Virus genome (UHGV): UHGV-0311442
Length of the DNA: 64,000 nt
Direction: 5' to 3' (one strand)
Source: a virus
A program made the position numbers and the translations under genes. This document shows, one piece after another, positions 1-64,000 of this stretch. The notes beneath the pieces are model-generated. The model saw nothing but the letters and a program-made list of their open reading frames with translations, did not search any database and was not told the origin of the DNA. The number at the start of each line of letters is the position of its first letter. Positions within the stretch are counted from its first letter, which is position 1.

Positions 1-2689
1 AGTTAATTGCACCCCAAACCATGTCTTGCGTCAGTTCGAACTTACGGTTACTGCCCGGTGCGTTATTGTAGTTACGCATCGCTCTGACCATCGCAGTATA
101 GATGTGGTAGGCAATCCTCTGATTTCCTAAGAACATCATTTCATCGCCGTTAATCTCTGGTAAAGAGTGGTCAGTTTGTAACAGTTCGTTAGAACGTTCC
201 AACAAGCCAATAAAGGTTTCCGGTTCACCCATTTTCCTGAGGATACGTGCGTGCATGTCGTCAACAAACGCGGACCGCATCTGTTTCAGCTCGTTGATGT
301 ACCGTGGTGTTAGGCCATCTGCATCACGTAATAAGTTCAGGTAAATGTCTTCACGGTCTGCTTCTGATTCGGTATAAGCAACCAGGTGTTTGAGATAGCG
401 ATCCAAACCATGCAGAATCATCTTCTGCTGATCGTTATCGCATGTAACTAAAAGTTTACAGTCTTGCAGTCGAATAATACTGTCGTAGGCATTCTTATCA
501 ACACGCTGCCCTGCGGGAACCAACTCGTACTGGATACCGAAATGTTTCAACATTCCCTGGAGTCCAAGGTAGAACGAGAAGATAAAACCAAGCGACAAAG
601 ATTTACCCATCAAAGACAGCTCGGTCATTTCGCGAGGCACTTTCTGGTTATTAAAGCCCAGTACCTCTGCGATAGTTCCCACCGGTTCAACTTTGTTTCC
701 GTTCACACCGTAAAGCATGGATTTGTCATCCATTGCCAGGATTGTTTCACTACGCGGACGTTTCGCCACTGGCAAAAGTTTGGCAGCATCGGCGTCTCTG
801 AGTTGTTCGTCGTTAAAGAAGTTAACGGCTTCTTTGTAGTCGAAGTTCCACATATAGCCGTTCGCATTAAAGCTGGCAATACGACGTGCAATCTCCGTAT
901 ACTGACGCGGCAGATGTTGCGTAGGATCGAACACATTTGCTAAACGTGCATCGGTGACTTCGGTGTTTGTCGGGTCAACAGCACGTGTGATAATCGCGTT
1001 GGTTAACCAACGACCGTAATCGTTCGCGACCTTATCACTACGACGGACAAAGTTTTTACCGTAAGCGGTAGTCAGTGCGACAGTATCCGGTGCAACCTTA
1101 CGAATCGGTAAGTCCACACGTTGCCGACGCATGGTGTATTCGACACCATTAGCTACCCAAGTACCGTCCTCGGTCAAGCCTGGGATAGAGAAGCGAACGG
1201 TTGTTGGCTCACCACCGACTGGCTGAACACGTAAAGTGTGGTGCTCGATAGTTCCTGTAACAGAAACTTCTTTTTCCACCGTGTGGTTGTGAACCGCCAG
1301 ACCCAAACGTTGCGAACTGGCGACCGCCGCCAGCACGTCTTTGGTCATCATGGTCTGGTTGTATTGTTTCACCATCTGGTCGGTGACGTTCTCGGCCCAC
1401 CCTTCGTCGGTAACAAGTCGCTGAACCTTTTTCGGCTCGGCTTTAACGACGACATCTTTCTCGTGAACAGTAAGCGCTTCCCCGTAGGTTTCTTTCGGGT
1501 TATACGGGTTAGGTAGCTGAACGAAACGTTTAGACGATTCTGACAGGAACTGATATGCTTTAGAACTTAAGCGGCCCGCTTCAGCTAAGCGTTGTGCTTC
1601 CTGTTTAATAATCTCGTCATGTGGGATGACTTTCTCGACAACAATTGTCGTCGGTTTGACGTCTTCCTTCGGTTCTTCAATAACGACGTCTTCTTTTTCA
1701 TCGAAGGCGTTATCGGATTCCACCACAGCGTCATTAACAACGTCGTCATCGTCGACAACATCAACGGTTTCTTCTTCGACGTCTTTAAGGAAAACACGCT
1801 CGTCGCCTTCAGGCGTTAGGAATTCCGCTTCGTACGCGTTAGACGGTGCTTGTGTCATTACACGCACCAGCGTACGGTAGAACATCCTGGCCATTTGGTC
1901 GTCACTTAAACGACCGCCGGACGACTTACGCATTTTCTCTACAACACCCATGTTCATGGACGTAAAGCCCGTGTTGTGGGTGAAGATAAAGTTCATTCGT
2001 GACAGCTGAGTTAAATCCATTCCCGCGAATAAGGAATCGGATTGTTTTCCATAAGCCCAAGCAAACAATTCTAATAACCACAGCAAGTTGAAGTCCTGGA
2101 ACTTCTCAATCTTGCTCTTAACACGGTCGTTATAGGTTGTTTGAAACTTCTGGAACGAAGGCAATGTCGAACCCAGTTCAATAACGAAATAGTTCTGACG
2201 CATGTATTCTTGCGTGTCGTATTTGAACTGGTTAATCATCAATAGTTGGATGTTACGCAATCTATCGTACCAGGCTAACTGGGTGTCAGGATAGTAGTAG
2301 TGCGACAACATCGGTGTGTAGTTCTCGATCAGGAGAACTTTTAAGTCTTTGCGAACCAGATCGTCTGAGGTAAGACGACGCATCGGGCGGTTTGCACGGT
2401 GGTAAGCAAAGATAGCACGTTCTTGCCCCTGAACAGGTTTGTTGCGCGGATGACCGCTAATACCGTCTTCCGGTAATTTAAAGTGGTGACGAACCTGTGC
2501 AGGTTTTTCTAACGGTTGAATAATCTCGAGTGTTGCAGGTGGCGCTAATACCACCTGGTCGAGATCAATGACATGGAGTACAGAACCACGTGGTATCTGT
2601 AGCTTCTCGAGCGGGATAATCCTCGGATTACCAAACTCGTCAGTTTTACGCACCGAGAAGCGTTGGTTAAACTGTTTAATGAGCAGCAT
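1..2689 (-). CDS. Large protein truncated by the window edge (at least 896 aa); probable RNA polymerase large-subunit fragment by synteny
   Basis: Uninterrupted minus-strand frame from ATG at 2687-2689 to position 1; absent from the ORF track because it has no in-window stop. Starts 10 nt after the stop of the beta-prime-like ORF. Product is inference from position only. Confidence 0.45.
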   Translation of the reverse strand, partial: MLLIKQFNQRFSVRKTDEFGNPRIIPLEKLQIPRGSVLHVIDLDQVVLAPPATLEIIQPLEKPAQVRHHFKLPEDGISGHPRNKPVQGQERAIFAYHRANRPMRRLTSDDLVRKDLKVLLIENYTPMLSHYYYPDTQLAWYDRLRNIQLLMINQFKYDTQEYMRQNYFVIELGSTLPSFQKFQTTYNDRVKSKIEKFQDFNLLWLLELFAWAYGKQSDSLFAGMDLTQLSRMNFIFTHNTGFTSMNMGVVEKMRKSSGGRLSDDQMARMFYRTLVRVMTQAPSNAYEAEFLTPEGDERVFLKDVEEETVDVVDDDDVVNDAVVESDNAFDEKEDVVIEEPKEDVKPTTIVVEKVIPHDEIIKQEAQRLAEAGRLSSKAYQFLSESSKRFVQLPNPYNPKETYGEALTVHEKDVVVKAEPKKVQRLVTDEGWAENVTDQMVKQYNQTMMTKDVLAAVASSQRLGLAVHNHTVEKEVSVTGTIEHHTLRVQPVGGEPTTVRFSIPGLTEDGTWVANGVEYTMRRQRVDLPIRKVAPDTVALTTAYGKNFVRRSDKVANDYGRWLTNAIITRAVDPTNTEVTDARLANVFDPTQHLPRQYTEIARRIASFNANGYMWNFDYKEAVNFFNDEQLRDADAAKLLPVAKRPRSETILAMDDKSMLYGVNGNKVEPVGTIAEVLGFNNQKVPREMTELSLMGKSLSLGFIFSFYLGLQGMLKHFGIQYELVPAGQRVDKNAYDSIIRLQDCKLLVTCDNDQQKMILHGLDRYLKHLVAYTESEADREDIYLNLLRDADGLTPRYINELKQMRSAFVDDMHARILRKMGEPETFIGLLERSNELLQTDHSLPEINGDEMMFLGNQRIAYHIYTAMVRAMRNYNNAPGSNRKFELTQDMVWGAIN

Positions 2690-2698
2690 TGCTTAGCC

Positions 2699-4318
2699 TT
2701 ATGGGTTCTTTAATAACGCTTGCGTTGCACGTTTAATCACGTTGTTGATAGGATTGATTTTAAAGTTCCCATCAGAATCGAACCAGTAGTTTTTCGAGTG
2801 TATCCAATTCCGGTTTTCCTCGAGCGCTTCCTGGGACATAGGCGCGTTAAACGACCCGGTATCGCCGTCGTAGTCACCCCCTAAGCCACCTAGACGTGAG
2901 GGGTGTGGTGCCATAGACTCAACGAAGGTAGGAACCGACCGGTCAGGGTAGCTGATAGCCCCTCGGGGTTTTTCAGTTTCCCAGTCATCTTCCAGTTCTT
3001 TTAAGTATAAAGATGACGTGGTGGTCTCCAATCTTATGGTCGATGAATACGTCGAGCCTCGGCCTGTAACGGGATAACGTGTAACGAAACCGAAATAATC
3101 GTTCCAAAGTTCGTAGCCCGACAAATAAAGCAATTCGACGAGCGTCATACCGTGGACGAATTTTCGGTCAAACGTTTTAGGAAGTTCTTCAATATCGTAG
3201 AACACCTTAAAATGTTTGGTGTCTTGGTAAACCAACGCAACGTAGTGGGTGTCGTCCAACATAATCGGTTGATGGCGAAGCTCGCGAGCTTCCATTCGGT
3301 TGATTAAGGATTCAATCCCATCGTCGGTGGTAAAGGTGTCGTATACACGACCACCTACTTCCAAGAATTCACGTTTAAGGGTTTTGGTGTTTACGCCGTA
3401 AAGGTTGCCGTCACCAGCACGGATGTTACCGAGGTAACGTTCACGTATCTGGTATTGGGCGACAGGGAGTAATGCTTTTAAACCCTGGTATAAACCAATT
3501 TTGGTGTCGGTGGGACGAATAGCGTCTTCACGACCCATGCACTTAGACCCCGTCGAGAACGAGGACAGTACGTTACGTGTCCCGTTCATTAATTTACGAG
3601 ACGTCACTTTACGACGTTGGAAACCCCCTTTACCGTCTTGGATGTTAAAGAAATACATCCAGATATCGTTGAAGGTTTGTTGCAGCTTCCAGCGTACGGG
3701 GTTAGTTAATTCAACACGGGTTGCTCGGTCAGGGATCGCTCTGGCGAGTGATACCAACCGACGATACATCCCGCCGATTTCTTCTTCCTGCTCTCTACCA
3801 TCTTGTCGAATTACTAAATCGCGTAAACCCGCGGGTAACACGAGAACGTATCGACTAAGACTAACGGGACGGAATTTCAAAAAGAAATCCACGGTTTCGT
3901 CACGTTGTAGGGACTCGTTACGCTTAGGTTTTAAATCGTTATAGTGACTGAGGAAGAAGTTAAAACCGGTATCTGCGCCTGGGTCTCCCGGCAAGGCCGG
4001 TTCGAAATCTTTTTCTTTTTCGCTCCACGTTGCGTAGCGTTTTCCAGAACAAATTTCTTCGTAGAGTTGTTTGAGTTGGAATAACGCCAAACACACCGTC
4101 GGCGAAATGATATCGAGTTTAATATCGATATAAGAGAAAGTAGAGTCTCGCGCTTCACTCCCCGTGAGTCCAAATATCTCTGTAGAGTAAAGACCTTCGG
4201 GGTGAAAGTTTTTTGTTAACCCCTGGAAAGTATCCGTGGTCGTGACGGGTCGTAATCGCGACACAAGAGACTTGTTTACATTGAGCAGATAAAAGTCAAC
4301 CCAATTAAGTTTATTCAC
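2699..4318 (-). CDS. Multisubunit RNA polymerase beta-prime-like subunit, N-terminal fragment (split gene)
   Basis: 539 aa, GTG start with AGGAG 8 nt upstream. Contains GGDYDGD (compare beta-prime NADFDGD catalytic loop), preceded by RYPVTGRGSTYSSTIRL and N-terminal EIFG...IDIKLDIISPTV resembling beta-prime regions. No zinc finger. Confidence 0.6.
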   Translation of the reverse strand: MNKLNWVDFYLLNVNKSLVSRLRPVTTTDTFQGLTKNFHPEGLYSTEIFGLTGSEARDSTFSYIDIKLDIISPTVCLALFQLKQLYEEICSGKRYATWSEKEKDFEPALPGDPGADTGFNFFLSHYNDLKPKRNESLQRDETVDFFLKFRPVSLSRYVLVLPAGLRDLVIRQDGREQEEEIGGMYRRLVSLARAIPDRATRVELTNPVRWKLQQTFNDIWMYFFNIQDGKGGFQRRKVTSRKLMNGTRNVLSSFSTGSKCMGREDAIRPTDTKIGLYQGLKALLPVAQYQIRERYLGNIRAGDGNLYGVNTKTLKREFLEVGGRVYDTFTTDDGIESLINRMEARELRHQPIMLDDTHYVALVYQDTKHFKVFYDIEELPKTFDRKFVHGMTLVELLYLSGYELWNDYFGFVTRYPVTGRGSTYSSTIRLETTTSSLYLKELEDDWETEKPRGAISYPDRSVPTFVESMAPHPSRLGGLGGDYDGDTGSFNAPMSQEALEENRNWIHSKNYWFDSDGNFKINPINNVIKRATQALLKNP

Positions 4319-4347
4319 GCTAAATCTCCTGATACGGATTAAACGTT

Positions 4348-7300
4348 ATGGCTAAAAAAGGTAAAGATGATTTCGATGAAATCGATCTTGATAACATGGA
4401 CGACTGGGACGATTTTGATGAGCCCCCTCGTCAACAAGACCAATCGCGTAACCCGGTCATGGACACATTTCGTGCTGCCCGTAAGTCGGCGTTGTCGACT
4501 ATCTGGCCCGAAAACAAACGTGATCAGGTTATTTTAAAAGGGATGCCTAAACCTGCGGCAGAAGCCTACGAAGGCTATCAAAACGTTAAAGCTGCAGGTC
4601 AAGACATTCTGGCCCATACGAAAGACGAGATTGAAAAGACGTCTCGCGTCGTCAAGATGCAAGCGAGACAGTTAGGTCCAACACTGAAACGGTATTTACC
4701 GGAATCCGTAACACGGAAAATCGACAAGTGGGCACGTAACGATCAAATCGACTATGGGAATTACGATCCTAAACAAGCGATGATGGATCGTGAGCTGGAC
4801 AGCGTGTTCTCAGGCGCACCGCAAACAGCGGACCAGCAACGTGAGGCGCAAGAGGGGATGGTTGAAGACCGCTTGCGCGACACGATTAAGGACATGAAGT
4901 CCGACGCACTGTTCCAGACCGTAATCGGTATTGCAAAAGACGTCAACTTAACGACTAGCCTAAGTCGTGGCGTGTTGTTGAATGTTCAGCGTAAGCAGTT
5001 AGAGCTGCAATATCGGACGCTGTTTGCTTTGCAGGATATTGCGAAACTCAAACAAGACGAGTTTGCACGCAACACCCCGGCATTAGAAGCCATCGTTAAG
5101 AACACGGCACTACCCGACTACGCGAAGGAAGAGTTTTCTGAAATTCGTTGGGCTAATGTAAAACGTAAAGCTGCGGAGTGGATGAACCCCTTACACTACG
5201 CAGATAATTTCATTGGCCAGATTCGCGAAAACGCGAAGAAGAAAATCTCGAACATCTTTAGTGATGGTCGTGGGATTCTAGAACAAGTTCTAGGGATGGC
5301 TCAGGAAGATGACTTTGACATGTCGGACAGCTCATCGTTGTCTCCTGACCGTCGTAACACAAACTCGCGCAATAAAGCGGCAGGTTTTGCAGGTGGTTGG
5401 TTAGCAAAACGTCTCCTACAACCACAGATCGAGCGACTTCAGAACTGGACGCGTGGCGAGCTAGAGAAAAACCCAGAAGTCATGAAACGCCTACAGTTGG
5501 CGAAGTATGGCTTTGGAAATTTGTCGTCTATTTCTAACTCGGCAATAGCGGGAGAAACAAGCGGCCCGTTAGCTGATCTGTTTCGACTAATGCACGATTT
5601 GGGGCTAGTTAACCCGCTACGTCGCGAAACGTTAGCATTAGACGATCGCTCTGCGGAATCTCTTTCTGCTGCGGCGAAGTTCGATCGTAAAGCTTACCTT
5701 AGTATCACAGAAGTTATTCCGACGTTACTGTCCGAGATTAACAAATCTATTCGTCGTGGGTATGGCGAACACCACGATCAGGTTTATGACTTGACCACGC
5801 GTGGTATGGTCGATCGTAAGGTTATTGGCAATCGTGTACGTAAGGCCGTTGCTAATGACGATCAGCGCAAACGTTTACAGACGTACATCAACGACACTGT
5901 CGACTTTATCGATAAAGATAAAACGCTTGATAGGAAAACACGTCAAGCGTTAGCGGACTACATCGAGTCTCGTGCCTCAGAAGGGAAAGCGTTCGATGTA
6001 GGGTCTTTATTGAAAGACCCGATGCACATGTATCGTTACATGAACGCAAACGCTGTGGAAGCGATTCAGGGTGTTTTAGAAGCCCGTTCTGCGGAACTGG
6101 TTGGTGGACACCATGAACTGAGTAACGCGATTTCAAACAAAATCGCCGCTATCCAGTCAACGATTCGCGCACGACAGGACACTGTTGATGCTGCGTCTGT
6201 GATTTACGGCGAGAATGCACTTCGTGATTCCGGTATTTTTAAATACGATGCGAAGAAAGACATTTTCGAGGTCGATAAGGACATTAACGATCCCTATACG
6301 TTATTTAATGACCTGTCGATGGGTAAGACCCGCTCTGGACGTTCGTTAACCCGTGAGCAAGAGATTCAGCGTAAATTGCAAAACGGTTCTGCGCTGGGTG
6401 ATTACTTGCGACGGATGGGTGCAGGCGCAGAGCCGAGCTTTGAAGACAAAGAACTGTCCAATGTACGTGGCGGTGGAAAAGGAGGTCGTGGTCGCGGTTT
6501 AAGCGCACGCCAACTCGCTGCGGTACTTTATGGAGAGAAATCCACTAACTTTGTTGAACTGTTAAGCAGTCGTCCAGACACGAACGCCGGGTTGGAACAG
6601 CAATTCGACCGTTTGATTGATGCTGTACGTAAACAGCCCGAATCTAGCATCGTGCAAGACATCCTCAAACACGTTAAGAACATGGATGAGGAAGGTATTC
6701 TTCTAGCCAGTTTAGGCGGTAGTCGTGATGACGGTGACGAACCTGAAAGTTCGGGTGAATCAGGCCGTAAACGTCGTCGTAAGCGCAAACGTATTGTACT
6801 AGGCGAGACAGGTTTGTTACGTCGCTGGGCTGGGGTGCTTTGGGATACCGGTTCTGGTGTAGGACGGTTTGGTAAGAATCTGTTCCTACGTGGGAAAGAT
6901 CGCCTACAAGCATTAGGTGGTTTTATTCGTGGGAAATTCTCAGGCGGTTCCTCCGAAGGTCCTGGCGTATTTAGCCGACTGAAAGGGTTAGTAACTGGTA
7001 CATTATCGACGGGTTGGAATTCTGCTGTAGCTTTCGGTAAAGGCGTTTTAGGCGTTCGCGACATCTACGATGAACGTGGTAACGTCGTATTACAAGGAAG
7101 TCGTTTAGAAGCTGGGGAATATTACCAGGCTGACCCGAAAACTGAGAAGCTGATTCAACTTAAAACTCTCGACGATATTAAACTGGGACGTGACATCGTC
7201 GACGAAGCGGGTAATTTAATCTTAGCTGCTGCTGATTTGGCTGCCGCAGGTAAACTGCGTTTCTACAAAGGCGGTAAAGTTCAAGCGCTTTTCCAGTACA

Positions 7301-10300
7301 TTTCTGGGAAGGCAGGAACGGCGGTAAACAAAGCTGTGACTTTACCGAAGAAACTTCTGGGTTTCATTTCGCCTAAAGCGGCTTCGTTGTTCGAGAAAGC
7401 ACGCGAGTGGTTAAATGAGGTTCCAGAGGGTGCAGAGAAAACCCGTTTACAAAGCATGATTTCCCGCGTAACGGGAATGCCAGCTCGTCTGTGGAACAAT
7501 GCAAAACGTGGGTTTGAGAAGCTCAAAGAGTTGGCTTCTGATAATCCGTTGACACGTTGGTGGCAGAACCGTAAGGAAGGGGGTTCTGGTGGTGGGTTTA
7601 GTGTGTTCTCATGGTCGAATGGCCGTAAAACTAACCACATCTTAATCCGTATCTACAAACTCCTTAACCGGAGATTGCCAGGTGAACCTGAAGATGACAC
7701 CTGGACAGAACAGATGGAGCGGAATACGGGGGCCAGTTCAGTTAAAGGATTATTCCAACGTGCTAAGGACATACGCGAAGGGTTCCGTGAACATTTTCAA
7801 GGGTTCCGGGATTGGCGTGGTCGGATGCGTGACAGAATGTCCCGTTACCGTAGTGCGGTAGGTGGTCGTCTTTCTCGTTGGGGTGGTGCAGCACGTGATT
7901 GGTTTGACCGTTTCCGTGGTCGTGCAAGCGATATGGTCGATACCTTCCGTGATCCGCGTTACGACATTGGAACACGTTATCGAATGGAGAGTCGTTTAGC
8001 AGGACGCGATGACGACGTTGCTGAGTTTTATCGTCAACACATCTACGCAAGAGGCAAGGTGTCTAAAACACGTATCATCGATGCGGCAAAAGAAGACTTG
8101 GATACCGTAACGGATAGCGCTGGACGTGTGATTAATAAAGGGAAACAGAAAGCCCGTAGCGTTGGGTCGGTTTTACTGGAACGCCTGAACCGAATGGTTA
8201 ATCTTCAGGAAATGTCGTGGTTTAATACCATGCGTGATTCTGCGGAAAAAGCAGGTGCTTCGGATGGTTTGTTAAGAACCATGTTCAGTAAGTTCGGTCA
8301 ACGTAACAAGCCACCTGCCAGTGATGAAAAACGCGATTACTTCCAGTTCTTCCGACGCCGTCGTCGCTCTAAGGAAGAGGAAAAGGCTAAGAAAGAGGCT
8401 GAGAAGAAAGGCGGTAAACGTGGGGTAATGGATTTCCTTAAAGGACTGCCGTTGGTAGGGCCGATTGTGAGTATTTTAGGCACAGTGGGTTCAATCTTAG
8501 GTAAAGTCGCAAAATGGGGAATCTTTAAGCCGGTTGGGTTTGCAGGTAAAGCGTTGTGGAACGTTGGTAAGTTTGCTGTGACCCGTTTGGCTGTTCCTGC
8601 GGTGAGTGCTGTCGCGACGGCAGCATCTGCAGTGGTAACTGCGGTTGGCTGGCCGATTATCGGTTTGGTCGCTGCAGGCGCTGCGCTGTCTTGGTTTGCG
8701 TATAAAACTGCAACCCGTGTGAATGCTCAGTATCTGGATAACATGCGATTGGCACAGTACGGATTTAGAGATCACGATGAGTGGTCTTCCGACGATGGCG
8801 CAAAAGCACGTTATTTAGAAGACAACTTGAAACCGTACATCTCTTATACAGAGAATGGCCAAGCACAGTTGCGTGGTTTGTCCGGTGACGACGTGAAGAA
8901 ACTGGCCGAAGGGTTTGGTACTAACGTAGAAGACAAAGGCGAAATGCTGGCGTTTACTGCGTTTATGTTACAACGTTTTGTGCCGATCTATTTACGTTGG
9001 ATTACGGCACTGAAATCCATGGATAATGATATCGCGTTAGCAGATGTCGGTAATCCTGCGAAAGTGTCGAAAGCGGACATGCTTACCATCTTTAACAAAA
9101 TGAAGATGACAAAAGATGCGCCTGCTTTTAAATCACTGACAGACCCCCGTAAAGTTAACCAAGGCTGGTTCTCTAAAGCGTGGGATTTCGTGACCTTCAC
9201 ACCGGCAGAATTTTTGTCAGGTGAAGAAGTTGTCGAAGCACAAGATCGTGTTTTCCGGTCTATCAACATGCGCCGTGACGATAAGCGTAAGGAAACAACT
9301 GGAGCCGGTGCTGTGCCTGAAGGACATAAAGTTGCTTCTGTGGCAGAATCTTCGCAGGTACTCGCGAAGAACGATACCGAGCGTAACGAAACTGTTGCTA
9401 AAGCTGAGGGTTGGGAAGACGGTACTGAACAGGTTCAAATTCAAGTTGACTGGAGAGCATTACCTGAGAAGAAAGATTTGGACGCGATGGAATCCGTCCG
9501 TTGGAAATCTTACGGTGTGAAATCTGTTAATGAGACAACACGTACCCTCTTTAGGTTGCTTGAGAAAGAAGTGTTGAAAGACACGGATATCAAAAATTGC
9601 ATTTATAAGGGCGATTGGAAGAAAGCAATTTCTGCGATTGCGCCTGATGCAATTGGTGGCCCAAAAGAGGAGCGTTACAAGAACTGGTTCTATAATCGAT
9701 TCTTACCTGTATTCATGACCTACGTTTATGGTGTAAAACGCTACGTACCTCATGCAGATCCGTTGGATTTGAAACTCACAGGGGGTTTCCTCTATGAGCT
9801 GGCACTGATGATGCGTGGTGCTTACAACATGAAAGGGGGTATCCGTCAGTCTGTGTGGGAAATCGCATTTAACCCGTTAGGAGGCGATGCGAATACCGAT
9901 GCAGGTTCAGTGAGGGAAGAATTAGCAACGCTGAAAGAGTTGTCTAAAGAACCCGATCTGGCTGTAAGGAACATGCTCAAAGAAACACCGAGCACACCTA
10001 AGCGTATGACATGGAAATCGCCAGCGACAAACTCCAGTGTCCATCAGACGAATGAAGATAACAAAGAGCGTTATAAGGGAATTAACAGCTATGGCGAAGC
10101 TTCAAACGACGGATACTTACCGAAAGGTGGTCAGTCCTACGGTACGCCAGGTGACTTATCACAAGTTGTTGGCGATATGGGTATAGGGAACTATGCGAAG
10201 TATTCCACTGGACAATCTGGCATCACCCTCGGTGAGTTACAAGACGGTGATTACAAATCGTTAGTGACTAAATACCCAAGGGAAATGCTTGGCAAACCGA

Positions 10301-11514
10301 TGCAGTCAAATACTGAAGCCATCAAGTCATTGATTATTGACGCGGCAAACATGGTGGGTGTTCCACCATCTGTTGCGATTGCAATGGCACAAGCAGAATC
10401 TGGCTTACAGTATGGCAACTATCCTGGCGCATCCTCTGGTAGACCGAGAAGTAATAAGATGTCTGCCGCTGGCCTGTTCCAATTTACCAATGGCACTTGG
10501 AATGGGGTTATGAAGCAGTACGCCCGAAGATACGGTATTCCACAAACCGACCAGTTCGACCCGTGGGCTAACGCAATCTTAGGTGTTAACTTCATTAGAG
10601 ACAACATCAAGACCGCACAAAAGGATCTGGGTGGAATTGCCCCACCTCCGGCAGTAGCGTACCTATACCACTTCTTAGGCCCAGGTGGTGGTGCTGAGTT
10701 CCTTAAAGCCTGGAAAACCAATCCTAACGGGTCGCCCGACAAAGTGAAGTACATCACACCTGCCGTTCTTAACGGTAATGAAGGTGTTTTCTATATCATG
10801 AACGGGAAGAAACGCGTTAGGATGCGTACGATCGGTGAGGTTGTCGAGGAACTGAACCGCCGTATGGGTGCGGTTGGAACCAACGAGATTGCAGCAAATC
10901 CTGCGTCTGCGAAAAACATGACGAAAGGGTTATCACCAGTTCCATCGTCTCCTGCAATTGCTGCTGGCGCAGCTAACGATCCGTCTATTGCTGGTCCGGC
11001 AGATAACCTGCCAGCCGCGAACGAGGCGAATCGTGACTCCGCTTTAGCAGACAAAGGTGCGATGGGCGCTGAAGATATTAAAGCTGCAACGGGTGGTGGT
11101 CCGGCTGTGCCGAGTCCTGGCGGTGACGTCACGCCAAGTGATGCGTCTGTCGTTGTTGAAACGGTGGGTCAAAATGCGCGTGCTGACGGTCTGGGCGAAG
11201 AGGAAGTTGCCAAAGTAAAAGAAGGTGCTAGACAGCAAATGGAGAAATCCGCACGTCCTGCACCAACGGTAACGTCTGATGCACAGACTACACCAACAGT
11301 GAACAGTGGTGATCCGATCAGCGTACAGCAGCTGGCGGTTGCAAAAGAGTCTGCGGGCTATCTGAGAGAGATTGTAACAATTCTTCGTCAGAGACCACAG
11401 GCTATGCAGCCATCCCCAGCGACCTCGGCAGCTTCTGCTCCGGGTTCAGCATCACGTAACATCGCGGTTGAACAACCTGCCCGCCAACTCGACGTTGGTC
11501 GTAAACGGGCGTAA
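4348..11514 (+). CDS. Giant virion/ejection protein with transmembrane segments and lytic transglycosylase (SLT) domain
   Basis: 2388 aa, ATG at 4348. Acidic N-terminus (DDFDEIDLDNMDDWDDFDE), poly-basic GRKRRRKRKR, hydrophobic segment cluster (about nt 8420-8710), SLT motif AMAQAESGLQYGN...AAGLFQF...YLYHF (about nt 10300-10790), Ala/Pro-rich tail. Confidence 0.85.
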   Translation: MAKKGKDDFDEIDLDNMDDWDDFDEPPRQQDQSRNPVMDTFRAARKSALSTIWPENKRDQVILKGMPKPAAEAYEGYQNVKAAGQDILAHTKDEIEKTSRVVKMQARQLGPTLKRYLPESVTRKIDKWARNDQIDYGNYDPKQAMMDRELDSVFSGAPQTADQQREAQEGMVEDRLRDTIKDMKSDALFQTVIGIAKDVNLTTSLSRGVLLNVQRKQLELQYRTLFALQDIAKLKQDEFARNTPALEAIVKNTALPDYAKEEFSEIRWANVKRKAAEWMNPLHYADNFIGQIRENAKKKISNIFSDGRGILEQVLGMAQEDDFDMSDSSSLSPDRRNTNSRNKAAGFAGGWLAKRLLQPQIERLQNWTRGELEKNPEVMKRLQLAKYGFGNLSSISNSAIAGETSGPLADLFRLMHDLGLVNPLRRETLALDDRSAESLSAAAKFDRKAYLSITEVIPTLLSEINKSIRRGYGEHHDQVYDLTTRGMVDRKVIGNRVRKAVANDDQRKRLQTYINDTVDFIDKDKTLDRKTRQALADYIESRASEGKAFDVGSLLKDPMHMYRYMNANAVEAIQGVLEARSAELVGGHHELSNAISNKIAAIQSTIRARQDTVDAASVIYGENALRDSGIFKYDAKKDIFEVDKDINDPYTLFNDLSMGKTRSGRSLTREQEIQRKLQNGSALGDYLRRMGAGAEPSFEDKELSNVRGGGKGGRGRGLSARQLAAVLYGEKSTNFVELLSSRPDTNAGLEQQFDRLIDAVRKQPESSIVQDILKHVKNMDEEGILLASLGGSRDDGDEPESSGESGRKRRRKRKRIVLGETGLLRRWAGVLWDTGSGVGRFGKNLFLRGKDRLQALGGFIRGKFSGGSSEGPGVFSRLKGLVTGTLSTGWNSAVAFGKGVLGVRDIYDERGNVVLQGSRLEAGEYYQADPKTEKLIQLKTLDDIKLGRDIVDEAGNLILAAADLAAAGKLRFYKGGKVQALFQYISGKAGTAVNKAVTLPKKLLGFISPKAASLFEKAREWLNEVPEGAEKTRLQSMISRVTGMPARLWNNAKRGFEKLKELASDNPLTRWWQNRKEGGSGGGFSVFSWSNGRKTNHILIRIYKLLNRRLPGEPEDDTWTEQMERNTGASSVKGLFQRAKDIREGFREHFQGFRDWRGRMRDRMSRYRSAVGGRLSRWGGAARDWFDRFRGRASDMVDTFRDPRYDIGTRYRMESRLAGRDDDVAEFYRQHIYARGKVSKTRIIDAAKEDLDTVTDSAGRVINKGKQKARSVGSVLLERLNRMVNLQEMSWFNTMRDSAEKAGASDGLLRTMFSKFGQRNKPPASDEKRDYFQFFRRRRRSKEEEKAKKEAEKKGGKRGVMDFLKGLPLVGPIVSILGTVGSILGKVAKWGIFKPVGFAGKALWNVGKFAVTRLAVPAVSAVATAASAVVTAVGWPIIGLVAAGAALSWFAYKTATRVNAQYLDNMRLAQYGFRDHDEWSSDDGAKARYLEDNLKPYISYTENGQAQLRGLSGDDVKKLAEGFGTNVEDKGEMLAFTAFMLQRFVPIYLRWITALKSMDNDIALADVGNPAKVSKADMLTIFNKMKMTKDAPAFKSLTDPRKVNQGWFSKAWDFVTFTPAEFLSGEEVVEAQDRVFRSINMRRDDKRKETTGAGAVPEGHKVASVAESSQVLAKNDTERNETVAKAEGWEDGTEQVQIQVDWRALPEKKDLDAMESVRWKSYGVKSVNETTRTLFRLLEKEVLKDTDIKNCIYKGDWKKAISAIAPDAIGGPKEERYKNWFYNRFLPVFMTYVYGVKRYVPHADPLDLKLTGGFLYELALMMRGAYNMKGGIRQSVWEIAFNPLGGDANTDAGSVREELATLKELSKEPDLAVRNMLKETPSTPKRMTWKSPATNSSVHQTNEDNKERYKGINSYGEASNDGYLPKGGQSYGTPGDLSQVVGDMGIGNYAKYSTGQSGITLGELQDGDYKSLVTKYPREMLGKPMQSNTEAIKSLIIDAANMVGVPPSVAIAMAQAESGLQYGNYPGASSGRPRSNKMSAAGLFQFTNGTWNGVMKQYARRYGIPQTDQFDPWANAILGVNFIRDNIKTAQKDLGGIAPPPAVAYLYHFLGPGGGAEFLKAWKTNPNGSPDKVKYITPAVLNGNEGVFYIMNGKKRVRMRTIGEVVEELNRRMGAVGTNEIAANPASAKNMTKGLSPVPSSPAIAAGAANDPSIAGPADNLPAANEANRDSALADKGAMGAEDIKAATGGGPAVPSPGGDVTPSDASVVVETVGQNARADGLGEEEVAKVKEGARQQMEKSARPAPTVTSDAQTTPTVNSGDPISVQQLAVAKESAGYLREIVTILRQRPQAMQPSPATSAASAPGSASRNIAVEQPARQLDVGRKRA

Positions 11515-11521
11515 CAGTAAT

Positions 11522-11551
11522 CGGGGGTAGTTACCTACCCCCTACTTTTTT
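11522..11551 (+). terminator. Rho-independent terminator-like hairpin after the giant gene
   Basis: Stem GGGGGTAG/CTACCCCC, loop TTAC, followed by TACTTTTTT. Confidence 0.5.
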
Positions 11552-11562
11552 AGAGGTATAAA

Positions 11563-13734
11563 GTGGACGCTAGAACAGCTAACGACTCAAGCTGGGTCAA
11601 AAGCCTCTTTAACGGCGTGTTGGATGGCCGAGATGAACGTTTCCTGGCCTTGCGACGCTACTCCAACGGTATGTTATCGTTCGAGGACACCACGTTAGGT
11701 GGCAGTAAAGCGATTAACACACCGCCCCAATTTACATGGTTTGCAGATCCGCCATCGACTGGCGCATTTGCACAACCCGACAACCCGAGAGCCGAAACCA
11801 AAACATTCTCTAATAACCGAGAAACAGGTTCGTATAAACTCGGTACTTATTTCTACGAAAGTATTAATCAGAATTCGTTTTATGTTCACTGTCGGTTCGG
11901 TAAACCGAAATATCTGGGTATGGCCGCATTCTTTGCGAACATGTACGACTCCAACCTAGCGTACTTGGCCCGCACTGGTGACTATCCAGGTATGATGAGA
12001 ACGATGGTTTCGTATTTAGGTGCAGCCGCAATATGGGCCACTGTAGGCACCGTTGCTTTTGCAGTTATTCTCATCACGCCACGAATTCTAAAAGCGGTGT
12101 TGAACAAACAAACATCGCGTTACTATTACGTCAAGCCAACGATGCATTTGTATTTACGTGCCGTGCAAAACATTCTAAACACGCAACTCATTTATCGTCG
12201 TTTGGTTCCCACAGGCGTGCTCGGTAATTTCAAACTACAAGAAAATACCGATGATGGTACAAATTCATACAGCAATGATAAACAAGACTGGTATGCTTCG
12301 TTACCTACTATCTGGAAAGATAACGGGGAGTTTGACGTCTACCGAATGATAAACCGCTATCAAACATTAGCGAATTATCAGACCAAAGCCATAGAGCAAA
12401 TGCGCGTTGAAAGCGGTGGGGACGAAGAAGCATTTGCAAGAAAACTACGTGCGTTTTATAACGAAGGGATGTACTCCAAACGCGTTATTAATGATGCGGG
12501 TAGTTTCGAAGTTTCATTGCATGACTTAGAAACGGTTGCTCAAAAAGACAACGCTTATAAAGCGCCTTTTGAAAATATTAACGATCAAGAGTCTAAGTTG
12601 GTTGAAGGGATCACTGGCACACTGACCGCTGGCGGTACCGCAGATGAAATCGATGCGAACACAAAGAAACTTCGAGAATCGATGGCAGCAAACATGGCTG
12701 CTGCGGAAAAGGCTGAAAACGAAATCGGTGGTGAGGATGTCCCTGATATAGCTAAGATACAAGAATGGGCAGATGCGGGTTCTAAAGAAAACGTAGGGAC
12801 CTTCTTTAAAGATTTCGTCGAAATGGGTAAAAACTATATCGATGGTATTAAGGAAAATGCGCTTTCTGAAATCCGTAACGGCTCACAATGGGTGTCGTGG
12901 CGTATCGACGCTAAAGACACGGTTTCTCGTTCGTTCTCCAACTCTACAAAAGAGCCAGAGATTTCAGGCACCGTTAACTCGTTAACCGCGAAAGCACGTT
13001 CGTTAGAGGTCAACCTTTCCGGCGGTCAAACGGGTTTCAGCGCCGTAGATGCTTTAGTTTCCGGGATTAAGTCCGCGATGCGTGGCGTTGCCGACACCTT
13101 ACATTTGACAGGGATCATGTCGTTGTACAACTCTTCGGTAATTGACTTTCCGGAGGTGTGGGATAGTTCGGATGCATCGGGAGATGACATTACGTTAACG
13201 ATACCGTTACGTTGTTGGTCTGGCAACGACTTGGATATCTTCCAAGACTTGCTCGTTCCACTGTCATTCTGGATCGCTGCGGTTTGTCCGCTGGCTACAG
13301 GTAAACAATCTTTTACTCACCCGTTCTATTTAGAGTGTTACTCACAAGGACGCTTTTCTTTCCGTAATGCGATGGTGACGTCAATGTCACTGCAATTCGG
13401 TGTGGGTGGTTTAGGTTGGCGGCCAGGTGATTCCGTTCCGCTGTCTTGCGACATCTCTGTTACTATTCGTGACTTGACTCGCGTTATGTACATGCCCATT
13501 GTTACCGACACAGGTGTGTGGGATGATGATAACAAATTCAGTGAATTTATGGCGTGTTTAGGTGGTGCTACGTTGTACGAGCGTACTAACGGTATTGCAC
13601 GTGCCAAGATTAATGCGAGCATCTGGGCACAAAACTGGGCATCTGCGTGGTCACAGGGTAGTTTTATTAACTCGGCACTGGATGTTATCCCAGCACGCCA
13701 GATCGCGAACATCTTCTTGCCGCAAGCACGTTAA
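11563..13734 (+). CDS. Hypothetical protein, probable virion component (723 aa)
   Basis: Long ORF with GTG start and AGAGG upstream, directly after the giant virion gene; one hydrophobic segment (AAAIWATVGTVAFAVILI). Product unknown. Confidence 0.6.
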   Translation: MDARTANDSSWVKSLFNGVLDGRDERFLALRRYSNGMLSFEDTTLGGSKAINTPPQFTWFADPPSTGAFAQPDNPRAETKTFSNNRETGSYKLGTYFYESINQNSFYVHCRFGKPKYLGMAAFFANMYDSNLAYLARTGDYPGMMRTMVSYLGAAAIWATVGTVAFAVILITPRILKAVLNKQTSRYYYVKPTMHLYLRAVQNILNTQLIYRRLVPTGVLGNFKLQENTDDGTNSYSNDKQDWYASLPTIWKDNGEFDVYRMINRYQTLANYQTKAIEQMRVESGGDEEAFARKLRAFYNEGMYSKRVINDAGSFEVSLHDLETVAQKDNAYKAPFENINDQESKLVEGITGTLTAGGTADEIDANTKKLRESMAANMAAAEKAENEIGGEDVPDIAKIQEWADAGSKENVGTFFKDFVEMGKNYIDGIKENALSEIRNGSQWVSWRIDAKDTVSRSFSNSTKEPEISGTVNSLTAKARSLEVNLSGGQTGFSAVDALVSGIKSAMRGVADTLHLTGIMSLYNSSVIDFPEVWDSSDASGDDITLTIPLRCWSGNDLDIFQDLLVPLSFWIAAVCPLATGKQSFTHPFYLECYSQGRFSFRNAMVTSMSLQFGVGGLGWRPGDSVPLSCDISVTIRDLTRVMYMPIVTDTGVWDDDNKFSEFMACLGGATLYERTNGIARAKINASIWAQNWASAWSQGSFINSALDVIPARQIANIFLPQAR

Positions 13735-13750
13735 TGTTTGAGAGGAAATA

Positions 13751-14314
13751 ATGGCTAATACGCTATTAGGTAAATCAGGAAAACAACTGGTTTATGAGTT
13801 ATTAGTAAAAAAGAATCCTGGTTTGGTAGAGAAAGGTATTACAATCGATAAGTTGAATTTTGGCACACCGTCACATATTCCTGCGGTAGAAACACCAGAA
13901 ACTCAATTTACGCGATTAAATACCCAACTTAGCGTCCAGGGAATTATTGAACAGAAAACGTTTGGTAAAATTGACGTTATTTATCGTCGGTTGGATTTAG
14001 AGCACCTCTTAGGTGACTTTGTAGTTTCTGTTGCGGGTATTAATGCGGCTACGGTATCTGAGGTACTACAGCTTTTTCGCACTAAGTACAATTTGCAGAT
14101 TACCGACGATGAAGTTGAGAACCCAACAGCTGCACCAGACAGCAAAGATAAAACCATCATTATCATGAATGGGAGATCTTTGGCGTGGACAGGTCGGCTG
14201 GAGGTGTACTTAACAGAGCTGCCGTCCGACGGTAAGGATATTTCGAAGTTGATTAAAGTCACCGAACTTGACGGCTTGACGTATATCTCTTCTGGAATTG
14301 TTCCAGGCGCTTAA
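13751..14314 (+). CDS. Hypothetical protein (187 aa)
   Basis: ATG with GAGAGG upstream; followed by a bidirectional terminator. Confidence 0.55.
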   Translation: MANTLLGKSGKQLVYELLVKKNPGLVEKGITIDKLNFGTPSHIPAVETPETQFTRLNTQLSVQGIIEQKTFGKIDVIYRRLDLEHLLGDFVVSVAGINAATVSEVLQLFRTKYNLQITDDEVENPTAAPDSKDKTIIIMNGRSLAWTGRLEVYLTELPSDGKDISKLIKVTELDGLTYISSGIVPGA

Positions 14315-14337
14315 AAAAAGAAAAAAAAATAAGAAAG

Positions 14338-14378
14338 TTAACCTACCTCCGAAAGGAGGTAGGTGCTTTTATTTATTT
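14338..14378. terminator. Bidirectional rho-independent terminator between convergent genes
   Basis: Stem ACCTACCTCC/GGAGGTAGGT, loop GAAA, A-run upstream and T-rich run downstream. Confidence 0.7.
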
Positions 14379-15203
14379 CGCCAAGTCTGCTTCTTTTACA
14401 AAGATGCCGTCGGCGTTCAGGTAACCTTTACGGTCTTTGATTTCGTGCCACGCCAAAGAGAAACAATGGCGAATGTTAAGACGGTAGTAAAGAGCCAGTT
14501 TTGCAAGACGGTGCAAAGCCCAACTTAACGTAACGGTGTCCAGTTCAGTACATAAGAACGCAGTAGCGAAGATTTCAGTAGCCTCTAAATACAACTGGTG
14601 TGGATATTTGGTATCGTTTAAACGTTCTTCAACGTCAGCGACATCGTCTACCTGCAACTGTAAACCGTGATCGATGACTTCACCGGTTGACATTCCGCAA
14701 GTCTCTCTGTCTTTATCCAGTTCCAGGATGTTTACCAGAACCACCAATGCATCCCCGATACCGTCCATGATCAGTTCAGGTTTGTTTTTACTGATACCTG
14801 TTGCGATTTCACCAAACTCTTCAAAGAACTTCGTGATTTGTGTTTCCACTTTACCGTTGTCGAGGATACCACGTTCCTTAGACCAACCTTTAACACGCTC
14901 TACACAGTTCTCGATAGAATAGACCGGAACCGCTACGGTGTGCATTACCGTACCGTTAAATTCGGCACCTGTAAGTTTAAGCGGCGCTTCAATCGTTTCA
15001 ATATCCAGTTCCTGATTGCCGGTGTGGCGTTTACCTTCTACACGAACACGGTTAGTACCAGGATTTACTCCGATGGTGTAGATAGCATCAAACTGAATCG
15101 CTTTCTCGTCCATAGCGCGTAGTTGTGTGTTAACTTCTTCCAGGAAGTTACCTGGGTTAAGAACGATGTTGTAGATAGCGTTGATGTTAAAACGTTCGCC
15201 CAT
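14373..15203 (-). CDS. MazG-like nucleoside triphosphate pyrophosphohydrolase domain protein with unknown N-terminal domain
   Basis: 276 aa; FFEEFGEIA...ELIMDGIGDALVVLVNILEL matches the MazG EExxE / D-x4-L pattern; ATG with GGAG upstream. Confidence 0.45.
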   Translation of the reverse strand: MGERFNINAIYNIVLNPGNFLEEVNTQLRAMDEKAIQFDAIYTIGVNPGTNRVRVEGKRHTGNQELDIETIEAPLKLTGAEFNGTVMHTVAVPVYSIENCVERVKGWSKERGILDNGKVETQITKFFEEFGEIATGISKNKPELIMDGIGDALVVLVNILELDKDRETCGMSTGEVIDHGLQLQVDDVADVEERLNDTKYPHQLYLEATEIFATAFLCTELDTVTLSWALHRLAKLALYYRLNIRHCFSLAWHEIKDRKGYLNADGIFVKEADLAK

Positions 15204-15214
15204 TTTAAATCTCC

Positions 15215-15262
15215 TAACAAAAAAATAATAAAGTAAAAAAGGGTGCTTGCATAAGCACCCCA
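15215..15262 (-). terminator. Rho-independent terminator (minus strand)
   Basis: Stem GGGTGCTT/AAGCACCC, loop GCAT, at 15241-15260; A-run on the plus strand just upstream gives a T-run on the minus-strand transcript. Confidence 0.6.
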
Positions 15263-15269
15263 GGAACTG

Positions 15270-15632
15270 TTAAATTTTGCAAGCCCCGCCTGAGCAGTTA
15301 TCGTCTTCCGTGGTCGGGTCGGCTCCCTTCTCTACGGTTGCTTCCGGGTCTAAGCCAGGGATTGCAAATTCGTCAGTTTCTTTAACGGTTTCTACTTTAA
15401 CTTCTTCGGTCATTTTAGTTCCCAATTTTCTTACAAAGGAGTTAGCAATTTCGATTTTAAGATTGGCAAAAGGTGATAGTAGCATTGCCAACCGTGGTAG
15501 ACTTGGCGGTGCCTCTTTATATTGTACAACGCGCACCTTCGACCTACCAGGACCCTTACGTACACGGTTGTAGCCAATAAAATATACAGTACCTGTAAAG
15601 TATCTCAGGCTGTGAAAGCGTGGTTTCTTCAT
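15270..15632 (-). CDS. Hypothetical protein (120 aa)
   Basis: ATG with AAGGAAG upstream. Confidence 0.5.
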   Translation of the reverse strand: MKKPRFHSLRYFTGTVYFIGYNRVRKGPGRSKVRVVQYKEAPPSLPRLAMLLSPFANLKIEIANSFVRKLGTKMTEEVKVETVKETDEFAIPGLDPEATVEKGADPTTEDDNCSGGACKI

Positions 15633-15821
15633 CGCACTTCCTTTTCGAACGGGTTAGTTTCAAGGAACTTGGAATAATCAAGTTGGATTACTTGGAAACG
15701 TTTACGCCCTTTGTTCGGCCCTTTACAATAACGTGTGTTAAAAGTACGGAACTTCTTCGGCTCGAAATACGCTATTGTGAAATTAAGAACATCGTCCAAC
15801 ATAAATTTTCCTTATCGTTAA

Positions 15822-16268
15822 CTAACCCATTAAATGTATTACAACGTCTTTAGTTACTGAGTTTGCTAGTAAGCGGAAAAACTTCATGTAACGGAACATG
15901 CTAAAGAAAACCCCAGCGTCGTCTACAATGACAAGACTGTATTTTTCTTTTTCTGTACCCATCTGATAACCAATGATTTGCGTGATATTCTCAGGCAAGT
16001 CTTCGAGACCCAAACGGAATAGCACATCGTCCTCTAAGAACCCTTTTGGGTTAACGAATAACACTTTCCCTTTATGGTTCTTAGCTAACTCGACACCGAA
16101 GTCTGTAAGTCCTGTCTGCCTGCCTGTACCGTAGCGGATAGTACGAAATTCAGATAAGGCATTGGGACCATAACGATCGGTAAACGGATTATCTTTAGAA
16201 TCCAGATCGGTTAAACCTTTTGATAATTCTTCTACTACGATGTTATAGTTAACATGAGTTTTAGACAT
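15822..16268 (-). CDS. Hypothetical protein (148 aa)
   Basis: ORF with ATG start in the minus-strand gene block; no motif recognised. Confidence 0.5.
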   Translation of the reverse strand: MSKTHVNYNIVVEELSKGLTDLDSKDNPFTDRYGPNALSEFRTIRYGTGRQTGLTDFGVELAKNHKGKVLFVNPKGFLEDDVLFRLGLEDLPENITQIIGYQMGTEKEKYSLVIVDDAGVFFSMFRYMKFFRLLANSVTKDVVIHLMG

Positions 16269-16297
16269 TTTATCGTTCCTTTTAGTTAAGTGGTAGT

Positions 16298-17332
16298 TTA
16301 CACCGCGACAGGCATGGCGATGTGCGGGTGTGATTGGTAACCGACTACTTCAAAGTCCTCGTATTTGTAGTCGAAGATAGATTCGGGTTTACGTTTAATA
16401 ACCAATTTAGGTAACGGGTACGGCTCACGAGTCAGCTGGAGTTTTATTTGATCGAGGTGGTTCAGATATAAATGCACATCGACTCCACTATAAACTAACT
16501 CATCGGGAACCATATTCAATTGTTGGGCAACCATATGAGTTAGCAGAGCGTATGACGCGATGTTGAACGGTTTTCCTAATGCGACATCGTTGCTCCGCAT
16601 CATGTAAAAACATGAAAGCTTACGGCGTGGAATACCTTCACGATCTAAAGTTTCATGAAGACGTTCTTCATCATCAATATCTTCGTGATTAATAAGTGGT
16701 GCGTTCGCAAATTTTTCCGGTTCATTTGCTTCGTACCAATCCAGTCGCTCAAGCAGTGTCATTTCCGTTGTGTAGAATTGGAAATAGTTGTGGCATGGGT
16801 TAAGTGCCATATCGTCCAGGTCACCTACATTCCAGGCACTAACAATAATACGTCGGGAGTCAGGGTCTTCACGAAGTTGCTGGATAACTTTGCTGATCTG
16901 GTCATGTGCTTTCTCATAGACCAAATACGTCGTACCATCTTCCTTCATATTCCCAATATACTTGTAACCCCGCTGCATTAGTTGTTGTGTACGTCTTACG
17001 TCATGACACTCCACAACTTTACAGTCACGCCATTCGCGCCACTGTTTACCATAAACTGGTCCTAAGTTCCCCTCTTCGTCACTCCATTCGTTCCAAATTT
17101 TTACCCCGTTCTCTTGCAGGTACTTCACGTTAGTGTCACCATTTAAGAACCACAGCAGTTCATGAATGATACTTTTCAGGTGAACCTTTTTCGTAGTAAC
17201 TAATGGGAAACCTTCTTTTAGGTCGAAACGTAGTTGGCGACCAAATACAGAAAGTGTCCCTACGCCTGTACGGTCTTTCTTGACAACACCGTTATCCAGA
17301 ATGTCTTGCATTAATGCTAAATACTGTTTCAT
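16298..17332 (-). CDS. thyA: Thymidylate synthase (ThyA type) with two in-frame insertions
   Basis: 344 aa aligning along its length with enterobacterial ThyA: [42 protein letters not shown], active-site [29 protein letters not shown]. About 80 extra residues in two insertions. Confidence 0.9.
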
Positions 17333-17640
17333 TAGATTTTGTCCTTTTCGAGTTCAGTTAAAATTTCAAACAGGTCTGCGTTGGATTGCAGTACGATTTC
17401 ACTGCCTTCTGCTACAACGGTAATTGAAGGCTTCTTACCACGTAGTAAGAACTCCCAACGCATTGTTCTTACGTGGCTGTCAAGTAACTGTTTTAATTTG
17501 TGGTTAACTTCAACTTCCAATTTGCCCAGTAACTGTGGTGTAATGCTTTCACCTGAGTTTTTGTTATAAAGTGTACGCACTAAAGAACGTAAAGAATAGC
17601 CAATGCACTGCGAAATTGCCCAACCCGAATAGTTTTCCAT
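17332..17640 (-). CDS. Hypothetical protein (102 aa)
   Basis: ORF with ATG start; its stop overlaps the thyA start. Confidence 0.45.
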
Positions 17641-17641
17641 G

Positions 17642-18187
17642 TTAATCCTTCAAAATGTCTTTAAGTTTTAGTTTTGTATAGAACGGAGAACTACTTAGTT
17701 CTTCTGTCCAACTTATACGTCCGTTCTGTAGAACCCGGTCGAAGATTAGGCCGTTCATCTTTACAATTCTGGCCAATTGATAAAAGAGCGTCGCGAGATG
17801 TAGACGCCGCTCCATTTGTGCGCGAGCGGTACAACTTCGTACCGCTTTGATAGCAAGTACCGCTTCTGGCATCAACGTAACCGCGATTGACTCAGGATGT
17901 TCGTTTTTCCATTTCTTAATGGCTAGTAGTCGGTGTAGCGATTTTTCAAGGGGACGTAAATCCCCGTTATTCATCACGTAAACTAGAGCAGCAATATCCC
18001 ACAAGGCGATACCCACCGCTTTAGCAACAAACAACCCGTCGTGTGTTGTCGTGGACTCACAGACTTTGCCAATACTTCCATAAACACGTGCAGTCCATGC
18101 GTCTGTCTGTTCGCCAGGTTTTATACCCGCGTTATCCAGAAAGTGTTTAAATGCATTAACGTGATCAGTTAACTGTATTTGTTTCAT
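17642..18187 (-). CDS. Hypothetical protein (181 aa)
   Basis: ORF with ATG start, tightly packed with neighbours. Confidence 0.5.
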   Translation of the reverse strand: MKQIQLTDHVNAFKHFLDNAGIKPGEQTDAWTARVYGSIGKVCESTTTHDGLFVAKAVGIALWDIAALVYVMNNGDLRPLEKSLHRLLAIKKWKNEHPESIAVTLMPEAVLAIKAVRSCTARAQMERRLHLATLFYQLARIVKMNGLIFDRVLQNGRISWTEELSSSPFYTKLKLKDILKD

Positions 18188-18201
18188 TTCCGATACCCGA
18201 T

Positions 18202-18750
18202 TTAGTCACGAGACTTTATTTTAAGGTACGCAACCGCAGCTCCCATGATTGCAATACCGGCACCCCAACCTATCTTTTCTACTACAGTCAAATCAGACCA
18301 TTTCTTCTCTTCCGTAGTAGACGAGTCAGTATTCGCTGAGAAGGCTTGTGCCCTCATGCGTTCCGTCTCAACATTGTTACGTTCGGCTTCGTCTTCTACC
18401 TGTTTCAACAACGCTTCGCGGTTTAGGTACTTGGCGTTTATCTCCGCAGCTCTGGCATTCATTTCCGCAGCCTTTTGACGTTTCCGTTCTTCAATTTTCC
18501 TAATCAGATCTTCTAAATAGAGCCTCGTTTCTTCCACAGCCTGCTCATAGACGTCTATGCGATCGGGAAGAACTCTCCTGTGGTTGGATTTGTTGCGAAC
18601 GGAGGCAATCATGTGGAGTTTCCGTTCGTATTTTGGTTCGAGAAGATAGGCTATGCTTTTGGTCTTCTCATGAAGTCCGCGACCAGTACCGCCGAGTTTT
18701 TCCACAAGTTCTTCTACAGAAATTGCAAGATCGAGAATATATCCACGCAT
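18202..18750 (-). CDS. HEPN-like protein with coiled-coil and C-terminal transmembrane anchor
   Basis: Start refined to ATG at 18748-18750 (GGAGA upstream; track start is a non-ATG codon at 18801). R-x4-H motif in ASVRNKSNHRR, charged coiled-coil region, C-terminal hydrophobic segment GWGAGIAIMGAAVAYL. Confidence 0.4.
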   Translation of the reverse strand: MRGYILDLAISVEELVEKLGGTGRGLHEKTKSIAYLLEPKYERKLHMIASVRNKSNHRRVLPDRIDVYEQAVEETRLYLEDLIRKIEERKRQKAAEMNARAAEINAKYLNREALLKQVEDEAERNNVETERMRAQAFSANTDSSTTEEKKWSDLTVVEKIGWGAGIAIMGAAVAYLKIKSRD

Positions 18751-18810
18751 AATTGTTTCTCCGCTTAAACGTAGTCTTGGGAGACATAAGTCTGTTCCCA
18801 ACTGTAAAAA

Positions 18811-19164
18811 TCATTTCAACAAAACAAGATGAATTTGGTATTCGTCATCCGCAGGAGAAGAATAATCGCCGGTTTCAGGAAACGATAAATCCCCTAGTAG
18901 ACTGTGGAAGGATAATCCGTGTACAGCTTCAACTTTTCGTACAAGCGGAAAACCTGTTCTTTTAATCCAATTGTAATCGACAAACAAAACACCACCAGGA
19001 CTTCCCGAGCCTGACCATACGCGAATATCCACAGTCTTTCCTGAGAAGTTGGCAAGAACGGTGCGTAGTTTTAATAGCACACCGCGTGTGAGGGGTACTT
19101 CAATAACAGATTCAGGGAATCTAAAACCGAATCCGTTGGGAGTATTAAAGAACTGAGCTTGCAT
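18811..19164 (-). CDS. Hypothetical protein (117 aa)
   Basis: ATG with AAGGAG upstream. Confidence 0.5.
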   Translation of the reverse strand: MQAQFFNTPNGFGFRFPESVIEVPLTRGVLLKLRTVLANFSGKTVDIRVWSGSGSPGGVLFVDYNWIKRTGFPLVRKVEAVHGLSFHSLLGDLSFPETGDYSSPADDEYQIHLVLLK

Positions 19165-19180
19165 GGTAAATTCTCCTTTA

Positions 19181-19222
19181 GGGTAAAAAATGAAAATACC
19201 CTACTCCTGTCTAGGAGTAGGG
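19181..19222 (-). terminator. Rho-independent terminator (minus strand)
   Basis: Stem CCCTACTCC/GGAGTAGGG, loop TGTCTA, at 19199-19222; A-rich run on the plus strand just upstream. Confidence 0.65.
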
Positions 19223-19228
19223 TAGGTG

Positions 19229-19888
19229 TTACATACGGGTAACTGAATCCCAGTAATCGCGAAGATATTCTTGATCCTCAGGATCTTTCGGTGTAGCCGG
19301 AATGTGGCCGTCAAACTCAAACGGAATTACAGACAGAACATCCGCAATCTCGTAACGCTCGACTTCCAGTTCAACTTTCACCCAGTCACCGACGCTGGTA
19401 CTACTACGCATCTCGGTGAGGAGATCGTTAAAGTCACCCGAAACTTCAATTGCGGGGTGTCCGGTGGTGATACTGAAAATATCAATATCCCAATGCTTAG
19501 CACCTTTATCGGCTAATTCGCCCGGTTCTAAGTGGATACGCTTCACCAGGTGCGCCAAATAACCGTCCTTGTAAAAAGAGAGTGCAGAACTAATACCGAT
19601 ATCCGAATTCTCTTCAACCTTTCCGTCCAGGAATTTACGCTTAAGCGTTAGCTGTGCTGTACCGTCTTCTTTAATACGGATACGGCGACGCCCGCCTTCT
19701 ATCGGCATGAGGATGTCCATGAACATCTTAGTGGACTGTGCGTGTAGCCAATCCCATCCCGCTTGCGTAGGTTTAACCCAGACGCAATATTCCTTTTCCA
19801 CTTCGCGTTTAATGGATTCGCCCGCAACGCGAATAACCTCTTCTTCCTGCGCTTTTTCCAATTGCGCAAGGGTATCGAATAATCCCAT
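19229..19888 (-). CDS. CYTH-like (triphosphate tunnel metalloenzyme) domain protein
   Basis: 219 aa; N-terminal REVEKEY (ExExK-aromatic), then GGRRRIRIKEDG (RxR) and AQLTLKRK, the usual CYTH motif order. Confidence 0.4.
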   Translation of the reverse strand: MGLFDTLAQLEKAQEEEVIRVAGESIKREVEKEYCVWVKPTQAGWDWLHAQSTKMFMDILMPIEGGRRRIRIKEDGTAQLTLKRKFLDGKVEENSDIGISSALSFYKDGYLAHLVKRIHLEPGELADKGAKHWDIDIFSITTGHPAIEVSGDFNDLLTEMRSSTSVGDWVKVELEVERYEIADVLSVIPFEFDGHIPATPKDPEDQEYLRDYWDSVTRM

Positions 19889-20730
19889 TAGATTAATCCC
19901 ATACTTTCACTGACGCTCGTAATGTCGAACGTTGTGTCGTTAAAGTCGATGTTTTCTACAATAGAAACCACCAGATTAGGAAGCCATTCCGAATGGGGTG
20001 GTGTAATAACCCGGCCGTTCATAACGTAGTAATGCAAGAACGGTAATCCCATCGAATGGCAGTACGATAACACATTACCTAAGCAGCTTCCGTCAAACTT
20101 CAAGAGTCGGAGCTTACGCAATAATGCGTTTTGAAATGCACCGTTCGCGTAATTGCTAAACTCGCCAGGCCGATAATCCGTGCCCCCGTAGATACTCGCC
20201 TTTAATCGACGACCGTGTTGTATACATTCAGCCCCAGTCAGGGTGCGTAATAAACGGATGTCAGGATATTCAGTTTCCAAACGACCCAACGCGTTTATTC
20301 CGTAGCCCTTGTAGAACAGATAGTCTACGATCCTTAAATAATGATAGTAGCCTTCTAACGTTAAAAACTGACCATGTATCGTGTCGAATTTCGCACCGTT
20401 AGGTTGCGCGTAGAAGTTACTGATCATTTTCCCTACGGTAGTACGACCGTTAGAGTAAAGGTTAAGATGGTTGATACCATCGGTAAAAGGGAGTTTTTCG
20501 GGTAACGCACAAACGTAGCCTAAACGACGAAGGTATAGGACATAAACAAAGCGCTCATCAGGAGTAAGCACGATGTTTGACGCGTTAACGTATCCATTAG
20601 GATTATTTCGCCCAGGTTGATAACCCAGCGTTAATGCCAGAGCGTGATTGTCTTCGCCCTGACTTTTGATCTTCTTTAATACGGAACGCAGTAATTGTGG
20701 TTCGGACATAACCGGCCTCTTAAATAGCAA
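19888..20730 (-). CDS. Hypothetical protein (about 270-280 aa)
   Basis: ORF in the minus-strand block; true start may be an internal Met. Confidence 0.5.
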   Translation of the reverse strand: MLFKRPVMSEPQLLRSVLKKIKSQGEDNHALALTLGYQPGRNNPNGYVNASNIVLTPDERFVYVLYLRRLGYVCALPEKLPFTDGINHLNLYSNGRTTVGKMISNFYAQPNGAKFDTIHGQFLTLEGYYHYLRIVDYLFYKGYGINALGRLETEYPDIRLLRTLTGAECIQHGRRLKASIYGGTDYRPGEFSNYANGAFQNALLRKLRLLKFDGSCLGNVLSYCHSMGLPFLHYYVMNGRVITPPHSEWLPNLVVSIVENIDFNDTTFDITSVSESMGLI

Positions 20731-22021
20731 AATAGTCTTCCACGATTTTATCGGTAGACTGGTAACTTACACTGCCCGCAGCAATCACGTAATTACGTTT
20801 CTCAGTGGTCAGTAGCGCCTGAATCGCATTTACGCCTGCATAGGTGTAAAGTTTAAGTTCAGTCATTTCCGGCGTGATGTTTTTCGCTTTGTCCCACTTT
20901 GCATCTAATCCTTTAAATAGCGTTAATAGACGAGTACCATACGTTTTGAAACTGACACCAGGTTCAACCCGTAGGTTAGCCATGAGGTTCTGGATAACGG
21001 TGGCTGCGATCTGGGTCCCTTGTCCCGGTTGCAGTTTATCCAGATAGTATTCCGTTGAATCGAGATTACCTGTCGCTGCCGCCTGAATCATCAACTCGCC
21101 GTACAGTACCTCTTTCGCTTGTGCATCAGTAATCGCTTGAAGCATCGGCTCAATTTTAGCCGGTAAACCATAACTGTTCAGTTTGGTAGATAGGCCATAA
21201 ATCAGCGCTGAAGAGGTATTAATGTCTAACGTGGAGAAACTGTCGCTGCCTTTAAAGCTGTTAATCAGGTTATCGATGGCTAAGAAGTCGTCTAAGTCTT
21301 TGTAGCTGTCGAAAGTATGTTGTACGTCATCAACGATCGAGGTGATTTGATAACGCATACTGTTGACTTCAGACATAAACCCGTTGACTTCTTGGCTAAC
21401 TTCCGAGGGGAGTTTAGCCAGTTGCCCAGCAATGTTCATCGTCCCTTCGAGACGTTTTTTCACCGAGTTAAAGTCAGTACCGATACCTGATAAAACAGAG
21501 TCGGTTAAGCTGCCGATGCTGTCCCACCCTTTACCTAACAGCTTCCCCATTCCACCTGGACTTAGGTAGTCTAACGCCTTTAGACCATCTTCATCCTTTT
21601 TCTTAAAGGGTTCAGAAACGTCACGCTTTTGTGGGTCGAGGACAGGAAGCGTTTCTTTGGTGTTAGATGCAAAACCGGGAACCTTTTGTCCTGGCGACAC
21701 CCCCGAGGCTGAACTCCCCGCAGTCTTAGTTCCCCCAACACTGGCGGTATCACTACCGCCAAAAAGGTTACCAATTTTGCTGGTCAGCTCGTTACCACCG
21801 CTAAGCAGTTTGTTGAATGTTTCACCAGCACGTTCTGATAATCGGTTGACGTTATCGACCGTGTTCTTAATACCACGCTCCGCATTTTCCACCGTTGTTT
21901 GTACGCGGTTTGCGGCGTTCTTTGCCGTATTAACGGAATTATCGATTGCCGACTGACCTTTATTTATCTGACTGGTTATTTGGTCGATTTTCATTCTGGT
22001 CTCCAATTTGGTATTCGTCAA
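20720..22021 (-). CDS. Hypothetical protein with coiled-coil N-terminus (433 aa)
   Basis: Long ORF; N-terminal 100 aa rich in Q/N/K/E heptad-like sequence, Gly/Ser-rich linker. Confidence 0.55.
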   Translation of the reverse strand: MTNTKLETRMKIDQITSQINKGQSAIDNSVNTAKNAANRVQTTVENAERGIKNTVDNVNRLSERAGETFNKLLSGGNELTSKIGNLFGGSDTASVGGTKTAGSSASGVSPGQKVPGFASNTKETLPVLDPQKRDVSEPFKKKDEDGLKALDYLSPGGMGKLLGKGWDSIGSLTDSVLSGIGTDFNSVKKRLEGTMNIAGQLAKLPSEVSQEVNGFMSEVNSMRYQITSIVDDVQHTFDSYKDLDDFLAIDNLINSFKGSDSFSTLDINTSSALIYGLSTKLNSYGLPAKIEPMLQAITDAQAKEVLYGELMIQAAATGNLDSTEYYLDKLQPGQGTQIAATVIQNLMANLRVEPGVSFKTYGTRLLTLFKGLDAKWDKAKNITPEMTELKLYTYAGVNAIQALLTTEKRNYVIAAGSVSYQSTDKIVEDYFAI

Positions 22022-22805
22022 GGTTTACCGTGACCTGAACTTCGTAGATTTTATTGTCTTTCTGACGCCTTAAAGTCAAAAGGATTTCGAAACTACGAAC
22101 ATCAATTGCCTTGAGTACCCTCATAAACCATTTCCAGGAAAACTTCTTTTTTAACCTTAGATTGTGCTGCATGTTGTGTCGCAAATCATTTCGTTTCGAC
22201 GGTGTTTGCTCACAGTTAGCAGGATCGTTAACGAAGTTTGTGGAAAGACGGTACCACCAGTCCGCATTCATTTTCATGTTTGCGAAGATAGTCCAAGTTA
22301 ACCGAGATAACGGATGTACCATCATCTTTGCGGTCTCACCACAGTTCTGGAAATAACGGTTCAGTTGCGCAGTTGCAGACTCTTTAGGTCGTTCGTCGTT
22401 ATCTTCGAACAAATCCCGAGCGAGATCTTCACGCACGCGTGTGGTAATTTCAGATACGGTTTTTGTTTTGAAGTGTCCTCGGTAAGTGGTTACACAAATC
22501 CGCAGTGTCTCCACTCCGGTAATCACCAACCCTTCTGTAAAACCTCGCCAGGTAAGATCGACAGGTAGTGCAGGGATGTTACCTGAACTCAGCTTCGTGG
22601 AGATACGTTGTATTCGATCGTCCATCGTTGCTTTTGAACGTGTTTTAAATTCTGGAGACAGAATATGTTTGGCGACGGCGAGTTTATAATCCGAAGGCTT
22701 CCATCCGATCAATTCTTTATAATTCCAATATAGTGTTTGAAGTGGTCCGCCTGCACGTTCGTCTTCAGCGTCCACGACCACACTTACTTTTTTGCTATCC
22801 ATCAC
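21960..22805 (-). CDS. Hypothetical protein (281 aa)
   Basis: ORF with ATG start. Confidence 0.5.
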   Translation of the reverse strand: MMDSKKVSVVVDAEDERAGGPLQTLYWNYKELIGWKPSDYKLAVAKHILSPEFKTRSKATMDDRIQRISTKLSSGNIPALPVDLTWRGFTEGLVITGVETLRICVTTYRGHFKTKTVSEITTRVREDLARDLFEDNDERPKESATAQLNRYFQNCGETAKMMVHPLSRLTWTIFANMKMNADWWYRLSTNFVNDPANCEQTPSKRNDLRHNMQHNLRLKKKFSWKWFMRVLKAIDVRSFEILLTLRRQKDNKIYEVQVTVNLDEYQIGDQNENRPNNQSDK

Positions 22806-22835
22806 ATCACCTTGTTACAAGGGGTTACTGGTTTA

Positions 22836-23384
22836 TTAAATAGGACGTTCTAAAAGGTAGTGTTCAATCAACGTTTCCAACTCCCGGAATAAATGCGCAG
22901 TTTGATTTACCAGCGCTTTGTCTTCGTCGGACTCCGGTTTAAGGAACGCCGATTCATAGGGTTGAATTAGCGCGAGTAATTTACCCAGCTTATAAGCGGC
23001 AACCTCAGGACTGGACGTCCCAAAATAAGTGTCTAGCCATCGGTATTCCGCCAAGTCGTTTCGTTTATTTAAAGCGTCAGGTAATGGTAGCCATTCGATT
23101 GAACTCCTGTTAATTGCTCGTTGGTATTCATTAATGAGAAATGCCAAACGTTGATAAACGAGATCAATGTTATTAATACGCAATTCGAGGAAACCGCGAA
23201 GGCTGGGACGAAAGGGTTCTTCATTTATGTTTAAAGGCAACGTAAGCAATTGTAAGCCGGTAAAGACTCTGACATAGGGGTTGTGGGTGTTCTTATGGAA
23301 CTCCTGCTTCAGAGACTCTCTGAGGGCTTTTAAACGATTATTCTCTAACCGTTGTTTAAAACGAGTTATTATTCCTGTTAACAT
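22836..23384 (-). CDS. Hypothetical protein (182 aa)
   Basis: First gene of a minus-strand run; divergent from the plus-strand gene at 23456. Confidence 0.5.
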   Translation of the reverse strand: MLTGIITRFKQRLENNRLKALRESLKQEFHKNTHNPYVRVFTGLQLLTLPLNINEEPFRPSLRGFLELRINNIDLVYQRLAFLINEYQRAINRSSIEWLPLPDALNKRNDLAEYRWLDTYFGTSSPEVAAYKLGKLLALIQPYESAFLKPESDEDKALVNQTAHLFRELETLIEHYLLERPI

Positions 23385-23412
23385 AATTCACTCCTAAAGA
23401 ATGTCTCACGTA

Positions 23413-23423
23413 GATAATATCTG
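23413..23423. promoter_or_regulatory. Copy of recurrent AT-rich motif GATAATATCTG in a divergent intergenic region
   Basis: Same motif recurs at 32529-32539, 42021-42031, 50241-50257 and 54527-54543, always in non-coding or gene-end positions. Confidence 0.3.
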
Positions 23424-23455
23424 TCTGACTTCTTTTTGAAATTGAGGTAGTAAGA

Positions 23456-23920
23456 ATGGCTGACGAAGAAGTGAAATATCAGGCGTTTGATGGAGATGTG
23501 GACGACGAAGAATCGCTTCTCCGCCAAACGCAACAAGCCCGTGTACGGATTGTGAATCTCATCTTAGACGATCCACAAGCACACAAAGACTTGAAAACGG
23601 TAGACCGGTTAGGGTCTTTGCTTAACGACGTTGATAAACAAATCATTTCCAAACGTCGCGTCGCCGCTGCACAGAAAAACAGCGAAGCTAACCAAGATTT
23701 GGCGAATGCACTTAATAGCATCCTCATGCAACGTGGCAACATCAAAATACGTCGTCACGATGAGGAAATCGAAGAAACCCAGGGCTACCAGCCCCCCGTT
23801 CCTGTTATTCCTGATGTTGAAGTAACAGAAGGGGAGCTGGCACCAGTAGGTGAACAAATCGATGTTAAGTCCATTATGACGGCGGCGTTTGCACGTCCTG
23901 AGCAGGGCGAGCAAGACTAA
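23456..23920 (+). CDS. Hypothetical acidic protein (154 aa)
   Basis: Isolated plus-strand ORF with ATG start, D/E-rich. Confidence 0.5.
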   Translation: MADEEVKYQAFDGDVDDEESLLRQTQQARVRIVNLILDDPQAHKDLKTVDRLGSLLNDVDKQIISKRRVAAAQKNSEANQDLANALNSILMQRGNIKIRRHDEEIEETQGYQPPVPVIPDVEVTEGELAPVGEQIDVKSIMTAAFARPEQGEQD

Positions 23921-24596
23921 ATAAAGCGGCATCTCGTGGGTCGACACCGACCCACTCTGCCATAAACCGGATATGTTCCTTAAACGGGTTAACCCCGTCT
24001 TGTTTGATTTGTTCAACCAACACTCCGGTCAGTTCTGGTGTGAGCATGGCAGGGTGTGTGATGGTAAAGCTCGGAATCGGTTTTTTCAAGTGTGTGGCGT
24101 TAAGCTTAATCCACTCGAACCAATCGTACATTATCCAGCAATCCCACGCCAATGACAATCTCCCCGGTGTGAGATCTTCTAACGACCAAGACACTAATTC
24201 AACTTGTACGTTATTGTAGTACATCCGAAACAGATTCAAAAAGGCTTGAAGTTCTTCGCCCGTTAAATCCGTATAAGGCCACGTATTGATGGTCAGAGTG
24301 GGTTTTTCAATTGGCGAATGCATTTCGATTTCAAGCAACATACACTCGAATTCGTTTTTCATTGTTGCCAATAATTCAGTAGGCTGCGCATTAATCAACG
24401 CGCGCTTATCCCGCTTCCGCCACTCTTCATCCCATTTTTCAAATCCAAGTACGCCAGCCCAAGCTTCTGTATAGCGACGACGATAAACGTCGTAGTCTAG
24501 CAATGTTAAGCTTTCAGGCTTAACGGCTTTTACCCAACCTAAACGCGTATCAAATAACGTATCAATATCGATTAAGAAACGCCGAGATAATCTCAT
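23874..24596 (-). CDS. Hypothetical protein (240 aa)
   Basis: ORF in the minus-strand block. Confidence 0.5.
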   Translation of the reverse strand: MRLSRRFLIDIDTLFDTRLGWVKAVKPESLTLLDYDVYRRRYTEAWAGVLGFEKWDEEWRKRDKRALINAQPTELLATMKNEFECMLLEIEMHSPIEKPTLTINTWPYTDLTGEELQAFLNLFRMYYNNVQVELVSWSLEDLTPGRLSLAWDCWIMYDWFEWIKLNATHLKKPIPSFTITHPAMLTPELTGVLVEQIKQDGVNPFKEHIRFMAEWVGVDPRDAALFSLARPAQDVQTPPS

Positions 24597-25261
24597 GACG
24601 GATGGCCTATGTTGTTACCGATATGCATCGCTTTTAGGTACGCCGACCACGTACGCGTTGCTTTAGAACTCGTTCGCTCCGCCCCAGGCAAATCAATACG
24701 CCCTTTACCGGTTTGGCGCAACGATTGATAGAAAGCACGTTGTAGTGCGTCGTTACCACCACGCGCCCACAAGAACTCTTTCAGTGTCCAGTCGTGACCA
24801 TCGGAGTACATGATGTATGCCTCTGGGAAGGACACCCCGGATGCTTTAGAAGGTCCGACGACTTGACCGGAGAGTTTATCGCGAACTTTGTCGTTTTTCG
24901 CAACCGCCATTTTCTTTTCTTGCATCTGTGTCTGACGACGGACAGGCAAGCGTAAGACTAAGTGAGGGTAACGAGTACGGTGATAGACACCCGTTTTTGG
25001 TTCTGTTAGCCAGAGTCGTTGTTCCAGGTTTACCCCGAGAATTTTGCACACCTCGATATTGCGCAGGTGGTCAATTTCGACTTTACTTCCCACCGGGTTG
25101 TAAATAGGTAAACCGTTACGAAGTCGGTTAAACTGTTCGTCGGTCATTCGTGCGAAGGCTTTCTTCGCGGCTTCGGCATTAATGCCAGAAGGGTCTACCA
25201 ACTTTAAGATTTGTAAGGCGTAGGCTTCCGCCTTTTTACGCCGTGCTGGTTCGAGTTTCAT
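24593..25261 (-). CDS. Hypothetical protein (222 aa)
   Basis: ORF; its stop overlaps the downstream gene start. Confidence 0.5.
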   Translation of the reverse strand: MKLEPARRKKAEAYALQILKLVDPSGINAEAAKKAFARMTDEQFNRLRNGLPIYNPVGSKVEIDHLRNIEVCKILGVNLEQRLWLTEPKTGVYHRTRYPHLVLRLPVRRQTQMQEKKMAVAKNDKVRDKLSGQVVGPSKASGVSFPEAYIMYSDGHDWTLKEFLWARGGNDALQRAFYQSLRQTGKGRIDLPGAERTSSKATRTWSAYLKAMHIGNNIGHPS

Positions 25262-25535
25262 TGTCTACCGCCTTACGTAAATTGGATAACGTTTCTGCTT
25301 CAAGCAGGTCAATCCAGTAGCTAATAGCTTCCGTGTTTTCAGGAAGTTCGGAACGTACTGGCGCATACCCGTAACGCACTAATAGATTCGAGTAATACTC
25401 AGCGACCTTTAAACAAAAAGATTCCAGATCGGGAAACGGAAGAGTGAAGGCTTCACGAAATTCGGCCGCTGTTTCTAAATTAACACTTGCCAATCCTTCA
25501 CTTAAGCGTTCCACAATCTCCGTTTGATAACGCAT
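25236..25535 (-). CDS. Hypothetical protein (99 aa)
   Basis: ORF with ATG start and GGAG upstream. Confidence 0.45.
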   Translation of the reverse strand: MRYQTEIVERLSEGLASVNLETAAEFREAFTLPFPDLESFCLKVAEYYSNLLVRYGYAPVRSELPENTEAISYWIDLLEAETLSNLRKAVDNETRTSTA

Positions 25536-25546
25536 GATGACTCCTT

Positions 25547-25593
25547 AGGTCGGGTAGGGTAATCCCTACCCGAGCCTATTTATTTCTTTTTCG
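25547..25593. terminator. GC-rich hairpin with plus-strand T-run; orientation atypical for the surrounding minus-strand genes
   Basis: Stem CGGGTAGGG/CCCTACCCG, loop TAAT, followed on the plus strand by GCCTATTTATTTCTTTTT; overlaps the 3-prime end of the 498-aa gene. Confidence 0.4.
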
Positions 25594-27076
25594 TCAGGAA
25601 CTTCGGTTCTAGCCCATCGACAGCCATACCCAGAATAGTACGTGCAGTCAATGTACGTTTACCACCTTTGGTTTCCTGGTCTTTAAACATCCAGTATTCT
25701 ACCGTGTTGTCCAGAATTTCATTCCAGTCCCACTTCTCGTCAATCATTTTGTAAATCTCACCCATGCTGAGATGATACTTCATTTCAAGACGATGGTAGT
25801 TGTTTTGCATATAAGCAATTGCCGCCGTGATCTCTAAAGCGCGACGTAAGCGTGCGTTATCAGAAATCATATCACGGATCGTCGTGCGTTGGAATTTCAC
25901 ACCAGGTAGAATGTCCAGTTCTTTGATGGAACCGCCACTACCGCTTGATGTGAAACCAAAGTCTGACTTCTTCAGCGTGTCACTTAAATAGTGCCACAGG
26001 CTCAGGTGATATAACAGACCCATTTCCTGAGAGAAGATCATCTGAAATTTCACACCGGTGTGACCACCCTTCGCACGATACTGGGTAAAGGTGATAATCT
26101 TCAAGTCGTTTACCGACGCATTCATCGCTTTAGAACGTGACGTCGGATAAAGTTCTTCGTTAACACCCGTCTGCGCGTTATAGCTCTGGTCTTTTTTCAG
26201 CTCCCCTGATTTCGTCGCGACGATAAAAGAGTTTGTTAAAAAGCTAAGCTGACGGCGAGGAATACCTGCGAATTTTAAATCGTCGTTGGCATCGTCAAGA
26301 ATTTTCGCATTTGCTTTTTGTGCCTGACGACCACCTGCCATCGCTTTCCCAGAGTCATCGGCCATCTGTGCCACGAAGCCCATGTAAAAACCACCGCGTG
26401 CAAACGCAGACGGCCAGCGGCTCATCATATTCGATTTTTGCAACGCGTCGTGGGCGTTCAGGATGTTCTGATCAGAATCCCCAATATCCGTTTTTGCGTG
26501 CTTGTCTTCCAGCGAACTGGAATGCCACTCTGACAGGGAGTCGATAGAATAAAGCCAGGGGTCCAGGATTTCTTTTAACTTACGACGAACCGGATCGGGG
26601 AACGGTGTTACGCGGGTTTTACCAGACATATACTGTTTGAAGCGTTTTTCAACTTCATCACGAATATAATCACTGTAATACTGTTCCCCAGGCATTACGT
26701 CAGAACCGACCAGGTTATAACGACCTTCGTGGATAAGCTCCAGTACGGATGTTCCGTCGTCGATACCGTTGGCGTTCATGGCAGAGATGTACCCAGTTTC
26801 TAAACGATCGAGGGCAGCGGACACTTCTGTATCGTACTTAGAACCCCACTCTGCTTTATAACGTTGCAGGATTTGGAAGATACAGAAATCTAACAAGGTG
26901 GATTTAAAGGTGTTACCGCGACCTGCGAAACCCATGATGTGGGCAAAACCACCGTTAAGGTAGTACAAACCATCTTCACCTTTTTCGTAGTTACCTAAGG
27001 CATGATCCATGATGGTGTAAACGTTAAAACGTGGACGAATTACTTCACCGATAACTTGCTTAGTTGGGCCTGCCAT
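25580..27076 (-). CDS. Hypothetical protein (498 aa)
   Basis: Long ORF with ATG start; AGRGNTFKST resembles a P-loop but is not a canonical Walker A. Confidence 0.6.
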   Translation of the reverse strand: MAGPTKQVIGEVIRPRFNVYTIMDHALGNYEKGEDGLYYLNGGFAHIMGFAGRGNTFKSTLLDFCIFQILQRYKAEWGSKYDTEVSAALDRLETGYISAMNANGIDDGTSVLELIHEGRYNLVGSDVMPGEQYYSDYIRDEVEKRFKQYMSGKTRVTPFPDPVRRKLKEILDPWLYSIDSLSEWHSSSLEDKHAKTDIGDSDQNILNAHDALQKSNMMSRWPSAFARGGFYMGFVAQMADDSGKAMAGGRQAQKANAKILDDANDDLKFAGIPRRQLSFLTNSFIVATKSGELKKDQSYNAQTGVNEELYPTSRSKAMNASVNDLKIITFTQYRAKGGHTGVKFQMIFSQEMGLLYHLSLWHYLSDTLKKSDFGFTSSGSGGSIKELDILPGVKFQRTTIRDMISDNARLRRALEITAAIAYMQNNYHRLEMKYHLSMGEIYKMIDEKWDWNEILDNTVEYWMFKDQETKGGKRTLTARTILGMAVDGLEPKFLTKKK

Positions 27077-27091
27077 TTAGCGCTCCGATAA

Positions 27092-27391
27092 TTAACGATT
27101 CTTGGTCGGAAGAAGGAGACGGCGGTTGTGCCAGAATTCAAAGTAGGTTTCTACCCACTCAGTAACTTCTTCCGCATTTTCAGGATAAGGGTTTTCAATA
27201 GACTCGAAACGGCGTTTGTTACGCTCGTCAATTTCCAGTTCCATAACACGTTTACCGCTCGGGCACGACGTTACGCTCAAGACTTTTCCAACTTGAATAG
27301 GCTTACCGTTCTGACCTTTTTTAACTGGGGACAGATAAATTTCCGGTTCTAAACGCGGTGTGGTGTTTCGAGTCAGTAATTTGATTTTCAT
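27092..27391 (-). CDS. Hypothetical protein (99 aa)
   Basis: ORF in the minus-strand block. Confidence 0.45.
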   Translation of the reverse strand: MKIKLLTRNTTPRLEPEIYLSPVKKGQNGKPIQVGKVLSVTSCPSGKRVMELEIDERNKRRFESIENPYPENAEEVTEWVETYFEFWHNRRLLLPTKNR

Positions 27392-27489
27392 CGAGCTTTA
27401 CCTTTATGGAAGAGTCTCGGTCATAAGGTTTGGGTGAACTGTAAAAAGACTTTACTATGTAACCCTGACTTATAATCCGAGGTTTTAGA

Positions 27490-28245
27490 ATGAATGTAAA
27501 TCCACTTGCAGCGTTATCTAGCTTCGCCGCTAAAGCGTCTGCAATCTTACCGAAAGGGTTTAGCGGCCCTCAACAAGAGATTGCATTAACCACTTATGAC
27601 GAGATGTCGGACGTTTCCAAGTGGATGCAACAAGAAAAATTCCTACACTTTGCGGGAATGTTGGTTATCGTTCCACCAGGGTTTAATACCTACGTGATGG
27701 ATCATTTGAACCGCTTAGAATCTGTATGGAGTTCACTACAAAACATCTATACGGGTATTCTGCTACCGGTCGATAAACAACTTTCGGCCCTTACACATGA
27801 TGTGGGGGTACTGTCATTACCGATTGGTTTCCGTTACAAAAACGTTAATTTGCCGTTACGTAATGTTAACCCGAAAGACCTGGTTAACTTATTAGCGAAA
27901 TCGTACACTAATAACGTTATTGACCAGCGACCAATTGAGAAGACGTACCACAGCGCGTCTGAGATTGACGTTGCGTTCAATCGTGCTAAAGCCCTGAACG
28001 TTGAAATCACAAAACGTCTACGGACGAACATCGACAAGTCAATCGAGTCCATTCGCACTACGTCAGAAATCTTGTCCGAACAAAACATTCATCCGAATGT
28101 AGCAAAAGAACTGACGATGATGTTAGATTTTGCATCCGATTGGGTGGAGCTGTTTGGTTTGTTCATGAAACAGGTTAACGAGTTAATCGAATGTCTGAAC
28201 GTTACTGCCGAACGCTTAAAAGCGCTTAAGGCAAACAAAAAATAA
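27490..28245 (+). CDS. Hypothetical protein (251 aa)
   Basis: Isolated plus-strand ORF with ATG start, followed by a bidirectional terminator. Confidence 0.55.
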   Translation: MNVNPLAALSSFAAKASAILPKGFSGPQQEIALTTYDEMSDVSKWMQQEKFLHFAGMLVIVPPGFNTYVMDHLNRLESVWSSLQNIYTGILLPVDKQLSALTHDVGVLSLPIGFRYKNVNLPLRNVNPKDLVNLLAKSYTNNVIDQRPIEKTYHSASEIDVAFNRAKALNVEITKRLRTNIDKSIESIRTTSEILSEQNIHPNVAKELTMMLDFASDWVELFGLFMKQVNELIECLNVTAERLKALKANKK

Positions 28246-28298
28246 AAAAGTAAAGTTACCCCTAGACCACACGGTCTAGGGGTAAACTATTTATTTCC
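28236..28298. terminator. Bidirectional rho-independent terminator
   Basis: Stem CCCCTAGACC/GGTCTAGGGG, loop ACAC, A-run upstream and TAAACTATTTATTT downstream. Confidence 0.7.
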
Positions 28299-29190
28299 CA
28301 CGATAAAATCCAGAAATGTAACTCGGCGCTATCCATCGCCATTCGCGCCAGCGCATTTCTGACATTTTACCACACCATACACGCTTCCAATGCGCACGAC
28401 GGATATGTGCGGCGCAATAAATCGCCAAACAAACCTCGTGTCCTTCCTTGCGTTGCTGCTCTATATCTTCCCATTGTACCGGACTTACGTCTAAAACGAC
28501 TGCTTCACTACGTGGGCGAATTTCTGTATCAGGAACATAACGAATGGACCTTCCGCGAAATTCTTTTTTCTCGCGCTCAGTTCGTTTAATTCGTGATGAA
28601 AGATATAACCCGATGTAGACGGCGTCGAGTAGTCGCTGATTCTCCTTAACCGAAGTAAGGAGCGGCTTTAACTCCACGAAATCATCATTACTTTTATCGA
28701 TCGTGTAAATCTCAAACTCCATGTATACCGACTCGTCATGTTCTTCGCATGACATCACAAAGAGAACTTCTTCACCTTCGTAAAGACGTCTTCCGATAAA
28801 TAACGTGATCGGACATTCGTCGAGATTTACGGTAACCGAGAAAGTAAATGAAGGGATGGTTTCTATCCAGAAGTACGGGATATTTTTTAGTCTCTCAGTT
28901 TTTGCTAAGAGTGCCATCAGTTCTTCATCCGAGATGATTTCAACAGCAGCGTATTGCCATCCTAGTCCCAGGGACTGCTTAATCAGTCTGGGAATCTGTT
29001 CGGTAACGCCATACTCACGATAGGTCGGATCTTTAACTGGCATAAACGTTACAGGTATTTGACGTTTATGCTCGTTAATGAACCGAATAAAGCGGCACTG
29101 ATCCAATCCGTGAATTGTTTGGTGTGCCTTTTCTATCTGTTCGCTCATGCGTCTTAGCGCTTTCCCGTAAAGTCTATTATTCGTTGTCAT
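28291..29190 (-). CDS. Hypothetical protein, paralog A of a tandem pair sharing a C-terminal AHIRRAHW motif
   Basis: Start refined to ATG at 29188-29190 (AGGAGC upstream), about 300 aa. C-terminus CAAHIRRAHWKRVWCG...WREWRWIAPSYISGFY matches the neighbour's AAHIRRAHWRRYWVGP...LYWIPPTFVRGYV. Confidence 0.6.
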   Translation of the reverse strand: MTTNNRLYGKALRRMSEQIEKAHQTIHGLDQCRFIRFINEHKRQIPVTFMPVKDPTYREYGVTEQIPRLIKQSLGLGWQYAAVEIISDEELMALLAKTERLKNIPYFWIETIPSFTFSVTVNLDECPITLFIGRRLYEGEEVLFVMSCEEHDESVYMEFEIYTIDKSNDDFVELKPLLTSVKENQRLLDAVYIGLYLSSRIKRTEREKKEFRGRSIRYVPDTEIRPRSEAVVLDVSPVQWEDIEQQRKEGHEVCLAIYCAAHIRRAHWKRVWCGKMSEMRWREWRWIAPSYISGFYRGK

Positions 29191-29215
29191 TTTAATGCTC
29201 CTAAACACTTTTAGC

Positions 29216-30142
29216 TTAATTGTGGGGTACGTAGCCACGGACAAATGTCGGTGGAATCCAGTAAAGTTTTCTCTTCCTTTCACCATTTCTAGGACCGACC
29301 CAATATCTGCGCCAGTGCGCGCGACGAATATGTGCGGCCTTGGCGTGTTTGATACCTTCCATGGTTTTCAAGTCAGTGTTAAACCCTTTTAGATAATTCA
29401 CTTGTCCTGGCGTGATATCTATCTTAACATCGCGTTCACGAGGTTTAACGTCGTAACTAATACTACCGTTCTTTTTGATTTCCTTGAACTTAATATCATT
29501 AAAAGACTCCCTGTAATTAGGCGGGATTAGCGTACAGAGAAATATCAACGATATGGCGGTTTTGGCCAGTGATAGCCATAACGTCTTCTCTTGTTCGGTC
29601 TGTACGCCAGTTGTATAATCGATTTCAACAAGCCCGTTTCCAACACTACATATCTCTAACGAGCAGGTGGCGATCGTGGTAACGCCTTCTGTTAACCCGT
29701 AATCAGTATTTGTAGCAATTATAATAAACCTTCTATTCCCATTTTTTCGATAACCGAGAAAGAAAGTCTCATCTTCTTTACCTACATCGATTGCTACAGT
29801 CCAAGTAGGTATAAAGTCTAACCACTCTTCAGGGAATTTACTGGGCATCTCAGTCTCGAAAACAAGTTCTCTAAGTGCTCGATTGGATATTAAGGAAGCG
29901 CCCCCGTATAGCCATCCAATTGCCAATGTTTGTGCGTGAAGGGAACGGGGATCTTTGAGACCTAACTCAGCGTCGTATGGTATAAAGGCATTAGTTAAAT
30001 GCTTACGATTCTTTTTTATCCATTTCGAGACGGGATTTTCTTTTGTTTGATTTTCTTCCATGACATTTTCTAGATGCTGACTCCCCATTTGTCTAAGGCA
30101 GTCTTTAATACCTTTTACTTTTTTACTTTTGTACAAATACAT
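29216..30142 (-). CDS. Hypothetical protein, paralog B of the same pair
   Basis: 308 aa, ATG with AGGAGA upstream; shares an internal LGWQY/IGWLY segment and the C-terminal motif with paralog A. Confidence 0.6.
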   Translation of the reverse strand: MYLYKSKKVKGIKDCLRQMGSQHLENVMEENQTKENPVSKWIKKNRKHLTNAFIPYDAELGLKDPRSLHAQTLAIGWLYGGASLISNRALRELVFETEMPSKFPEEWLDFIPTWTVAIDVGKEDETFFLGYRKNGNRRFIIIATNTDYGLTEGVTTIATCSLEICSVGNGLVEIDYTTGVQTEQEKTLWLSLAKTAISLIFLCTLIPPNYRESFNDIKFKEIKKNGSISYDVKPRERDVKIDITPGQVNYLKGFNTDLKTMEGIKHAKAAHIRRAHWRRYWVGPRNGERKRKLYWIPPTFVRGYVPHN

Positions 30143-30159
30143 GGTATATTCTCCTAAAA

Positions 30160-30195
30160 TGGTTAAAAATAAAGTTACCCTAGCCGAAGCTAGGG
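30160..30195 (-). terminator. Rho-independent terminator (minus strand)
   Basis: Stem CCCTAGC/GCTAGGG, loop CGAA; A-rich run on the plus strand upstream. Confidence 0.55.
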
Positions 30196-30201
30196 TGTCT
30201 A

Positions 30202-30690
30202 TTAGTCGATTTTGACGTAATCAGGATAATTAGCTTTTAGCCACTCCCACAGGTGCAGCGCGAGCATACCCTGGTCGTAACTAATGATTTCCACAATACC
30301 GTGTGAGTGTGCTTCATTACTCCAAATTTGACTATAGAAACGACGCCACTCACCTTCTGCATAAGGTAGCACAGTTCCTGGGATAAAACCGTTGTGGTAT
30401 TCGTTAATTAGCGATTGTAAAGTTTCAATGCGGATTCCGTATAATCGGCTATCGATGAACGATTTTGTAATCCCACCAAAGAAACCAACAAAGAAATTAT
30501 CCAGATTCATCATAAGTCTGGATCTGTAATTACCTACAATGTAGTCGGCGGCTGCCGCAGCCATCCACGGAGTATCGACGACTCTTGGCGTCAGTTTATC
30601 GTGGATTGTTGTACGTACACGGACGGTGTGGTTAAGAAATTCATGAATCATGTCGGAGTTTTTCAAAGCGATTATCTGATTTAAGTTCAT
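30202..30690 (-). CDS. Hypothetical protein (162 aa)
   Basis: ORF with ATG start. Confidence 0.5.
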   Translation of the reverse strand: MNLNQIIALKNSDMIHEFLNHTVRVRTTIHDKLTPRVVDTPWMAAAAADYIVGNYRSRLMMNLDNFFVGFFGGITKSFIDSRLYGIRIETLQSLINEYHNGFIPGTVLPYAEGEWRRFYSQIWSNEAHSHGIVEIISYDQGMLALHLWEWLKANYPDYVKID

Positions 30691-30691
30691 T

Positions 30692-31216
30692 TTATTGTCC
30701 TAATATTGGGGTGAGTCTGTCTGCGGTGTTTAACAACGCTTTTGTAATTTCGTAGTCGGTTTCTTTCAGGATGGCGATACAAACGGTGATGTAAACTTCG
30801 ATTGCTAACATGATTTCTTGTTCGGACAGCAACGGTTCGGTACCGCCAATCCCGTAACGCTGCGCCGCATACTCAATTTCAAGTTTCAAACGTTTCCATA
30901 ATGCCTTGTCGTCGGTTAAACGTGCACAGGCACGATCAAAACGTCTTTTATAAACGCCGATCTTGTGGTCAATTTCACGACGCAGTTGGTCGGCTGCTAC
31001 GCCATCATCAAGAGTGATGGTGACATTGTCAACTAAACAGTAATGCACTGTGTGTCGTAAGTTGTGTAATGTGGCGACAGTAACGACCCGCTCCTGATGG
31101 TCGCTAAAGCCGTGAGCACCACAGAGCTTGCGTGCAACCGCGCCAGAGATTTTCTCCTCTAGCGCTATCGGTGTGGCAATGGTTGTTTTCTTACGAAGCT
31201 GAATTAAAATATCCAC
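30692..31216 (-). CDS. Hypothetical protein (174 aa)
   Basis: ORF separated by 1 nt from the upstream gene. Confidence 0.5.
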   Translation of the reverse strand: MDILIQLRKKTTIATPIALEEKISGAVARKLCGAHGFSDHQERVVTVATLHNLRHTVHYCLVDNVTITLDDGVAADQLRREIDHKIGVYKRRFDRACARLTDDKALWKRLKLEIEYAAQRYGIGGTEPLLSEQEIMLAIEVYITVCIAILKETDYEITKALLNTADRLTPILGQ

Positions 31217-31218
31217 GA

Positions 31219-31791
31219 TTATACTCCTTTAGGTTGACCGTATTTTGATGACAGGTAGATGAGCTCAGCATGGCAGACTTTCTCAACTAACCCGAGTGTC
31301 TCAAGGAAAATATCCCGGATACGGGACATTGTTTCGTTGGTAAGAATATCGCTCCAACACGTTGTGTCTATTATATCCGTCGTTGAAGATTGTCGCTGCA
31401 ATATGGCGACATATACCTCGTCGAGGGTATCTGGAGCATTATTCTGTAAGTAATGCGCGGCATGTAGAAAGGCTTTCTCAAGAATCAGGTGAATATCCGT
31501 ATCAGGATCAGTTACCCGCACTAAATGTGGGTATGTCATGGCCGAATGGATTTTTCGTTCTAACTGTTCAATGAGATTATTCACCATCGCTTCTGAATCC
31601 AGGATAGTAATTTCGGCCCCACTGTGTTCTTCAGAAATCTTGTTCTCATGTACTGCTATCGCGTCGTGCAGTTCAAACGCAACGCGGCTACGCATCTCAC
31701 TTAACAGTTTGTTTAATTTACCCCGTGACTCGCTGAGTGAGAAATCGATAAGTATTTTCATGTTAATAGCCCTGATAAATGATGTCGTCAC
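31219..31791 (-). CDS. Hypothetical protein (about 180-190 aa)
   Basis: ORF; start may be the internal Met (MKILIDFS). Confidence 0.5.
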   Translation of the reverse strand: MTTSFIRAINMKILIDFSLSESRGKLNKLLSEMRSRVAFELHDAIAVHENKISEEHSGAEITILDSEAMVNNLIEQLERKIHSAMTYPHLVRVTDPDTDIHLILEKAFLHAAHYLQNNAPDTLDEVYVAILQRQSSTTDIIDTTCWSDILTNETMSRIRDIFLETLGLVEKVCHAELIYLSSKYGQPKGV

Positions 31792-32500
31792 GGTCTTTAC
31801 GTAACTGGCAGTATGTTACGTCAGCACCGTTAGGGATTTGTACGCCAGCGTCTTCAAGATAAATAACACCAGTCTGATTACAGAAATAAAAAGACCACAA
31901 GTACGGATTGCCTTGACAACTGTTTTCACGATGATCGAAGGGCCAATAACCGCGATACAATTCGTCGTAATCGCCGCGCTCGATACCAAAAGCAATCATT
32001 TCTTTTTCCCACAATCTGCTTTCGGCGTCGTAAATCGAAAACCAGAAACCGACGAGGTTCTTTGTCCGTTTAACGTTCATTAAGTCGTTATAAATGGGGA
32101 AGAGTGCTTTATTGAAACTTTCTAACATCTCTGGAGAGAGTAGAAAGTTCACGTAGTATTCTAGCCATTGATAAACGGCTTCCCAGACATCTTCAGAAGA
32201 GAAATGCTCGAATACGGCGTCATCACAATCGTAGTTATCGAAGACCCCTGAGAGATCTATTATGACGTCGCGAAGGTCAAAGTTTCGGTTGGTATTGACA
32301 GCCTCAATAACTTCGGAGATAAGACGAGTAAAGACGTTTGTGCAGGCAGTCTGTGCGGTATAAAAGAATTCTCCTTGTGCGGTTGACCACTTCGGGTCCT
32401 TCAAATGTTCATTGAAGTATTGTGGCCAAATTTTATAAAAGATTCCCTCGAACAACGAGGGATTGATACGTTGTAATTGAGGGACATAAACTTTTAGCAT
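31763..32500 (-). CDS. Hypothetical protein (245 aa)
   Basis: ORF with ATG start. Confidence 0.5.
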   Translation of the reverse strand: MLKVYVPQLQRINPSLFEGIFYKIWPQYFNEHLKDPKWSTAQGEFFYTAQTACTNVFTRLISEVIEAVNTNRNFDLRDVIIDLSGVFDNYDCDDAVFEHFSSEDVWEAVYQWLEYYVNFLLSPEMLESFNKALFPIYNDLMNVKRTKNLVGFWFSIYDAESRLWEKEMIAFGIERGDYDELYRGYWPFDHRENSCQGNPYLWSFYFCNQTGVIYLEDAGVQIPNGADVTYCQLRKDRDDIIYQGY

Positions 32501-32536
32501 TTTAATAACTCCAATGGTGTTACACCTGGATAATAT

Positions 32537-33205
32537 CTATCTAAGAATATTTTTAGCGAAAAAAGGATCGACTGTAAACTCCTTCACCTGTGAGTCATAA
32601 CCCGAATGTATTTGATCGCTACTGAGCAAATACTGGTCTAAATCGTGCGGAAGAATCCAAGAATCGCCTTGCTTAAAAATACCATAATCTGCTGTTCCTG
32701 CGGAAAAAATGATTTCCTCTGGAAACGAATAGATGTGGCGTAAGGCAAGATCGGATGGCTTTAACACGATTAATCGAACGGGATGTTGACTGACTGCCTC
32801 TTTAATAAACTGTTCACGATTAAACCAAATTATTTTTTCGGGGTAAGTTTCGAATTCAGCCCATGTCCGCGTGATAACTAATTTGGAAATCTTTCTCAAT
32901 TCTTCAGAATGCTCTGCGTAGCCAATACACTCCTTGCGTACTTCATGATTTTCTACCGATGCTGTGAATTTTTGGAATAGGTGTTGTTGGAAAAAGCCGT
33001 TCTCCGGGATATCACAACCCGCGTTGTATAGTGCAATGATCTCCCACAACAACGAAAGAGAAAACACAAATGCTAACTTTTCCACCACTTCCCAATCTTC
33101 GGAGTAAGGGGCTTTAAAGCCCCAATACTGCCGTGCGTTATACATAAAGTGAGTTTGTAAAAACCGGGGGGCTTTTGACAAGACCTCACTATAAACGATC
33201 AGCAT
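32537..33205 (-). CDS. Hypothetical protein (222 aa)
   Basis: ORF overlapping the upstream RNase H fusion gene by a few nt. Confidence 0.5.
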   Translation of the reverse strand: MLIVYSEVLSKAPRFLQTHFMYNARQYWGFKAPYSEDWEVVEKLAFVFSLSLLWEIIALYNAGCDIPENGFFQQHLFQKFTASVENHEVRKECIGYAEHSEELRKISKLVITRTWAEFETYPEKIIWFNREQFIKEAVSQHPVRLIVLKPSDLALRHIYSFPEEIIFSAGTADYGIFKQGDSWILPHDLDQYLLSSDQIHSGYDSQVKEFTVDPFFAKNILR

Positions 33206-34719
33206 TCAAGCTCCTTATCCGTCAGTATTCGTTTGTTTGAATAATAGCCGCACCACAACCCATGATATTTTTCCCCGATATAAACCAACGCATATTCGAT
33301 ATACTGCCGTTCTGGACGCCGTACCGCCACGTAGAAACGCCCTTCTGGTTCTTTCATACGGTTGATTTCCGTACGCGTCGGTATGTCGATACCACGAGTA
33401 AGGATAGTTTTAACCTTGTTTTTGCTACCAGGGATATGGATAGTTACGTCAAAACCTTTATCTACATTACGATAAAAGTCTTTCTTCGGCTTACCCTTCT
33501 CATCGTAAAGCAGGTCAGTAATGTCGTTCATTACGACTGAGTTTTTCCCCTCCATGGCATCGCGTAACCAACCTGCAAGCTCATCACGAATCGTAATGCA
33601 GCGATAAGACAATAACGCGGGACGAAGAATTCGTGTAATCGAAAGATCTTCAAACATCCATAGGTTTTTGTCTTCGCTAAAATGCATCCGATCGACAGGA
33701 ATACCGTTAGCTGCGGCTTCTGCGAACTTCTTACGTTTTACGAATAAGTTAAAAACAACGGCGATGGGATCAAACTGACGTAAACGGGGCACCCCTTCCC
33801 ATGCTTTCGCAGAGTGGGTATTTACCAACTCGTATACGTTGTTCCATGGTTCTTTGGTAAACATTACGCAGAATTGTGCGTCTGGAATGTACTTACCAAC
33901 GAAGACGATATCGTCCTTCTGTTTTGCATGGTTCCCACCGAACATGTAATAAAGTTTATTACCGTTAACTGTAACCGTGGGATGCGGTTCGTTCACCATC
34001 GGGTAACAGAACTTCGTAACACAGATATCGGGAAAAGCAGACAAATTGACACCTTCACCAACAACTTCTGGTTGCTGTTCTTCCTCAGGCATCTCGTCTT
34101 TTGACCAATACGGTGTATAGTCTAGCCCCTCACCTCGAGCCGAGATACTTGAACCTTTCCGTGCTAACTCGTCGGCACGCTCGTTTCCATAACGCCCTGA
34201 GTGACCTTTAATTTTAAGGACACGAACGCCTTTCCCTTCTTTCTTTAACCGCTGTTTAACCTCCCACATCCGTTGGATTAATTCCAAATTCGCAATGGGT
34301 GTGCCGTCCGCACGACGCCAGCCGCGTGCTGCCCAACCATCAATCCAATCGTTATACGTGTTGACAACGTAAGATGCGTCGATATAGATAACATAGTTTT
34401 TGGCAACGAAAGGGGCGTGTTCGAAGACGGTCAGGAAAGCCACGAGTTCTGCAACGTCGGAGTGTGACATTTTTGGTACAGGCACAACACCGTCAATAAA
34501 CTCCACGGTTTCTGGTAAAGGTGGAAGTTTTTCATCCTTGTTTATCTGGCGGTATCCTGACGTCGTAATCCCCTCGGGAATAGAGGGATGGCGGTAAACC
34601 CGACCATCCTCAATCGTTTCACGATTAAATAAGTATCCATGAATCCCCGCTCCTGTACCGAGCGGGGAGGTCAAATGGCTACCATCCGTGTAAATTACTG
34701 CAACATCAACGTTCTTCAT
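33199..34719 (-). CDS. Ribonuclease HI domain fused to a 300-aa C-terminal domain of unknown function
   Basis: 506 aa. N-terminal about 200 aa carry RNase HI motifs in order: AVIYTDGS, SDVAELVAFLTVFE, IYIDASYV, WIDGWAARGWRRADGTP, IKGHSGRYGNERADELA. Remaining 300 aa unassigned. Confidence 0.75.
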   Translation of the reverse strand: MKNVDVAVIYTDGSHLTSPLGTGAGIHGYLFNRETIEDGRVYRHPSIPEGITTSGYRQINKDEKLPPLPETVEFIDGVVPVPKMSHSDVAELVAFLTVFEHAPFVAKNYVIYIDASYVVNTYNDWIDGWAARGWRRADGTPIANLELIQRMWEVKQRLKKEGKGVRVLKIKGHSGRYGNERADELARKGSSISARGEGLDYTPYWSKDEMPEEEQQPEVVGEGVNLSAFPDICVTKFCYPMVNEPHPTVTVNGNKLYYMFGGNHAKQKDDIVFVGKYIPDAQFCVMFTKEPWNNVYELVNTHSAKAWEGVPRLRQFDPIAVVFNLFVKRKKFAEAAANGIPVDRMHFSEDKNLWMFEDLSITRILRPALLSYRCITIRDELAGWLRDAMEGKNSVVMNDITDLLYDEKGKPKKDFYRNVDKGFDVTIHIPGSKNKVKTILTRGIDIPTRTEINRMKEPEGRFYVAVRRPERQYIEYALVYIGEKYHGLWCGYYSNKRILTDKELEC

Positions 34720-34721
34720 TC

Positions 34722-35456
34722 TTAATCCCTGGTTAATTGATCACGAATCTGCGGCGCAACATACTCGCCAGTTTTCAGTTCTTCGTGACAGGCTTTGGCG
34801 CGTTCAAACCCGTATTGGCGGGTGACCAAAGCGAGGTGATAAATACGTGCCGTAGTGTAGGCTTCTTTTGCTGCATCCCACATTGCGTGGTGCTCAAAAG
34901 CGGGCTTACCGCGCGTCCAATAAACTTGCTCTACCGTTAAGTCGGGTTCGAAACCAAACGCAAAAGCTAAACGCTCTGCGGTACGATCGCTATCTAACGC
35001 GCTAAATTTACGGAACTTCCCTGGCGGGATATCGCATTGTGCGAATGCGTTCATGAAAACCGGCGCATCGAAGTCGGGACCGCGCATGGTAATAACAAAC
35101 TCATGCTTTGCGGTGATCTCTCCGAGCCATTTTTGCATCGCCCACAGCGCGTCTGGCAATGCTGTTGTTCCACCCCAGGCTTCTTCATACGCTTCACGAG
35201 ATGGTGCGTATTCGGGTTCACCTTTACCTTCCCACCAACCAACGGTTTGTGGGTCTTCGTGGAAAATGGCTTTTGCTTTAGGATCGTTAGGATCAATACG
35301 GATGTATGAAGAACCGACCATTTTCAAGGTAGGGACGTCAAAAGCCACTAAACCTGCACTCAACAGATAAGCATCAGGACGTAACGATTTGGTTTCTGCA
35401 TCAGCACCAATAACCAGTGTCGGTGTGTACGGGGTGACAATTTTTGGGTAGGTCAT
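34722..35456 (-). CDS. DEDDh 3-prime to 5-prime exonuclease, oligoribonuclease-like
   Basis: 244 aa; Exo I LVIGADAETKSL (DxE), Exo II PDFDAPVF, Exo III HHAMWDAAKEAY (H-x4-D), resembling Orn/RNase T family. Confidence 0.6.
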   Translation of the reverse strand: MTYPKIVTPYTPTLVIGADAETKSLRPDAYLLSAGLVAFDVPTLKMVGSSYIRIDPNDPKAKAIFHEDPQTVGWWEGKGEPEYAPSREAYEEAWGGTTALPDALWAMQKWLGEITAKHEFVITMRGPDFDAPVFMNAFAQCDIPPGKFRKFSALDSDRTAERLAFAFGFEPDLTVEQVYWTRGKPAFEHHAMWDAAKEAYTTARIYHLALVTRQYGFERAKACHEELKTGEYVAPQIRDQLTRD

Positions 35457-35495
35457 GTTGAATTCTCCTGTTAGTCTACATTAAAATAGTCGTAA

Positions 35496-35542
35496 ACGTT
35501 AAAAAGAAAGACCCTCCTGTACCACGAAAGGGTACAGGAGGG
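35496..35542 (-). terminator. Rho-independent terminator (minus strand)
   Basis: Stem CCCTCCTGTACC/GGTACAGGAGGG, loop ACGAAA; A-rich run on the plus strand upstream. Confidence 0.6.
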
Positions 35543-35546
35543 AGTG

Positions 35547-36005
35547 TCAGTACAAACACGATGTCAAGTATTGGTTATACGAATCGAGCAGTGTCTGACG
35601 GTCGGAACGGTAATTCCACAACAAATTATTGAGTTTACGCGATAAATCACGGCTAATCTCTTGGGGCGTTAAAGAACTTTCATCAAGAGATAAGCGTTCA
35701 GGTACAACATGTAACTTCGGTAACTCATAACGTTCACAAAGTGGAGCCAGCATTGGTGGGCTCCAGCCACGTTTAACGGCTTGTTGGTTTAAATTTCGGG
35801 TGTAGACATAAACGTAGTAAGCATAGGTGTTGACATCCGCAACATACTCACGCATTGCATTATTGTCAATTTTCCAATTCACCATTATTGGCGGTGTAGG
35901 AGGAAGTTCCAGTGGCCTATAAGCTGGACGTTTAACTTCGTCGCCGTAGCTATTACTCACCAACCCCACGAACACCATCATGATGAATAACAGCATTTTC
36001 ATCAA
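35547..36005 (-). CDS. Secreted Pro-rich protein with N-terminal signal peptide (152 aa)
   Basis: N-terminus MMKMLLFIMMVFVGLVSNSYG then PAYRPLELPPTPP; no lipobox Cys. Confidence 0.5.
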   Translation of the reverse strand: MMKMLLFIMMVFVGLVSNSYGDEVKRPAYRPLELPPTPPIMVNWKIDNNAMREYVADVNTYAYYVYVYTRNLNQQAVKRGWSPPMLAPLCERYELPKLHVVPERLSLDESSLTPQEISRDLSRKLNNLLWNYRSDRQTLLDSYNQYLTSCLY

Positions 36006-36509
36006 TCACTCCTTAGAAGACGTTAGCGTCTTTATGATCTCCTGTCGAAAACTGTTCGCATTTAAATTGCCAACAGGTCTCGCCGAAGCCTCTTTACGTT
36101 GTTCTGGTGTTGAAGCTGGATTAACAGGAGTTTCTGGTTTTGTCGAAGACAGATCCTTCGCCGTACCGCTCGCTTTCGATGAATTAAACGTGCTTTCATA
36201 TGGCGGTTTCTGGCCGAGGCAAACGAAGAGCCTGTCGTATAACTTCCCATTATCTTCTTTTAGTTTATCTCGATCTTGTTTCATCTCTTGGTAAGACTGC
36301 GACATATAAGTGTCATGAGACTGCACTGCAACGAGCGCGTGAAACTGTTGTACATAGGCGTAGGAGACGAAGCCAGAATACGACAACAAGATCGTGATGA
36401 TTAAAGTCATTATCTTGCTTGCTCTTGATACGTTTTCTCCTTCTCCTGGTTTAAATGCTTCCATTAACATCTGAAGGAAGAACGGAAGCACTTTAAAAAA
36501 TGAACCCAT
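36006..36509 (-). CDS. Membrane protein with one internal TM helix and coiled-coil region (167 aa)
   Basis: Hydrophobic segment IMTLIITILLSYSGFVSYAYV then charged heptad-like segment; abuts the downstream secreted protein gene. Confidence 0.5.
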   Translation of the reverse strand: MGSFFKVLPFFLQMLMEAFKPGEGENVSRASKIMTLIITILLSYSGFVSYAYVQQFHALVAVQSHDTYMSQSYQEMKQDRDKLKEDNGKLYDRLFVCLGQKPPYESTFNSSKASGTAKDLSSTKPETPVNPASTPEQRKEASARPVGNLNANSFRQEIIKTLTSSKE

Positions 36510-36534
36510 TGCTCACCTCGGAGTATTTTTAATT

Positions 36535-37908
36535 ATGTTAGACTTACAAGGTTTTATTCAGATACCGGCACTGTTTGACAATCAGGACGGCGTCACCGCT
36601 CCGGTGGGCGAGCTGTCGGATTTGACACTCTCGTACGCGAAGAGTAAACAGACGTTTACTAAAACCAATTTGCAAGTTCAATTGGTGACTTTTACGTCTA
36701 AACGAGAAAAACAGACGGTTGTTGTGCCAGCCGAGTTTTCTGATCATATTCTAACCGTTTCTCAATGGATTTACCAGCAAGCCATCTTGGGGAATCTGAG
36801 AAATGACGAACTCGAATTCCAGCGCCTGTTATTAGGCCAATTCCAATCAACCATTTCTGGTGTTCAGTCTGGTGCGATGATACAGACGAACAGTAACTGG
36901 TTCCCACGTTGGGTGAGCTGGAAATATGAAGTAACGGCAGATCAAGTACAAGATGACACTGATGTAGATAATCAGATCATTGTTTGGTTCTCGGATGAAG
37001 ACTTCGATCAAGATTACACAGGGTTCGAAATCGAAGTACAGATGCCGATTTCACCAATCGACACATTTTTGTCGACCAAGTCAGTCGTTGAAAAGGCGAT
37101 GGAAGGGTTTAACCTTACCGAACACCATAAGAAAATCAATGAGTTAATGGCAGGGTTTCCTTACACCGCTATCCAAACCAACTACTATACTTGGCACGAT
37201 CAAGAAAACTACGAGTCCACCCTAGTTGTCCCAATGTCGGTTATTATTTACGGACGTGCGGGGAAAAACCCAACGAAAATAAAGCAGGCGTTGCGAGAAC
37301 ATATTCTCGCTAATTCCAGCTTTACTGTCCCTGTCGGGGTAAAAGTATTTCCCGAGATTTTCACTACCACGAAATTTACAATTGTTCCCGGATGGAAAAT
37401 TCGTGGAATACCCAATGAGGAAGATGTGGCGGCGCTTTATTCCCCCATCCTTCCATATGATTTCTGGGTCAAAGCTATCAGTCGGTTTGGAGAATGGGCA
37501 GACCTGACGGTAGCAGAAAGAAATACTAAAACGATCAGTAAACCTACAACAGACGTAACTGACTTACCAACAGTTTATAAATCATTAAACTGTGTTGTAA
37601 TCAGTGGGCCGGAAAACGATACACGGAAAGCGACCTTACACGAAACTATCCCGGATTATGCGTTAATTGCGACGACTAACCCTGATATTGCGCGTATGTC
37701 GAAAACAACGACCGAATGGTTGGCGTTATTCTTCCAGGCACTTATTGCTGCGGAAGAATACCACCCGTATCAAACCAGCTTAGATGTTGTAAAACTGGTC
37801 GATGAGGCCGACCCTGATAACTACTTCTGGGTGTTTGAATACGACAACGTAGAATATCGTATCCTGTCTCGGAAAGCGAAATGGTACACCGAGTTAGACG
37901 AGGAGTAA
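36535..37908 (+). CDS. Hypothetical protein (457 aa), plus-strand island
   Basis: ATG at 36535, 25 bp from the divergent minus-strand gene start. Confidence 0.6.
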   Translation: MLDLQGFIQIPALFDNQDGVTAPVGELSDLTLSYAKSKQTFTKTNLQVQLVTFTSKREKQTVVVPAEFSDHILTVSQWIYQQAILGNLRNDELEFQRLLLGQFQSTISGVQSGAMIQTNSNWFPRWVSWKYEVTADQVQDDTDVDNQIIVWFSDEDFDQDYTGFEIEVQMPISPIDTFLSTKSVVEKAMEGFNLTEHHKKINELMAGFPYTAIQTNYYTWHDQENYESTLVVPMSVIIYGRAGKNPTKIKQALREHILANSSFTVPVGVKVFPEIFTTTKFTIVPGWKIRGIPNEEDVAALYSPILPYDFWVKAISRFGEWADLTVAERNTKTISKPTTDVTDLPTVYKSLNCVVISGPENDTRKATLHETIPDYALIATTNPDIARMSKTTTEWLALFFQALIAAEEYHPYQTSLDVVKLVDEADPDNYFWVFEYDNVEYRILSRKAKWYTELDEE

Positions 37909-37911
37909 TGA

Positions 37912-38535
37912 ATGGCTACGCGTTTACCACTCCAGGTACCGGTCAACACCACGGGACTGTTCAAAGTAAAAACACCATTTACTTTGGCCGAGACGGTCAT
38001 TTATACGGTAGAAGCGTCACGTACCTTCCCAGATTTAGTACGTCAGAATATTGACGTTTATAACTCGTATTACCAGCCAGTAGGGCTAGGACGTGAAGAA
38101 TATTTAGCAGATGCGAATGTTAGTGCGTCGATTCTGACATTTAAATCTCGGGACGGTCAAGTTGTATATATACCTGACACCTACCTGGAATCATACCCAG
38201 GTTTATCCGGGATCACGTATCAACGAAATGTGTTAGTGGTAGATTTGGCACTGGTACCGGATTACGTGAAAGTGTCGTCTATAACAAAAGACGTTTCAGA
38301 TATTCTCACGCATACACTAGGGATTGAGCCGAAAGTTGAAATTACAACACTCGAGTATGAGGGGAAGGTAACGGAGGAACAACACTTGCAGATGGAAGCG
38401 GCACGAAAAAATAAAATTCGTGAATCTATTCCATTAGGTGAGAAAGTTGCTGCGTTGACAGAAGAGAACAAAAAATTAAAAGAGTTAAACAACCAAATGT
38501 TAGAGATTCTTAAAGCTAACGGGTTAGTTAATTAA
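37912..38535 (+). CDS. Hypothetical protein with C-terminal coiled coil (207 aa)
   Basis: ORF 3 nt after the previous gene; C-terminus EENKKLKELNNQMLEILK. Confidence 0.55.
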   Translation: MATRLPLQVPVNTTGLFKVKTPFTLAETVIYTVEASRTFPDLVRQNIDVYNSYYQPVGLGREEYLADANVSASILTFKSRDGQVVYIPDTYLESYPGLSGITYQRNVLVVDLALVPDYVKVSSITKDVSDILTHTLGIEPKVEITTLEYEGKVTEEQHLQMEAARKNKIRESIPLGEKVAALTEENKKLKELNNQMLEILKANGLVN

Positions 38536-38580
38536 AAAAGATTACCCTACTCCTTCGGGAGTAGGGTAGCTTTTATTTTA
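38534..38580. terminator. Bidirectional rho-independent terminator
   Basis: Stem CCCTACTCC/GGAGTAGGG, loop TTCG, A-run upstream and T-run downstream. Confidence 0.75.
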
Positions 38581-39129
38581 AATGTCGACTTCTAGTTTAC
38601 GGTAATCGATGACGCCTTGAGCAATCATAGCAGCAACATCGTTCCAAGTACGAAAAATGAAGTAAACGGTATCCCCGTTTAAATAGATATTGGATTCTTT
38701 ATCCGGGAAATCATCTTCACTGAGGTAGTAGTAGGGTTTGTCGAATGGGAAGTCACGTTCATCAGAGGAACCAAGTACCGCATAACGATTGCCACAATCA
38801 AACAGAATCTTCCAACCAGACATTTCACTATTAGCGTCAATACGATCGTCGATTTCAACGGTAATAGGAGAATGATCAAGAAAGCTGATTGTAACCTCCC
38901 CGTTATGTTGTCGTTTGAATCGATGAATATCTGTAGGCACAATTTCAGATGCTGCTATAAGGGAATAAAGTTGCGTTACGGTGATCTTTTTGTAAACACT
39001 ATCGCCATCCCACAAACGATCAAATAAGAAATTAGCCAGGAAATTTATATCCTTTAAACGTGAACGGAAAACAGAGCCACGACGAATACCGTAAGCCAGA
39101 TGAGTTAAATATTCAGACGATGGAAACAT
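38578..39129 (-). CDS. Hypothetical protein, member of a tandem paralog pair (183 aa)
   Basis: N-terminus MFPSSEYLTHLAYGIRR and internal GDTVYFIFRTWNDV match the neighbour's MTFPSEVIYELANTLRR and GGVVYFILSNWSHV. Confidence 0.55.
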   Translation of the reverse strand: MFPSSEYLTHLAYGIRRGSVFRSRLKDINFLANFLFDRLWDGDSVYKKITVTQLYSLIAASEIVPTDIHRFKRQHNGEVTISFLDHSPITVEIDDRIDANSEMSGWKILFDCGNRYAVLGSSDERDFPFDKPYYYLSEDDFPDKESNIYLNGDTVYFIFRTWNDVAAMIAQGVIDYRKLEVDI

Positions 39130-39145
39130 TTTAATACTCCTAAGG

Positions 39146-39184
39146 TGGAAAAAAGAATTAACCCTACTCCCGGAGGAGTAGGGG
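39146..39184 (-). terminator. Rho-independent terminator (minus strand)
   Basis: Stem CCCTACTCC/GGAGTAGGG, loop CGGA; A-run on the plus strand upstream. Confidence 0.65.
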
Positions 39185-39191
39185 ATTTAAA

Positions 39192-40124
39192 TTACTTTTT
39201 GGTTTGACCCAGGTTTTCAAGAACCAGCTCACGAATGTACTTCTGAGTACGTTTCTTCGGTGGTAAAGCCATAAGGGTGTCAACGATTCCCTGGCCGCCG
39301 ATAACCTTGCTGACGAGTTGTTGAACTTGGAAGAGTTCTGCTTCTTCGTCGCTAATTTCGTTAGCTTGGTCTTTCTGACACAATGCTTCTACCAGGTCAG
39401 CTACGGATATTTCATTTTCGTCACCAGGGAAATCCAGGTTTAACGATTCGAAAACATCACGCTTAACGAGCACAGATTTCAGATCATCGTAGTTTTCACA
39501 AACGGCGACTTCTGTGCCAGGTACCGTTTCTTCTTCGTCTTGATCTTCATTCTCAGCGGAGAGGTAACTTACTTCTGTTGCGTGGAATGTTGCGTCAGCT
39601 TTTCTCAGGACGTAGCTCACATGCGACCAATTGCTCAGGATGAAGTAGACAACACCCCCATTTAATCCGATATTGCCCTGGCGAAGTTCGAGAGCAATTT
39701 CCAGGCGGCGTGAAATCTGCCCCAAGTCAAAGAAAGACTCGTCGCGTGCCGCAACAACTTCGTACTGATTCACCCCTTGTTCTACAACAACGAACCAGTT
39801 ATCCGGGAGAGGATACGGGTTGCGCATGAAAGAAAGTTCGTTCCCTACGCCTGGGTCAACAGTAACGGATGTATGGCGCATTCCCATGGAGAAGTTGAAC
39901 GTATCCCCATTTAGAACCGCAATTGCACCGTCAATCGGAAGAATTTTGGTGGTACGATCAATAGAGAAAATCTCTTTCTGCGCAATTGAAGGCTGATTAC
40001 TGCCTAGGAAATGGTTACGCAGAAAAGCAGCGGTTGGGCCTAAGCTGGCTTGCAGTATATGGTAGTTATAACGACGACGCAGCGTGTTAGCCAGTTCGTA
40101 AATTACTTCAGATGGAAAAGTCAT
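39192..40124 (-). CDS. Hypothetical protein, larger paralog of the pair, acidic C-terminal half (310 aa)
   Basis: Shares N-terminal and central segments with the 183-aa neighbour; D/E-rich C-terminal region. Confidence 0.55.
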   Translation of the reverse strand: MTFPSEVIYELANTLRRRYNYHILQASLGPTAAFLRNHFLGSNQPSIAQKEIFSIDRTTKILPIDGAIAVLNGDTFNFSMGMRHTSVTVDPGVGNELSFMRNPYPLPDNWFVVVEQGVNQYEVVAARDESFFDLGQISRRLEIALELRQGNIGLNGGVVYFILSNWSHVSYVLRKADATFHATEVSYLSAENEDQDEEETVPGTEVAVCENYDDLKSVLVKRDVFESLNLDFPGDENEISVADLVEALCQKDQANEISDEEAELFQVQQLVSKVIGGQGIVDTLMALPPKKRTQKYIRELVLENLGQTKK

Positions 40125-40177
40125 TTTAATAGTCCTCTTTTAGGTTTGTTCAAATCAACTAAGGGTTATGTAAAAAG

Positions 40178-40657
40178 TTAAAATAATGGCAAGTTACGCC
40201 ATTGCCCTACCGAGTAAAAAGCTTTTGGATGTTTACGGATATACGCTTTCGCTTCTTCTGGCAACCAACGATCGCCTACCAGTTTTTGTTGTGCAACAAT
40301 TACCGCCATCAACAAATACGGATTTTTCGCACCGGGGAACTTTGCATTGGTTTCTAGCGCAATATCCAACATTGACGACCAGCCCAATAATTTATGTTGC
40401 GCCGGTAAACGTTCTTCAATATACATCAGCCATTTCATGATTTGTTTAGGCTTATACGGACAGGTATAATTCGCCCAACAGACCATGACGAACTTAATAG
40501 CCTTCGCAATCACCCATACAGGGACAGTCACGAAAAGGCAGAAAATGGCCAACTGCGAGGCGGGCGCTTCGACAAAAGTAATCGCCACAAGGACCATAAA
40601 CAATTCAAGTACCACAAACCAAAAACGCGTTGGATAACGCCAAATGAATTTTATCAT
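40178..40657 (-). CDS. Integral membrane protein with multiple hydrophobic segments; holin candidate
   Basis: 159 aa with at least three hydrophobic stretches; two genes downstream of the secreted lytic transglycosylase in the same transcriptional direction. Confidence 0.35.
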   Translation of the reverse strand: MIKFIWRYPTRFWFVVLELFMVLVAITFVEAPASQLAIFCLFVTVPVWVIAKAIKFVMVCWANYTCPYKPKQIMKWLMYIEERLPAQHKLLGWSSMLDIALETNAKFPGAKNPYLLMAVIVAQQKLVGDRWLPEEAKAYIRKHPKAFYSVGQWRNLPLF

Positions 40658-40680
40658 AACTCTGTTCCTTTAGGGAATGA

Positions 40681-40718
40681 AAATAAAAGTACCCCTTACT
40701 CCGTATAGGGTAAGGGGT
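40681..40718 (-). terminator. Rho-independent terminator (minus strand)
   Basis: Stem CCCCTTAC/GTAAGGGG with 10-nt loop; A-rich run on the plus strand upstream. Confidence 0.5.
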
Positions 40719-40723
40719 AGAGG

Positions 40724-41233
40724 TTAGAAGAACGGCTGGTTTGGAATGACAGCGTACTCTAAAATGAACATGTGTTCTGGGGCGTCTTCTTTACGCCAGA
40801 CTTTGTGCGTCGTCACAAGTTTTTCCAGAATCGTTAAAAAACTACGCTGGCAGTATGTGTTTTCACCAAGCAGTAGATTTTGAAGTTCTACAGTAGCGTC
40901 CATATACGCCTGTTTAAAGACTAAACTACGATTATACTGTCCGGTAAAATTCCAAAGCAAGACTTTCCCTTCTTCGGTTTCTTTTACCGTTGGCCGTAAA
41001 CCACAAATCCACAACAAGGCAAGGTTGACGTTCCAGTCAAACTCTAAACCTTCTTCTTCGTCATCACCGAATGCTGTGGGTAAAGCATCGTAAAATTCGT
41101 GTTTCTCTGCGAATTCTTCATCTGACTTAATCTCGTCTTCGATGCTGCTTCGGACGATACTGTAAACGTCTTTCGCGGTCAATTGTGCGGCTTTTGTAAT
41201 GCCTTTATACCAATCGGTTACTACGATGCTCAA
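40724..41233 (-). CDS. Hypothetical protein (169 aa)
   Basis: ORF between the lytic transglycosylase and the membrane protein. Confidence 0.5.
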   Translation of the reverse strand: MSIVVTDWYKGITKAAQLTAKDVYSIVRSSIEDEIKSDEEFAEKHEFYDALPTAFGDDEEEGLEFDWNVNLALLWICGLRPTVKETEEGKVLLWNFTGQYNRSLVFKQAYMDATVELQNLLLGENTYCQRSFLTILEKLVTTHKVWRKEDAPEHMFILEYAVIPNQPFF

Positions 41234-41955
41234 AGGGTAACTCCTCTATTGATTGGAAAACTCGTGTTTATCGTATCCCAAATTTTACTAACTTCCGCCA
41301 ATTGAATCTGACGTGGTGTTTTCTTCGCAAACGCAAGCTGACGTGGGGCCGAGCCCACAACAACAGGCACATCGATTTTCGCGCTATAGAACGCGGCGTC
41401 TTTCATAAAGCCTGCCATTTCTCGTTGTGCTGCTCGAGATTTGCTTTTGATTCGCGTGTGAGCGCCACTTTCACCCCAGTGGTAAGCTAACGCAACTTCA
41501 GCCATGGTGGGCTTGCGTTTGAGTCGTTTGGTTAACCCCTTTTCAAGATGTTTAACATACGCGGCAGCCAGCAAAACAGCATTACGCGGATTATACAAAT
41601 CGGCGTTCTGACTAAGACCTAATTCTTTTCCATAAAGCCTTAGCAGATTACGCTTGGTACTTGGAAGCATCTGTACCAGGCTGTGTGCTCGTGAGCTTTT
41701 GTTGTAAGCCTTGGGATCAAAACGCGATTCACGATAAATCAGCGTAATCATCAGCTTAGGATCAACGCCTTGCTTTCGAGAGATTTCCACAATTAACGGG
41801 CTGACTTTTTCGAACCGATGTTGGATTTGTGTAAACTCACGCTGATGCTTAGATTGCGGCGTTGATGTTGACGCCTGTGCGTTAAACGCGAAAAGTGTTA
41901 CCAGTAAAAGAAAGAAGATACGAAACATTTTGTTTCTCCAGTTGGATTTATACAT
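41230..41955 (-). CDS. Secreted or signal-anchored soluble lytic transglycosylase; endolysin candidate
   Basis: N-terminal hydrophobic segment MFRIFFLLLVTLFAFNAQA, then SLT motif LIYRESRFDPKAYNKSSRAHSLVQMLPST. Start may be the internal Met at about 41928. Confidence 0.6.
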   Translation of the reverse strand: MYKSNWRNKMFRIFFLLLVTLFAFNAQASTSTPQSKHQREFTQIQHRFEKVSPLIVEISRKQGVDPKLMITLIYRESRFDPKAYNKSSRAHSLVQMLPSTKRNLLRLYGKELGLSQNADLYNPRNAVLLAAAYVKHLEKGLTKRLKRKPTMAEVALAYHWGESGAHTRIKSKSRAAQREMAGFMKDAAFYSAKIDVPVVVGSAPRQLAFAKKTPRQIQLAEVSKIWDTINTSFPINRGVTL

Positions 41956-42020
41956 TTCCGTATTCCGTAAGACGAAATGACGGCGCGGACAGCTAATACT
42001 CCTTTGTTGTGTGCCCTAAT

Positions 42021-42031
42021 GATAATATCTA
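42021..42031. promoter_or_regulatory. Copy of recurrent motif GATAATATCTA
   Basis: Overlaps the stop of the macro-like gene, upstream (in minus orientation) of the lytic transglycosylase gene. Confidence 0.3.
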
Positions 42032-42589
42032 TTTAAAAGAGTTTGGAATTAATGACTCTGCTTCTCGGTACAGCTTATCGGGTAAGTATAACGTGTAGTG
42101 TTGTCTCCTCGGTTCAAGTTTTTTGTAAAGCCACAAAAAGATTTCTTGTCTTTCCCAGGAATCTAACCACCCATTTGCCATCCCCAGTGGAGGGATAGCA
42201 ACGCTGGTATCCAGTTCCTCAACACAATCTGCTAATGCGGTAATGCCCGCAGTAACATAAGAAACCTGGGACTTTAAACGCCAATGTGTTTTCGTTGGGA
42301 GCAAGATGCACTTTTCATCAGGGTAAACGTAAACGCTTCCAATCTTAATTTCGTCTTCGCGACACCGCTTACGGTAATCTTGATAAAGGTTGGGGTAGCG
42401 TTCACGGCACGCCAGTGCAATACCGCGACCCATCGCTCCTACGCAGTTAATGGTAACGACTTTATAGTCTTCGGGCGCATTAAAAAGATCGTTACCAATT
42501 TCAGATTCTTTACGTACCGTTAACATAACGAAACGCCCGGAGTTGATGTGTAGTATTAAAACGTGTACCGCCGATTGATAACTCGACAA
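42029..42589 (-). CDS. Macro-domain-like protein (putative ADP-ribose binding or processing)
   Basis: YKVVTINCVGAMGRGIALA fits the Gly-rich macro loop pattern and SVAIPPLGMANGWLD fits the second macro motif; probable start at internal Met near 42526. Confidence 0.4.
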   Translation of the reverse strand: MSSYQSAVHVLILHINSGRFVMLTVRKESEIGNDLFNAPEDYKVVTINCVGAMGRGIALACRERYPNLYQDYRKRCREDEIKIGSVYVYPDEKCILLPTKTHWRLKSQVSYVTAGITALADCVEELDTSVAIPPLGMANGWLDSWERQEIFLWLYKKLEPRRQHYTLYLPDKLYREAESLIPNSFK

Positions 42590-42613
42590 GTATAGCGATA
42601 TATGTTTTACCCA

Positions 42614-42982
42614 TTAGCGATTTTTCGTAATCCATTGTTTGACCGCCGCTTCTAAACCTTCGTGTTGTAAGCCCAGGCGTTGCATAGTCAGCGCCAAGTT
42701 GAGCGTGTGCACAACCTGTTCACGGAACTGATGATCGTTCATGCGGTCCCAGACCTTCTCTACCGAAATATTGTGTTTCCAGAGCAAATAAGCTTCGCGA
42801 CACGATGCGCGACGAACCAAGCTGGGTTTAACAAAAGGCAACTCGATTTCAGGCAAGTAACCTAAAAGCTTAACTAGCGGCGTTACCTGCGTCTTACCGA
42901 AGTCACCGCACTGATAACAAATTTGTAGAATATCAATTTCATTCAACGGTATACCGTAAATTGATGGGTTCTCTGTGAACAT
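42614..42982 (-). CDS. Hypothetical protein (122 aa)
   Basis: ORF with ATG start. Confidence 0.45.
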   Translation of the reverse strand: MFTENPSIYGIPLNEIDILQICYQCGDFGKTQVTPLVKLLGYLPEIELPFVKPSLVRRASCREAYLLWKHNISVEKVWDRMNDHQFREQVVHTLNLALTMQRLGLQHEGLEAAVKQWITKNR

Positions 42983-43250
42983 TCATATTCTCCTCAGGCT
43001 CGAAATGTGTTTCGGGTGGCAACGTCCCTAAAGCCCCTTGGATACAAGCTGTCAGCGTAGGTTTGCCGAAACAGACCTTACCTATTGTCCCCACATTGGG
43101 ATGCTGTAAGAACGCTTTTGCACGTTCGTATTCCTTCCAACAAATACTCGTATCCAAACCACCCACTCCGTACGATTTTAACATAATTAGCTCTCTTGAC
43201 GTAAATTTCTCACACTCATAGTGAGGTACGTCAAGAGAGCTTGATTGTTT

Positions 43251-43700
43251 TTAGAATGTTTTGCTAAAATCGACCCACTCACGATCGTGCGAGTAAACCG
43301 CCTGATAGCCGCGTCGGATGAAATACTCTTTTGCTTCTTTACATTTCGCATACATGCCAGTAACAATCTCGCCGAAAACTTCATCAGCTGCAATTGCTTT
43401 GAAAATCTCTTTCATTACACCCCGTTGACGGTAGTCTGGGAGCACGTATACTGAACGTATCTTAAGTGAACCGTTACGATTCCGATAACTACAGTATCCT
43501 ACCGCGACGTCATCCTGATACACCAGAACTATGCAGTTACCTTCGATCAGTTGCCGAGCTTTTAATTTCGGTACCGACGTTTTGATTTTCAGTAACGTGG
43601 CCTGGTGGTCTAAGTAACGGTAGTGCAGTTTGAGTAAATCGGCAGCTTGTCGCTCACCGACTTTAGAAGATGCGTTCAACAAATAAATTTCCATTTGCAA
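43251..43700 (-). CDS. GNAT-family N-acetyltransferase
   Basis: 149 aa; VAVGYCSY...IRSVYVLPDYRQRGVMKEIF matches the GNAT acetyl-CoA-binding motif A. Confidence 0.65.
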   Translation of the reverse strand: MQMEIYLLNASSKVGERQAADLLKLHYRYLDHQATLLKIKTSVPKLKARQLIEGNCIVLVYQDDVAVGYCSYRNRNGSLKIRSVYVLPDYRQRGVMKEIFKAIAADEVFGEIVTGMYAKCKEAKEYFIRRGYQAVYSHDREWVDFSKTF

Positions 43701-43725
43701 ACCTTAGAGACGCAAAAAAGTAAAA

Positions 43726-43854
43726 TTAAAACCAACGCGCGATGACGAAAGCCGCAGCGGCTAATATGGCTGTGGTGATTATTAACCCACCCCATGAAAG
43801 TTCCGCGTCGTATAGTGCGGATATCGCTACATTCGTAGCGTTTATCGTGGTCAT
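43726..43854 (-). CDS. Small hydrophobic peptide (42 aa)
   Basis: ATG with GGAGCAGAAA upstream; MTTINATNVAISALYDAELSWGGLIITTAILAAAAFVIARWF; below ORF-track size cutoff. Confidence 0.3.
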   Translation of the reverse strand: MTTINATNVAISALYDAELSWGGLIITTAILAAAAFVIARWF

Positions 43855-43911
43855 TTTCTGCTCCTATCAATACCCTCACACCGGAGGGTATCTTCTGGAT
43901 TATTTGGGTGG

Positions 43912-44010
43912 TTAATCTTCGAACGCCCAACGGTGTCGTTTAATCAGCCAGTTTAAACCTTTACCAATTAACCACAACGAGCCAAGTGTTAACAGAACCC
44001 CTACAACCAT
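43912..44010 (-). CDS. Small hydrophobic peptide (32 aa)
   Basis: ATG with AGGAGAGG upstream; MVVGVLLTLGSLWLIGKGLNWLIKRHRWAFED. Confidence 0.3.
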   Translation of the reverse strand: MVVGVLLTLGSLWLIGKGLNWLIKRHRWAFED

Positions 44011-44020
44011 ATTCCCTCTC

Positions 44021-44200
44021 CTAATTCCGCCATTCGCATTCGCGTTGACGCCAAATTGAACCCCACGATAGTTTAATCAGATAAGATGAAACTACCCATA
44101 AAATCATCACCACACAAAACATGACATAAAGAACCGCTAGAATGGACATGAAGCCAAACCCTGCCGCATCCACAATACGACGGAACCAATCAGTTTGCAT
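44021..44200 (-). CDS. Small membrane protein (59 aa)
   Basis: ATG at 44198-44200 with AAGGAG upstream; hydrophobic core FGFMSILAVLYVMFCVVMILWVVSSYLI. Confidence 0.4.
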   Translation of the reverse strand: MQTDWFRRIVDAAGFGFMSILAVLYVMFCVVMILWVVSSYLIKLSWGSIWRQRECEWRN

Positions 44201-46694
44201 AAACAATTTTTACTCCTTCGTTATACACCGCAGGCAATGTCACCCCTTCCGGTTCGATGACACAGTACGATGCTTCATTAAGTTTAGAATGAACCTCGGC
44301 TTCGTGGGAGACTACCAACAGTTGTGAAAATTCTCCTGAGTTTGCTAACGTTTTAATAAAGCCGACCAGGTTGTTACGGTGCTCCTCATCCATGCCCTCC
44401 GAAGGTTCATCCAAAAGCAACGGAAACTGATGCAACTTCAGCGCTTTGTACGCAGTCAGTCTGAACATCAGATTAAATATCGCACGCTGCGCCTTTGACC
44501 CTTTACGCACGTCAGGAACAGGCTCAGGATGCGTTTTTAGCTGGACAGGAAAAGTATAATCCAAATCGCCGTCAGTGAGATCACAAGGCATAACACGCAT
44601 GGGGTACGTCCAGACCTGTTCGATATAACGCGTCATTAACTCTGTGATTCTAACGATAGCGTTGTAAAAATACTTTCTAAGTACACCCTTTTCTGGCGAG
44701 AAGGCTTGAATCATCAGTTTGTTATTGAACTGCTGGGCTTGTAAGTCAGCAAGTTCGCGTTCCAAACTGTTGAGCTGGTTCAATTCATTTTCCATCTGAC
44801 GATAACGTTCGCGTGCGGTTGTAAAAGCATCCAGCTTCCCTTCTCGTGTACGTAAGAGTTCCTCGACGACCGTATTTGTCAACGTAACCTTAACGTCACT
44901 CTCTAACCGTTCGAATAACGCACTGAAATCATCTACAGCACGTTTAACATTCACTAGATAGGTAAGTGTCGTGTTAGCCAGTTCGTGCTCTCTACGACGC
45001 ATTGAGAGCATCTCTGTGGCTTTACCTAATCGCGACTGTTGGAAGGCGATCTTTTGTTGTAAAGCACCATCGACGTTACCAACGGCCGCTACGGCATCCT
45101 GCCATTCTTTTTCCGCCTTCACTAACCGTTGTCTGGTTTCATGGTACTCAATAGCAGAGTACAACTCACCGTCAAACGCTGCGCATAGACTCCCGAACTG
45201 CTCGCGAGACTCTGTGAAAACGTTACGTTCTTGCAAACGCTTAAAGAACATACTCAAAACAGGGTCCTTTGAATACGTCAGTACAATCTCACGAACCTGC
45301 CGCATATAAGTTACATCAGATTCTAATTCAACACGATCGCGTAATAAGGTCTCTAACTGCGTTTGCAGTTCCGTGCGCTGCTGTTGCTGTCCACGAATCG
45401 AAGACTCAAGTTCAGGCAAAGAACGCGTAACGCCTGGTCGAAACTTAAACCGACACTGCGGACAATCCACTTCCGCTGTTTCTAAGTAGTGGTTACGTTC
45501 GTGATTTAAATTCTGTAAAACGTTCTCCACTCGCTGGAGTCTATCCCGCAACCCGGCGGTTTTTTGATCCATCACCAGAAGCCGTTCTTCCAAAACATTG
45601 AGTTTTTCGGTCGAATGAATTGCGTCCAGCGTTGTTCCTAACCGTTGTCCCCAAACACGCGCGTCGGTAGCCGCACGAAGTTGGTCTAAATTGACGTTAT
45701 CGTTAAATAGACCCGGAAAGAGATGTTCAGTGTCCCATTTGGTAAGTAACTCACGTAAACGTGCCAGCGTATTCTTGAGACCTTCGTGATTCCGCATCAG
45801 GTAGTCCTGTCGTGTCGACTCATCCATCAATAACGACAAGTCTTTATTCAACATCGATACCTCTGTTTCAGTAGACACGACAGCTTCGCGGGCGGTCGCC
45901 TCGTTTTGTCGTGCGACCTGTATCTGTTCATCAGTAGGCAGACCACCACGATGTTGTAATATTGCGTCGATGGTTGGACCCAAGCTGTTTAATGACGCTT
46001 GGATTGTTTCGATGGTGACGCCGCGATTTAATCCTGGCAACTGTTCGATTTCTCGGTTCAGTTCACGTAAATCCGATTCCAAACCTTTTAATCTCGTCGC
46101 TAACTGCTGCCGTTCTTCCTCGTTCTCAATAACACGCGTCCGTAATTCGGCGATCTTACGGCTGGTGATTTCAATACCCCCATTTAAGGCAGTAAGGTTT
46201 TTACGTAAACGTTGATAAAACCCTAACGCGTAAGTGAGGTCAGAGGTGCTTAAACGGTAAAACCACTTGCGACGTAATTCGGTTCCCGCATCGGTTAACA
46301 AGACCTCACCATTTAATAGTTCTTTAATTTCTTTCGTAATACCCGTGATTTCTTCAACACGGGAGTTGTAGACTTTCGCATTACCTTGCTCGACGATCTT
46401 TGCCCCCGTGGTCAGGTTCTCAATATCACAAACCAAAGAGTTGCCTTTACGGGCAACTTTGAATCGATAGCGTTGATCGCCGACTAAACAGTAATTCGTG
46501 TAAGAACCGCCGTCCCTGAATTCAGTTTTAGCTGGTGCTAAGGGTAAGAACACAGACAGTAGACTGGTTTTCCCGCAGCCGTTCCCACCCAGGATAATTG
46601 TTGTTGGAGACTGGATAGTGAAATCGAAGGTTTCAATTTCATGTAACCCCATCCCCGTAAAACCTTTGAGTATAATGCGTTCAACTTTTAGCAT
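44190..46694 (-). CDS. Rad50/SbcC-like ATPase with coiled coil and CxxC zinc hook
   Basis: Start refined to ATG at 46692-46694 (GGAGGTG upstream; track start is TTG at 46769). Walker A GGNGCGKTS, long coiled coil with central CPQC, C-terminal LLLDEPSEGMDEEH and VVSHE. Confidence 0.75.
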   Translation of the reverse strand: MLKVERIILKGFTGMGLHEIETFDFTIQSPTTIILGGNGCGKTSLLSVFLPLAPAKTEFRDGGSYTNYCLVGDQRYRFKVARKGNSLVCDIENLTTGAKIVEQGNAKVYNSRVEEITGITKEIKELLNGEVLLTDAGTELRRKWFYRLSTSDLTYALGFYQRLRKNLTALNGGIEITSRKIAELRTRVIENEEERQQLATRLKGLESDLRELNREIEQLPGLNRGVTIETIQASLNSLGPTIDAILQHRGGLPTDEQIQVARQNEATAREAVVSTETEVSMLNKDLSLLMDESTRQDYLMRNHEGLKNTLARLRELLTKWDTEHLFPGLFNDNVNLDQLRAATDARVWGQRLGTTLDAIHSTEKLNVLEERLLVMDQKTAGLRDRLQRVENVLQNLNHERNHYLETAEVDCPQCRFKFRPGVTRSLPELESSIRGQQQQRTELQTQLETLLRDRVELESDVTYMRQVREIVLTYSKDPVLSMFFKRLQERNVFTESREQFGSLCAAFDGELYSAIEYHETRQRLVKAEKEWQDAVAAVGNVDGALQQKIAFQQSRLGKATEMLSMRRREHELANTTLTYLVNVKRAVDDFSALFERLESDVKVTLTNTVVEELLRTREGKLDAFTTARERYRQMENELNQLNSLERELADLQAQQFNNKLMIQAFSPEKGVLRKYFYNAIVRITELMTRYIEQVWTYPMRVMPCDLTDGDLDYTFPVQLKTHPEPVPDVRKGSKAQRAIFNLMFRLTAYKALKLHQFPLLLDEPSEGMDEEHRNNLVGFIKTLANSGEFSQLLVVSHEAEVHSKLNEASYCVIEPEGVTLPAVYNEGVKIVYAN

Positions 46695-46772
46695 ACCCAC
46701 CTCCATAAAGACGGAGTGTGGTGTAAAAAGAAAAAAATAAAGAAAGGGAGAACCCGAAGGTTCTCCCAAACG

Positions 46773-47381
46773 TTATTTGGTGTACAGGTGATAACCCATT
46801 GAAGTCCAATAATCGACGTTCTTCGTGTTTTCTACCCAAACCTGTCCCGCCTTTGTGGCTAAGACTTCCATTGTCAATGTACAGATCAGATTTGTTACCG
46901 GGATACAATTTCCAGGTGTAACATCATCCAGATAAACCGGATATAAAAACGGCGATTTAATGGATTGGTACGGGTAAGAATAGTGGCTACCGACCTTCCA
47001 CCCTTCTTCTACAGGACAGAGATTAAAAGTGCGTGTTTCAGGAACTGCGTTTTCAGAGATCCAGTTAACAACATCGGCTTTAATTCGATCGTGGTCGATA
47101 TAGTAGAACACAACACGTTGTGGGATACTTGTGGTACCAGCCGGGTCTAAAGCCTCCAACGCCTTAAAAGGCGACGTTAACAATGTTGTACTGTTCTCAA
47201 GCGCGTAAACCAACTTTTCGTAAGCAGTCGGTGTTTTACGTTTAAAATATTCCCGTAAGCGAGGGTATGCCAGGAAGCCCTCTACTTCTTCTTCCATTAA
47301 GTCAATGAATAAAGGCGTATGCGAAAAGCGTTCTGCATTTTGCATCGCTTCAAGAAAACGAACTAATGTAATTTCGTTCAT
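46773..47381 (-). CDS. Hypothetical protein (202 aa)
   Basis: ORF upstream of the Rad50-like gene; no metallophosphatase motifs. Confidence 0.5.
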   Translation of the reverse strand: MNEITLVRFLEAMQNAERFSHTPLFIDLMEEEVEGFLAYPRLREYFKRKTPTAYEKLVYALENSTTLLTSPFKALEALDPAGTTSIPQRVVFYYIDHDRIKADVVNWISENAVPETRTFNLCPVEEGWKVGSHYSYPYQSIKSPFLYPVYLDDVTPGNCIPVTNLICTLTMEVLATKAGQVWVENTKNVDYWTSMGYHLYTK

Positions 47382-47401
47382 CTGGTCTTTCCTTTTAGAT
47401 C

Positions 47402-47430
47402 AAAAAAAGAAGCCCCGAGTAAACGGGGCC
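47402..47430 (-). terminator. Rho-independent terminator (minus strand)
   Basis: Stem GCCCCG/CGGGGC, loop AGTAAA; A-run on the plus strand upstream. Confidence 0.55.
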
Positions 47431-47437
47431 GGGCTAA

Positions 47438-47914
47438 TTACAGCCCTAAGTGCGTGAGTGATAAAATAGGTTGTGTTTCACCTTTAATCGTCGCGAAGGA
47501 ACGATACATTTCTGCGTTACTTGAAAAAACTTCGTTAGCAACGATACATTCACCCGTCTCTAAAGAAAGGAGATAAATGTAGTCGCTCCATACGCTTTGT
47601 ACCAACACCCACTCAAGTGCGGTATCATTTTCGCGTGTTGTTCGCAGGTGGTGAAAGTAAGGACGGATTGCATCAACTGCCGCATTAAAACGACGGTGAT
47701 AAATTCGGGTTAAATCAAAGGTCCAGATTGTTTCCAGGTCGACTGGATGTAGTGTGCGCACCGTTTCGATAATTGTCGACTGATCATTAAGGCGCGAGGC
47801 TTCGGCGATACGCAGCAGTTTCCAGGCCACCGTTAAGTTGTGGCGAATTTGTTCAGGTTTAGCCGACAGGTCATGATGAAATTGCGCAGCTTGGTAAACG
47901 TTAGATAATTGCAT
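47438..47914 (-). CDS. Hypothetical protein (158 aa)
   Basis: ATG with AAAGGAG upstream. Confidence 0.5.
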   Translation of the reverse strand: MQLSNVYQAAQFHHDLSAKPEQIRHNLTVAWKLLRIAEASRLNDQSTIIETVRTLHPVDLETIWTFDLTRIYHRRFNAAVDAIRPYFHHLRTTRENDTALEWVLVQSVWSDYIYLLSLETGECIVANEVFSSNAEMYRSFATIKGETQPILSLTHLGL

Positions 47915-47942
47915 TTTAATACTCCTTTAGGTAAACATGTCG

Positions 47943-47971
47943 TAAAAAGGACCCCGGACGTACCGGGGTCA
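47943..47971 (-). terminator. Rho-independent terminator (minus strand)
   Basis: Stem GACCCCGG/CCGGGGTC, loop ACGTA; A-run on the plus strand upstream. Confidence 0.55.
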
Positions 47972-47980
47972 AGACTACAC

Positions 47981-48370
47981 TCAATGATCTAATTCAATAG
48001 CACCAGCCATCTTGCCCCGTTCTTCGATAACAATCAGATAACGGTCGCGAGATTTGCTTTTAGCGAGAGTTAAGACAACAGTAGGGTCGCATGTTTTCGT
48101 GGTGATAGGAAGAACCTCTCTTTCGACGGAATCGAGCAGAAAGTAATAACCTGCGGGACACATTGTGCCACCGTCAGCTTTTACCAGAATATAGCGCCCG
48201 TCTGCGCCGACTTCTTGGCAGATTGTTTCACCGACTTCGCAAACTTCAAACCCCGGAGGATTGTACTGATAATCGGTATTGTTGTTTGGGGTTAGCAGTA
48301 AATCGTTAACTTGAGTAGATGCTGCTACACTCAGGGAGAAGAAGAATGCTAAAACGCAGACGAGACGCAT
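47981..48370 (-). CDS. Secreted Cys-containing protein S1 (129 aa)
   Basis: Signal peptide MRLVCVLAFFFSLSVAAS; CEVGETICQE and GRYILVKADGGTMC match S2. Confidence 0.55.
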   Translation of the reverse strand: MRLVCVLAFFFSLSVAASTQVNDLLLTPNNNTDYQYNPPGFEVCEVGETICQEVGADGRYILVKADGGTMCPAGYYFLLDSVEREVLPITTKTCDPTVVLTLAKSKSRDRYLIVIEERGKMAGAIELDH

Positions 48371-48380
48371 GAGTTACTCC

Positions 48381-48791
48381 TTAAATTTTAAGTTTATCCA
48401 TAGCTACAACGATAGGTTTTTCCGAAGTGTCTAATATCCCTACCATTGGCACACCATCTACGACTTCGAAGAATGGTTTGTTATTACCAGAGCATAGACG
48501 TTTGTCGTTGTATTCGAGACGTTGGGCCTTCCACGTTTCGAGGTTGAGTACAGACATTGGGCTGTCGTAGCACCAGGCACCACCTTGCTCAACGATGAAT
48601 ACGTATCTGCTACCTTTGTATTTAAACAGACTCTTCGCCTGACAGTACAACCCGTCAATTTCCGTACAATAGAAATCATCGGTGCTATTGACGTATTTAA
48701 TATTGTCTGGCAACTGAATCGTCTTTGCTGTAGCGTTGACAGAGAACAGAACAGCCATTGCAATGAGAAGAGTGTTGATGATAGTTTTCAT
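48381..48791 (-). CDS. Secreted Cys-containing protein S2 (136 aa), paralog of S1
   Basis: Signal peptide MKTIINTLLIAMAVLFSVNATA; CTEIDGLYCQA and SRYVFIVEQGGAWC match S1. Confidence 0.55.
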   Translation of the reverse strand: MKTIINTLLIAMAVLFSVNATAKTIQLPDNIKYVNSTDDFYCTEIDGLYCQAKSLFKYKGSRYVFIVEQGGAWCYDSPMSVLNLETWKAQRLEYNDKRLCSGNNKPFFEVVDGVPMVGILDTSEKPIVVAMDKLKI

Positions 48792-48802
48792 GATAAAAGT
48801 CC

Positions 48803-49288
48803 TTAGTATTTAGATTGTTCTACGTATTTCTTAACCAGGTAAGCGAATTCAGCAACACCGATATCACCGAACCAAATCAGGTAACCGGGGTCGATGTTGT
48901 AGTAATAGCCGACGAGTTTCTTGGTGTGTGGGTTGTATAGCGTTACGATGTATTCCCAACCACAAGCGTTAGCTTTACAACCGCCGCTTTCAATCCAGAT
49001 TTTGTTGTTGATATTTACCGGATACATGTTACCGCCAGGGCCATCCATGTAACCTTTAGAGCCGAACATACCATCCAGTCCCACAGGGTCTAGTGTTTTA
49101 TCAACAACGGCTTTAAACGACTTATCGGTATCGTACAAGTCGTTGATGTTTGGGCACGCATTTGGCTGACCTTCCCAAGCGTTTCCATCGCAGGTAAGCA
49201 ATTCGTCTACGGAGGCCGCATCTACAGTTGGCGTGGCACCGATAAACAAGAAAACCAGAAAGAACATCAGTGTATGTAAACGTTTCAT
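48803..49288 (-). CDS. Secreted protein S3 (161 aa) with CKxxxC disulfide-loop motif
   Basis: Signal peptide MKRLHTLMFFLVFLFIGATPTVDA; GGCKANACGWEYIV weakly recalls the Ivy CKPHDC loop context. Confidence 0.5.
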   Translation of the reverse strand: MKRLHTLMFFLVFLFIGATPTVDAASVDELLTCDGNAWEGQPNACPNINDLYDTDKSFKAVVDKTLDPVGLDGMFGSKGYMDGPGGNMYPVNINNKIWIESGGCKANACGWEYIVTLYNPHTKKLVGYYYNIDPGYLIWFGDIGVAEFAYLVKKYVEQSKY

Positions 49289-49306
49289 TGTAACTACTCC
49301 TTTAGA

Positions 49307-49699
49307 TTATTCGGCAGGACGATTTAAGGTAACGCGTCCGATTAATTCGGCGTTGTGAAAGAAGTCCACAGCGGTATAATTACCAACGGATAATGGGTGA
49401 ATACTAACTGACATTACTTTCGGTTGTTCGCAAGCAATATCGGTTAGACGTTGGTAGACTTGCGCACGGGTGTCAGCAATGAGTAACCCCGTACACGCTT
49501 CACCACGCACTAAACGATAAACTTGCAGTTTACCGAAACTGCGCATTAACGTAGGCGTCTCATCCGGGTTGATAATCGGTGAGTCAGGAGCCGGTTCGTA
49601 ATAGCGGACATCCGAATCACCGAAAGCATAAGTGCCAGTAATTCCGACCGCACAGAAAATAATGATAGTATAAAGTATAGTTCTGATATTCATTTTCAC
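49307..49699 (-). CDS. Secreted protein S4 (130 aa)
   Basis: Signal-peptide-like N-terminus MKMNIRTILYTIIIFCAVGITGTYA; two Cys in mature part. Confidence 0.5.
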   Translation of the reverse strand: MKMNIRTILYTIIIFCAVGITGTYAFGDSDVRYYEPAPDSPIINPDETPTLMRSFGKLQVYRLVRGEACTGLLIADTRAQVYQRLTDIACEQPKVMSVSIHPLSVGNYTAVDFFHNAELIGRVTLNRPAE

Positions 49700-49721
49700 G
49701 CACTCTAAAAAAGATTAATAG

Positions 49722-50183
49722 TTATTTGTTAGGACGGGTGTGCCCACAGTTTTGGAAGAAAGTTTCAGATAAACGATCGCCTTCTACGGTAAAGTTAGCG
49801 GCATCGTTACCATTGATACTCACACTGAAAGTTTTGGCATTACCGATAGCATTAACGAAAGCAACCCAAGCGTGTTCTGCCTTGTCACTACCGTCCACGG
49901 TAGGGATGTTATAGGTTTTGCCGTTTACGACAATATCCATCGTGTTATCTTCAGCGTTAGTTGCACCTACGGGTTCCCCGTAATACCAAACCATGCGACC
50001 GTAAAATTTGCGATTCGCAGTTTCAGTGTCACAGTTGATAGACAGTCCGTTTCCGGCGGTGTCTTCAATTTCGTAAACTGCCTGGCCAGGGTTTTGTATT
50101 TGTTCCCAGCTGTTGATAGCGGCGTGTGCAGTATTGAAACCGATTACGAAAAGGGCGATTAAAAAGGAAGTGAAGATTTTCAT
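49722..50183 (-). CDS. Secreted protein S5 (153 aa)
   Basis: Signal peptide MKIFTSFLIALFVIGFNTAHAA; first gene of the secreted-protein run. Confidence 0.5.
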   Translation of the reverse strand: MKIFTSFLIALFVIGFNTAHAAINSWEQIQNPGQAVYEIEDTAGNGLSINCDTETANRKFYGRMVWYYGEPVGATNAEDNTMDIVVNGKTYNIPTVDGSDKAEHAWVAFVNAIGNAKTFSVSINGNDAANFTVEGDRLSETFFQNCGHTRPNK

Positions 50184-50232
50184 TGTTTTGCTCCTTTATG
50201 GCGTTAATGTATAAAGAGTTAATCGTAACTCT

Positions 50233-50257
50233 CACCTAAGTAATATATATCTGAAAT
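50233..50257. promoter_or_regulatory. Conserved 25-mer CACCTAAGTAATATATATCTGAAAT upstream of the secreted-protein operon
   Basis: 23 of 25 positions identical to CACTTAAGTAAAATATATCTGAAAT at 54519-54543; reverse complement contains TATATTAC. Confidence 0.4.
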
Positions 50258-50277
50258 TATTTTTAATATTAACGAAC

Positions 50278-50310
50278 AAAAAATAAAAGGTGGGGGTAAA
50301 CCCCCACCGA
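50278..50310 (-). terminator. Rho-independent terminator (minus strand)
   Basis: Stem GGTGGGGG/CCCCCACC, loop TAAA; A-run on the plus strand upstream. Confidence 0.65.
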
Positions 50311-50312
50311 TG

Positions 50313-50891
50313 TTATACATCGAACCGGTACTGCCGGGAGTTAATGAGGAACTCGGTATTCAGCTCAATCCATTCGAGTAAATCACCCAACGGTAATCGG
50401 TTTGGGTTTTCTAACTCAATAGACGCTACCGGATAAGAGTTTACTAATTCCGTAATTGCCTCAATACCCTCTTGCGTTCCGTCGTCTTCTAAGGTGATTG
50501 TAAACGGCATATCGGTACGATCCGCATTAGGATTGTACAAACTGACTTTCGTTGCTTGGACAAACGCAGTCAGGTCGTCACGTATAATGCGTGTATCAGG
50601 CGCTAGAACTACCCAGAGATGTTGTCCTGGCTGGAGTTTACGTTTTGCGTAGTTTAAGAACGGGTTAGCCGGTAAGCTTTCCAAACCACTGCAAATGTTC
50701 CGTAAATGAATCCCTCGTGGGTCTTTATAGTCCACGCTGAAGATTCCTACCGGTTCCTTCGCTGCCTGTTTTATCAGAAAGACCAATACCGTGTCCGCTC
50801 TTTCTGGTAAGGAAAGCTCTATTCCCTCAAGCTCCCCATCGACGAGGTTTTCCAACCAAACGTCTTTTCGCATTTCTATTAATCGGTACAC
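50313..50891 (-). CDS. Hypothetical protein (192 aa)
   Basis: ORF with ATG start. Confidence 0.5.
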   Translation of the reverse strand: MYRLIEMRKDVWLENLVDGELEGIELSLPERADTVLVFLIKQAAKEPVGIFSVDYKDPRGIHLRNICSGLESLPANPFLNYAKRKLQPGQHLWVVLAPDTRIIRDDLTAFVQATKVSLYNPNADRTDMPFTITLEDDGTQEGIEAITELVNSYPVASIELENPNRLPLGDLLEWIELNTEFLINSRQYRFDV

Positions 50892-50903
50892 GGTACCACC
50901 TCA

Positions 50904-51677
50904 CTATTGATTAAGTTTTACATCGGCAATAAACAGCAATTGTTTACCATGTTGCTGCACTTCTTTCCAACCTAGTTTCATAGCAGCGTCAACAACATCT
51001 AACATGCTGTAACGGGACATCAACGCGGTTGATTTTGTTCCTGACATTAAATAAAGCGGCTCATTAGGGCAACGGTCTCGAGCATCAGGAAGTTCTCGAA
51101 TAACCGCTGAGCCTTCGGGTGCGGTAACAACGTGAATCACGGTAAATGGTCTCTTATGCGTTAAATAGATACGAAATCCAACGTGTTCAGATTCATGAAA
51201 GATTTTCTTCACAACCACATCTTTTAGTGTTGTCTGAACATCATCCCCAGGTAATATCGTGGATTCACGAGAAACGAAACAACGACTATTTTCAATCGTG
51301 GAGAAATAATTACGTATCGGCAAACTGGCGTTATGATCGCGCAGTTTTTTGCTCAATAGATCGAAGTTCAGTTCTTTAACTTTTTCTAACCACTCTTTGG
51401 CTTGTTGAATGTAATAACTACCAACAGCGCGATAAGTTAATACCTTACCTGTGCTCACTTTCCAAAGCTTGATGCTTAGTGAATTTGGCTTATAGCGACG
51501 ATACTCACCCTGCGTATGGTTGATGCGCTCGTAACGCTCTACATCATCAACTGGTGCAGATTCGACCGATTGTAATTGCAGCGTACGATCTAATCTATCG
51601 GCAAATAGTAGTGATGATAGCGGGCCTTCGATCATATACGGTTCGGTTTTAAAGATATCGTCTAAATGGACTTTCAT
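50904..51677 (-). CDS. Paralog family member 1 (257 aa) with C-terminal GW...QLLF(I/V)AD module
   Basis: C-terminus AAMKLGWKEVQQHGKQLLFIADV; N-terminus MKVHLDDIF matches member 4 (MKELLDDIF). Confidence 0.55.
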   Translation of the reverse strand: MKVHLDDIFKTEPYMIEGPLSSLLFADRLDRTLQLQSVESAPVDDVERYERINHTQGEYRRYKPNSLSIKLWKVSTGKVLTYRAVGSYYIQQAKEWLEKVKELNFDLLSKKLRDHNASLPIRNYFSTIENSRCFVSRESTILPGDDVQTTLKDVVVKKIFHESEHVGFRIYLTHKRPFTVIHVVTAPEGSAVIRELPDARDRCPNEPLYLMSGTKSTALMSRYSMLDVVDAAMKLGWKEVQQHGKQLLFIADVKLNQ

Positions 51678-51689
51678 TTCTATTTCCTT

Positions 51690-51720
51690 CTTAACAAAAG
51701 CCGCGACTAAAGCGCGGCAG
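51690..51720 (-). terminator. Rho-independent terminator (minus strand)
   Basis: Stem GCCGCG/CGCGGC, loop ACTAAA; A-rich run on the plus strand upstream. Confidence 0.5.
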
Positions 51721-51744
51721 TTAGAGAAAGTGTAGTTTCACTTA

Positions 51745-52896
51745 TTAAAGGTCAGCAACAAACAGCAGCTGACTGCCGTACGGTTCGACAGATTTCCAAC
51801 CGTAATCTTTACCGATCGTCGTTAGATGGCCGGTATTTAACTTTTTGTCAACCATCCGCAGACGCATCATTAGCGTATTGGATTCTGCCGCATCGAGTAA
51901 CAACGCAGGTTCTTTTTCAGTGCGGTCATCCGCTTTCGGGAAGAAACTGTAATACTGACTTTTGGGCAGTTCGATTGTCAACGTATAGTTTTTCTTTGTA
52001 ATGAATAACGCCATCCCTTCGAAATTACAATCGAAACGATATTCCCAACCCGCCTCGGCTAAAACGTCTTTTAGCATTTCCATGACTTTAAGCTGGTTAA
52101 CGCTAGGCAGTCGGTAAGCTGCAAGGTTACTTGGAAATATGCGTATACCGTCGACGACACTATCGGTGGTTTCGTCAATAAGTTCAGGATAACGTTGCGA
52201 GAAAATATGATCGCTCTTGCTTTTCTCTTCGATGTCACGAATGAATTGGGCTATTTCGTCTCTTAAGCCAGACACTTGATTTTCTCCTTCGACTTCAATA
52301 ATCTGGTGGGGTTCGCCGCTAATTAAAATGTGGTAAACGATGTCGTCGGTAGAACGGTAAGTGAGTTTGATAGCTTTATCACTTAACATTTCGTAGCGGA
52401 AGAAACTTTCGTACCAAGTTGACCCGAAATCGTTTCGTGTAAGTTCCTGCTCAACTTTGATGGTTTTTGCTTCAAAACCAATTAACCCACTTAATAACGC
52501 GTGTTCTGGTTTAGTTAAAATGTTCGCACCGTGAAAGGGCACTTTCTCAAGCTGAAAACATAAATTACTGACTTTACCACTTGGGAAGACCTTAAACATA
52601 ATCTTCCGGCTGCTACTCTTTTCCCTAACAACGAGTTTACGGTAATTTAGTCCACAATTTGTGTAAACCGCGAACTTGTAACCTTCAATTTCTTCATCGT
52701 AAGTACAGACATCGACAGGTGCGATAATCTCATTGTATTCAGTAAGTACACAGCAGCCCAAGTTATAACCAAACAACTCACGTTGTAATGAAGATTCGAT
52801 GGTTAAGCTTGGTAGTGACCAAGTCCGATTATAGCATCTGTCCATCAGTTCTTTTAGGATCTTGGCATGTCCTGGCTTAGAAATAATATTTCGCAT
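51745..52896 (-). CDS. Paralog family member 2 (383 aa), module present twice
   Basis: C-terminus GKDYGWKSVEPYGSQLLFVADL plus internal AEAGWEYRFDCNFEGMALFITKK. Confidence 0.55.
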   Translation of the reverse strand: MRNIISKPGHAKILKELMDRCYNRTWSLPSLTIESSLQRELFGYNLGCCVLTEYNEIIAPVDVCTYDEEIEGYKFAVYTNCGLNYRKLVVREKSSSRKIMFKVFPSGKVSNLCFQLEKVPFHGANILTKPEHALLSGLIGFEAKTIKVEQELTRNDFGSTWYESFFRYEMLSDKAIKLTYRSTDDIVYHILISGEPHQIIEVEGENQVSGLRDEIAQFIRDIEEKSKSDHIFSQRYPELIDETTDSVVDGIRIFPSNLAAYRLPSVNQLKVMEMLKDVLAEAGWEYRFDCNFEGMALFITKKNYTLTIELPKSQYYSFFPKADDRTEKEPALLLDAAESNTLMMRLRMVDKKLNTGHLTTIGKDYGWKSVEPYGSQLLFVADL

Positions 52897-52926
52897 TTTT
52901 ACTCTCCTTTAGGGTTTTTTTGTTAC

Positions 52927-53481
52927 TTAAGCAGGGTAAGCTAAAAACAACAACTGCTGGCCGAGTTTACGTACAGTATACCAACCGTGGGCTTTAGCGA
53001 CCGCGATCAACGTTTCCCAGTCATCAACATCACACTGCTCATTCCGAAGTCTTGTAAAGAGTGCCTCGGCTTCGCTTTGGTTTAATAACTTACCTGGGTT
53101 GTCTGGGGTGCAGTCAGTAGGGGTTGGAAAGAAAGTATACTGACGCGCTAGGAGAAAATCGACCAGATACTTGGTATTTTCTTTATAAACCAGCGTGGAA
53201 GACTTTCCTTCGTGGAAGAAGCTGCCTGTTTTCCAAGCGCTATCCCCCAGTAAGCTCTGAAGGTAATCTGTAAAGCCCGTTCTGAAAGGGATATGGTTTT
53301 TACGTGTGATGTTACGACGCAGCGGGGTTTCCTCTACAGCTTGTACACCCACCCCTACTATCATCGCACCTGGCTGAATAATGCTATTGGTCAGTACGGT
53401 ATAAGGACGGACAAAGAAATGTTCGCCTACGCCTTTTTCAAGGGTTTGGATAATTTCATTTTTCAGTTCAGTTTGAAACAT
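52927..53481 (-). CDS. Paralog family member 3 (184 aa)
   Basis: C-terminus AVAKAHGWYTVRKLGQQLLFLAYPA. Confidence 0.55.
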   Translation of the reverse strand: MFQTELKNEIIQTLEKGVGEHFFVRPYTVLTNSIIQPGAMIVGVGVQAVEETPLRRNITRKNHIPFRTGFTDYLQSLLGDSAWKTGSFFHEGKSSTLVYKENTKYLVDFLLARQYTFFPTPTDCTPDNPGKLLNQSEAEALFTRLRNEQCDVDDWETLIAVAKAHGWYTVRKLGQQLLFLAYPA

Positions 53482-53510
53482 GGTATATTCTCCTTTTTCG
53501 GTTTTCTTAA

Positions 53511-54248
53511 TTACGCGGTTTTAATTAACAGCAGATAGTCCTTCGTAATCTCAGCACAACCCCACCCTCTCATCGCGGCGATTTTACGAAGATCAATTTT
53601 CTCGTGATATCTCAATAAGGGATCGCCTGAGTTAATCTCAACCAGGTGTGTGGCTTTAGAAATCGTTTCTACATCAGGGATCTGTTTTGCTAAGTCGGAT
53701 GCAATTAACTCGATGATACGGTATCCCTCTAACACAGAAACATAGATGCGCAAACCATATAGCGTGCCTTCGTCTTCTAATGGACAAAGATCGATGCCGG
53801 GTCCAAGCAGTGATAACTCGACGTTATCGGGAAGGTTTTCTGCATTTCGGAGTAACCCTATCCCATTTCTAAACAGAGGGAAGTAAGAGAATAGTGGTGG
53901 TAAAGCCCAACCGTTCCCAATAAGCACATCAGCGATACTCGTAGGTGTGTTCGCAAGAAGACGAATGTGGTCAGCCACAACTTCAAGTTCGGCGTCACTG
54001 ATCAACTTATAGATTAACATGACACTGGTTTCGGTATTAATAACAAAGAAGACGCGGTTGGCGTAACTGCCTATCACGTATTCGTCAATCATACAGTCGA
54101 TAACGTCACTGTCTGGATAATCTTCAGGTTTAATTGTTCCAGCATCGATTAACTTAGCAGGTTGCGATTGTTTTATTAGTTCGTTAACCACCGTAGAAGA
54201 AAGTTCTAAACTGGTGTTGGTAAAGATATCGTCTAATAATTCTTTCAT
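53511..54248 (-). CDS. Paralog family member 4 (245 aa), degenerate module
   Basis: C-terminus AAMRGWGCAEITKDYLLLIKTA; N-terminus MKELLDDIF matches member 1. Confidence 0.5.
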   Translation of the reverse strand: MKELLDDIFTNTSLELSSTVVNELIKQSQPAKLIDAGTIKPEDYPDSDVIDCMIDEYVIGSYANRVFFVINTETSVMLIYKLISDAELEVVADHIRLLANTPTSIADVLIGNGWALPPLFSYFPLFRNGIGLLRNAENLPDNVELSLLGPGIDLCPLEDEGTLYGLRIYVSVLEGYRIIELIASDLAKQIPDVETISKATHLVEINSGDPLLRYHEKIDLRKIAAMRGWGCAEITKDYLLLIKTA

Positions 54249-54340
54249 GATTTACTCGCTAATCCCAATGAAGGGAAGGCTATTATTATGGATTGTAAAA
54301 GAGGTATAAGGAAGTCACTACGTTCCTCTGGGAAGAGTAT

Positions 54341-54410
54341 GTCGGTATACTCCGTATACCTCCGCTATTTATATCCGTATACATAATGCCCCCTACCCCC
54401 TACCGGTATC
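54341..54410. promoter_or_regulatory. Cluster of GTATAC-containing palindromic repeats in a 320-bp divergent intergenic region
   Basis: CGGTATAC (54343-54350), CCGTATAC (54352-54359 and 54375-54382), CCGGTATC (54403-54410); ACATAATG occurs twice (54381-54388, 54431-54438). Confidence 0.4.
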
Positions 54411-54487
54411 CCGAGTAGCAGAATAAAGGGACATAATGTAATTTTTAGTAACCTTTAACGAAAGGTACTAAAAGGGTAACGTGTCCG

Positions 54488-54517
54488 TAGGGACTGAACT
54501 GGTACTTCAGTCCCTAT
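54488..54517. promoter_or_regulatory. Stem-loop in the divergent intergenic region
   Basis: Inverted repeat GGGACTGAA/TTCAGTCCC with 7-nt loop, just upstream of the conserved 25-mer. Confidence 0.35.
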
Positions 54518-54518
54518 T

Positions 54519-54543
54519 CACTTAAGTAAAATATATCTGAAAT
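54519..54543 (+). promoter_or_regulatory. Conserved 25-mer CACTTAAGTAAAATATATCTGAAAT, candidate promoter element for the plus-strand gene at 54569
   Basis: Near-identical copy of the element at 50233-50257; ends 25 nt before the ATG at 54569. Confidence 0.4.
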
Positions 54544-54568
54544 CAATTCCGATCTAAGGAACGTCCCG

Positions 54569-55534
54569 ATGGAGAAATCCAGTGTTGATTTTTTCTCAAT
54601 TGGTATCGTCGCGGAAGACAAACCCCGTGGTACAGATCGGGTAAAAGTGATACCAATTGAAACTAACTTTGCTAACCCTACCGTGGTGCAATCTGTTTCT
54701 TCAGCAACTGAAAAGACGCATGAAACGTCTGGTGCAACAGATAACCTAACCATTAAGACGGGTAACACGATAACAGCAAAGTGGTGGAAGTTTAACTCCA
54801 ACCGAATTAATTCCCCTGACGTTAAACGAGAAGACTACGTTATCTTGTTACGTTTGGGGAAAACCGATATTTATTTTTGGATTGATCTGAACTTCGCTAA
54901 CGTTAAGCGATTAGAAGATGCGGTTTATGCGTGGTCGGCTGACCCTGAAAACCAAATGGCGGATGACTTGTCCAATGCGTATGTGTTGAACGTTTCGACG
55001 ATTGACAAACATATCACGCTAAGAACAAGTATGGTGAATGGCGAGAAAGCGGCGTGGTTGTTTCAGTTTGATAATGCAAACGGTACGTGGCAGTGCGTTG
55101 ACCATAAAGGAAACAAGTATTACATTAACTCGGTTGAAGATGATCTCGGGTTTGAGAATGCGATGCTTTCAAAAGTGAACATCAACAAAGAAGATGCGTT
55201 CATTTATTCAAAGCGTTCTATTAACCTGGAAACGAAAACGATTAATGAAAAATGCGAAGTTCGCAATACAGAAGCAGCGAAATCCGTTACGTTTAAAACA
55301 CAAACCTGGTTAACGGAAGCGGGAAGTTCGACAACGTTTAAAACGCCGAACTTTAAACAAGAAGGGAAGGAAGCGATGTTCACCGGTAATTTGGAAATCG
55401 CTAAGAACTTCAAATACGGTGGTACGGGTGAAGGTGTGGGTGTCTTTACGGTTAAAGATGCTGTTATTTCCGGTATTACCTTTAGCGTTCACATTCACCA
55501 AGGTAAACATGGTCCGACATCACCTCCGCAATAA
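54569..55534 (+). CDS. Hypothetical protein, probable tail-module component (321 aa)
   Basis: Plus-strand ORF with ATG start and AAGGAACG upstream, at the edge of the tail-fibre gene block. Product unknown. Confidence 0.5.
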   Translation: MEKSSVDFFSIGIVAEDKPRGTDRVKVIPIETNFANPTVVQSVSSATEKTHETSGATDNLTIKTGNTITAKWWKFNSNRINSPDVKREDYVILLRLGKTDIYFWIDLNFANVKRLEDAVYAWSADPENQMADDLSNAYVLNVSTIDKHITLRTSMVNGEKAAWLFQFDNANGTWQCVDHKGNKYYINSVEDDLGFENAMLSKVNINKEDAFIYSKRSINLETKTINEKCEVRNTEAAKSVTFKTQTWLTEAGSSTTFKTPNFKQEGKEAMFTGNLEIAKNFKYGGTGEGVGVFTVKDAVISGITFSVHIHQGKHGPTSPPQ

Positions 55535-55740
55535 TTCCCCTTTTTCTTACGTTGTTTTTATATATTGTGACCTGACGTTGGTAAAACTTTTTATCAACAC
55601 TTTTCTTAAACCCATCGTTTAGTTAAGCAGGCCACTTTTTTCGCGCACTCTACTCCTCCCTACGGGGAGGAGCTATCTTATGCTTCGGTTGTAACACACG
55701 TCGGTCTTAGACCACCTTCCTTTTGAAATGGAGAGCTGTT

Positions 55741-55950
55741 ATGTCTATTAAAGAGTTCTCTTCTGCTGAGCATATTCCAGAAGAGTTTAAGAAAATCGGT
55801 AACGTTAGCGCCTTCGGCGATACCGTTGATCATGTAACTGGTAAGCTGGCTGCTGAAGCCGAAAAAATTGGCGGCGACGCATTCAAAGTTATCGGTATTT
55901 CCGGCAACAACAAACTGCACGGTAACGCGATTGTCTACAAAAAAGACTAA
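55741..55950 (+). CDS. BhsA/YcfR-like (DUF1471 family) small protein lacking a signal peptide
   Basis: 69 aa, ATG at 55741 (track start 55723 is TTG). GGDAFKVIGISGNNKLHGNAIVYK closely resembles the BhsA C-terminus GAKSFRITSVTGPNTLHGTAVIYK; in-frame stop 30 nt upstream excludes a leader. Confidence 0.55.
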   Translation: MSIKEFSSAEHIPEEFKKIGNVSAFGDTVDHVTGKLAAEAEKIGGDAFKVIGISGNNKLHGNAIVYKKD

Positions 55951-55951
55951 G

Positions 55952-56010
55952 CGAAAAAAAAACGTGCTACTCCTACCCTCTAAGAGGGTAGGAGGTTACT
56001 TTATTTTTTT
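55952..56010. terminator. Bidirectional rho-independent terminator
   Basis: Stem CTCCTACCCTC/GAGGGTAGGAG, loop TAA, A-run upstream and T-run downstream. Confidence 0.75.
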
Positions 56011-57263
56011 CGTGCTCTAAAGCGATGCATTTCTAAATACACTTTTTCCCAGGGACCGAATGGACCAACGATTGCTTGAGCATCGTTAATCTTCTTCTGA
56101 TTATACCACCGGGCTTCACGAAAGACGTAGTTTTGACTGTCGAATTCGGTGGTGTTAAATACCCACTCACCTTCCTCCCACGTAGGCCAATAACCTACCG
56201 TCTTACCAAATCGATTATTTAAGTACCCTAATGGTTTTTCAGAATCAGGATCGTTAGGGTCCTTGAGATAACAACGTCCCCAAACTGCGTTATGGGATAC
56301 ACCCACAACCTCTTCTTCTAAATACGGATTATCTACCGTAAAGATAAAAGAGGATTCGTGGAGTAAAAGTGCCTTTAATGTTTCGGGGTTGCGAATACGT
56401 TGGACATTAGTAGGTGTTGATAAATCCCCCACACCGATGGCGTCCCAGTCGTAATAGCGACGGGTTTCCAGAACGGTCCGTGCAAGATCAAAATTCGGTA
56501 AAGAAATCATGATAGCACGGTCGGAGAAATAACCGCCCGGGGGCAACCAACGTAACATCCCGCCTATGACGAAACCCACGGTTTTTCCCGTAATAGATTC
56601 GGGCAGCGATATCATTAACGTAGAGTAATAGTCGCGTGTAGTGTCGAGCTTGTTTAGGGTAAGGTTGGCAATGGGGTAAGTTTTAACATTCCCTAACTGA
56701 CCAAAAACCATACAACCAATATCTGGCGTACAGGCTCTCCGTACGATTTTACCGGCCCCGGGTAATCGCACACCTACGGTATCCGTCTGGTGTGGTACCC
56801 ACTGACCGTTGATGTTGTAGAGCACACTATTACGGTATTTGTCCTTCCACTTGTCCTCACAAACGACGACAACGTCATCAGCATCGTCTAAGCTGAAATC
56901 TTGACTGTGATGGTACCCCGGCGGACACAGATATGTCTCGACAGGCACATCGGCATTAATTGATTGGTAGTGTGCCCAACTGAATTCCAGTTTCGGCAAT
57001 CCGGCCTTTAGAGTGGGGATGACGTTTCCGGCTTTTTCATTTAACCAATCTTGTAAAGTGTCTGTTCGGTTTTGTAGTTCGGCAAGATGGTATTGACTGA
57101 CTAACGTATAGTCTTTACCAAGTGCACTTAAACCGATCTCAAAGGTGTGGTAGTCTGAACACAACGTATTTAAGGGTTGCGTGACATCGATGGCTCCCCA
57201 GGTACGGGACTCTCGAGAGAAGCCAAAAGCGCTGTCGGGCCGCACTTGATAAGCAGTAGTCAC
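56001..57263 (-). CDS. Hypothetical protein, possible baseplate or tail component (420 aa)
   Basis: Long ORF divergent from the tail-fibre-like genes. Product unknown. Confidence 0.55.
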   Translation of the reverse strand: MTTAYQVRPDSAFGFSRESRTWGAIDVTQPLNTLCSDYHTFEIGLSALGKDYTLVSQYHLAELQNRTDTLQDWLNEKAGNVIPTLKAGLPKLEFSWAHYQSINADVPVETYLCPPGYHHSQDFSLDDADDVVVVCEDKWKDKYRNSVLYNINGQWVPHQTDTVGVRLPGAGKIVRRACTPDIGCMVFGQLGNVKTYPIANLTLNKLDTTRDYYSTLMISLPESITGKTVGFVIGGMLRWLPPGGYFSDRAIMISLPNFDLARTVLETRRYYDWDAIGVGDLSTPTNVQRIRNPETLKALLLHESSFIFTVDNPYLEEEVVGVSHNAVWGRCYLKDPNDPDSEKPLGYLNNRFGKTVGYWPTWEEGEWVFNTTEFDSQNYVFREARWYNQKKINDAQAIVGPFGPWEKVYLEMHRFRARKK

Positions 57264-57331
57264 AGCTCTTTTCCTCTATAGATTCAAGTCATAGTATGAA
57301 CTTCGACGCCCACGGACTATAGGAGTAGAGA

Positions 57332-60300
57332 ATGGCTGTCGTCCTAGACCCACACTTCAAAAAACCGGGGAATAAAATAACCGGTGAAGCGGTCGCCGTC
57401 TTTGGTACGAAATACCGAATGTTGGTACCTGCCCACGCCCCTTTTTTCACCACATCCCTGGTGGTCAAGAGCGGCGGCAAAACACTGACCATAGGCGACG
57501 ATTACGTTATTACGCACCCGTACGAGACCGGTATGTTGCGCACAGCCTATCTCATTCACGGGATGATTTGGATTGTTAATGACAAATACAAATCGAATTT
57601 TACGGTAGATTACCACGCCGTTGGTTGTGGTCAGGCTACCCAACAACAGATTACCGCAGAACGCGAACTCAATAAAGATAAATACCCGTCTGCGTGTCAG
57701 TGGGACACCGTCATCGGGGACGTTTACTTTCCACCGGTCGATATCCAGTTCGATTGGGAGAATTGGAAAGGTGAACTGGAATTAATGCAGGCTATTGCTG
57801 GATTAGGCGATTCGTTAGGGGAAGTCGTGAGTCGGCTTAACCCCATCGCACGCAATACCCTGGATTTAGAATACCGTGCTAATAGCAAGGTTATCACTTC
57901 CGAGCAGTATGCCGTATACGACAATAAAGGTGGCTTCACCTACAACACTGCCCGTCATCGTTATAGCTTGAGTTATAAAACTGCAACCTTTAACGACTAC
58001 GCCCTGTCAGTGAAACACAGAATTCCTGCTATTCTGCCAGACATGACGAAATTGAATCCAAACGAACAGATCGATTGGATGCTCTGTTATGCTAACGGCG
58101 GTGCAAGTATTCTACGGCTGCAGCTAAAACAGCGCAAAATCTCACTGGTCTTAACGGTCGCTATTGGTAGCGGTTCAACAAACTACGATTATACGTTAAT
58201 CAACGGCTTAACTGACGATGAGTTAAAAAACGATATCGATTTTAGTGTAACCCGACAACCCGGAAACGGTGTTTACGTCATCGTAGTAAAAACAAATAAA
58301 CAGACCATGGATTACACATTCAATGTCGATACGCCGCCTGATGAGTTCTCGGCAGGGTATTCGAAAACGGATGTTGCTAAATGGTTGAAGTTTAAAACGA
58401 ACATTAATTTAAACTGGTATGCGGCCGAAAACGATTATATTCAAATTCGTTCTTTACCCGGCGCACCAGAACCTGACATCGATAACGATGTTTACCAGTT
58501 AATAGTCAAATACCATCAGTTAGTTGAGCAGCTGTATCGTAACGCGCCTGCACACGAACACGTTACACGTAAGGACAACCCGCACACCGATACGTGGGGT
58601 CCGATCCGTGCGTTAGAGCTGAATGGTATTGCGACAGATGCCGCGTTAGCTTACGGGAAGACGAAACAGCAGTTAACGGATTATGTTAATGCTAAGTACC
58701 CAACACAAGCAACGTTAACCGCACAGAAAAAACTGCTTCGTGAATCGCCGAGCAAGAACGTTAACGGCACGATTACCACACTTCCGGGTTTTACTTCGTT
58801 CACGACGGAAGTTGATCCGGTCTCGATGTCGAAATACGTGAGTCCTTATTTTAGCGAAAGCTATGTTAGTAGTGGTCACAGATATCACGGCGCGCTTCGT
58901 TATACAGGAGCGAAAAGCGGTTTCAGTGCTAACTTTAATGCAGTGCCTGCCAACCTGCAAGATATTGACTTTATTGTTACTGGACGTAAAACAGCGTCTG
59001 GTAATGAAGCGGTCGGTAGGGTTGGTTTACGTTTCTACGAAAATCCTGGTAGTAACTCCGGTAAGTACGTAGAGATTACCGGTGAAGTCTGGTCCGGTAC
59101 TCTTACTATCGAACTGGCGTTGCACGGTTACGGTAGTCCGGTACCGGCAGTTCGGTATATTTCACAAGCTCCTAACCCGGCAATACCGGATGGGGATTTT
59201 ACGCTACGTTTTCAACTGAAGCGTACAGGGAATGTGTTTGACGTCGTTATTACCGTAAACAGTAAAACGTATAGCGGTAGGATTAACTTCAATAACATGG
59301 ACGCTGCGTTAGAAGCATTAGAGAATCAGCACCACTTTAAATCGCTGATCAATAATGTTGCCGACGCCGTTACCATTAGTTCGCAAAACAAAGGTAACAC
59401 GGTTACCATTAAGAAAGCACCGGATGTTGTTGACGAGACACGTTTAGGTGCCCAGTTTGTTGTTGATCCGAAATCCATCAAGTTTATTGGCCAAGGTTCA
59501 ACTGATGTTAACGTGGCTAACAACCCCGTAACGTTCCAAGCAGGTACTAACCAGCTTGTGCTATACCCCGATGACCGAGGATTGTTGTGGCGTGGTAAAA
59601 AACTCTTAGACCCCACCACCGTAGCCCCGTATCTGCCAGGCAATACCGCAGGTGGCACAGGTTTATTCTACGCAAGTTCGACAACAACGGTTACGATCAC
59701 CGGTAGCGGGATAAAAGCCTCGCCGTTCGTAGCGACCTTTATTCTTCCTACCGCGACCGATACAACAGCTCTGGCAGCTTGGCAGTTGACCGATGAGTTC
59801 GGTACCGCTGAAAACCTTGCAGCAACGCCAGCACTGATTGAAAAACTCGATGCGGAGTTCACCGGTAAGTTAGTTGCAGTTAAATCGTACATTAACGACA
59901 TGCAACTTACCAGCTCGGTTACTATCGATAAGATTACCTTTGGTTTAGGTAACGTTGCGAATACGCCTGATGTCGATTTACCGATTTCTACAGCACAACG
60001 TGCGGAGTTAGATAAATACTCGCCTAAAGTTCACCAACACCCGTTTACCGCTTTTGGTACAGGGAACGCAACCACAGCGCAACGTGGTCTGATTAAATTT
60101 GGTCTGGATGTGGATGATGCGACTTTAGCACTCGATGGGAGTGTGGTAATGGCGCAGACTTCCCAGATTGAAAAATTGGAGCGCGCTGTCAGCGGTGTTG
60201 ACTCGGAGGCACGTCTTGACATTATACGTTTTGGTGAGTCTGGTAACGACTTAATAGACGTTACGGTCAAAGACAAAATTCTGGTCACGCTTCCAGCTTC

Positions 60301-61654
60301 AACGTATTTTATCGGTGGTGAAACATACGACGTTCCGTTGATGACGATTAACGTCAGTGAACGTTTTCCGAAATTGAATACAGAAATCTACGCAGGGATT
60401 TTTGTTGATATTGTTGACAACAAAGCGAAGTATATTGTCCACGACAGCTACAGTCAGGCTGAAACGGATACCATGACGCGTGTAGGGTTGATTGGTGTTA
60501 ACGACATTTCTGAGGTGTTCGTTACGGAGATGCGTAATGTCACACGGTTGGGCGATTTCCGTGAACTGAAAGATCATAAAGCCGATGACAACGCACACAT
60601 TCAACGCTCCGCGTCACGTGCAGCGCTTGGGTTAGCTAACTTAACCGTAGGTGCGCCTTGCTGGGCTTCTGGACTCCAGGCAGTAGTACGCGGTGAAGCA
60701 GATTGGCGTTATGTTGTCGATGGGCAGTATAAAGCCTTAGACGGGGTGAAATACGACCAGCTCGCATCCAAGTGGATTTTTGACGCGAAAGGGGTAAGCG
60801 ATAACCTGCACGGGTTTATCCACAGCATGTTCCCAGCTTTTAAGAACGCAGGAATGCGGGTAAGTTGGGAAACAGAAAGTAACGCAAAAACCGGTACGGT
60901 GCTAGAAACTGTTTTAGGATGCTGGAAAAACACCGACGGCGAGTTTATGCGGTTGTCGTTACTTATCACTCGTGGTTATCGTTTAACTGACAGCAACGGT
61001 GAATATTGTTACGCAGGGTTCGGTTTGAACTTCGGTAGCGGGAAATCGGTAGTGTTAGGTTTCACACCAACGAAGCGTGTTACGCCTGCACCGTGGAATA
61101 CGTTACAACCTGACGTAACGTTTACCCACACCCGTGCTGCAAATAACGCAATAACGTTTAACGCAACATTGACCTTAGCGGGCACTACGTATACCATCGT
61201 GGTGTTTTTATCTGCGACTGATAAATACGTAAGTTGCACGGCAGCAGGGGGAGCTACGCAGAAAATCCCTCTAACTGACCGTTTAACTGGGTTCAATATC
61301 GCACCTATCGTTAACGATCCGTATACCCCTATTTACTACGGTTTAGGGGGACTTTATGAGGATGAAGTTCGTGCCAACATCCGTTCTACGGCAGATAGCG
61401 CAACCGCGAATAAAGTCTATGGTACGTTGTTAGACTATATTAGCAACTATTCCTCATTAAATCGTGTGCGCGTTATGGAATTGACCGGTGTCAGTTCAGA
61501 CCCCGAAACGCTTAATGCGTTAGTGGCAACTGAATTTAATAACAACCTGGCGGATTACGCTGCGTTACCGATACCTCCTTATCTTAACAAGGAGCGCGTA
61601 ATGTCGTTTATCGACACCAACAATAAAGTGCAGGCGGTAATCATTCGCGATTAA
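57332..61654 (+). CDS. Large tail-fibre-like structural protein (1440 aa)
   Basis: ATG with AGGAG upstream; PDVDLPISTAQRAELDKYSPKVHQHPF resembles the conserved phage tail-fibre motif (DKP.ST...H.H). Confidence 0.6.
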   Translation: MAVVLDPHFKKPGNKITGEAVAVFGTKYRMLVPAHAPFFTTSLVVKSGGKTLTIGDDYVITHPYETGMLRTAYLIHGMIWIVNDKYKSNFTVDYHAVGCGQATQQQITAERELNKDKYPSACQWDTVIGDVYFPPVDIQFDWENWKGELELMQAIAGLGDSLGEVVSRLNPIARNTLDLEYRANSKVITSEQYAVYDNKGGFTYNTARHRYSLSYKTATFNDYALSVKHRIPAILPDMTKLNPNEQIDWMLCYANGGASILRLQLKQRKISLVLTVAIGSGSTNYDYTLINGLTDDELKNDIDFSVTRQPGNGVYVIVVKTNKQTMDYTFNVDTPPDEFSAGYSKTDVAKWLKFKTNINLNWYAAENDYIQIRSLPGAPEPDIDNDVYQLIVKYHQLVEQLYRNAPAHEHVTRKDNPHTDTWGPIRALELNGIATDAALAYGKTKQQLTDYVNAKYPTQATLTAQKKLLRESPSKNVNGTITTLPGFTSFTTEVDPVSMSKYVSPYFSESYVSSGHRYHGALRYTGAKSGFSANFNAVPANLQDIDFIVTGRKTASGNEAVGRVGLRFYENPGSNSGKYVEITGEVWSGTLTIELALHGYGSPVPAVRYISQAPNPAIPDGDFTLRFQLKRTGNVFDVVITVNSKTYSGRINFNNMDAALEALENQHHFKSLINNVADAVTISSQNKGNTVTIKKAPDVVDETRLGAQFVVDPKSIKFIGQGSTDVNVANNPVTFQAGTNQLVLYPDDRGLLWRGKKLLDPTTVAPYLPGNTAGGTGLFYASSTTTVTITGSGIKASPFVATFILPTATDTTALAAWQLTDEFGTAENLAATPALIEKLDAEFTGKLVAVKSYINDMQLTSSVTIDKITFGLGNVANTPDVDLPISTAQRAELDKYSPKVHQHPFTAFGTGNATTAQRGLIKFGLDVDDATLALDGSVVMAQTSQIEKLERAVSGVDSEARLDIIRFGESGNDLIDVTVKDKILVTLPASTYFIGGETYDVPLMTINVSERFPKLNTEIYAGIFVDIVDNKAKYIVHDSYSQAETDTMTRVGLIGVNDISEVFVTEMRNVTRLGDFRELKDHKADDNAHIQRSASRAALGLANLTVGAPCWASGLQAVVRGEADWRYVVDGQYKALDGVKYDQLASKWIFDAKGVSDNLHGFIHSMFPAFKNAGMRVSWETESNAKTGTVLETVLGCWKNTDGEFMRLSLLITRGYRLTDSNGEYCYAGFGLNFGSGKSVVLGFTPTKRVTPAPWNTLQPDVTFTHTRAANNAITFNATLTLAGTTYTIVVFLSATDKYVSCTAAGGATQKIPLTDRLTGFNIAPIVNDPYTPIYYGLGGLYEDEVRANIRSTADSATANKVYGTLLDYISNYSSLNRVRVMELTGVSSDPETLNALVATEFNNNLADYAALPIPPYLNKERVMSFIDTNNKVQAVIIRD

Positions 61655-61667
61655 GGAGATTTTTTTG

Positions 61668-64000
61668 ATGAAAGCGTATCCTTACGATCCTCGGGGGACG
61701 AAAGCCGAGAATCACTTCTTAGAGGAGCGTATCATCGGGTCAGAAAATAACAACGATCGGGTGGTGATTTTAGACCATCGCCCGTTCTTTGAAGATTTAG
61801 TCGTCAGACAACCAGGTTCAACCACCCCACTGAGTCGTGGGGTGGACTACGAACTGCAATATCAGCTGACGGAACTGGATGACTCGGTAGCAGCCAACGT
61901 GTATTGTGGGGTACACCTTATCAACCCATCCATCAAAGGCATCGTAACCTTTGAAGGGCAAATGCTCGGCGGTACGTTCTACGACCCGTTTGTTGATATT
62001 CTCGATGAACTGGTGAAATATTTGAATAACCCAGTCAGTGCTGACTGGCTGTTATTAGACGGTAGACCATCGTTATATCCAGCGACGCCAGCAGCAACGT
62101 CCTGGGCGGATTTGCTGAACAAAAAATATTTAGCGTCGGCAGTTCACGATATTGAATTGAAAACCGACGACGCTAACCAGCTAATTAAAGACAAATTAGC
62201 TGAAGTTAAAGCGTTAGTGACTGCGTTGGGTAAAGAAATCGAAGCATTTAACTACCCGGCACATATCGCAGCGAAGAACCCGCACGAAACCACATCCGCG
62301 CAGATTAACGCGCATCCTGTTAACTTGAAAACACCCGACACCTTTATGGCGTACGGGTTAAAGTTGAAAGCACTGACGGATGAGCTGAAAGCGTTTCGTT
62401 TACCGCAGTCGGTTATCGATACGTATATCTCTCACTGGATTTCTTCGGAAGTGCGGGGCGTGTTTAACTGTACGGTGTCAGGAAACCGCGCACAGTTCCG
62501 TTCGAAAAACGGTGAGTCCGAAATCATTTTTGCCAACGATGGTTTTACGTTAAAATCCAACGGTTCTGTGGTGTTAGCGGTAGGGCATCTGGAAGGCACA
62601 GGTGCAGGACGCTATATCAACTGGCGTGCCGGTAAAAACACATTACGCATCGAGTCAACAGGCGATGCTTTAGGGATGAACAAACTCACCCTGAACGGTA
62701 ACCCGTTACTGACTACCACGGCGTTGATGGAATACCAACAAGATCCAGATGCGGGTTCTGGTGGCGGTGGCGACCCTGATGACTCGAAGGTGTACATTGA
62801 AGGTCGTAATGGGATTAGCTTTACCGGTAAAGGTTCTCGCGCCGACCCTATCGTGGGGACTATCGACCCAACAAAAGCGACAACCGCCGAAAAAGGCGTC
62901 GCTAAACTTAAAACAGGTAAAGGTACAGAAACGACTGGGGTTGCTGCAACACCGGCTTCGTTAGCACCATACTCGACCGACCTATCGGGGTATGTGGCTA
63001 AAACGACCATGATTAACGGTAAGCCGATGAACGACGGCTCCAGGACAATCACGAAAGCTGATCTGGGGTTAGGGCGAGCGGATAACACCGCAGACGTTGA
63101 CAAGCCGTTGTCTACCGAGTTAAATACGGCGCTTAGTGGTTTAGCGGATGCAGGTCACCACCACGATTGGTCGGAACTAGGCATTTATAAAGCCTCGCAA
63201 ACCGTTTACGGTATCGGTCGTTACGCAACTAACCAGAACGGTTTGGTTGAAAACCGTGCAGTGGTGCCGAACGTCTTAAAAGAACTTTCGGCGCGTTTAG
63301 ATGTGGTCGCCGCGGCGATTGCAAACGCGAAAGAAGGGTCGGTAACAGATTTCGCTGCGGTAAAAGGCGCAGACTGGCGCTTTAATAGCCAGGGTACGGC
63401 AATCTCCGTTCAAGATTTGAAATATTTCTATTTGCTGAACGGTGCGAAAGCTGATAGCGCCGTTACAGGTTCGATTGACCTGCAAACTACGCCGATGTTT
63501 AACTGGTTCTCACCGAACAACCAAATTGAGACGACCTGGCCTACGGGGAAAGTGAGTGCTGGTAAGGGCATTAGCTGGACAGGTATTGAAGAACCACCAC
63601 TAATGGGTTTCCAATCTGTTCCGGTAGGTAAAACTGCCTCACAGATGGGCGACCAGTCAGTTGTTACTGTGTTGGCCAAAACGCGGGTAAGAGCACGCCA
63701 GCCGAAGCTTTGGGTTTATGCCGCTGGAGGTGGCCCGGTTACAGTTTACATTAACGGTATCCAGGCAGCCACAGGCCAGTCTCCGCTCGTTGCAGTGTAC
63801 GAAACATCAGCGGACGTTGAAAACTACACCGTAGCGGTTAAAGCTGAGTGTAGCGACACGGCTAAATCCGCAGCGGTGCAATTCGAAATTTACGACGGTG
63901 ACTACCCCGTTTATTTCAGTGGCCCTGAAACGCACGTAGAGCTTCTCCAAGAGTTTGTTACAACACACGTAGGCATTCGTCATTATCTGTACGTTAACAT
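61668..64000 (+). CDS. Tail-fibre protein, truncated by the window edge (at least 777 aa)
   Basis: ATG at 61668 with AAGGAG upstream, open to the window end; NTADVDKPLSTELNTALSGLADAGHHHDW (about nt 63090-63175) and TKATTAEKGVAKLKTGKG are typical tail-fibre motifs. Confidence 0.65.
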   Translation, partial: MKAYPYDPRGTKAENHFLEERIIGSENNNDRVVILDHRPFFEDLVVRQPGSTTPLSRGVDYELQYQLTELDDSVAANVYCGVHLINPSIKGIVTFEGQMLGGTFYDPFVDILDELVKYLNNPVSADWLLLDGRPSLYPATPAATSWADLLNKKYLASAVHDIELKTDDANQLIKDKLAEVKALVTALGKEIEAFNYPAHIAAKNPHETTSAQINAHPVNLKTPDTFMAYGLKLKALTDELKAFRLPQSVIDTYISHWISSEVRGVFNCTVSGNRAQFRSKNGESEIIFANDGFTLKSNGSVVLAVGHLEGTGAGRYINWRAGKNTLRIESTGDALGMNKLTLNGNPLLTTTALMEYQQDPDAGSGGGGDPDDSKVYIEGRNGISFTGKGSRADPIVGTIDPTKATTAEKGVAKLKTGKGTETTGVAATPASLAPYSTDLSGYVAKTTMINGKPMNDGSRTITKADLGLGRADNTADVDKPLSTELNTALSGLADAGHHHDWSELGIYKASQTVYGIGRYATNQNGLVENRAVVPNVLKELSARLDVVAAAIANAKEGSVTDFAAVKGADWRFNSQGTAISVQDLKYFYLLNGAKADSAVTGSIDLQTTPMFNWFSPNNQIETTWPTGKVSAGKGISWTGIEEPPLMGFQSVPVGKTASQMGDQSVVTVLAKTRVRARQPKLWVYAAGGGPVTVYINGIQAATGQSPLVAVYETSADVENYTVAVKAECSDTAKSAAVQFEIYDGDYPVYFSGPETHVELLQEFVTTHVGIRHYLYVN

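Follow-up and report, generated by a model that had tools for sequence, protein, structure and literature searches.

Most of what is known about gene regulation in nucleus-forming jumbo phages comes from phiKZ and 201phi2-1, together with AR9, a more distantly related Bacillus phage. Early promoters of phiKZ-related phages follow a consensus that reads TTTCARRYAKATATTATYWAAGTG in OBP/N1M2 and has the core TATATTAC in phiKZ (PMC7058600 Table 2), and early transcripts of the phiKZ group are made by the virion polymerase and start approximately 10 nt downstream of the AT core. The late promoter of phiKZ, used by the non-virion RNA polymerase, is the tetranucleotide TATG, in which the G is position +1 (PMC7598289, PMC12809450) and which the phiKZ polymerase strictly requires. 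Candidate small RNAs derived from 5' untranslated or intergenic regions, with a mapped start and a premature terminator, have been described in phiKZ and 201phi2-1, for example upstream of the tail gene gp182/gp277. Outside this group, pR/pL of coliphage 186 is an example of a face-to-face promoter switch, and T4-type phages reportedly carry promoter-early stem-loop (PeSL) cassettes, a term associated with Arbiol, Comeau and Krisch and the year 2010.

The locus analyzed here is a 320-bp gap in the window, by which we mean the whole stretch of 64,000 nucleotides that was analyzed. The genome that carries it is that of a phiKZ-like (Chimalliviridae) jumbo phage, nearest to Erwinia phage phiEaH2 and Salmonella phage SPN3US. 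Megablast of the DNA against known phages gave no match, and sensitive blastn against them gave short matches only. The protein encoded to the right of the gap belongs to PHROG 3216, baseplate assembly protein (E = 9e-114), and a tblastn search with it returned 290 records, nearly all of them giant-phage genomes of approximately 200–320 kb and many named phiKZ-like, with the best identity to phiEaH2/Stratton (73%) and 62% identity to SPN3US. For the gene to the left, searches of PHROG, Pfam, and phage genomes (tblastn) gave no match, but ORF 50904-51677 has a paralogous N-terminus and shares N-terminal DNA with it (51650-51677, repeat family D20). An initial annotation had called the gap the longest non-coding stretch of the window, which is probably right given that larger gaps in the ORF map contain small ORFs or an ORF running off the window end, and had described it as a regulatory hub. 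That description holds broadly: next to the baseplate gene, the gap has a promoter of the early class, stem-loops that are conserved, and a non-coding module that is likewise conserved. The operator-array mechanism proposed with it does not hold. The best explanation, to which we assign a probability of roughly 0.55, is that the gap controls transcription of the two units it separates, an early operon running leftward and the baseplate-hub gene running rightward, with early and late promoters that face each other, are each followed by a 5' hairpin, and produce overlapping leaders. The features of the gap and its borders are as follows.

53511-54248, minus strand: first gene of the leftward block, 245 aa (ORF map)
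54249-54568, 320 bp: the gap, between minus-strand ORF 53511-54248 and plus-strand ORF 54569-55534 (ORF map)
54295-54301, plus strand: A-tract GTAAAAG, just upstream of the module (alignment of relatives)
54306-54430, approximately 125 bp: the module, in the order AAGGAWGTC, stem-loop B, CCTCCGC, C5-N2-3-C5
54308-54326, plus strand: element A, AAGGAAGTCACTACGTTCC, with a small stem-loop AGGAA/UUCCU, at the left edge of the module
54338-54341, plus strand: TATG in a near-invariant motif, AAGGATGTC in relatives and GAGTATGTC in the window clade
54344-54360, no strand assigned: stem-loop B, GGTATAC-TCC-GTATACC, whose arms are GTATAC copies 1 and 2
54359-54365, plus strand: CCTCCGC flank of stem-loop B, with an invariant core CTCCG (54360-54364) and variable edge bases (alignments A2 and A4)
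54377-54382, no strand assigned: third GTATAC, in the spacer before the C-run, overlapping a minus-strand TATG (54385 down to 54382)
54389-54400, plus strand: C5-N2-3-C5 motif, CCCCCTACCCCC (G5-N-G5 on the minus strand), in every relative with the module
54401-54430, plus strand: right part of the module, TACCGGTATCCCGAGTAGCAGAATAAAGGG, identical in all window-clade relatives, with diverging sequence on either side
54438-54448, plus strand: GTAATTTTTAG, apparent decayed counterpart of the CGTAAAAAAG A-tract of relatives, its TATG lost here (alignment)
54443-54473, no strand assigned: imperfect hairpin with the AGGTAC palindrome, 3'-end remnant of a deleted minus-strand mini-gene
54488-54516, no strand assigned: hairpin (stem 11 bp, loop 7 nt), 3 nt past the predicted early start
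54518-54548, minus strand: predicted early (virion RNA polymerase) promoter, TTTCAGATATATTTTACTTAAGTGA (consensus match)
54555-54571, plus strand: ribosome-binding site TAAGGAA and ATG of the baseplate hub/puncturing-device gene (54569-55534)

The right end of the gap carries a 25-mer that the initial annotation had called conserved. The 25-mer belongs to a strongly non-random family, with four matches to the early-promoter consensus in the window where 0.14 are expected; it had been read on the wrong strand, and rather than standing in front of the tail gene it points to the left, with the baseplate gene behind it. In minus-strand orientation, 54518-54548 agrees with the N1M2/OBP consensus TTTCARRYAKATATTATYWAAGTGWA at approximately 24 of 26 positions, and 54519-54539 has one mismatch to CARRYAKATATTAYYWARGTG, which identifies it by sequence as an early promoter of the phiKZ group. 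All four copies have minus-strand orientation and closely precede minus-strand genes, at the head of operons whose genes have no known function; the other three stand 22–50 nt before start codons. The motif is also present in phiEaH2, SPN3US, Phobos, Derbicus, and the relative L012. The copies thus resemble the early promoters of phiKZ, OBP/N1M2, and 201phi2-1 in consensus, recurrence, co-orientation with operons, and retention among relatives; the copy in the gap differs in its AT core, TATATTTTAC rather than TATATTAC, and in lying 270 nt from the first gene, a leader that exists because a mini-gene was deleted. Transcription is predicted to start at approximately 54519-54521, and a transcript from about 54520 would cross the whole gap and serve five minus-strand genes from 54248 down to 50313; there is no further early-promoter match between 54248 and 50262. 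Sigma-70 promoters were not found in 54249-54568, and, to our knowledge, these phages do not use the host polymerase. Neither strand of 54249-54568 has an intrinsic terminator, whether a GC-rich hairpin with a U-run or the phiKZ type of hairpin followed by TTAT. Typical terminators of the window phage, such as those at 38536-38577 and 50290-50312, look different.

Immediately downstream of the predicted early start is a hairpin to which a 9-bp stem had been ascribed. The hairpin is real and its stem is 11 bp long, 54488-54498 pairing with 54506-54516 at 100% complementarity (−17.8 kcal/mol, z = −4.5 by folding). Three of its pairs show compensatory change among close relatives, and all cells of the comparison pair on the plus strand, including two G.U pairs that would be A.C on the minus strand. 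No U-run follows the hairpin on either strand, and a terminator scan found nothing there. The neighboring segment, 54433-54487, is shown by alignment to be the scar of a 25-codon mini-gene that in sister phages lies between the early promoter and the module. Its ORF, the sole real small ORF of the region, is present, frameshifted, or deleted among sister genomes, being intact in L004, L005, L006, L063, L064, L066, and L072 and absent from the window, L003, L060, L061, and L065. The AGGTAC palindrome reported earlier is present as AGTAACCTTT/AAAGGTACT, with 13-nt arms (54443-54455 and 54461-54473) that are 85% complementary. An early promoter with an adjacent stem-loop bordering a small, variably present gene may be likened to the PeSL cassettes, the counterparts in the window being the early promoter, the 11-bp hairpin, and the 25-codon ORF; however, neither the polymerase nor the consensus is the same, and the resemblance is no more than a lead.

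The gap had been interpreted as a possible operator array. In this reading, a phage regulator would bind the GTATAC half-sites as a dimer and control the switch from the leftward block to the tail module or back. The divergent arrangement of the gap favors such a reading, as does the presence of three GTATAC copies in 32 bp (54345, 54354, and 54377, each after CG or CC; the possible fourth copy does not exist), which has P ~4e-4 under random placement, a post hoc value. Set against this, GTATAC occurs 16 times in the window where 14.0 are expected, a background frequency that the initial annotation had itself named as evidence against the motif, and no other GTATAC cluster is found in the 64 kb. 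Copies 1 and 2 form a single hairpin, stem-loop B, which folds on either strand with similar stability (−7.4 and −9.2 kcal/mol) and without G.U pairs. Among 11 distinct relatives, six of its seven pairs have changed on both sides, giving 20 double-change cells compared with 6.1 ± 2.0 in shuffles (0 of 500 reach this value) and at most five in slid controls. RNAalifold recovers the hairpin on both strands and gives no assignment of its working strand. In place of GTATAC, the arms in relatives read GTGAC/GTCAC, GTATCC/GGATAC, GTACTCT/AGAGTAC, GTACCC/GGGTAC, or GTAGC/GCTAC, and complementarity is always kept. Since the arm sequence varies while the pairing is retained, selection appears to act on the fold and not on a base sequence read by a protein; repeated operator sites would be expected to conserve their base sequence, which these arms, free to change from clade to clade, do not. 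In relatives, the palindrome of the third copy is lost (ATACATAA, CACACAGATC). GTATAC itself, on this comparative evidence, is probably no recognition site and copies 1 and 2 are the arms of one stem-loop; an operator array, which the comparison with relatives largely refutes, we consider very improbable. A further repeat, ACATAATG, is indeed found twice in the gap (54381 and 54431); it was set aside as chance, as its count in the window is at expectation (2 found, 2.2 expected) and the second copy is changed even in sister phages (ACAATCTG, GCAGACTG).

Stem-loop B is the core of the module, which comparison between clades identifies as a conserved non-coding element. Every sampled clade with a baseplate protein identity of at least 41% has the module upstream of the baseplate gene, and it stays beside this gene across several different left neighbors in Erwinia, Salmonella, and metagenomic relatives. 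It is single copy in the window, where its C5-N2-3-C5 motif is also unique. All 17 loci analyzed retain that motif, which precedes the baseplate ATG by 279–282 nt in the window clade and by 75–106 nt in the remaining 13 loci. Element A folds weakly (−3.8 kcal/mol, z = −1.2). In IMG/VR, 10 jumbo-phage contigs each contain a single exact or near-exact copy of its motif, and phiEaH2, Phobos, and Derbicus have it ahead of the baseplate gene. Aeromonas Ferozepurvirus phages match element A at 21 of 22 positions, and their related element is between two terminators, far from any gene start, and without an ORF. A candidate leftward early promoter beside the Aeromonas element was rejected as a loose match with more than seven mismatches to the consensus. 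The module is absent where the baseplate gene abuts its neighbor, as in phiKZ, Aeromonas phage D3, and Vibrio phage MS32, and it is also absent from L074. Matches to the element A 19-mer in eight non-jumbo IMG/VR contigs were taken as chance, with approximately 13 chance hits estimated and several in coding sequence. One non-jumbo contig, L052, has four iteron-like copies of the 19-mer, without annotatable neighbors.

Our literature search retrieved no paper describing the module, which has no Rfam match; across the window, the Rfam 15 covariance models gave nothing at gathering score (the best match, to U5 snRNA with E = 0.33, scored 23 bits where 40 would be the gathering score), and no tRNAs were found. 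Several readings of the module were discarded. A small ORF from the ATG of AAGGATGTC is not conserved in frame, and its start is missing from clades that read AAGGAAGTC, AAGGAGGTC, or AAGGGTGTC. Pairing of the C-run with the baseplate ribosome-binding site appears in some minimum free energy folds but does not covary (Caitlin, pEa43, L012). A CsrA site (ARGGAUGU), a kink-turn, and an anti-Shine–Dalgarno sequence were considered as readings of AAGGAWGTC/CCTCC and set aside; the window clade has lost the GGA, and a kink-turn does not suit the internal loop.

We posit that the non-virion polymerase begins late transcription in the module, heading for the baseplate gene, and that the transcript takes its 5' leader from the module. 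Relatives have CGTAAAAAAG-N3-8-TA(R)TATGA approximately 20 nt before the baseplate ATG, and a similar combination of A-tract and TATG is found at 27441-27459, before the plus-strand gene at 27490. The A-tract at 54295-54301 also resembles that of the A-tract/TATG promoters of this phage group. The only plus-strand TATGs in the gap are at 54286-54289, just left of the module, and at 54338-54341, inside it; as the baseplate gene needs a promoter, we count this in favor of a TATG start in the module. The inner TATG, which results from a clade-specific change of AAGGATGTC to GAGTATGTC, and the minus-strand TATG at 54385-54382 are to be viewed against approximately 2.5 TATGs expected by chance on the two strands of 320 bp. 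The TA(R)TATGA of relatives and the TATG at 54338-54341, within its conserved motif, are both like the late promoters of phiKZ. They differ in that a conserved A-tract, GTAAAAAAG, which is undescribed for phiKZ, lies 3–15 nt upstream, and in that most relatives have GATG, GAAG, GAGG, or GGTG rather than TATG at the proposed start. This counts against the proposed start, as does the placement of the related Aeromonas element between terminators and far from any gene start.

The window clade would have a canonical TATG start supplied by GAGTATGTC, with G54341 as the candidate +1, and stem-loop B would begin 3 nt after it, much as the 11-bp hairpin follows the early promoter. The A-tract/TATG promoter that relatives use farther downstream would have decayed in the window phage. 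The leftward early and rightward late transcripts would then start face to face, share approximately 180 nt of complementary leader, and each begin with a protective 5' hairpin. Their overlap could conceivably help silence the early operon late in infection. As at pR/pL of coliphage 186, the predicted starts converge (54341 rightward, about 54520 leftward) and the transcripts overlap; in contrast to that switch, the arrangement, predicted throughout, would involve two phage polymerases acting at different times and no repressor.

The same module can be read in the opposite direction, as a leftward promoter and 5' leader in which the G5-N-G5 run and YTRTGT, with its TATG at 54385 down to 54382, start transcription by the non-virion polymerase, and stem-loop B and the GACATCCTTATT motif form the 5' untranslated region of whichever gene stands to the left. 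In the window clade, phiEaH2, and SPN3US, the left gene begins approximately 25–60 nt from the module edge, leaving no space for another promoter, and neither SPN3US gp092 nor phiEaH2 gp096 has an upstream early-promoter motif. YTRTGT directly after the G-run is kept in most clades. The window clade, and perhaps the Aeromonas phages too, have a leftward early promoter on the right side of the module, from which minus-sense module RNA would be made. However, a TATG is present at that site in only four of approximately 10 clades, the others having TGTG or nothing similar (phiEaH2, Phobos), and the few G.U pairs seen are on the plus strand. Phobos, Derbicus, and L012 have their leftward early promoter on the left side of the module, which is therefore not required by the left gene, and the module stays with the baseplate gene as the left genes change. 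We regard a leftward leader as possible but doubtful, and favor a rightward late start facing the early promoter.

Other readings detach the module from the transcription of either neighbor. It could act as double-stranded or locally unwound DNA, either as a binding platform for a phage protein, with direct repeats AAGGA-N-GTC and the G5/C5 run approximately 55–75 nt upstream of the baseplate TATG start, or as a replication origin, where a leftward transcript rich in G would pair with the C-rich template in an R-loop. The single copy per genome, the two to three direct repeats of RGTCR-type motifs, and the distance of 31–43 nt from the C-run to the A-tract of the baseplate promoter in relatives, as counted on the sequences, are consistent with a DNA-level role, as is the Aeromonas copy, which is flanked by terminators on both sides and lacks an ORF. 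The G-runs used for primer formation in ColE1 RNA II and mitochondrial CSB II provide an analogy. Nevertheless, the stem varies freely in sequence, length, and loop under strict complementarity, a pattern foreign to the evolution of double-stranded DNA operators. There is no known candidate for a protein that would bind, and just two G-runs are present. GC skew merely tracks gene orientation, which led us to reject it as an origin signal, and no phiKZ-like phage is known to have a defined origin with which the module could be compared. A role as DNA seems to us quite improbable.

The terminator-insulated, ORF-free Aeromonas copy suggests instead a structured non-coding RNA with its own promoter. 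More generally, the module may be an autonomous single-copy element of enterobacterial and Aeromonas chimalliviruses, either such an RNA or an R-loop origin fed by the adjacent promoters, and would then exceed the role of a leader for one gene, although we hold this to be unlikely. With the small RNA candidates of phiKZ and 201phi2-1 it shares a structured, non-coding character, a place before a tail or baseplate gene, and conservation across related genera. Those RNAs are defined by their own start, a premature terminator, and a length below 250 nt; the module differs from them in that no terminator follows it. The phiKZ small RNA upstream of gp182 was rejected as a homologue of the module, the gp181–gp182 gap holding a terminator hairpin only, with no similarity.

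Late promoters of nucleus-forming jumbo phages are so far defined by TATG alone, and the source of their specificity is an open question; our literature search found no transcriptome for SPN3US-like phages. For the SPN3US/phiEaH2 group, the analysis provides a clear set of early promoters, a promoter form that combines an A-tract with TATG, and a covarying stem-loop module tied to the baseplate hub gene. It also illustrates that clustered palindromes may be the two arms of one evolving hairpin. The module, if autonomous, would represent a new conserved RNA or a first candidate for an origin in these phages. Should the face-to-face arrangement prove real, it would constitute a simple switch based on the hand-over from one polymerase to the other.

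The gap at 54249–54568 lies in front of a plus-strand gene (54569–55534) encoding a baseplate assembly/puncturing-device protein (PHROG 3216, E = 9e-114). Of the 290 phage records with a homolog of this protein, nearly all are giant-phage genomes of ~200–320 kb and many are named phiKZ-like; the closest are those of Erwinia phages Stratton and phiEaH2 (73% at the amino acid level) and Salmonella phage SPN3US (62%). No near match to the window DNA was found among deposited phages; near-identical metagenome and IMG/VR contigs of 220–229 kb were found. A family match was sought for the minus-strand ORF on the left of the gap (53511–54248), and none was found. Its N-terminal DNA (54221–54248) is common to ORF 50904–51677 (51650–51677), and in the leftward block, which includes these ORFs and ORF 51745–52896, a C-terminal domain is common to two genes (PHROG 26772, 33648). 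At 55741–55950 (+), 3' of the baseplate gene, the window phage and its relatives encode a 69-residue protein with a YdgH/BhsA/McbA-like (DUF1471) domain (Pfam E = 1.4e-9), a bacterial stress/biofilm-type small protein. The features listed in the initial annotation all exist, with the corrections given below, so that the annotation is largely right as an observation. The gap is laid out as follows.

54306–54430, plus strand: conserved non-coding module
54308–54326, plus strand: element A of the module, AAGGAAGTCACTACGTTCC
54344–54360: stem-loop B of the module
54389–54400, plus strand: C5-N2-3-C5 of the module
54443–54473: AGGTAC-containing palindrome, an imperfect hairpin
54488–54516: 11-bp hairpin
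54518–54548, minus strand: conserved 25-mer

phiKZ-like phages have two RNA polymerases of their own, of which the virion enzyme acts at early promoters and the non-virion enzyme at middle and late ones (PMC7598289, PMC12809450). The early-promoter consensus predicted for N1M2 is TBYAWWWWWTTTCARRYAKATATTATYWAAGTGWA, those of OBP and 201phi2-1 are similar, and the phiKZ core is TATATTAC (PMC7058600 Table 2). The 25-mer highlighted by the initial annotation is indeed a recurrent family conserved in relatives, but it was assigned to the wrong strand. A repeat search yields four members in the window (23406, 32522, 50232, and 54518), which read CAGATATATATTACTTAGGTGA and similar on the minus strand; a pattern derived from the consensus has four matches in the window, all on the minus strand, versus 0.14 expected. 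The other three copies lie 22–50 nt upstream of minus-strand start codons (23384, 32500, and 50183), and the motif is also present in phiEaH2, SPN3US, Phobos, Derbicus, and relatives L012 and L074. We therefore read the 25-mer as a predicted early promoter of the type published for phiKZ-related phages, an already known kind of element. The consensus match establishes its identity and orientation: the copy in the gap should fire leftward, with a predicted start at ~54519–54521, and we rejected it as an upstream element of the baseplate gene. Because no further copy occurs between this one and 50262, it plausibly serves the five genes that lie between 54248 and 50313; the paralogous family of the leftward block, to which no function is assigned, is downstream of this promoter and may be driven by it.

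The hairpin, whose stem is 11 bp rather than the 9 bp initially reported, begins 3 nt past the predicted early start and folds very stably (−17.8 kcal/mol, z = −4.5). Its covariation is evident in nine distinct window-clade sequences, with compensatory changes in three pairs (GAC/GTC, AGC/GCT, GGT/ACC, GGC/GCC). When read on the plus strand all cells are paired, two of them as G.U (A.C on the minus strand), and these two events weakly hint that the plus-strand RNA may also matter. A terminator was rejected because neither strand has a U-run after the hairpin. The early promoter at 50233–50262 likewise has a hairpin downstream (AGAGTTA/TAACTCT). In a single sister genome, L060, the entire 11-bp hairpin is flipped, ~50–80 nt before the baseplate ATG at position 1201: its loop of 7 nt is reverse-complemented (GTACCAG vs CTGGTAC) and the stem is unchanged.

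Between the hairpin and the module, seven sister genomes (L004, 2791–2868; L005, L006, L063, L064, L066, and L072) contain a 25-codon minus-strand ORF with two alleles, MSTEKKSGLDEVIELFKRYNPAIPR and M(F/L)AEQKDGIEEVVRLFRHYSPYLPR. The alleles have equal length and many substitutions (~50% identical), so this ORF is a real gene. In L013 and L062 an A-run of 7 or 5 A's, instead of the required 6, shifts its frame, and the ORF is deleted in the window, L003, L060, L061, and L065. The AGGTAC-containing palindrome of the initial annotation is present, and comparison with sister genomes identifies it as the scar of this deletion.

We compared baseplate-upstream regions of Erskinevirus, Seoulvirus, Machinavirus, Wellingtonvirus, Derbicusvirus, and metagenomic relatives (17 loci aligned and more inspected by eye; ~20 distinct sequences in all). 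They follow a common plan on the plus strand, in which the arms of stem-loop B vary.

Common plan, 5' to 3'
A-tract, (A)ATAAGGA-N-GTC, stem-loop, CCTCCGC, spacer of 11–26 nt
C5-N2-3-C5, spacer of ~35 nt, CGTAAAAAAG, 3–15 nt, TA(R)TATGA
ribosome-binding site, baseplate ATG

Arms of stem-loop B
window clade (window and sister genomes): GGTATAC/GTATACC
phiEaH2: GGTGAC/GTCACC
SPN3US: GGTATCC/GGATACC
STsAS: GGTACTCT/AGAGTACC
pEa29: GGTACCC/GGGTACC
pEa43: GGTAGC/GCTACC
L027 (relative): GGAT/ATCC
L014 (relative), Kwan: GTCT/AGAC

In an 11-sequence alignment, both sides have changed in 6 of the 7 pairs of stem-loop B, with 20 double-change cells versus 6.1 ± 2.0 in shuffles (none of 500 as high) and at most 5 in slid controls. 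This covariation indicates that selection acts on pairing and not on the GTATAC sequence. The GTATAC palindromes, counted initially as three to four and interpreted as a possible operator array, do form a local cluster, but there are three copies and no fourth (54345 and 54354, both within stem-loop B, and 54377). Three within 32 bp is unusual locally (P about 4e-4, post hoc); across the window the count is at background (16 vs 14 expected), and the third copy lies within the variable spacer, where other relatives have no palindrome. The operator array is therefore wrong. The two reported copies of ACATAATG are both present, but at a chance-level count, and the second is lost in sister phages. 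The broader idea of a regulatory hub was right, given the early promoter, covarying hairpins, and conserved module.

The conservation of the module, its single-copy status, and its linkage to the baseplate gene are evident from genome comparison. It occurs once in the window, and element A occurs exactly once per whole jumbo contig among the IMG/VR contigs scanned. Within the window clade the block 54306–54430 is essentially invariant, and both flanks differ, including the left gene (L063, L072). phiKZ, Aeromonas D3, and Vibrio MS32, in which the baseplate-upstream gap is 20–72 bp, lack the module, as does L074, where the leftward early promoter and one A-tract/TATG promoter are all that is present. 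The module has no Rfam family or tRNA match, and we found no description of it in the literature; it appears to be a new, undescribed member of the conserved phage intergenic regulatory/leader elements. Machinavirus-type modules (L009, L012, and L037) have 3–4 GATC (Dam) sites in ~110 bp, which flank both the C-run and the A-tract; no GATC occurs in the window module. Intrinsic terminators of the phage (11515–11562, 38536–38577, and 50290–50312) have CCCTAC/GTAGGG-type stems followed by a T-run, for example GGGGGTAGTTACCTACCCCC then TACTTTTTT; CCCCCTACCCCCTAC in the module resembles a single arm of such a stem, with its partner missing.

Stem-loop B folds on both strands. The only pairs specific to one strand, all of them plus-strand, are a G.U in the 3-bp outer helix (pEa43 type) and the two G.U pairs of the 11-bp hairpin. 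We consider it rather unlikely that the module is instead a leftward promoter and leader: the left gene of SPN3US and phiEaH2 has no other visible promoter, most clades have a minus-strand YTRTGT motif after the G-run, and a leftward early promoter lies right of the module in the window clade and possibly in Aeromonas phages, but Phobos, Derbicus, and L012 have that promoter left of the module, and the module stays with the baseplate gene although the left genes change. Action as DNA, either as a protein platform or as an R-loop origin via the G-run, is less probable still.

Three Aeromonas Ferozepurvirus phages have a related element (L033:2480–2560; L075 and L076:1480–1560; 21/22 match to element A). 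Its lead-in is likewise AAAGAATAAAGG, and a CCCTACCC run follows 18 nt downstream. It is located in a conserved 300-bp gap with no ORF, between two convergent terminator hairpins, and may be a non-coding transcription unit of its own. A loose early-promoter-like GATGGTATATTATATGTCACC (minus strand) is found just right of it. An unrelated 14-kb viral contig (L052:1150–1325) has four tandem units ~45 bp apart, GAGCG-N-AGCGA-NNN-TCCTTATT, each the reverse complement of the Derbicus-form element A and together resembling an iteron array; neighboring ORFs have no PHROG match, and the likeness may be chance.

TATG marks the start site of phiKZ-like late promoters (PMC7598289, PMC12809450), and the A-tract and TATG ~20 nt before the baseplate ATG of relatives fit the non-virion-polymerase promoter type. 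Similar A-tract/TATG sequences occur at 27441–27459 (+; CTGTAAAAAGACTTTACTATGTAAC), before the plus-strand gene at 27490, and at 57289–57300 (+; CATAGTATGAAC), before the gene for a 1440-residue virion protein at 57332. The 11-mer TAAAAGTCAAC at 4290–4300 (+) lies ~48 nt before a gene for a 2388-residue tail/endolysin-like protein at 4348. An exact copy of it sits at the left edge of the module in SPN3US (GTTAAAAGTCAAGGTCAAC), and TAAAAGTCAAC could be a further promoter element.

In the window clade the 25-codon mini-gene cassette has displaced the proximal A-tract/TATG promoter to 200 bp from the baseplate gene; in the sub-clade of the window this promoter has decayed (GTAATTTTTAG, TATG missing). 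The only plus-strand TATGs in the gap are at 54286–54289, just left of the module, and at 54338–54341, inside it; the latter arose when GGA became GTA, in the window clade alone, within the otherwise near-invariant AAGGATGTC. Given the decayed promoter, the need of the baseplate gene for one, and the few TATGs, we propose face-to-face promoters, with an early leftward start at ~54520 and a late rightward start at ~54341. The non-virion polymerase would start at G54341, with stem-loop B 3 nt downstream, the geometry of the early promoter and its hairpin, so that each transcript would carry a 5' hairpin just past its start. Such hairpins protect bacterial mRNAs against 5'-end-dependent decay, and the leaders may do so here. 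The early and late transcripts would share a complementary leader of ~180 nt, and this antisense overlap could contribute to early-gene shut-off.

Follow-up and report, generated by a model that had tools for sequence, protein, structure and literature searches.

The window, i.e. the whole stretch of 64,000 nucleotides of virus DNA analyzed here (UHGV-0311442), carries at positions 55741-55950 of the plus strand (stop codon included) a real gene whose product is a leaderless, single-domain DUF1471 protein of 69 amino acids, the orthologue of gp172 of phage SPN3US, and which stems from an ancient capture; we hold this core claim to be practically certain. The assignment is based on the open reading frame and on matches to the Pfam family PF07338 and to the phage protein group PHROG 8068.

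Direct reading and translation of the sequence placed the open reading frame on the plus strand, from the ATG at 55741 to the TAA at 55948-55950, and its product, MSIKEFSSAEHIPEEFKKIGNVSAFGDTVDHVTGKLAAEAEKIGGDAFKVIGISGNNKLHGNAIVYKKD, includes the motif FKVIGISGNNKLHGNAIVYK to which an earlier note on this DNA had called attention; the coordinates, the length and the motif given there were exactly confirmed. A Shine-Dalgarno sequence, GGAGAG (55730-55735, plus strand), lies 5 nt before the ATG, and GGAG or GAGG was found at the equivalent place in all of the 13 loci compared. Upstream, the frame is closed by an in-frame TAG (55708-55710, plus strand) located 10 codons ahead of the ATG, and the sole start codon between them, a TTG at 55723, would add six residues (LKWRAV). 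Because of this TAG and of the six extra residues at most, a signal peptide cannot be encoded at the gene, and the previous argument that an in-frame stop excludes a leader holds. When the 13 loci were scanned upstream to the previous stop, the in-frame stretch varied in length and sequence, neither a conserved frame nor a start codon with a hydrophobic stretch behind it was detected, and the upstream in-frame start with a signal peptide that would have spoken for an exported protein was seen in none of them. An antisense open reading frame of 80 aa (55678-55920, minus strand) was rejected, since the profile matches and the selection signal are all found in the plus frame.

The 69-aa product matched PF07338 (YdgH/BhsA/McbA-like, formerly DUF1471) with an E-value of 1.4e-9 and 38.2 bits over positions 2-55 of the 55 in the profile, the gathering threshold of the family being 27 bits. 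The best match by sequence in the PDB was Salmonella YahO (2MA4/2NOC), with an E-value of 1.5e-3. An AlphaFold2 model built from eight phage-type sequences (mean pLDDT 89.4, pTM 0.74) predicted a short strand (residues 4-6), a long strand (16-26), a helix (29-42) and two further strands (47-54 and 59-68), and a Foldseek search with this predicted model retrieved YdgH (4EVU, TM 0.75; 2M2J, TM 0.78), SrfN (2MA8, TM 0.74) and YahO (2NOC, TM 0.73), so that the modelled protein has the compact α+β fold of DUF1471. In a column-by-column comparison, the residues G20, V22, G26, T28, L36, A40, G44, G55, N57, G61, A63, Y66 and K67 of the window protein turned out to be conserved in 15 phage sequences and to be the majority residue in 72 bacterial sequences, and the C-terminal family motif G-x-N...G-x-A-x-x-Y-K/R is also present. 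Therefore, the membership in DUF1471 that had been proposed from the letters is upheld by a Pfam score above threshold, the predicted fold and the signature residues, which all agree, and the similarity to the family, once checked, proved significant.

The more specific designation 'BhsA/YcfR-like' did not stand. The NCBIfam equivalog model for BhsA (NF047859) was the best NCBIfam match of the window protein and was still under its cut-off, with 46.8 bits (E-value of 3.4e-12) over profile positions 30-85 of 85 only, versus a cut-off of 90 bits and 136.6 bits for a true BhsA-like control (P0056). The equivalog model for YahO (NF007400) gave 24.9 bits versus a cut-off of 90, despite YahO being the best PDB match, and those for YbiJ and McbA gave 33.8 and 22.9 bits, respectively, both versus a cut-off of 110. 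With 46.8 bits against an equivalog cut-off of 90, the 'BhsA' label overstates the match, and on these profile scores the window protein is a generic DUF1471 domain rather than an equivalog of BhsA, YahO, YbiJ or McbA. The domain, the predicted fold and the conserved residues are common to the window protein and BhsA/YcfR, YbiJ, YahO, McbA, YhcN and SrfN, and the C-terminal motif G-N-N-x-x-H-G-x-A-x-x-Y-K is shared with enterobacterial DUF1471 proteins; in contrast, the window protein lacks their Sec leader and lies below every NCBIfam equivalog cut-off. The genetic settings differ as well, the host genes being expressed from a stress-responsive host promoter whereas the window gene resides in a virulent jumbo phage and probably depends on a phage-RNAP promoter.

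The predicted model also resembles RcsF (2Y1B), the outer-membrane lipoprotein that acts as sensor of the Rcs envelope-stress system, with a query-normalised TM of 0.85 and an rmsd of 1.9 Å. Nevertheless, the window protein shows about 12% identity to RcsF, has no lipobox and, lacking any cysteine, does not possess the disulfide-forming cysteines of RcsF; as far as the model indicates, the likeness is one of fold only and not of membership. A resemblance in fold between DUF1471 and RcsF had already been published (PMC4092069).

An N-terminal Sec leader and a periplasmic location are typical of 'most' DUF1471 members (PMC4092069), i.e. the leader is typical of these proteins and not defining for the domain. 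HMMER, run exhaustively against 1.84 billion representatives, yielded 91 matches that included bacterial homologues; a word-indexed protein search had reached 7 close relatives only, and the exhaustive search was needed for the bacterial homologues. The top four HMMER matches have 68-78 aa and were aligned from residue 1, whereas in the other 87, mostly of 80-90 aa, the alignment starts at about residue 20-35. At their start, the bacterial matches show a Sec-type leader (MK..., then a hydrophobic core and A-x-A), and, over residues 1-30, the maximum of the 10-residue Kyte-Doolittle mean amounts to about 2-3 in the full-length bacterial proteins and 1.3 or less in the phage-type ones. A few short bacterial entries resemble fragments or miscalled starts. 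The N-terminus of the window protein, MSIKEFSSAEHIPEEF, is hydrophilic, and no Sec signal peptide for periplasmic targeting was recognized in it. Because there is no leader and the alignment starts at residue 1 rather than at about residue 20-35, the phage protein is equivalent to what remains of the bacterial proteins after cleavage, i.e. their mature part. In agreement with the view of the earlier note that the gene encodes a leaderless counterpart of exported host proteins, the leader is missing in the window and in 12 related loci. In the case of YdgH, removal of the signal sequence abolishes function and the periplasmic location is needed, and leaderless YdgH could be purified as a soluble monomer, which indicates that DUF1471 folds without export (PMC11705850).

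As judged by its sequence, the window derives from a jumbo phage of the SPN3US/phiEaH2 group, with a nucleotide identity of only about 73-75% to any record of the phage collection; a metagenomic contig (L004) is nearly identical to it and shows one amino acid difference in the 69-aa protein. A tblastn search located the gene in 60 phage records whose hosts are Salmonella, Erwinia, Escherichia, Cronobacter or Proteus, and a more divergent allele below the tblastn threshold was present in phage Caitlin, which makes at least 61 phage records in total. The genera with the gene are five, i.e. Seoulvirus, Erskinevirus, Machinavirus, Wellingtonvirus and Derbicusvirus. In all of these records the orthologues encode leaderless proteins of 66-73 aa and are placed at the junction of baseplate and tail genes, and two metagenomic contigs show the same junction; synteny was checked in SPN3US, SPAsTU, Asesino, Huxley, Wellington, Phobos, CR5, Derbicus, pEa_SNUABM_29, pEa_SNUABM_4 and Caitlin. 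The window protein matched PHROG 8068 with an E-value of 4.5e-32, residues 1-69 covering profile positions 1-70 of 70, and both this full-length profile match and the position of the gene assign it to the gp172 group. The family is already catalogued (PHROG 8068 and several GenBank records) and is, therefore, not new, the window copy being a new member whose nearest copy in the searched phage records is 79.7% identical. Two allele types that are 45% identical cross the boundaries between genera, and the type KKIGNVS...AIVYK is common to the window protein, SPAsTU, Asesino and Huxley (71-80% identity). The GenBank labels vary among hypothetical, 'DUF1471 domain-containing protein' and 'multiple stress resistance protein BhsA', and some genome records, such as those of STsAS and JN03, leave the gene unannotated.

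Upstream of the DUF1471 gene, positions 54569-55534 (plus strand) encode a baseplate assembly protein of 321 aa that is the orthologue of SPN3US gp173 according to PHROG 3216 (E-value of 9e-114) and synteny; this baseplate annotation is syntenic in SPN3US, Asesino and others. Downstream, the convergent gene at 56001-57263 (minus strand) encodes a virion protein of 420 aa, orthologous to SPN3US gp171 and homologous to phiKZ ORF130 (PHROG 3337, E-value of 6e-145), with 76.7% identity to gp171 in tblastn, and beyond it lies the coding region of a gp168-170-type virion protein of 1440 aa (57332-61654). SPN3US gp171 is an essential tail/baseplate protein, and both gp171 and gp173 were found in tailed and not in tailless particles (PMC5105663). 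A baseplate gene upstream and a convergent gp171 orthologue downstream bear out the tail-gene neighbourhood that had been described for this locus. The arrangement is that of SPN3US itself, where gp172 (SPN3US_0172 / YP_009153466) is also a leaderless protein of 69 aa encoded between gp173 and gp171, with the same layout of flanking terminator and promoter, although the window protein shows 44.8% identity to gp172 and belongs to the other allele type.

The gene is preceded by a 206-nt spacer whose architecture was found to be conserved in an alignment of nine phages. A structured segment (55566-55644, plus strand), present in the nine phages, ends with CCAC-TTTTTT (55632-55641); the stretch GCCACTTTTTTCGC is near-invariant in these phages, and the hairpins that precede it differ in sequence. 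The window copy of this segment folds at -17.6 kcal/mol (z = -3.25), and single-sequence folds across the phages place hairpins ahead of the T-run, their z-scores lying between -1.2 and -3.3. RNAalifold applied to the gapped alignment of the upstream segment returned no consensus pairs, and Rfam and tRNA scans of 55300-56200 produced sub-threshold chance matches only, with no tRNA. In all likelihood, the upstream baseplate gene has its intrinsic terminator in this segment, which we do not regard as a demonstrated small RNA. A terminator scan revealed, next to it, a GC-rich hairpin (55653-55672, plus strand), CTCCTCCC-TACG-GGGAGGAG, that might act as a terminator-like insulator; most related phages have at the equivalent place a hairpin of other sequence followed by a T-run. 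In the window phage, this hairpin overlaps a promoter-like motif.

The motif in question (55661-55682, plus strand) is a putative phage-RNAP promoter, TAC-N14-TTATG, recognized by its conservation: within (T)TTAC-N14-TTATGC, the TAC and TATGC elements are invariant across the nine-phage alignment and the flanks are variable. The late promoters of phiKZ contain TATG, with the G as start site, and its middle promoters contain a TTAC motif near -24 (PMC4666361). By analogy, we infer that a phage-RNAP promoter may belong to the gene itself, so that transcription would begin near 55682 (G55682) and the 5'UTR would measure 59 nt. Throughout the window, the motif was observed 6 times versus 2.8 expected, several of the occurrences being inside open reading frames, and this enrichment is not significant; a literature search retrieved no map of transcription starts for SPN3US-like phages. 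On the downstream side, the terminator scan identified a bidirectional intrinsic terminator (55954-56010) formed by an A9 run (55954-55962), an 11-bp hairpin (55970-55994) and a T-rich run (56000-56010), which is shared with the convergent tail gene, whose minus-strand end is at 56001.

DUF1471 has been reported from Enterobacteriaceae/Enterobacterales only (PMC4092069, PMC11705850), and the hosts of all 60 phage records with the gene belong to the Enterobacterales as well. At the corresponding junction of E. coli phage Goslar, the flanking convergent genes are 51 nt apart and only an annotated terminator, with no gene, lies between them, and that of Vibrio phage pVa-21 is a 318-nt gap with no DUF1471 open reading frame. 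The taxonomic restriction of the domain, the Enterobacterales hosts of the phages and the lack of the gene in these outgroups argue for a capture from the host, which is well supported by inference and gives substance to the 'captured host domain' of the earlier note. The simplest history is one insertion at the convergent junction in an ancestor of the five-genus group. This single capture rests on synteny and on the outgroups, because a tree of 56 aligned positions is uninformative at such a length: in a neighbour-joining analysis, the monophyly of the phage sequences was recovered in 0 of 100 bootstraps when Wellington gp189 was included, and once gp189 was left out 11 of the 15 phage sequences formed one pure clade, with the Derbicusvirus group placed nearby among 7 bacterial sequences. 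Among the nearest cellular relatives are proteins of Pantoea, Erwiniaceae and Enterobacter, with about 40-47% identity over the domain. Since the GC content over the gene is equal to that of its surroundings, with no anomaly, there is no sign of a recent transfer, which is consistent with an old event.

Pairwise Nei-Gojobori comparisons of the orthologues gave dN/dS values of 0.06-0.28, with synonymous sites near saturation, and the 69-aa protein is under purifying selection. The gene recalls a moron in being a small gene of host origin between structural genes, with terminators on both sides and a candidate promoter, and in being absent from this junction in more distant relatives. Classical morons belong to temperate phages, in whose prophages the host RNA polymerase transcribes them. 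In contrast, the clade of the window gene is virulent and encodes RNA polymerases of its own, and the gene is fixed in five genera instead of occurring sporadically.

The earlier note had suggested a cytoplasmic or virion-associated use for the protein, and the most direct data on this point come from SPN3US. Its gp172 was detected in CsCl-purified wild-type virions by 4 peptides and 6 spectra with 81% coverage, and it is listed among the 86 virion proteins of the phage as the smallest one, of low abundance (PMC5694885). In the same work, gp172 was not found in 47(am1) particles, which the authors considered as maybe technical, stating that its status needs more work (PMC5694885); if the loss in this mutant of the head protein gp47 were real, it would point to the head and not to the tail. 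An earlier study, from 2016, did not find gp172 in any of four SPN3US particle preparations (PMC5105663, Table S4). Because of its absence from those four preparations and from 47(am1), virion membership is tentative, plausible rather than secure, and we would put it slightly above an even chance; the virion-associated use is thus favoured by the peptides from purified virions and left in doubt by the particles in which gp172 was missing.

The same data bear on the main alternative, according to which the protein is non-structural and remains in the cytoplasm, e.g. through binding to, or titration of, a host factor or an envelope-component precursor, so that its detection in virions would be due to carry-over, the protein being small, soluble and expressed late. 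The inconsistent detection of gp172 between preparations agrees with such a role, as do the presence of non-virion proteins at trace level, e.g. thymidylate synthase, in the very study that detected gp172 (PMC5694885) and the organization of the gene as a separate transcription unit that is not part of a structural operon. Nevertheless, carry-over does not readily explain four peptides covering 81% of the protein in CsCl-purified wild-type virions, and the list of proteins that the doubly purified vRNAP mutants lacked does not include gp172 (PMC5694885, Table 2). Moreover, the gene is set between two tail genes throughout the clade, and no cytoplasmic partner is known for any DUF1471 protein (PMC11705850). 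We consider a purely cytoplasmic role unlikely, albeit the most serious of the alternatives.

The explanation that we favour is that of a minor virion protein. The ancestor of the SPN3US-like jumbo phages of enterobacteria would have acquired, in a single event at the gp173/gp171 convergent junction, a DUF1471 cassette equipped with a promoter, a ribosome-binding site and a terminator of its own; since then, purifying selection has maintained the gene. The leaderless protein would stay in the cytoplasm, where tail and baseplate are assembled, and its most likely fate there would be incorporation at low copy number into the virion. Since the particle is assembled in the cytoplasm, a Sec-exported protein could have no part in it, and the loss of the leader would be a precondition for a virion role. 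The particle, and not Sec, would then bring the protein to the envelope of the next host, the usual site of action of DUF1471 domains, where it may bind an envelope component. This last step is an extrapolation from SrfN, which binds oxyanions and sulfated polysaccharides (PMC4092069), and, on such an analogy, an action on the envelope after delivery is a doubtful proposition when taken on its own. The chain as a whole, from captured leaderless domain to minor virion protein and envelope action, has in our judgement about equal chances of being right or wrong.

A more elaborate version would make the protein a virion-delivered effector, i.e. a cargo of the baseplate or tail tip that is set free in the next host's periplasm upon penetration by the tail, bypassing Sec, and that would mimic or disturb host DUF1471 or RcsF-like envelope-stress proteins and so favour the ejection of DNA and protein. 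This version, taken as a whole, we consider improbable. A blunted envelope-stress or abortive response and locally altered outer-membrane properties are examples of what such an effector might cause. If this version were true, a DUF1471 domain would for the first time have a molecular function, and periplasmic effectors injected by phages would gain a new class.

An action outside the cell was also considered, with the protein leaving the cell when it lyses or through a non-classical route and acting on nearby cells, debris or the matrix of a biofilm; it could mask envelope structures or alter surface properties, as overexpressed host BhsA is reported to do. Host DUF1471 proteins are tied to surface hydrophobicity, biofilm and envelope permeability (PMC11705850, PMC4092069), the binding of SrfN to sulfated polysaccharides (PMC4092069) would fit with this location, and two allele types that cross genus boundaries are typical of host-interaction genes. 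However, what one burst sets free of a 7-kDa protein would undergo heavy dilution, and the strictly conserved place among tail genes would be left without an explanation, so that such a role has little to recommend it, being slightly less credible than the injected effector.

A role as an auxiliary stress-resistance gene of the BhsA/YcfR type, acting in the periplasm of the infected cell, is what the GenBank labels of several records imply, and BhsA is indeed the best NCBIfam match (E-value of 3.4e-12). Nevertheless, this match is restricted to profile positions 30-85 and reaches about half of the 90-bit cut-off, a signal peptide exists in no orthologue, and YdgH deprived of its signal sequence is non-functional (PMC11705850), all of which makes a periplasmic stress function very improbable. 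Finally, a decaying remnant or a chance open reading frame with no function, which the very short length of the gene and its omission from the STsAS and JN03 records might suggest, was rejected as scarcely credible in view of the selection and proteomic data, i.e. dN/dS values of at most 0.28 at near-saturated synonymous sites and peptides over 81% of the orthologue gp172, and also of an intact frame with a Shine-Dalgarno sequence across five genera and of the retention of all signature residues.

Few small envelope proteins of Enterobacterales are induced by stress as strongly as the DUF1471 proteins, and we know of no molecular function for any single-domain member of this family. Our literature search found no paper joining DUF1471 with jumbo phages, and the single match for 'multiple stress resistance protein' together with phage and Erwinia was a host gene. 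As to annotation, the phage genes now called 'multiple stress resistance protein BhsA' should be renamed 'leaderless DUF1471 domain protein', and they should not be counted as stress-resistance or auxiliary metabolic genes, e.g. when the safety of a phage for therapy is judged. A leaderless copy kept in five genera beside baseplate genes is a natural experiment which indicates that the domain is useful without Sec export; since it has been kept under purifying selection in this state, the domain must work in the virion or in the cytoplasm. A partner found in SPN3US, for which a genetic system based on amber mutants exists, could thus give a handle on the whole DUF1471 family.

The spacer separating the baseplate gene from the DUF1471 gene (window 55535-55740) has a layout that is conserved across the related loci, as seen by comparison with SPN3US (L001 3794-4000), Huxley (L007 1249-1500), Wellington (L008 1098-1500) and four further loci (L002 3760-4000, L006 1268-1500, L012 1245-1500 and L013 1229-1500). 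In the window and in these loci, a TTTAC-N~15-T(A/G)TGAC motif stands immediately 3' of the baseplate stop codon and is followed by a structured stretch of 65-80 nt, which ends at its 3' side in the near-invariant GCCACTTTTTTCGC and has no match in Rfam. Because the first motif shares the form TTTAC-spacer-T(A/G)TG with the DUF1471 gene's putative promoter, the structured stretch could be a short independent transcript, i.e. a small RNA or a leader, rather than merely the terminator of the baseplate gene.

The 5'UTR of the DUF1471 gene was also compared with that of a nearly identical metagenomic contig (ENA ERZ28577814, L004 4620-4803 versus window 55535-55740). The contig lacks 21 nt (window ~55696-55716, CACACGTCGGTCTTAGACCAC), a deletion that takes out a small GGTC-TTA-GACC hairpin, and its conserved CCAC-T-run contains T5 versus T6 in the window. 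Given its absence from the contig, this hairpin is either dispensable or variable within the population. At the other end of the gene, a bidirectional intrinsic terminator of the textbook type, in which an 11-bp GC-rich hairpin is flanked by A9 and a T-rich run (window 55954-56010), is common to the DUF1471 gene (+) and the convergent gene of the 420-aa tail protein (-), whose stop codon (56001-56003) lies inside the T-rich run.

Farther downstream, the gp171-like gene (-) and the gene of a 1440-aa virion protein (+) are separated by a divergent spacer of 68 nt (window 57264-57331), which carries one TATG per strand (AGTATGAAC on + and ACTATGACT on -), each roughly 30 nt from the respective start codon. 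This pair fits the phiKZ-type TATG(+1) late promoters, and the two motifs are candidates for such promoters, although the motif alone is too short for significance. Upstream of the baseplate gene and divergent from it, a 245-aa ORF (window 53511-54248, -) has no PHROG match and only sub-threshold Pfam matches (RuvC, E=0.16). SPN3US, SPAsTU and Asesino contain at this position a 105-aa gene of the gp174 type instead; this part of the locus is unlike theirs.

The phage DUF1471 gene is annotated inconsistently across GenBank records (among them MH221129, SPAsTU; KX397373, Stratton; KX397369/NC_031010, Kwan; MH426724/NC_048016, Wellington; MH221128, STsAS; MT799840, JN03). Most records label it 'hypothetical protein', it is unannotated in STsAS and JN03, and some records name it 'multiple stress resistance protein BhsA', a label given to a gene that scores far under the BhsA equivalog cut-off and lacks a leader.

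Erwinia phage Wellington harbors a second leaderless DUF1471 gene directly 3' of the first (gp189, L008 1787-2347). Its product is 186 aa long, with a DUF1471 domain at the N terminus (Pfam, 29.7 bits; TM 0.87 in Foldseek against the predicted model of the window protein) and, after it, a long tail that is acidic and of low complexity. The gene is a lineage-specific duplication.

Comparison of the alleles of Caitlin (gp182, L014 3299-3508), SPN3US (gp172, L001 4001-4210) and Huxley (gp183, L007 1501-1710) revealed two allele types of the phage gene whose distribution crosses genus lines. The gene of Caitlin (Machinavirus) is 78% identical to that of SPN3US (Seoulvirus) and only 45% identical to that of Huxley (Machinavirus), and the window/Asesino type is present in SPAsTU (Seoulvirus). 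No such split is seen in the adjacent gp171-like gene, whose identity to the window copy is 62.3% in Caitlin and 62.0% in Huxley. A genus-crossing split that is confined to one of two neighboring genes suggests that the DUF1471 cassette has been exchanged by recombination.
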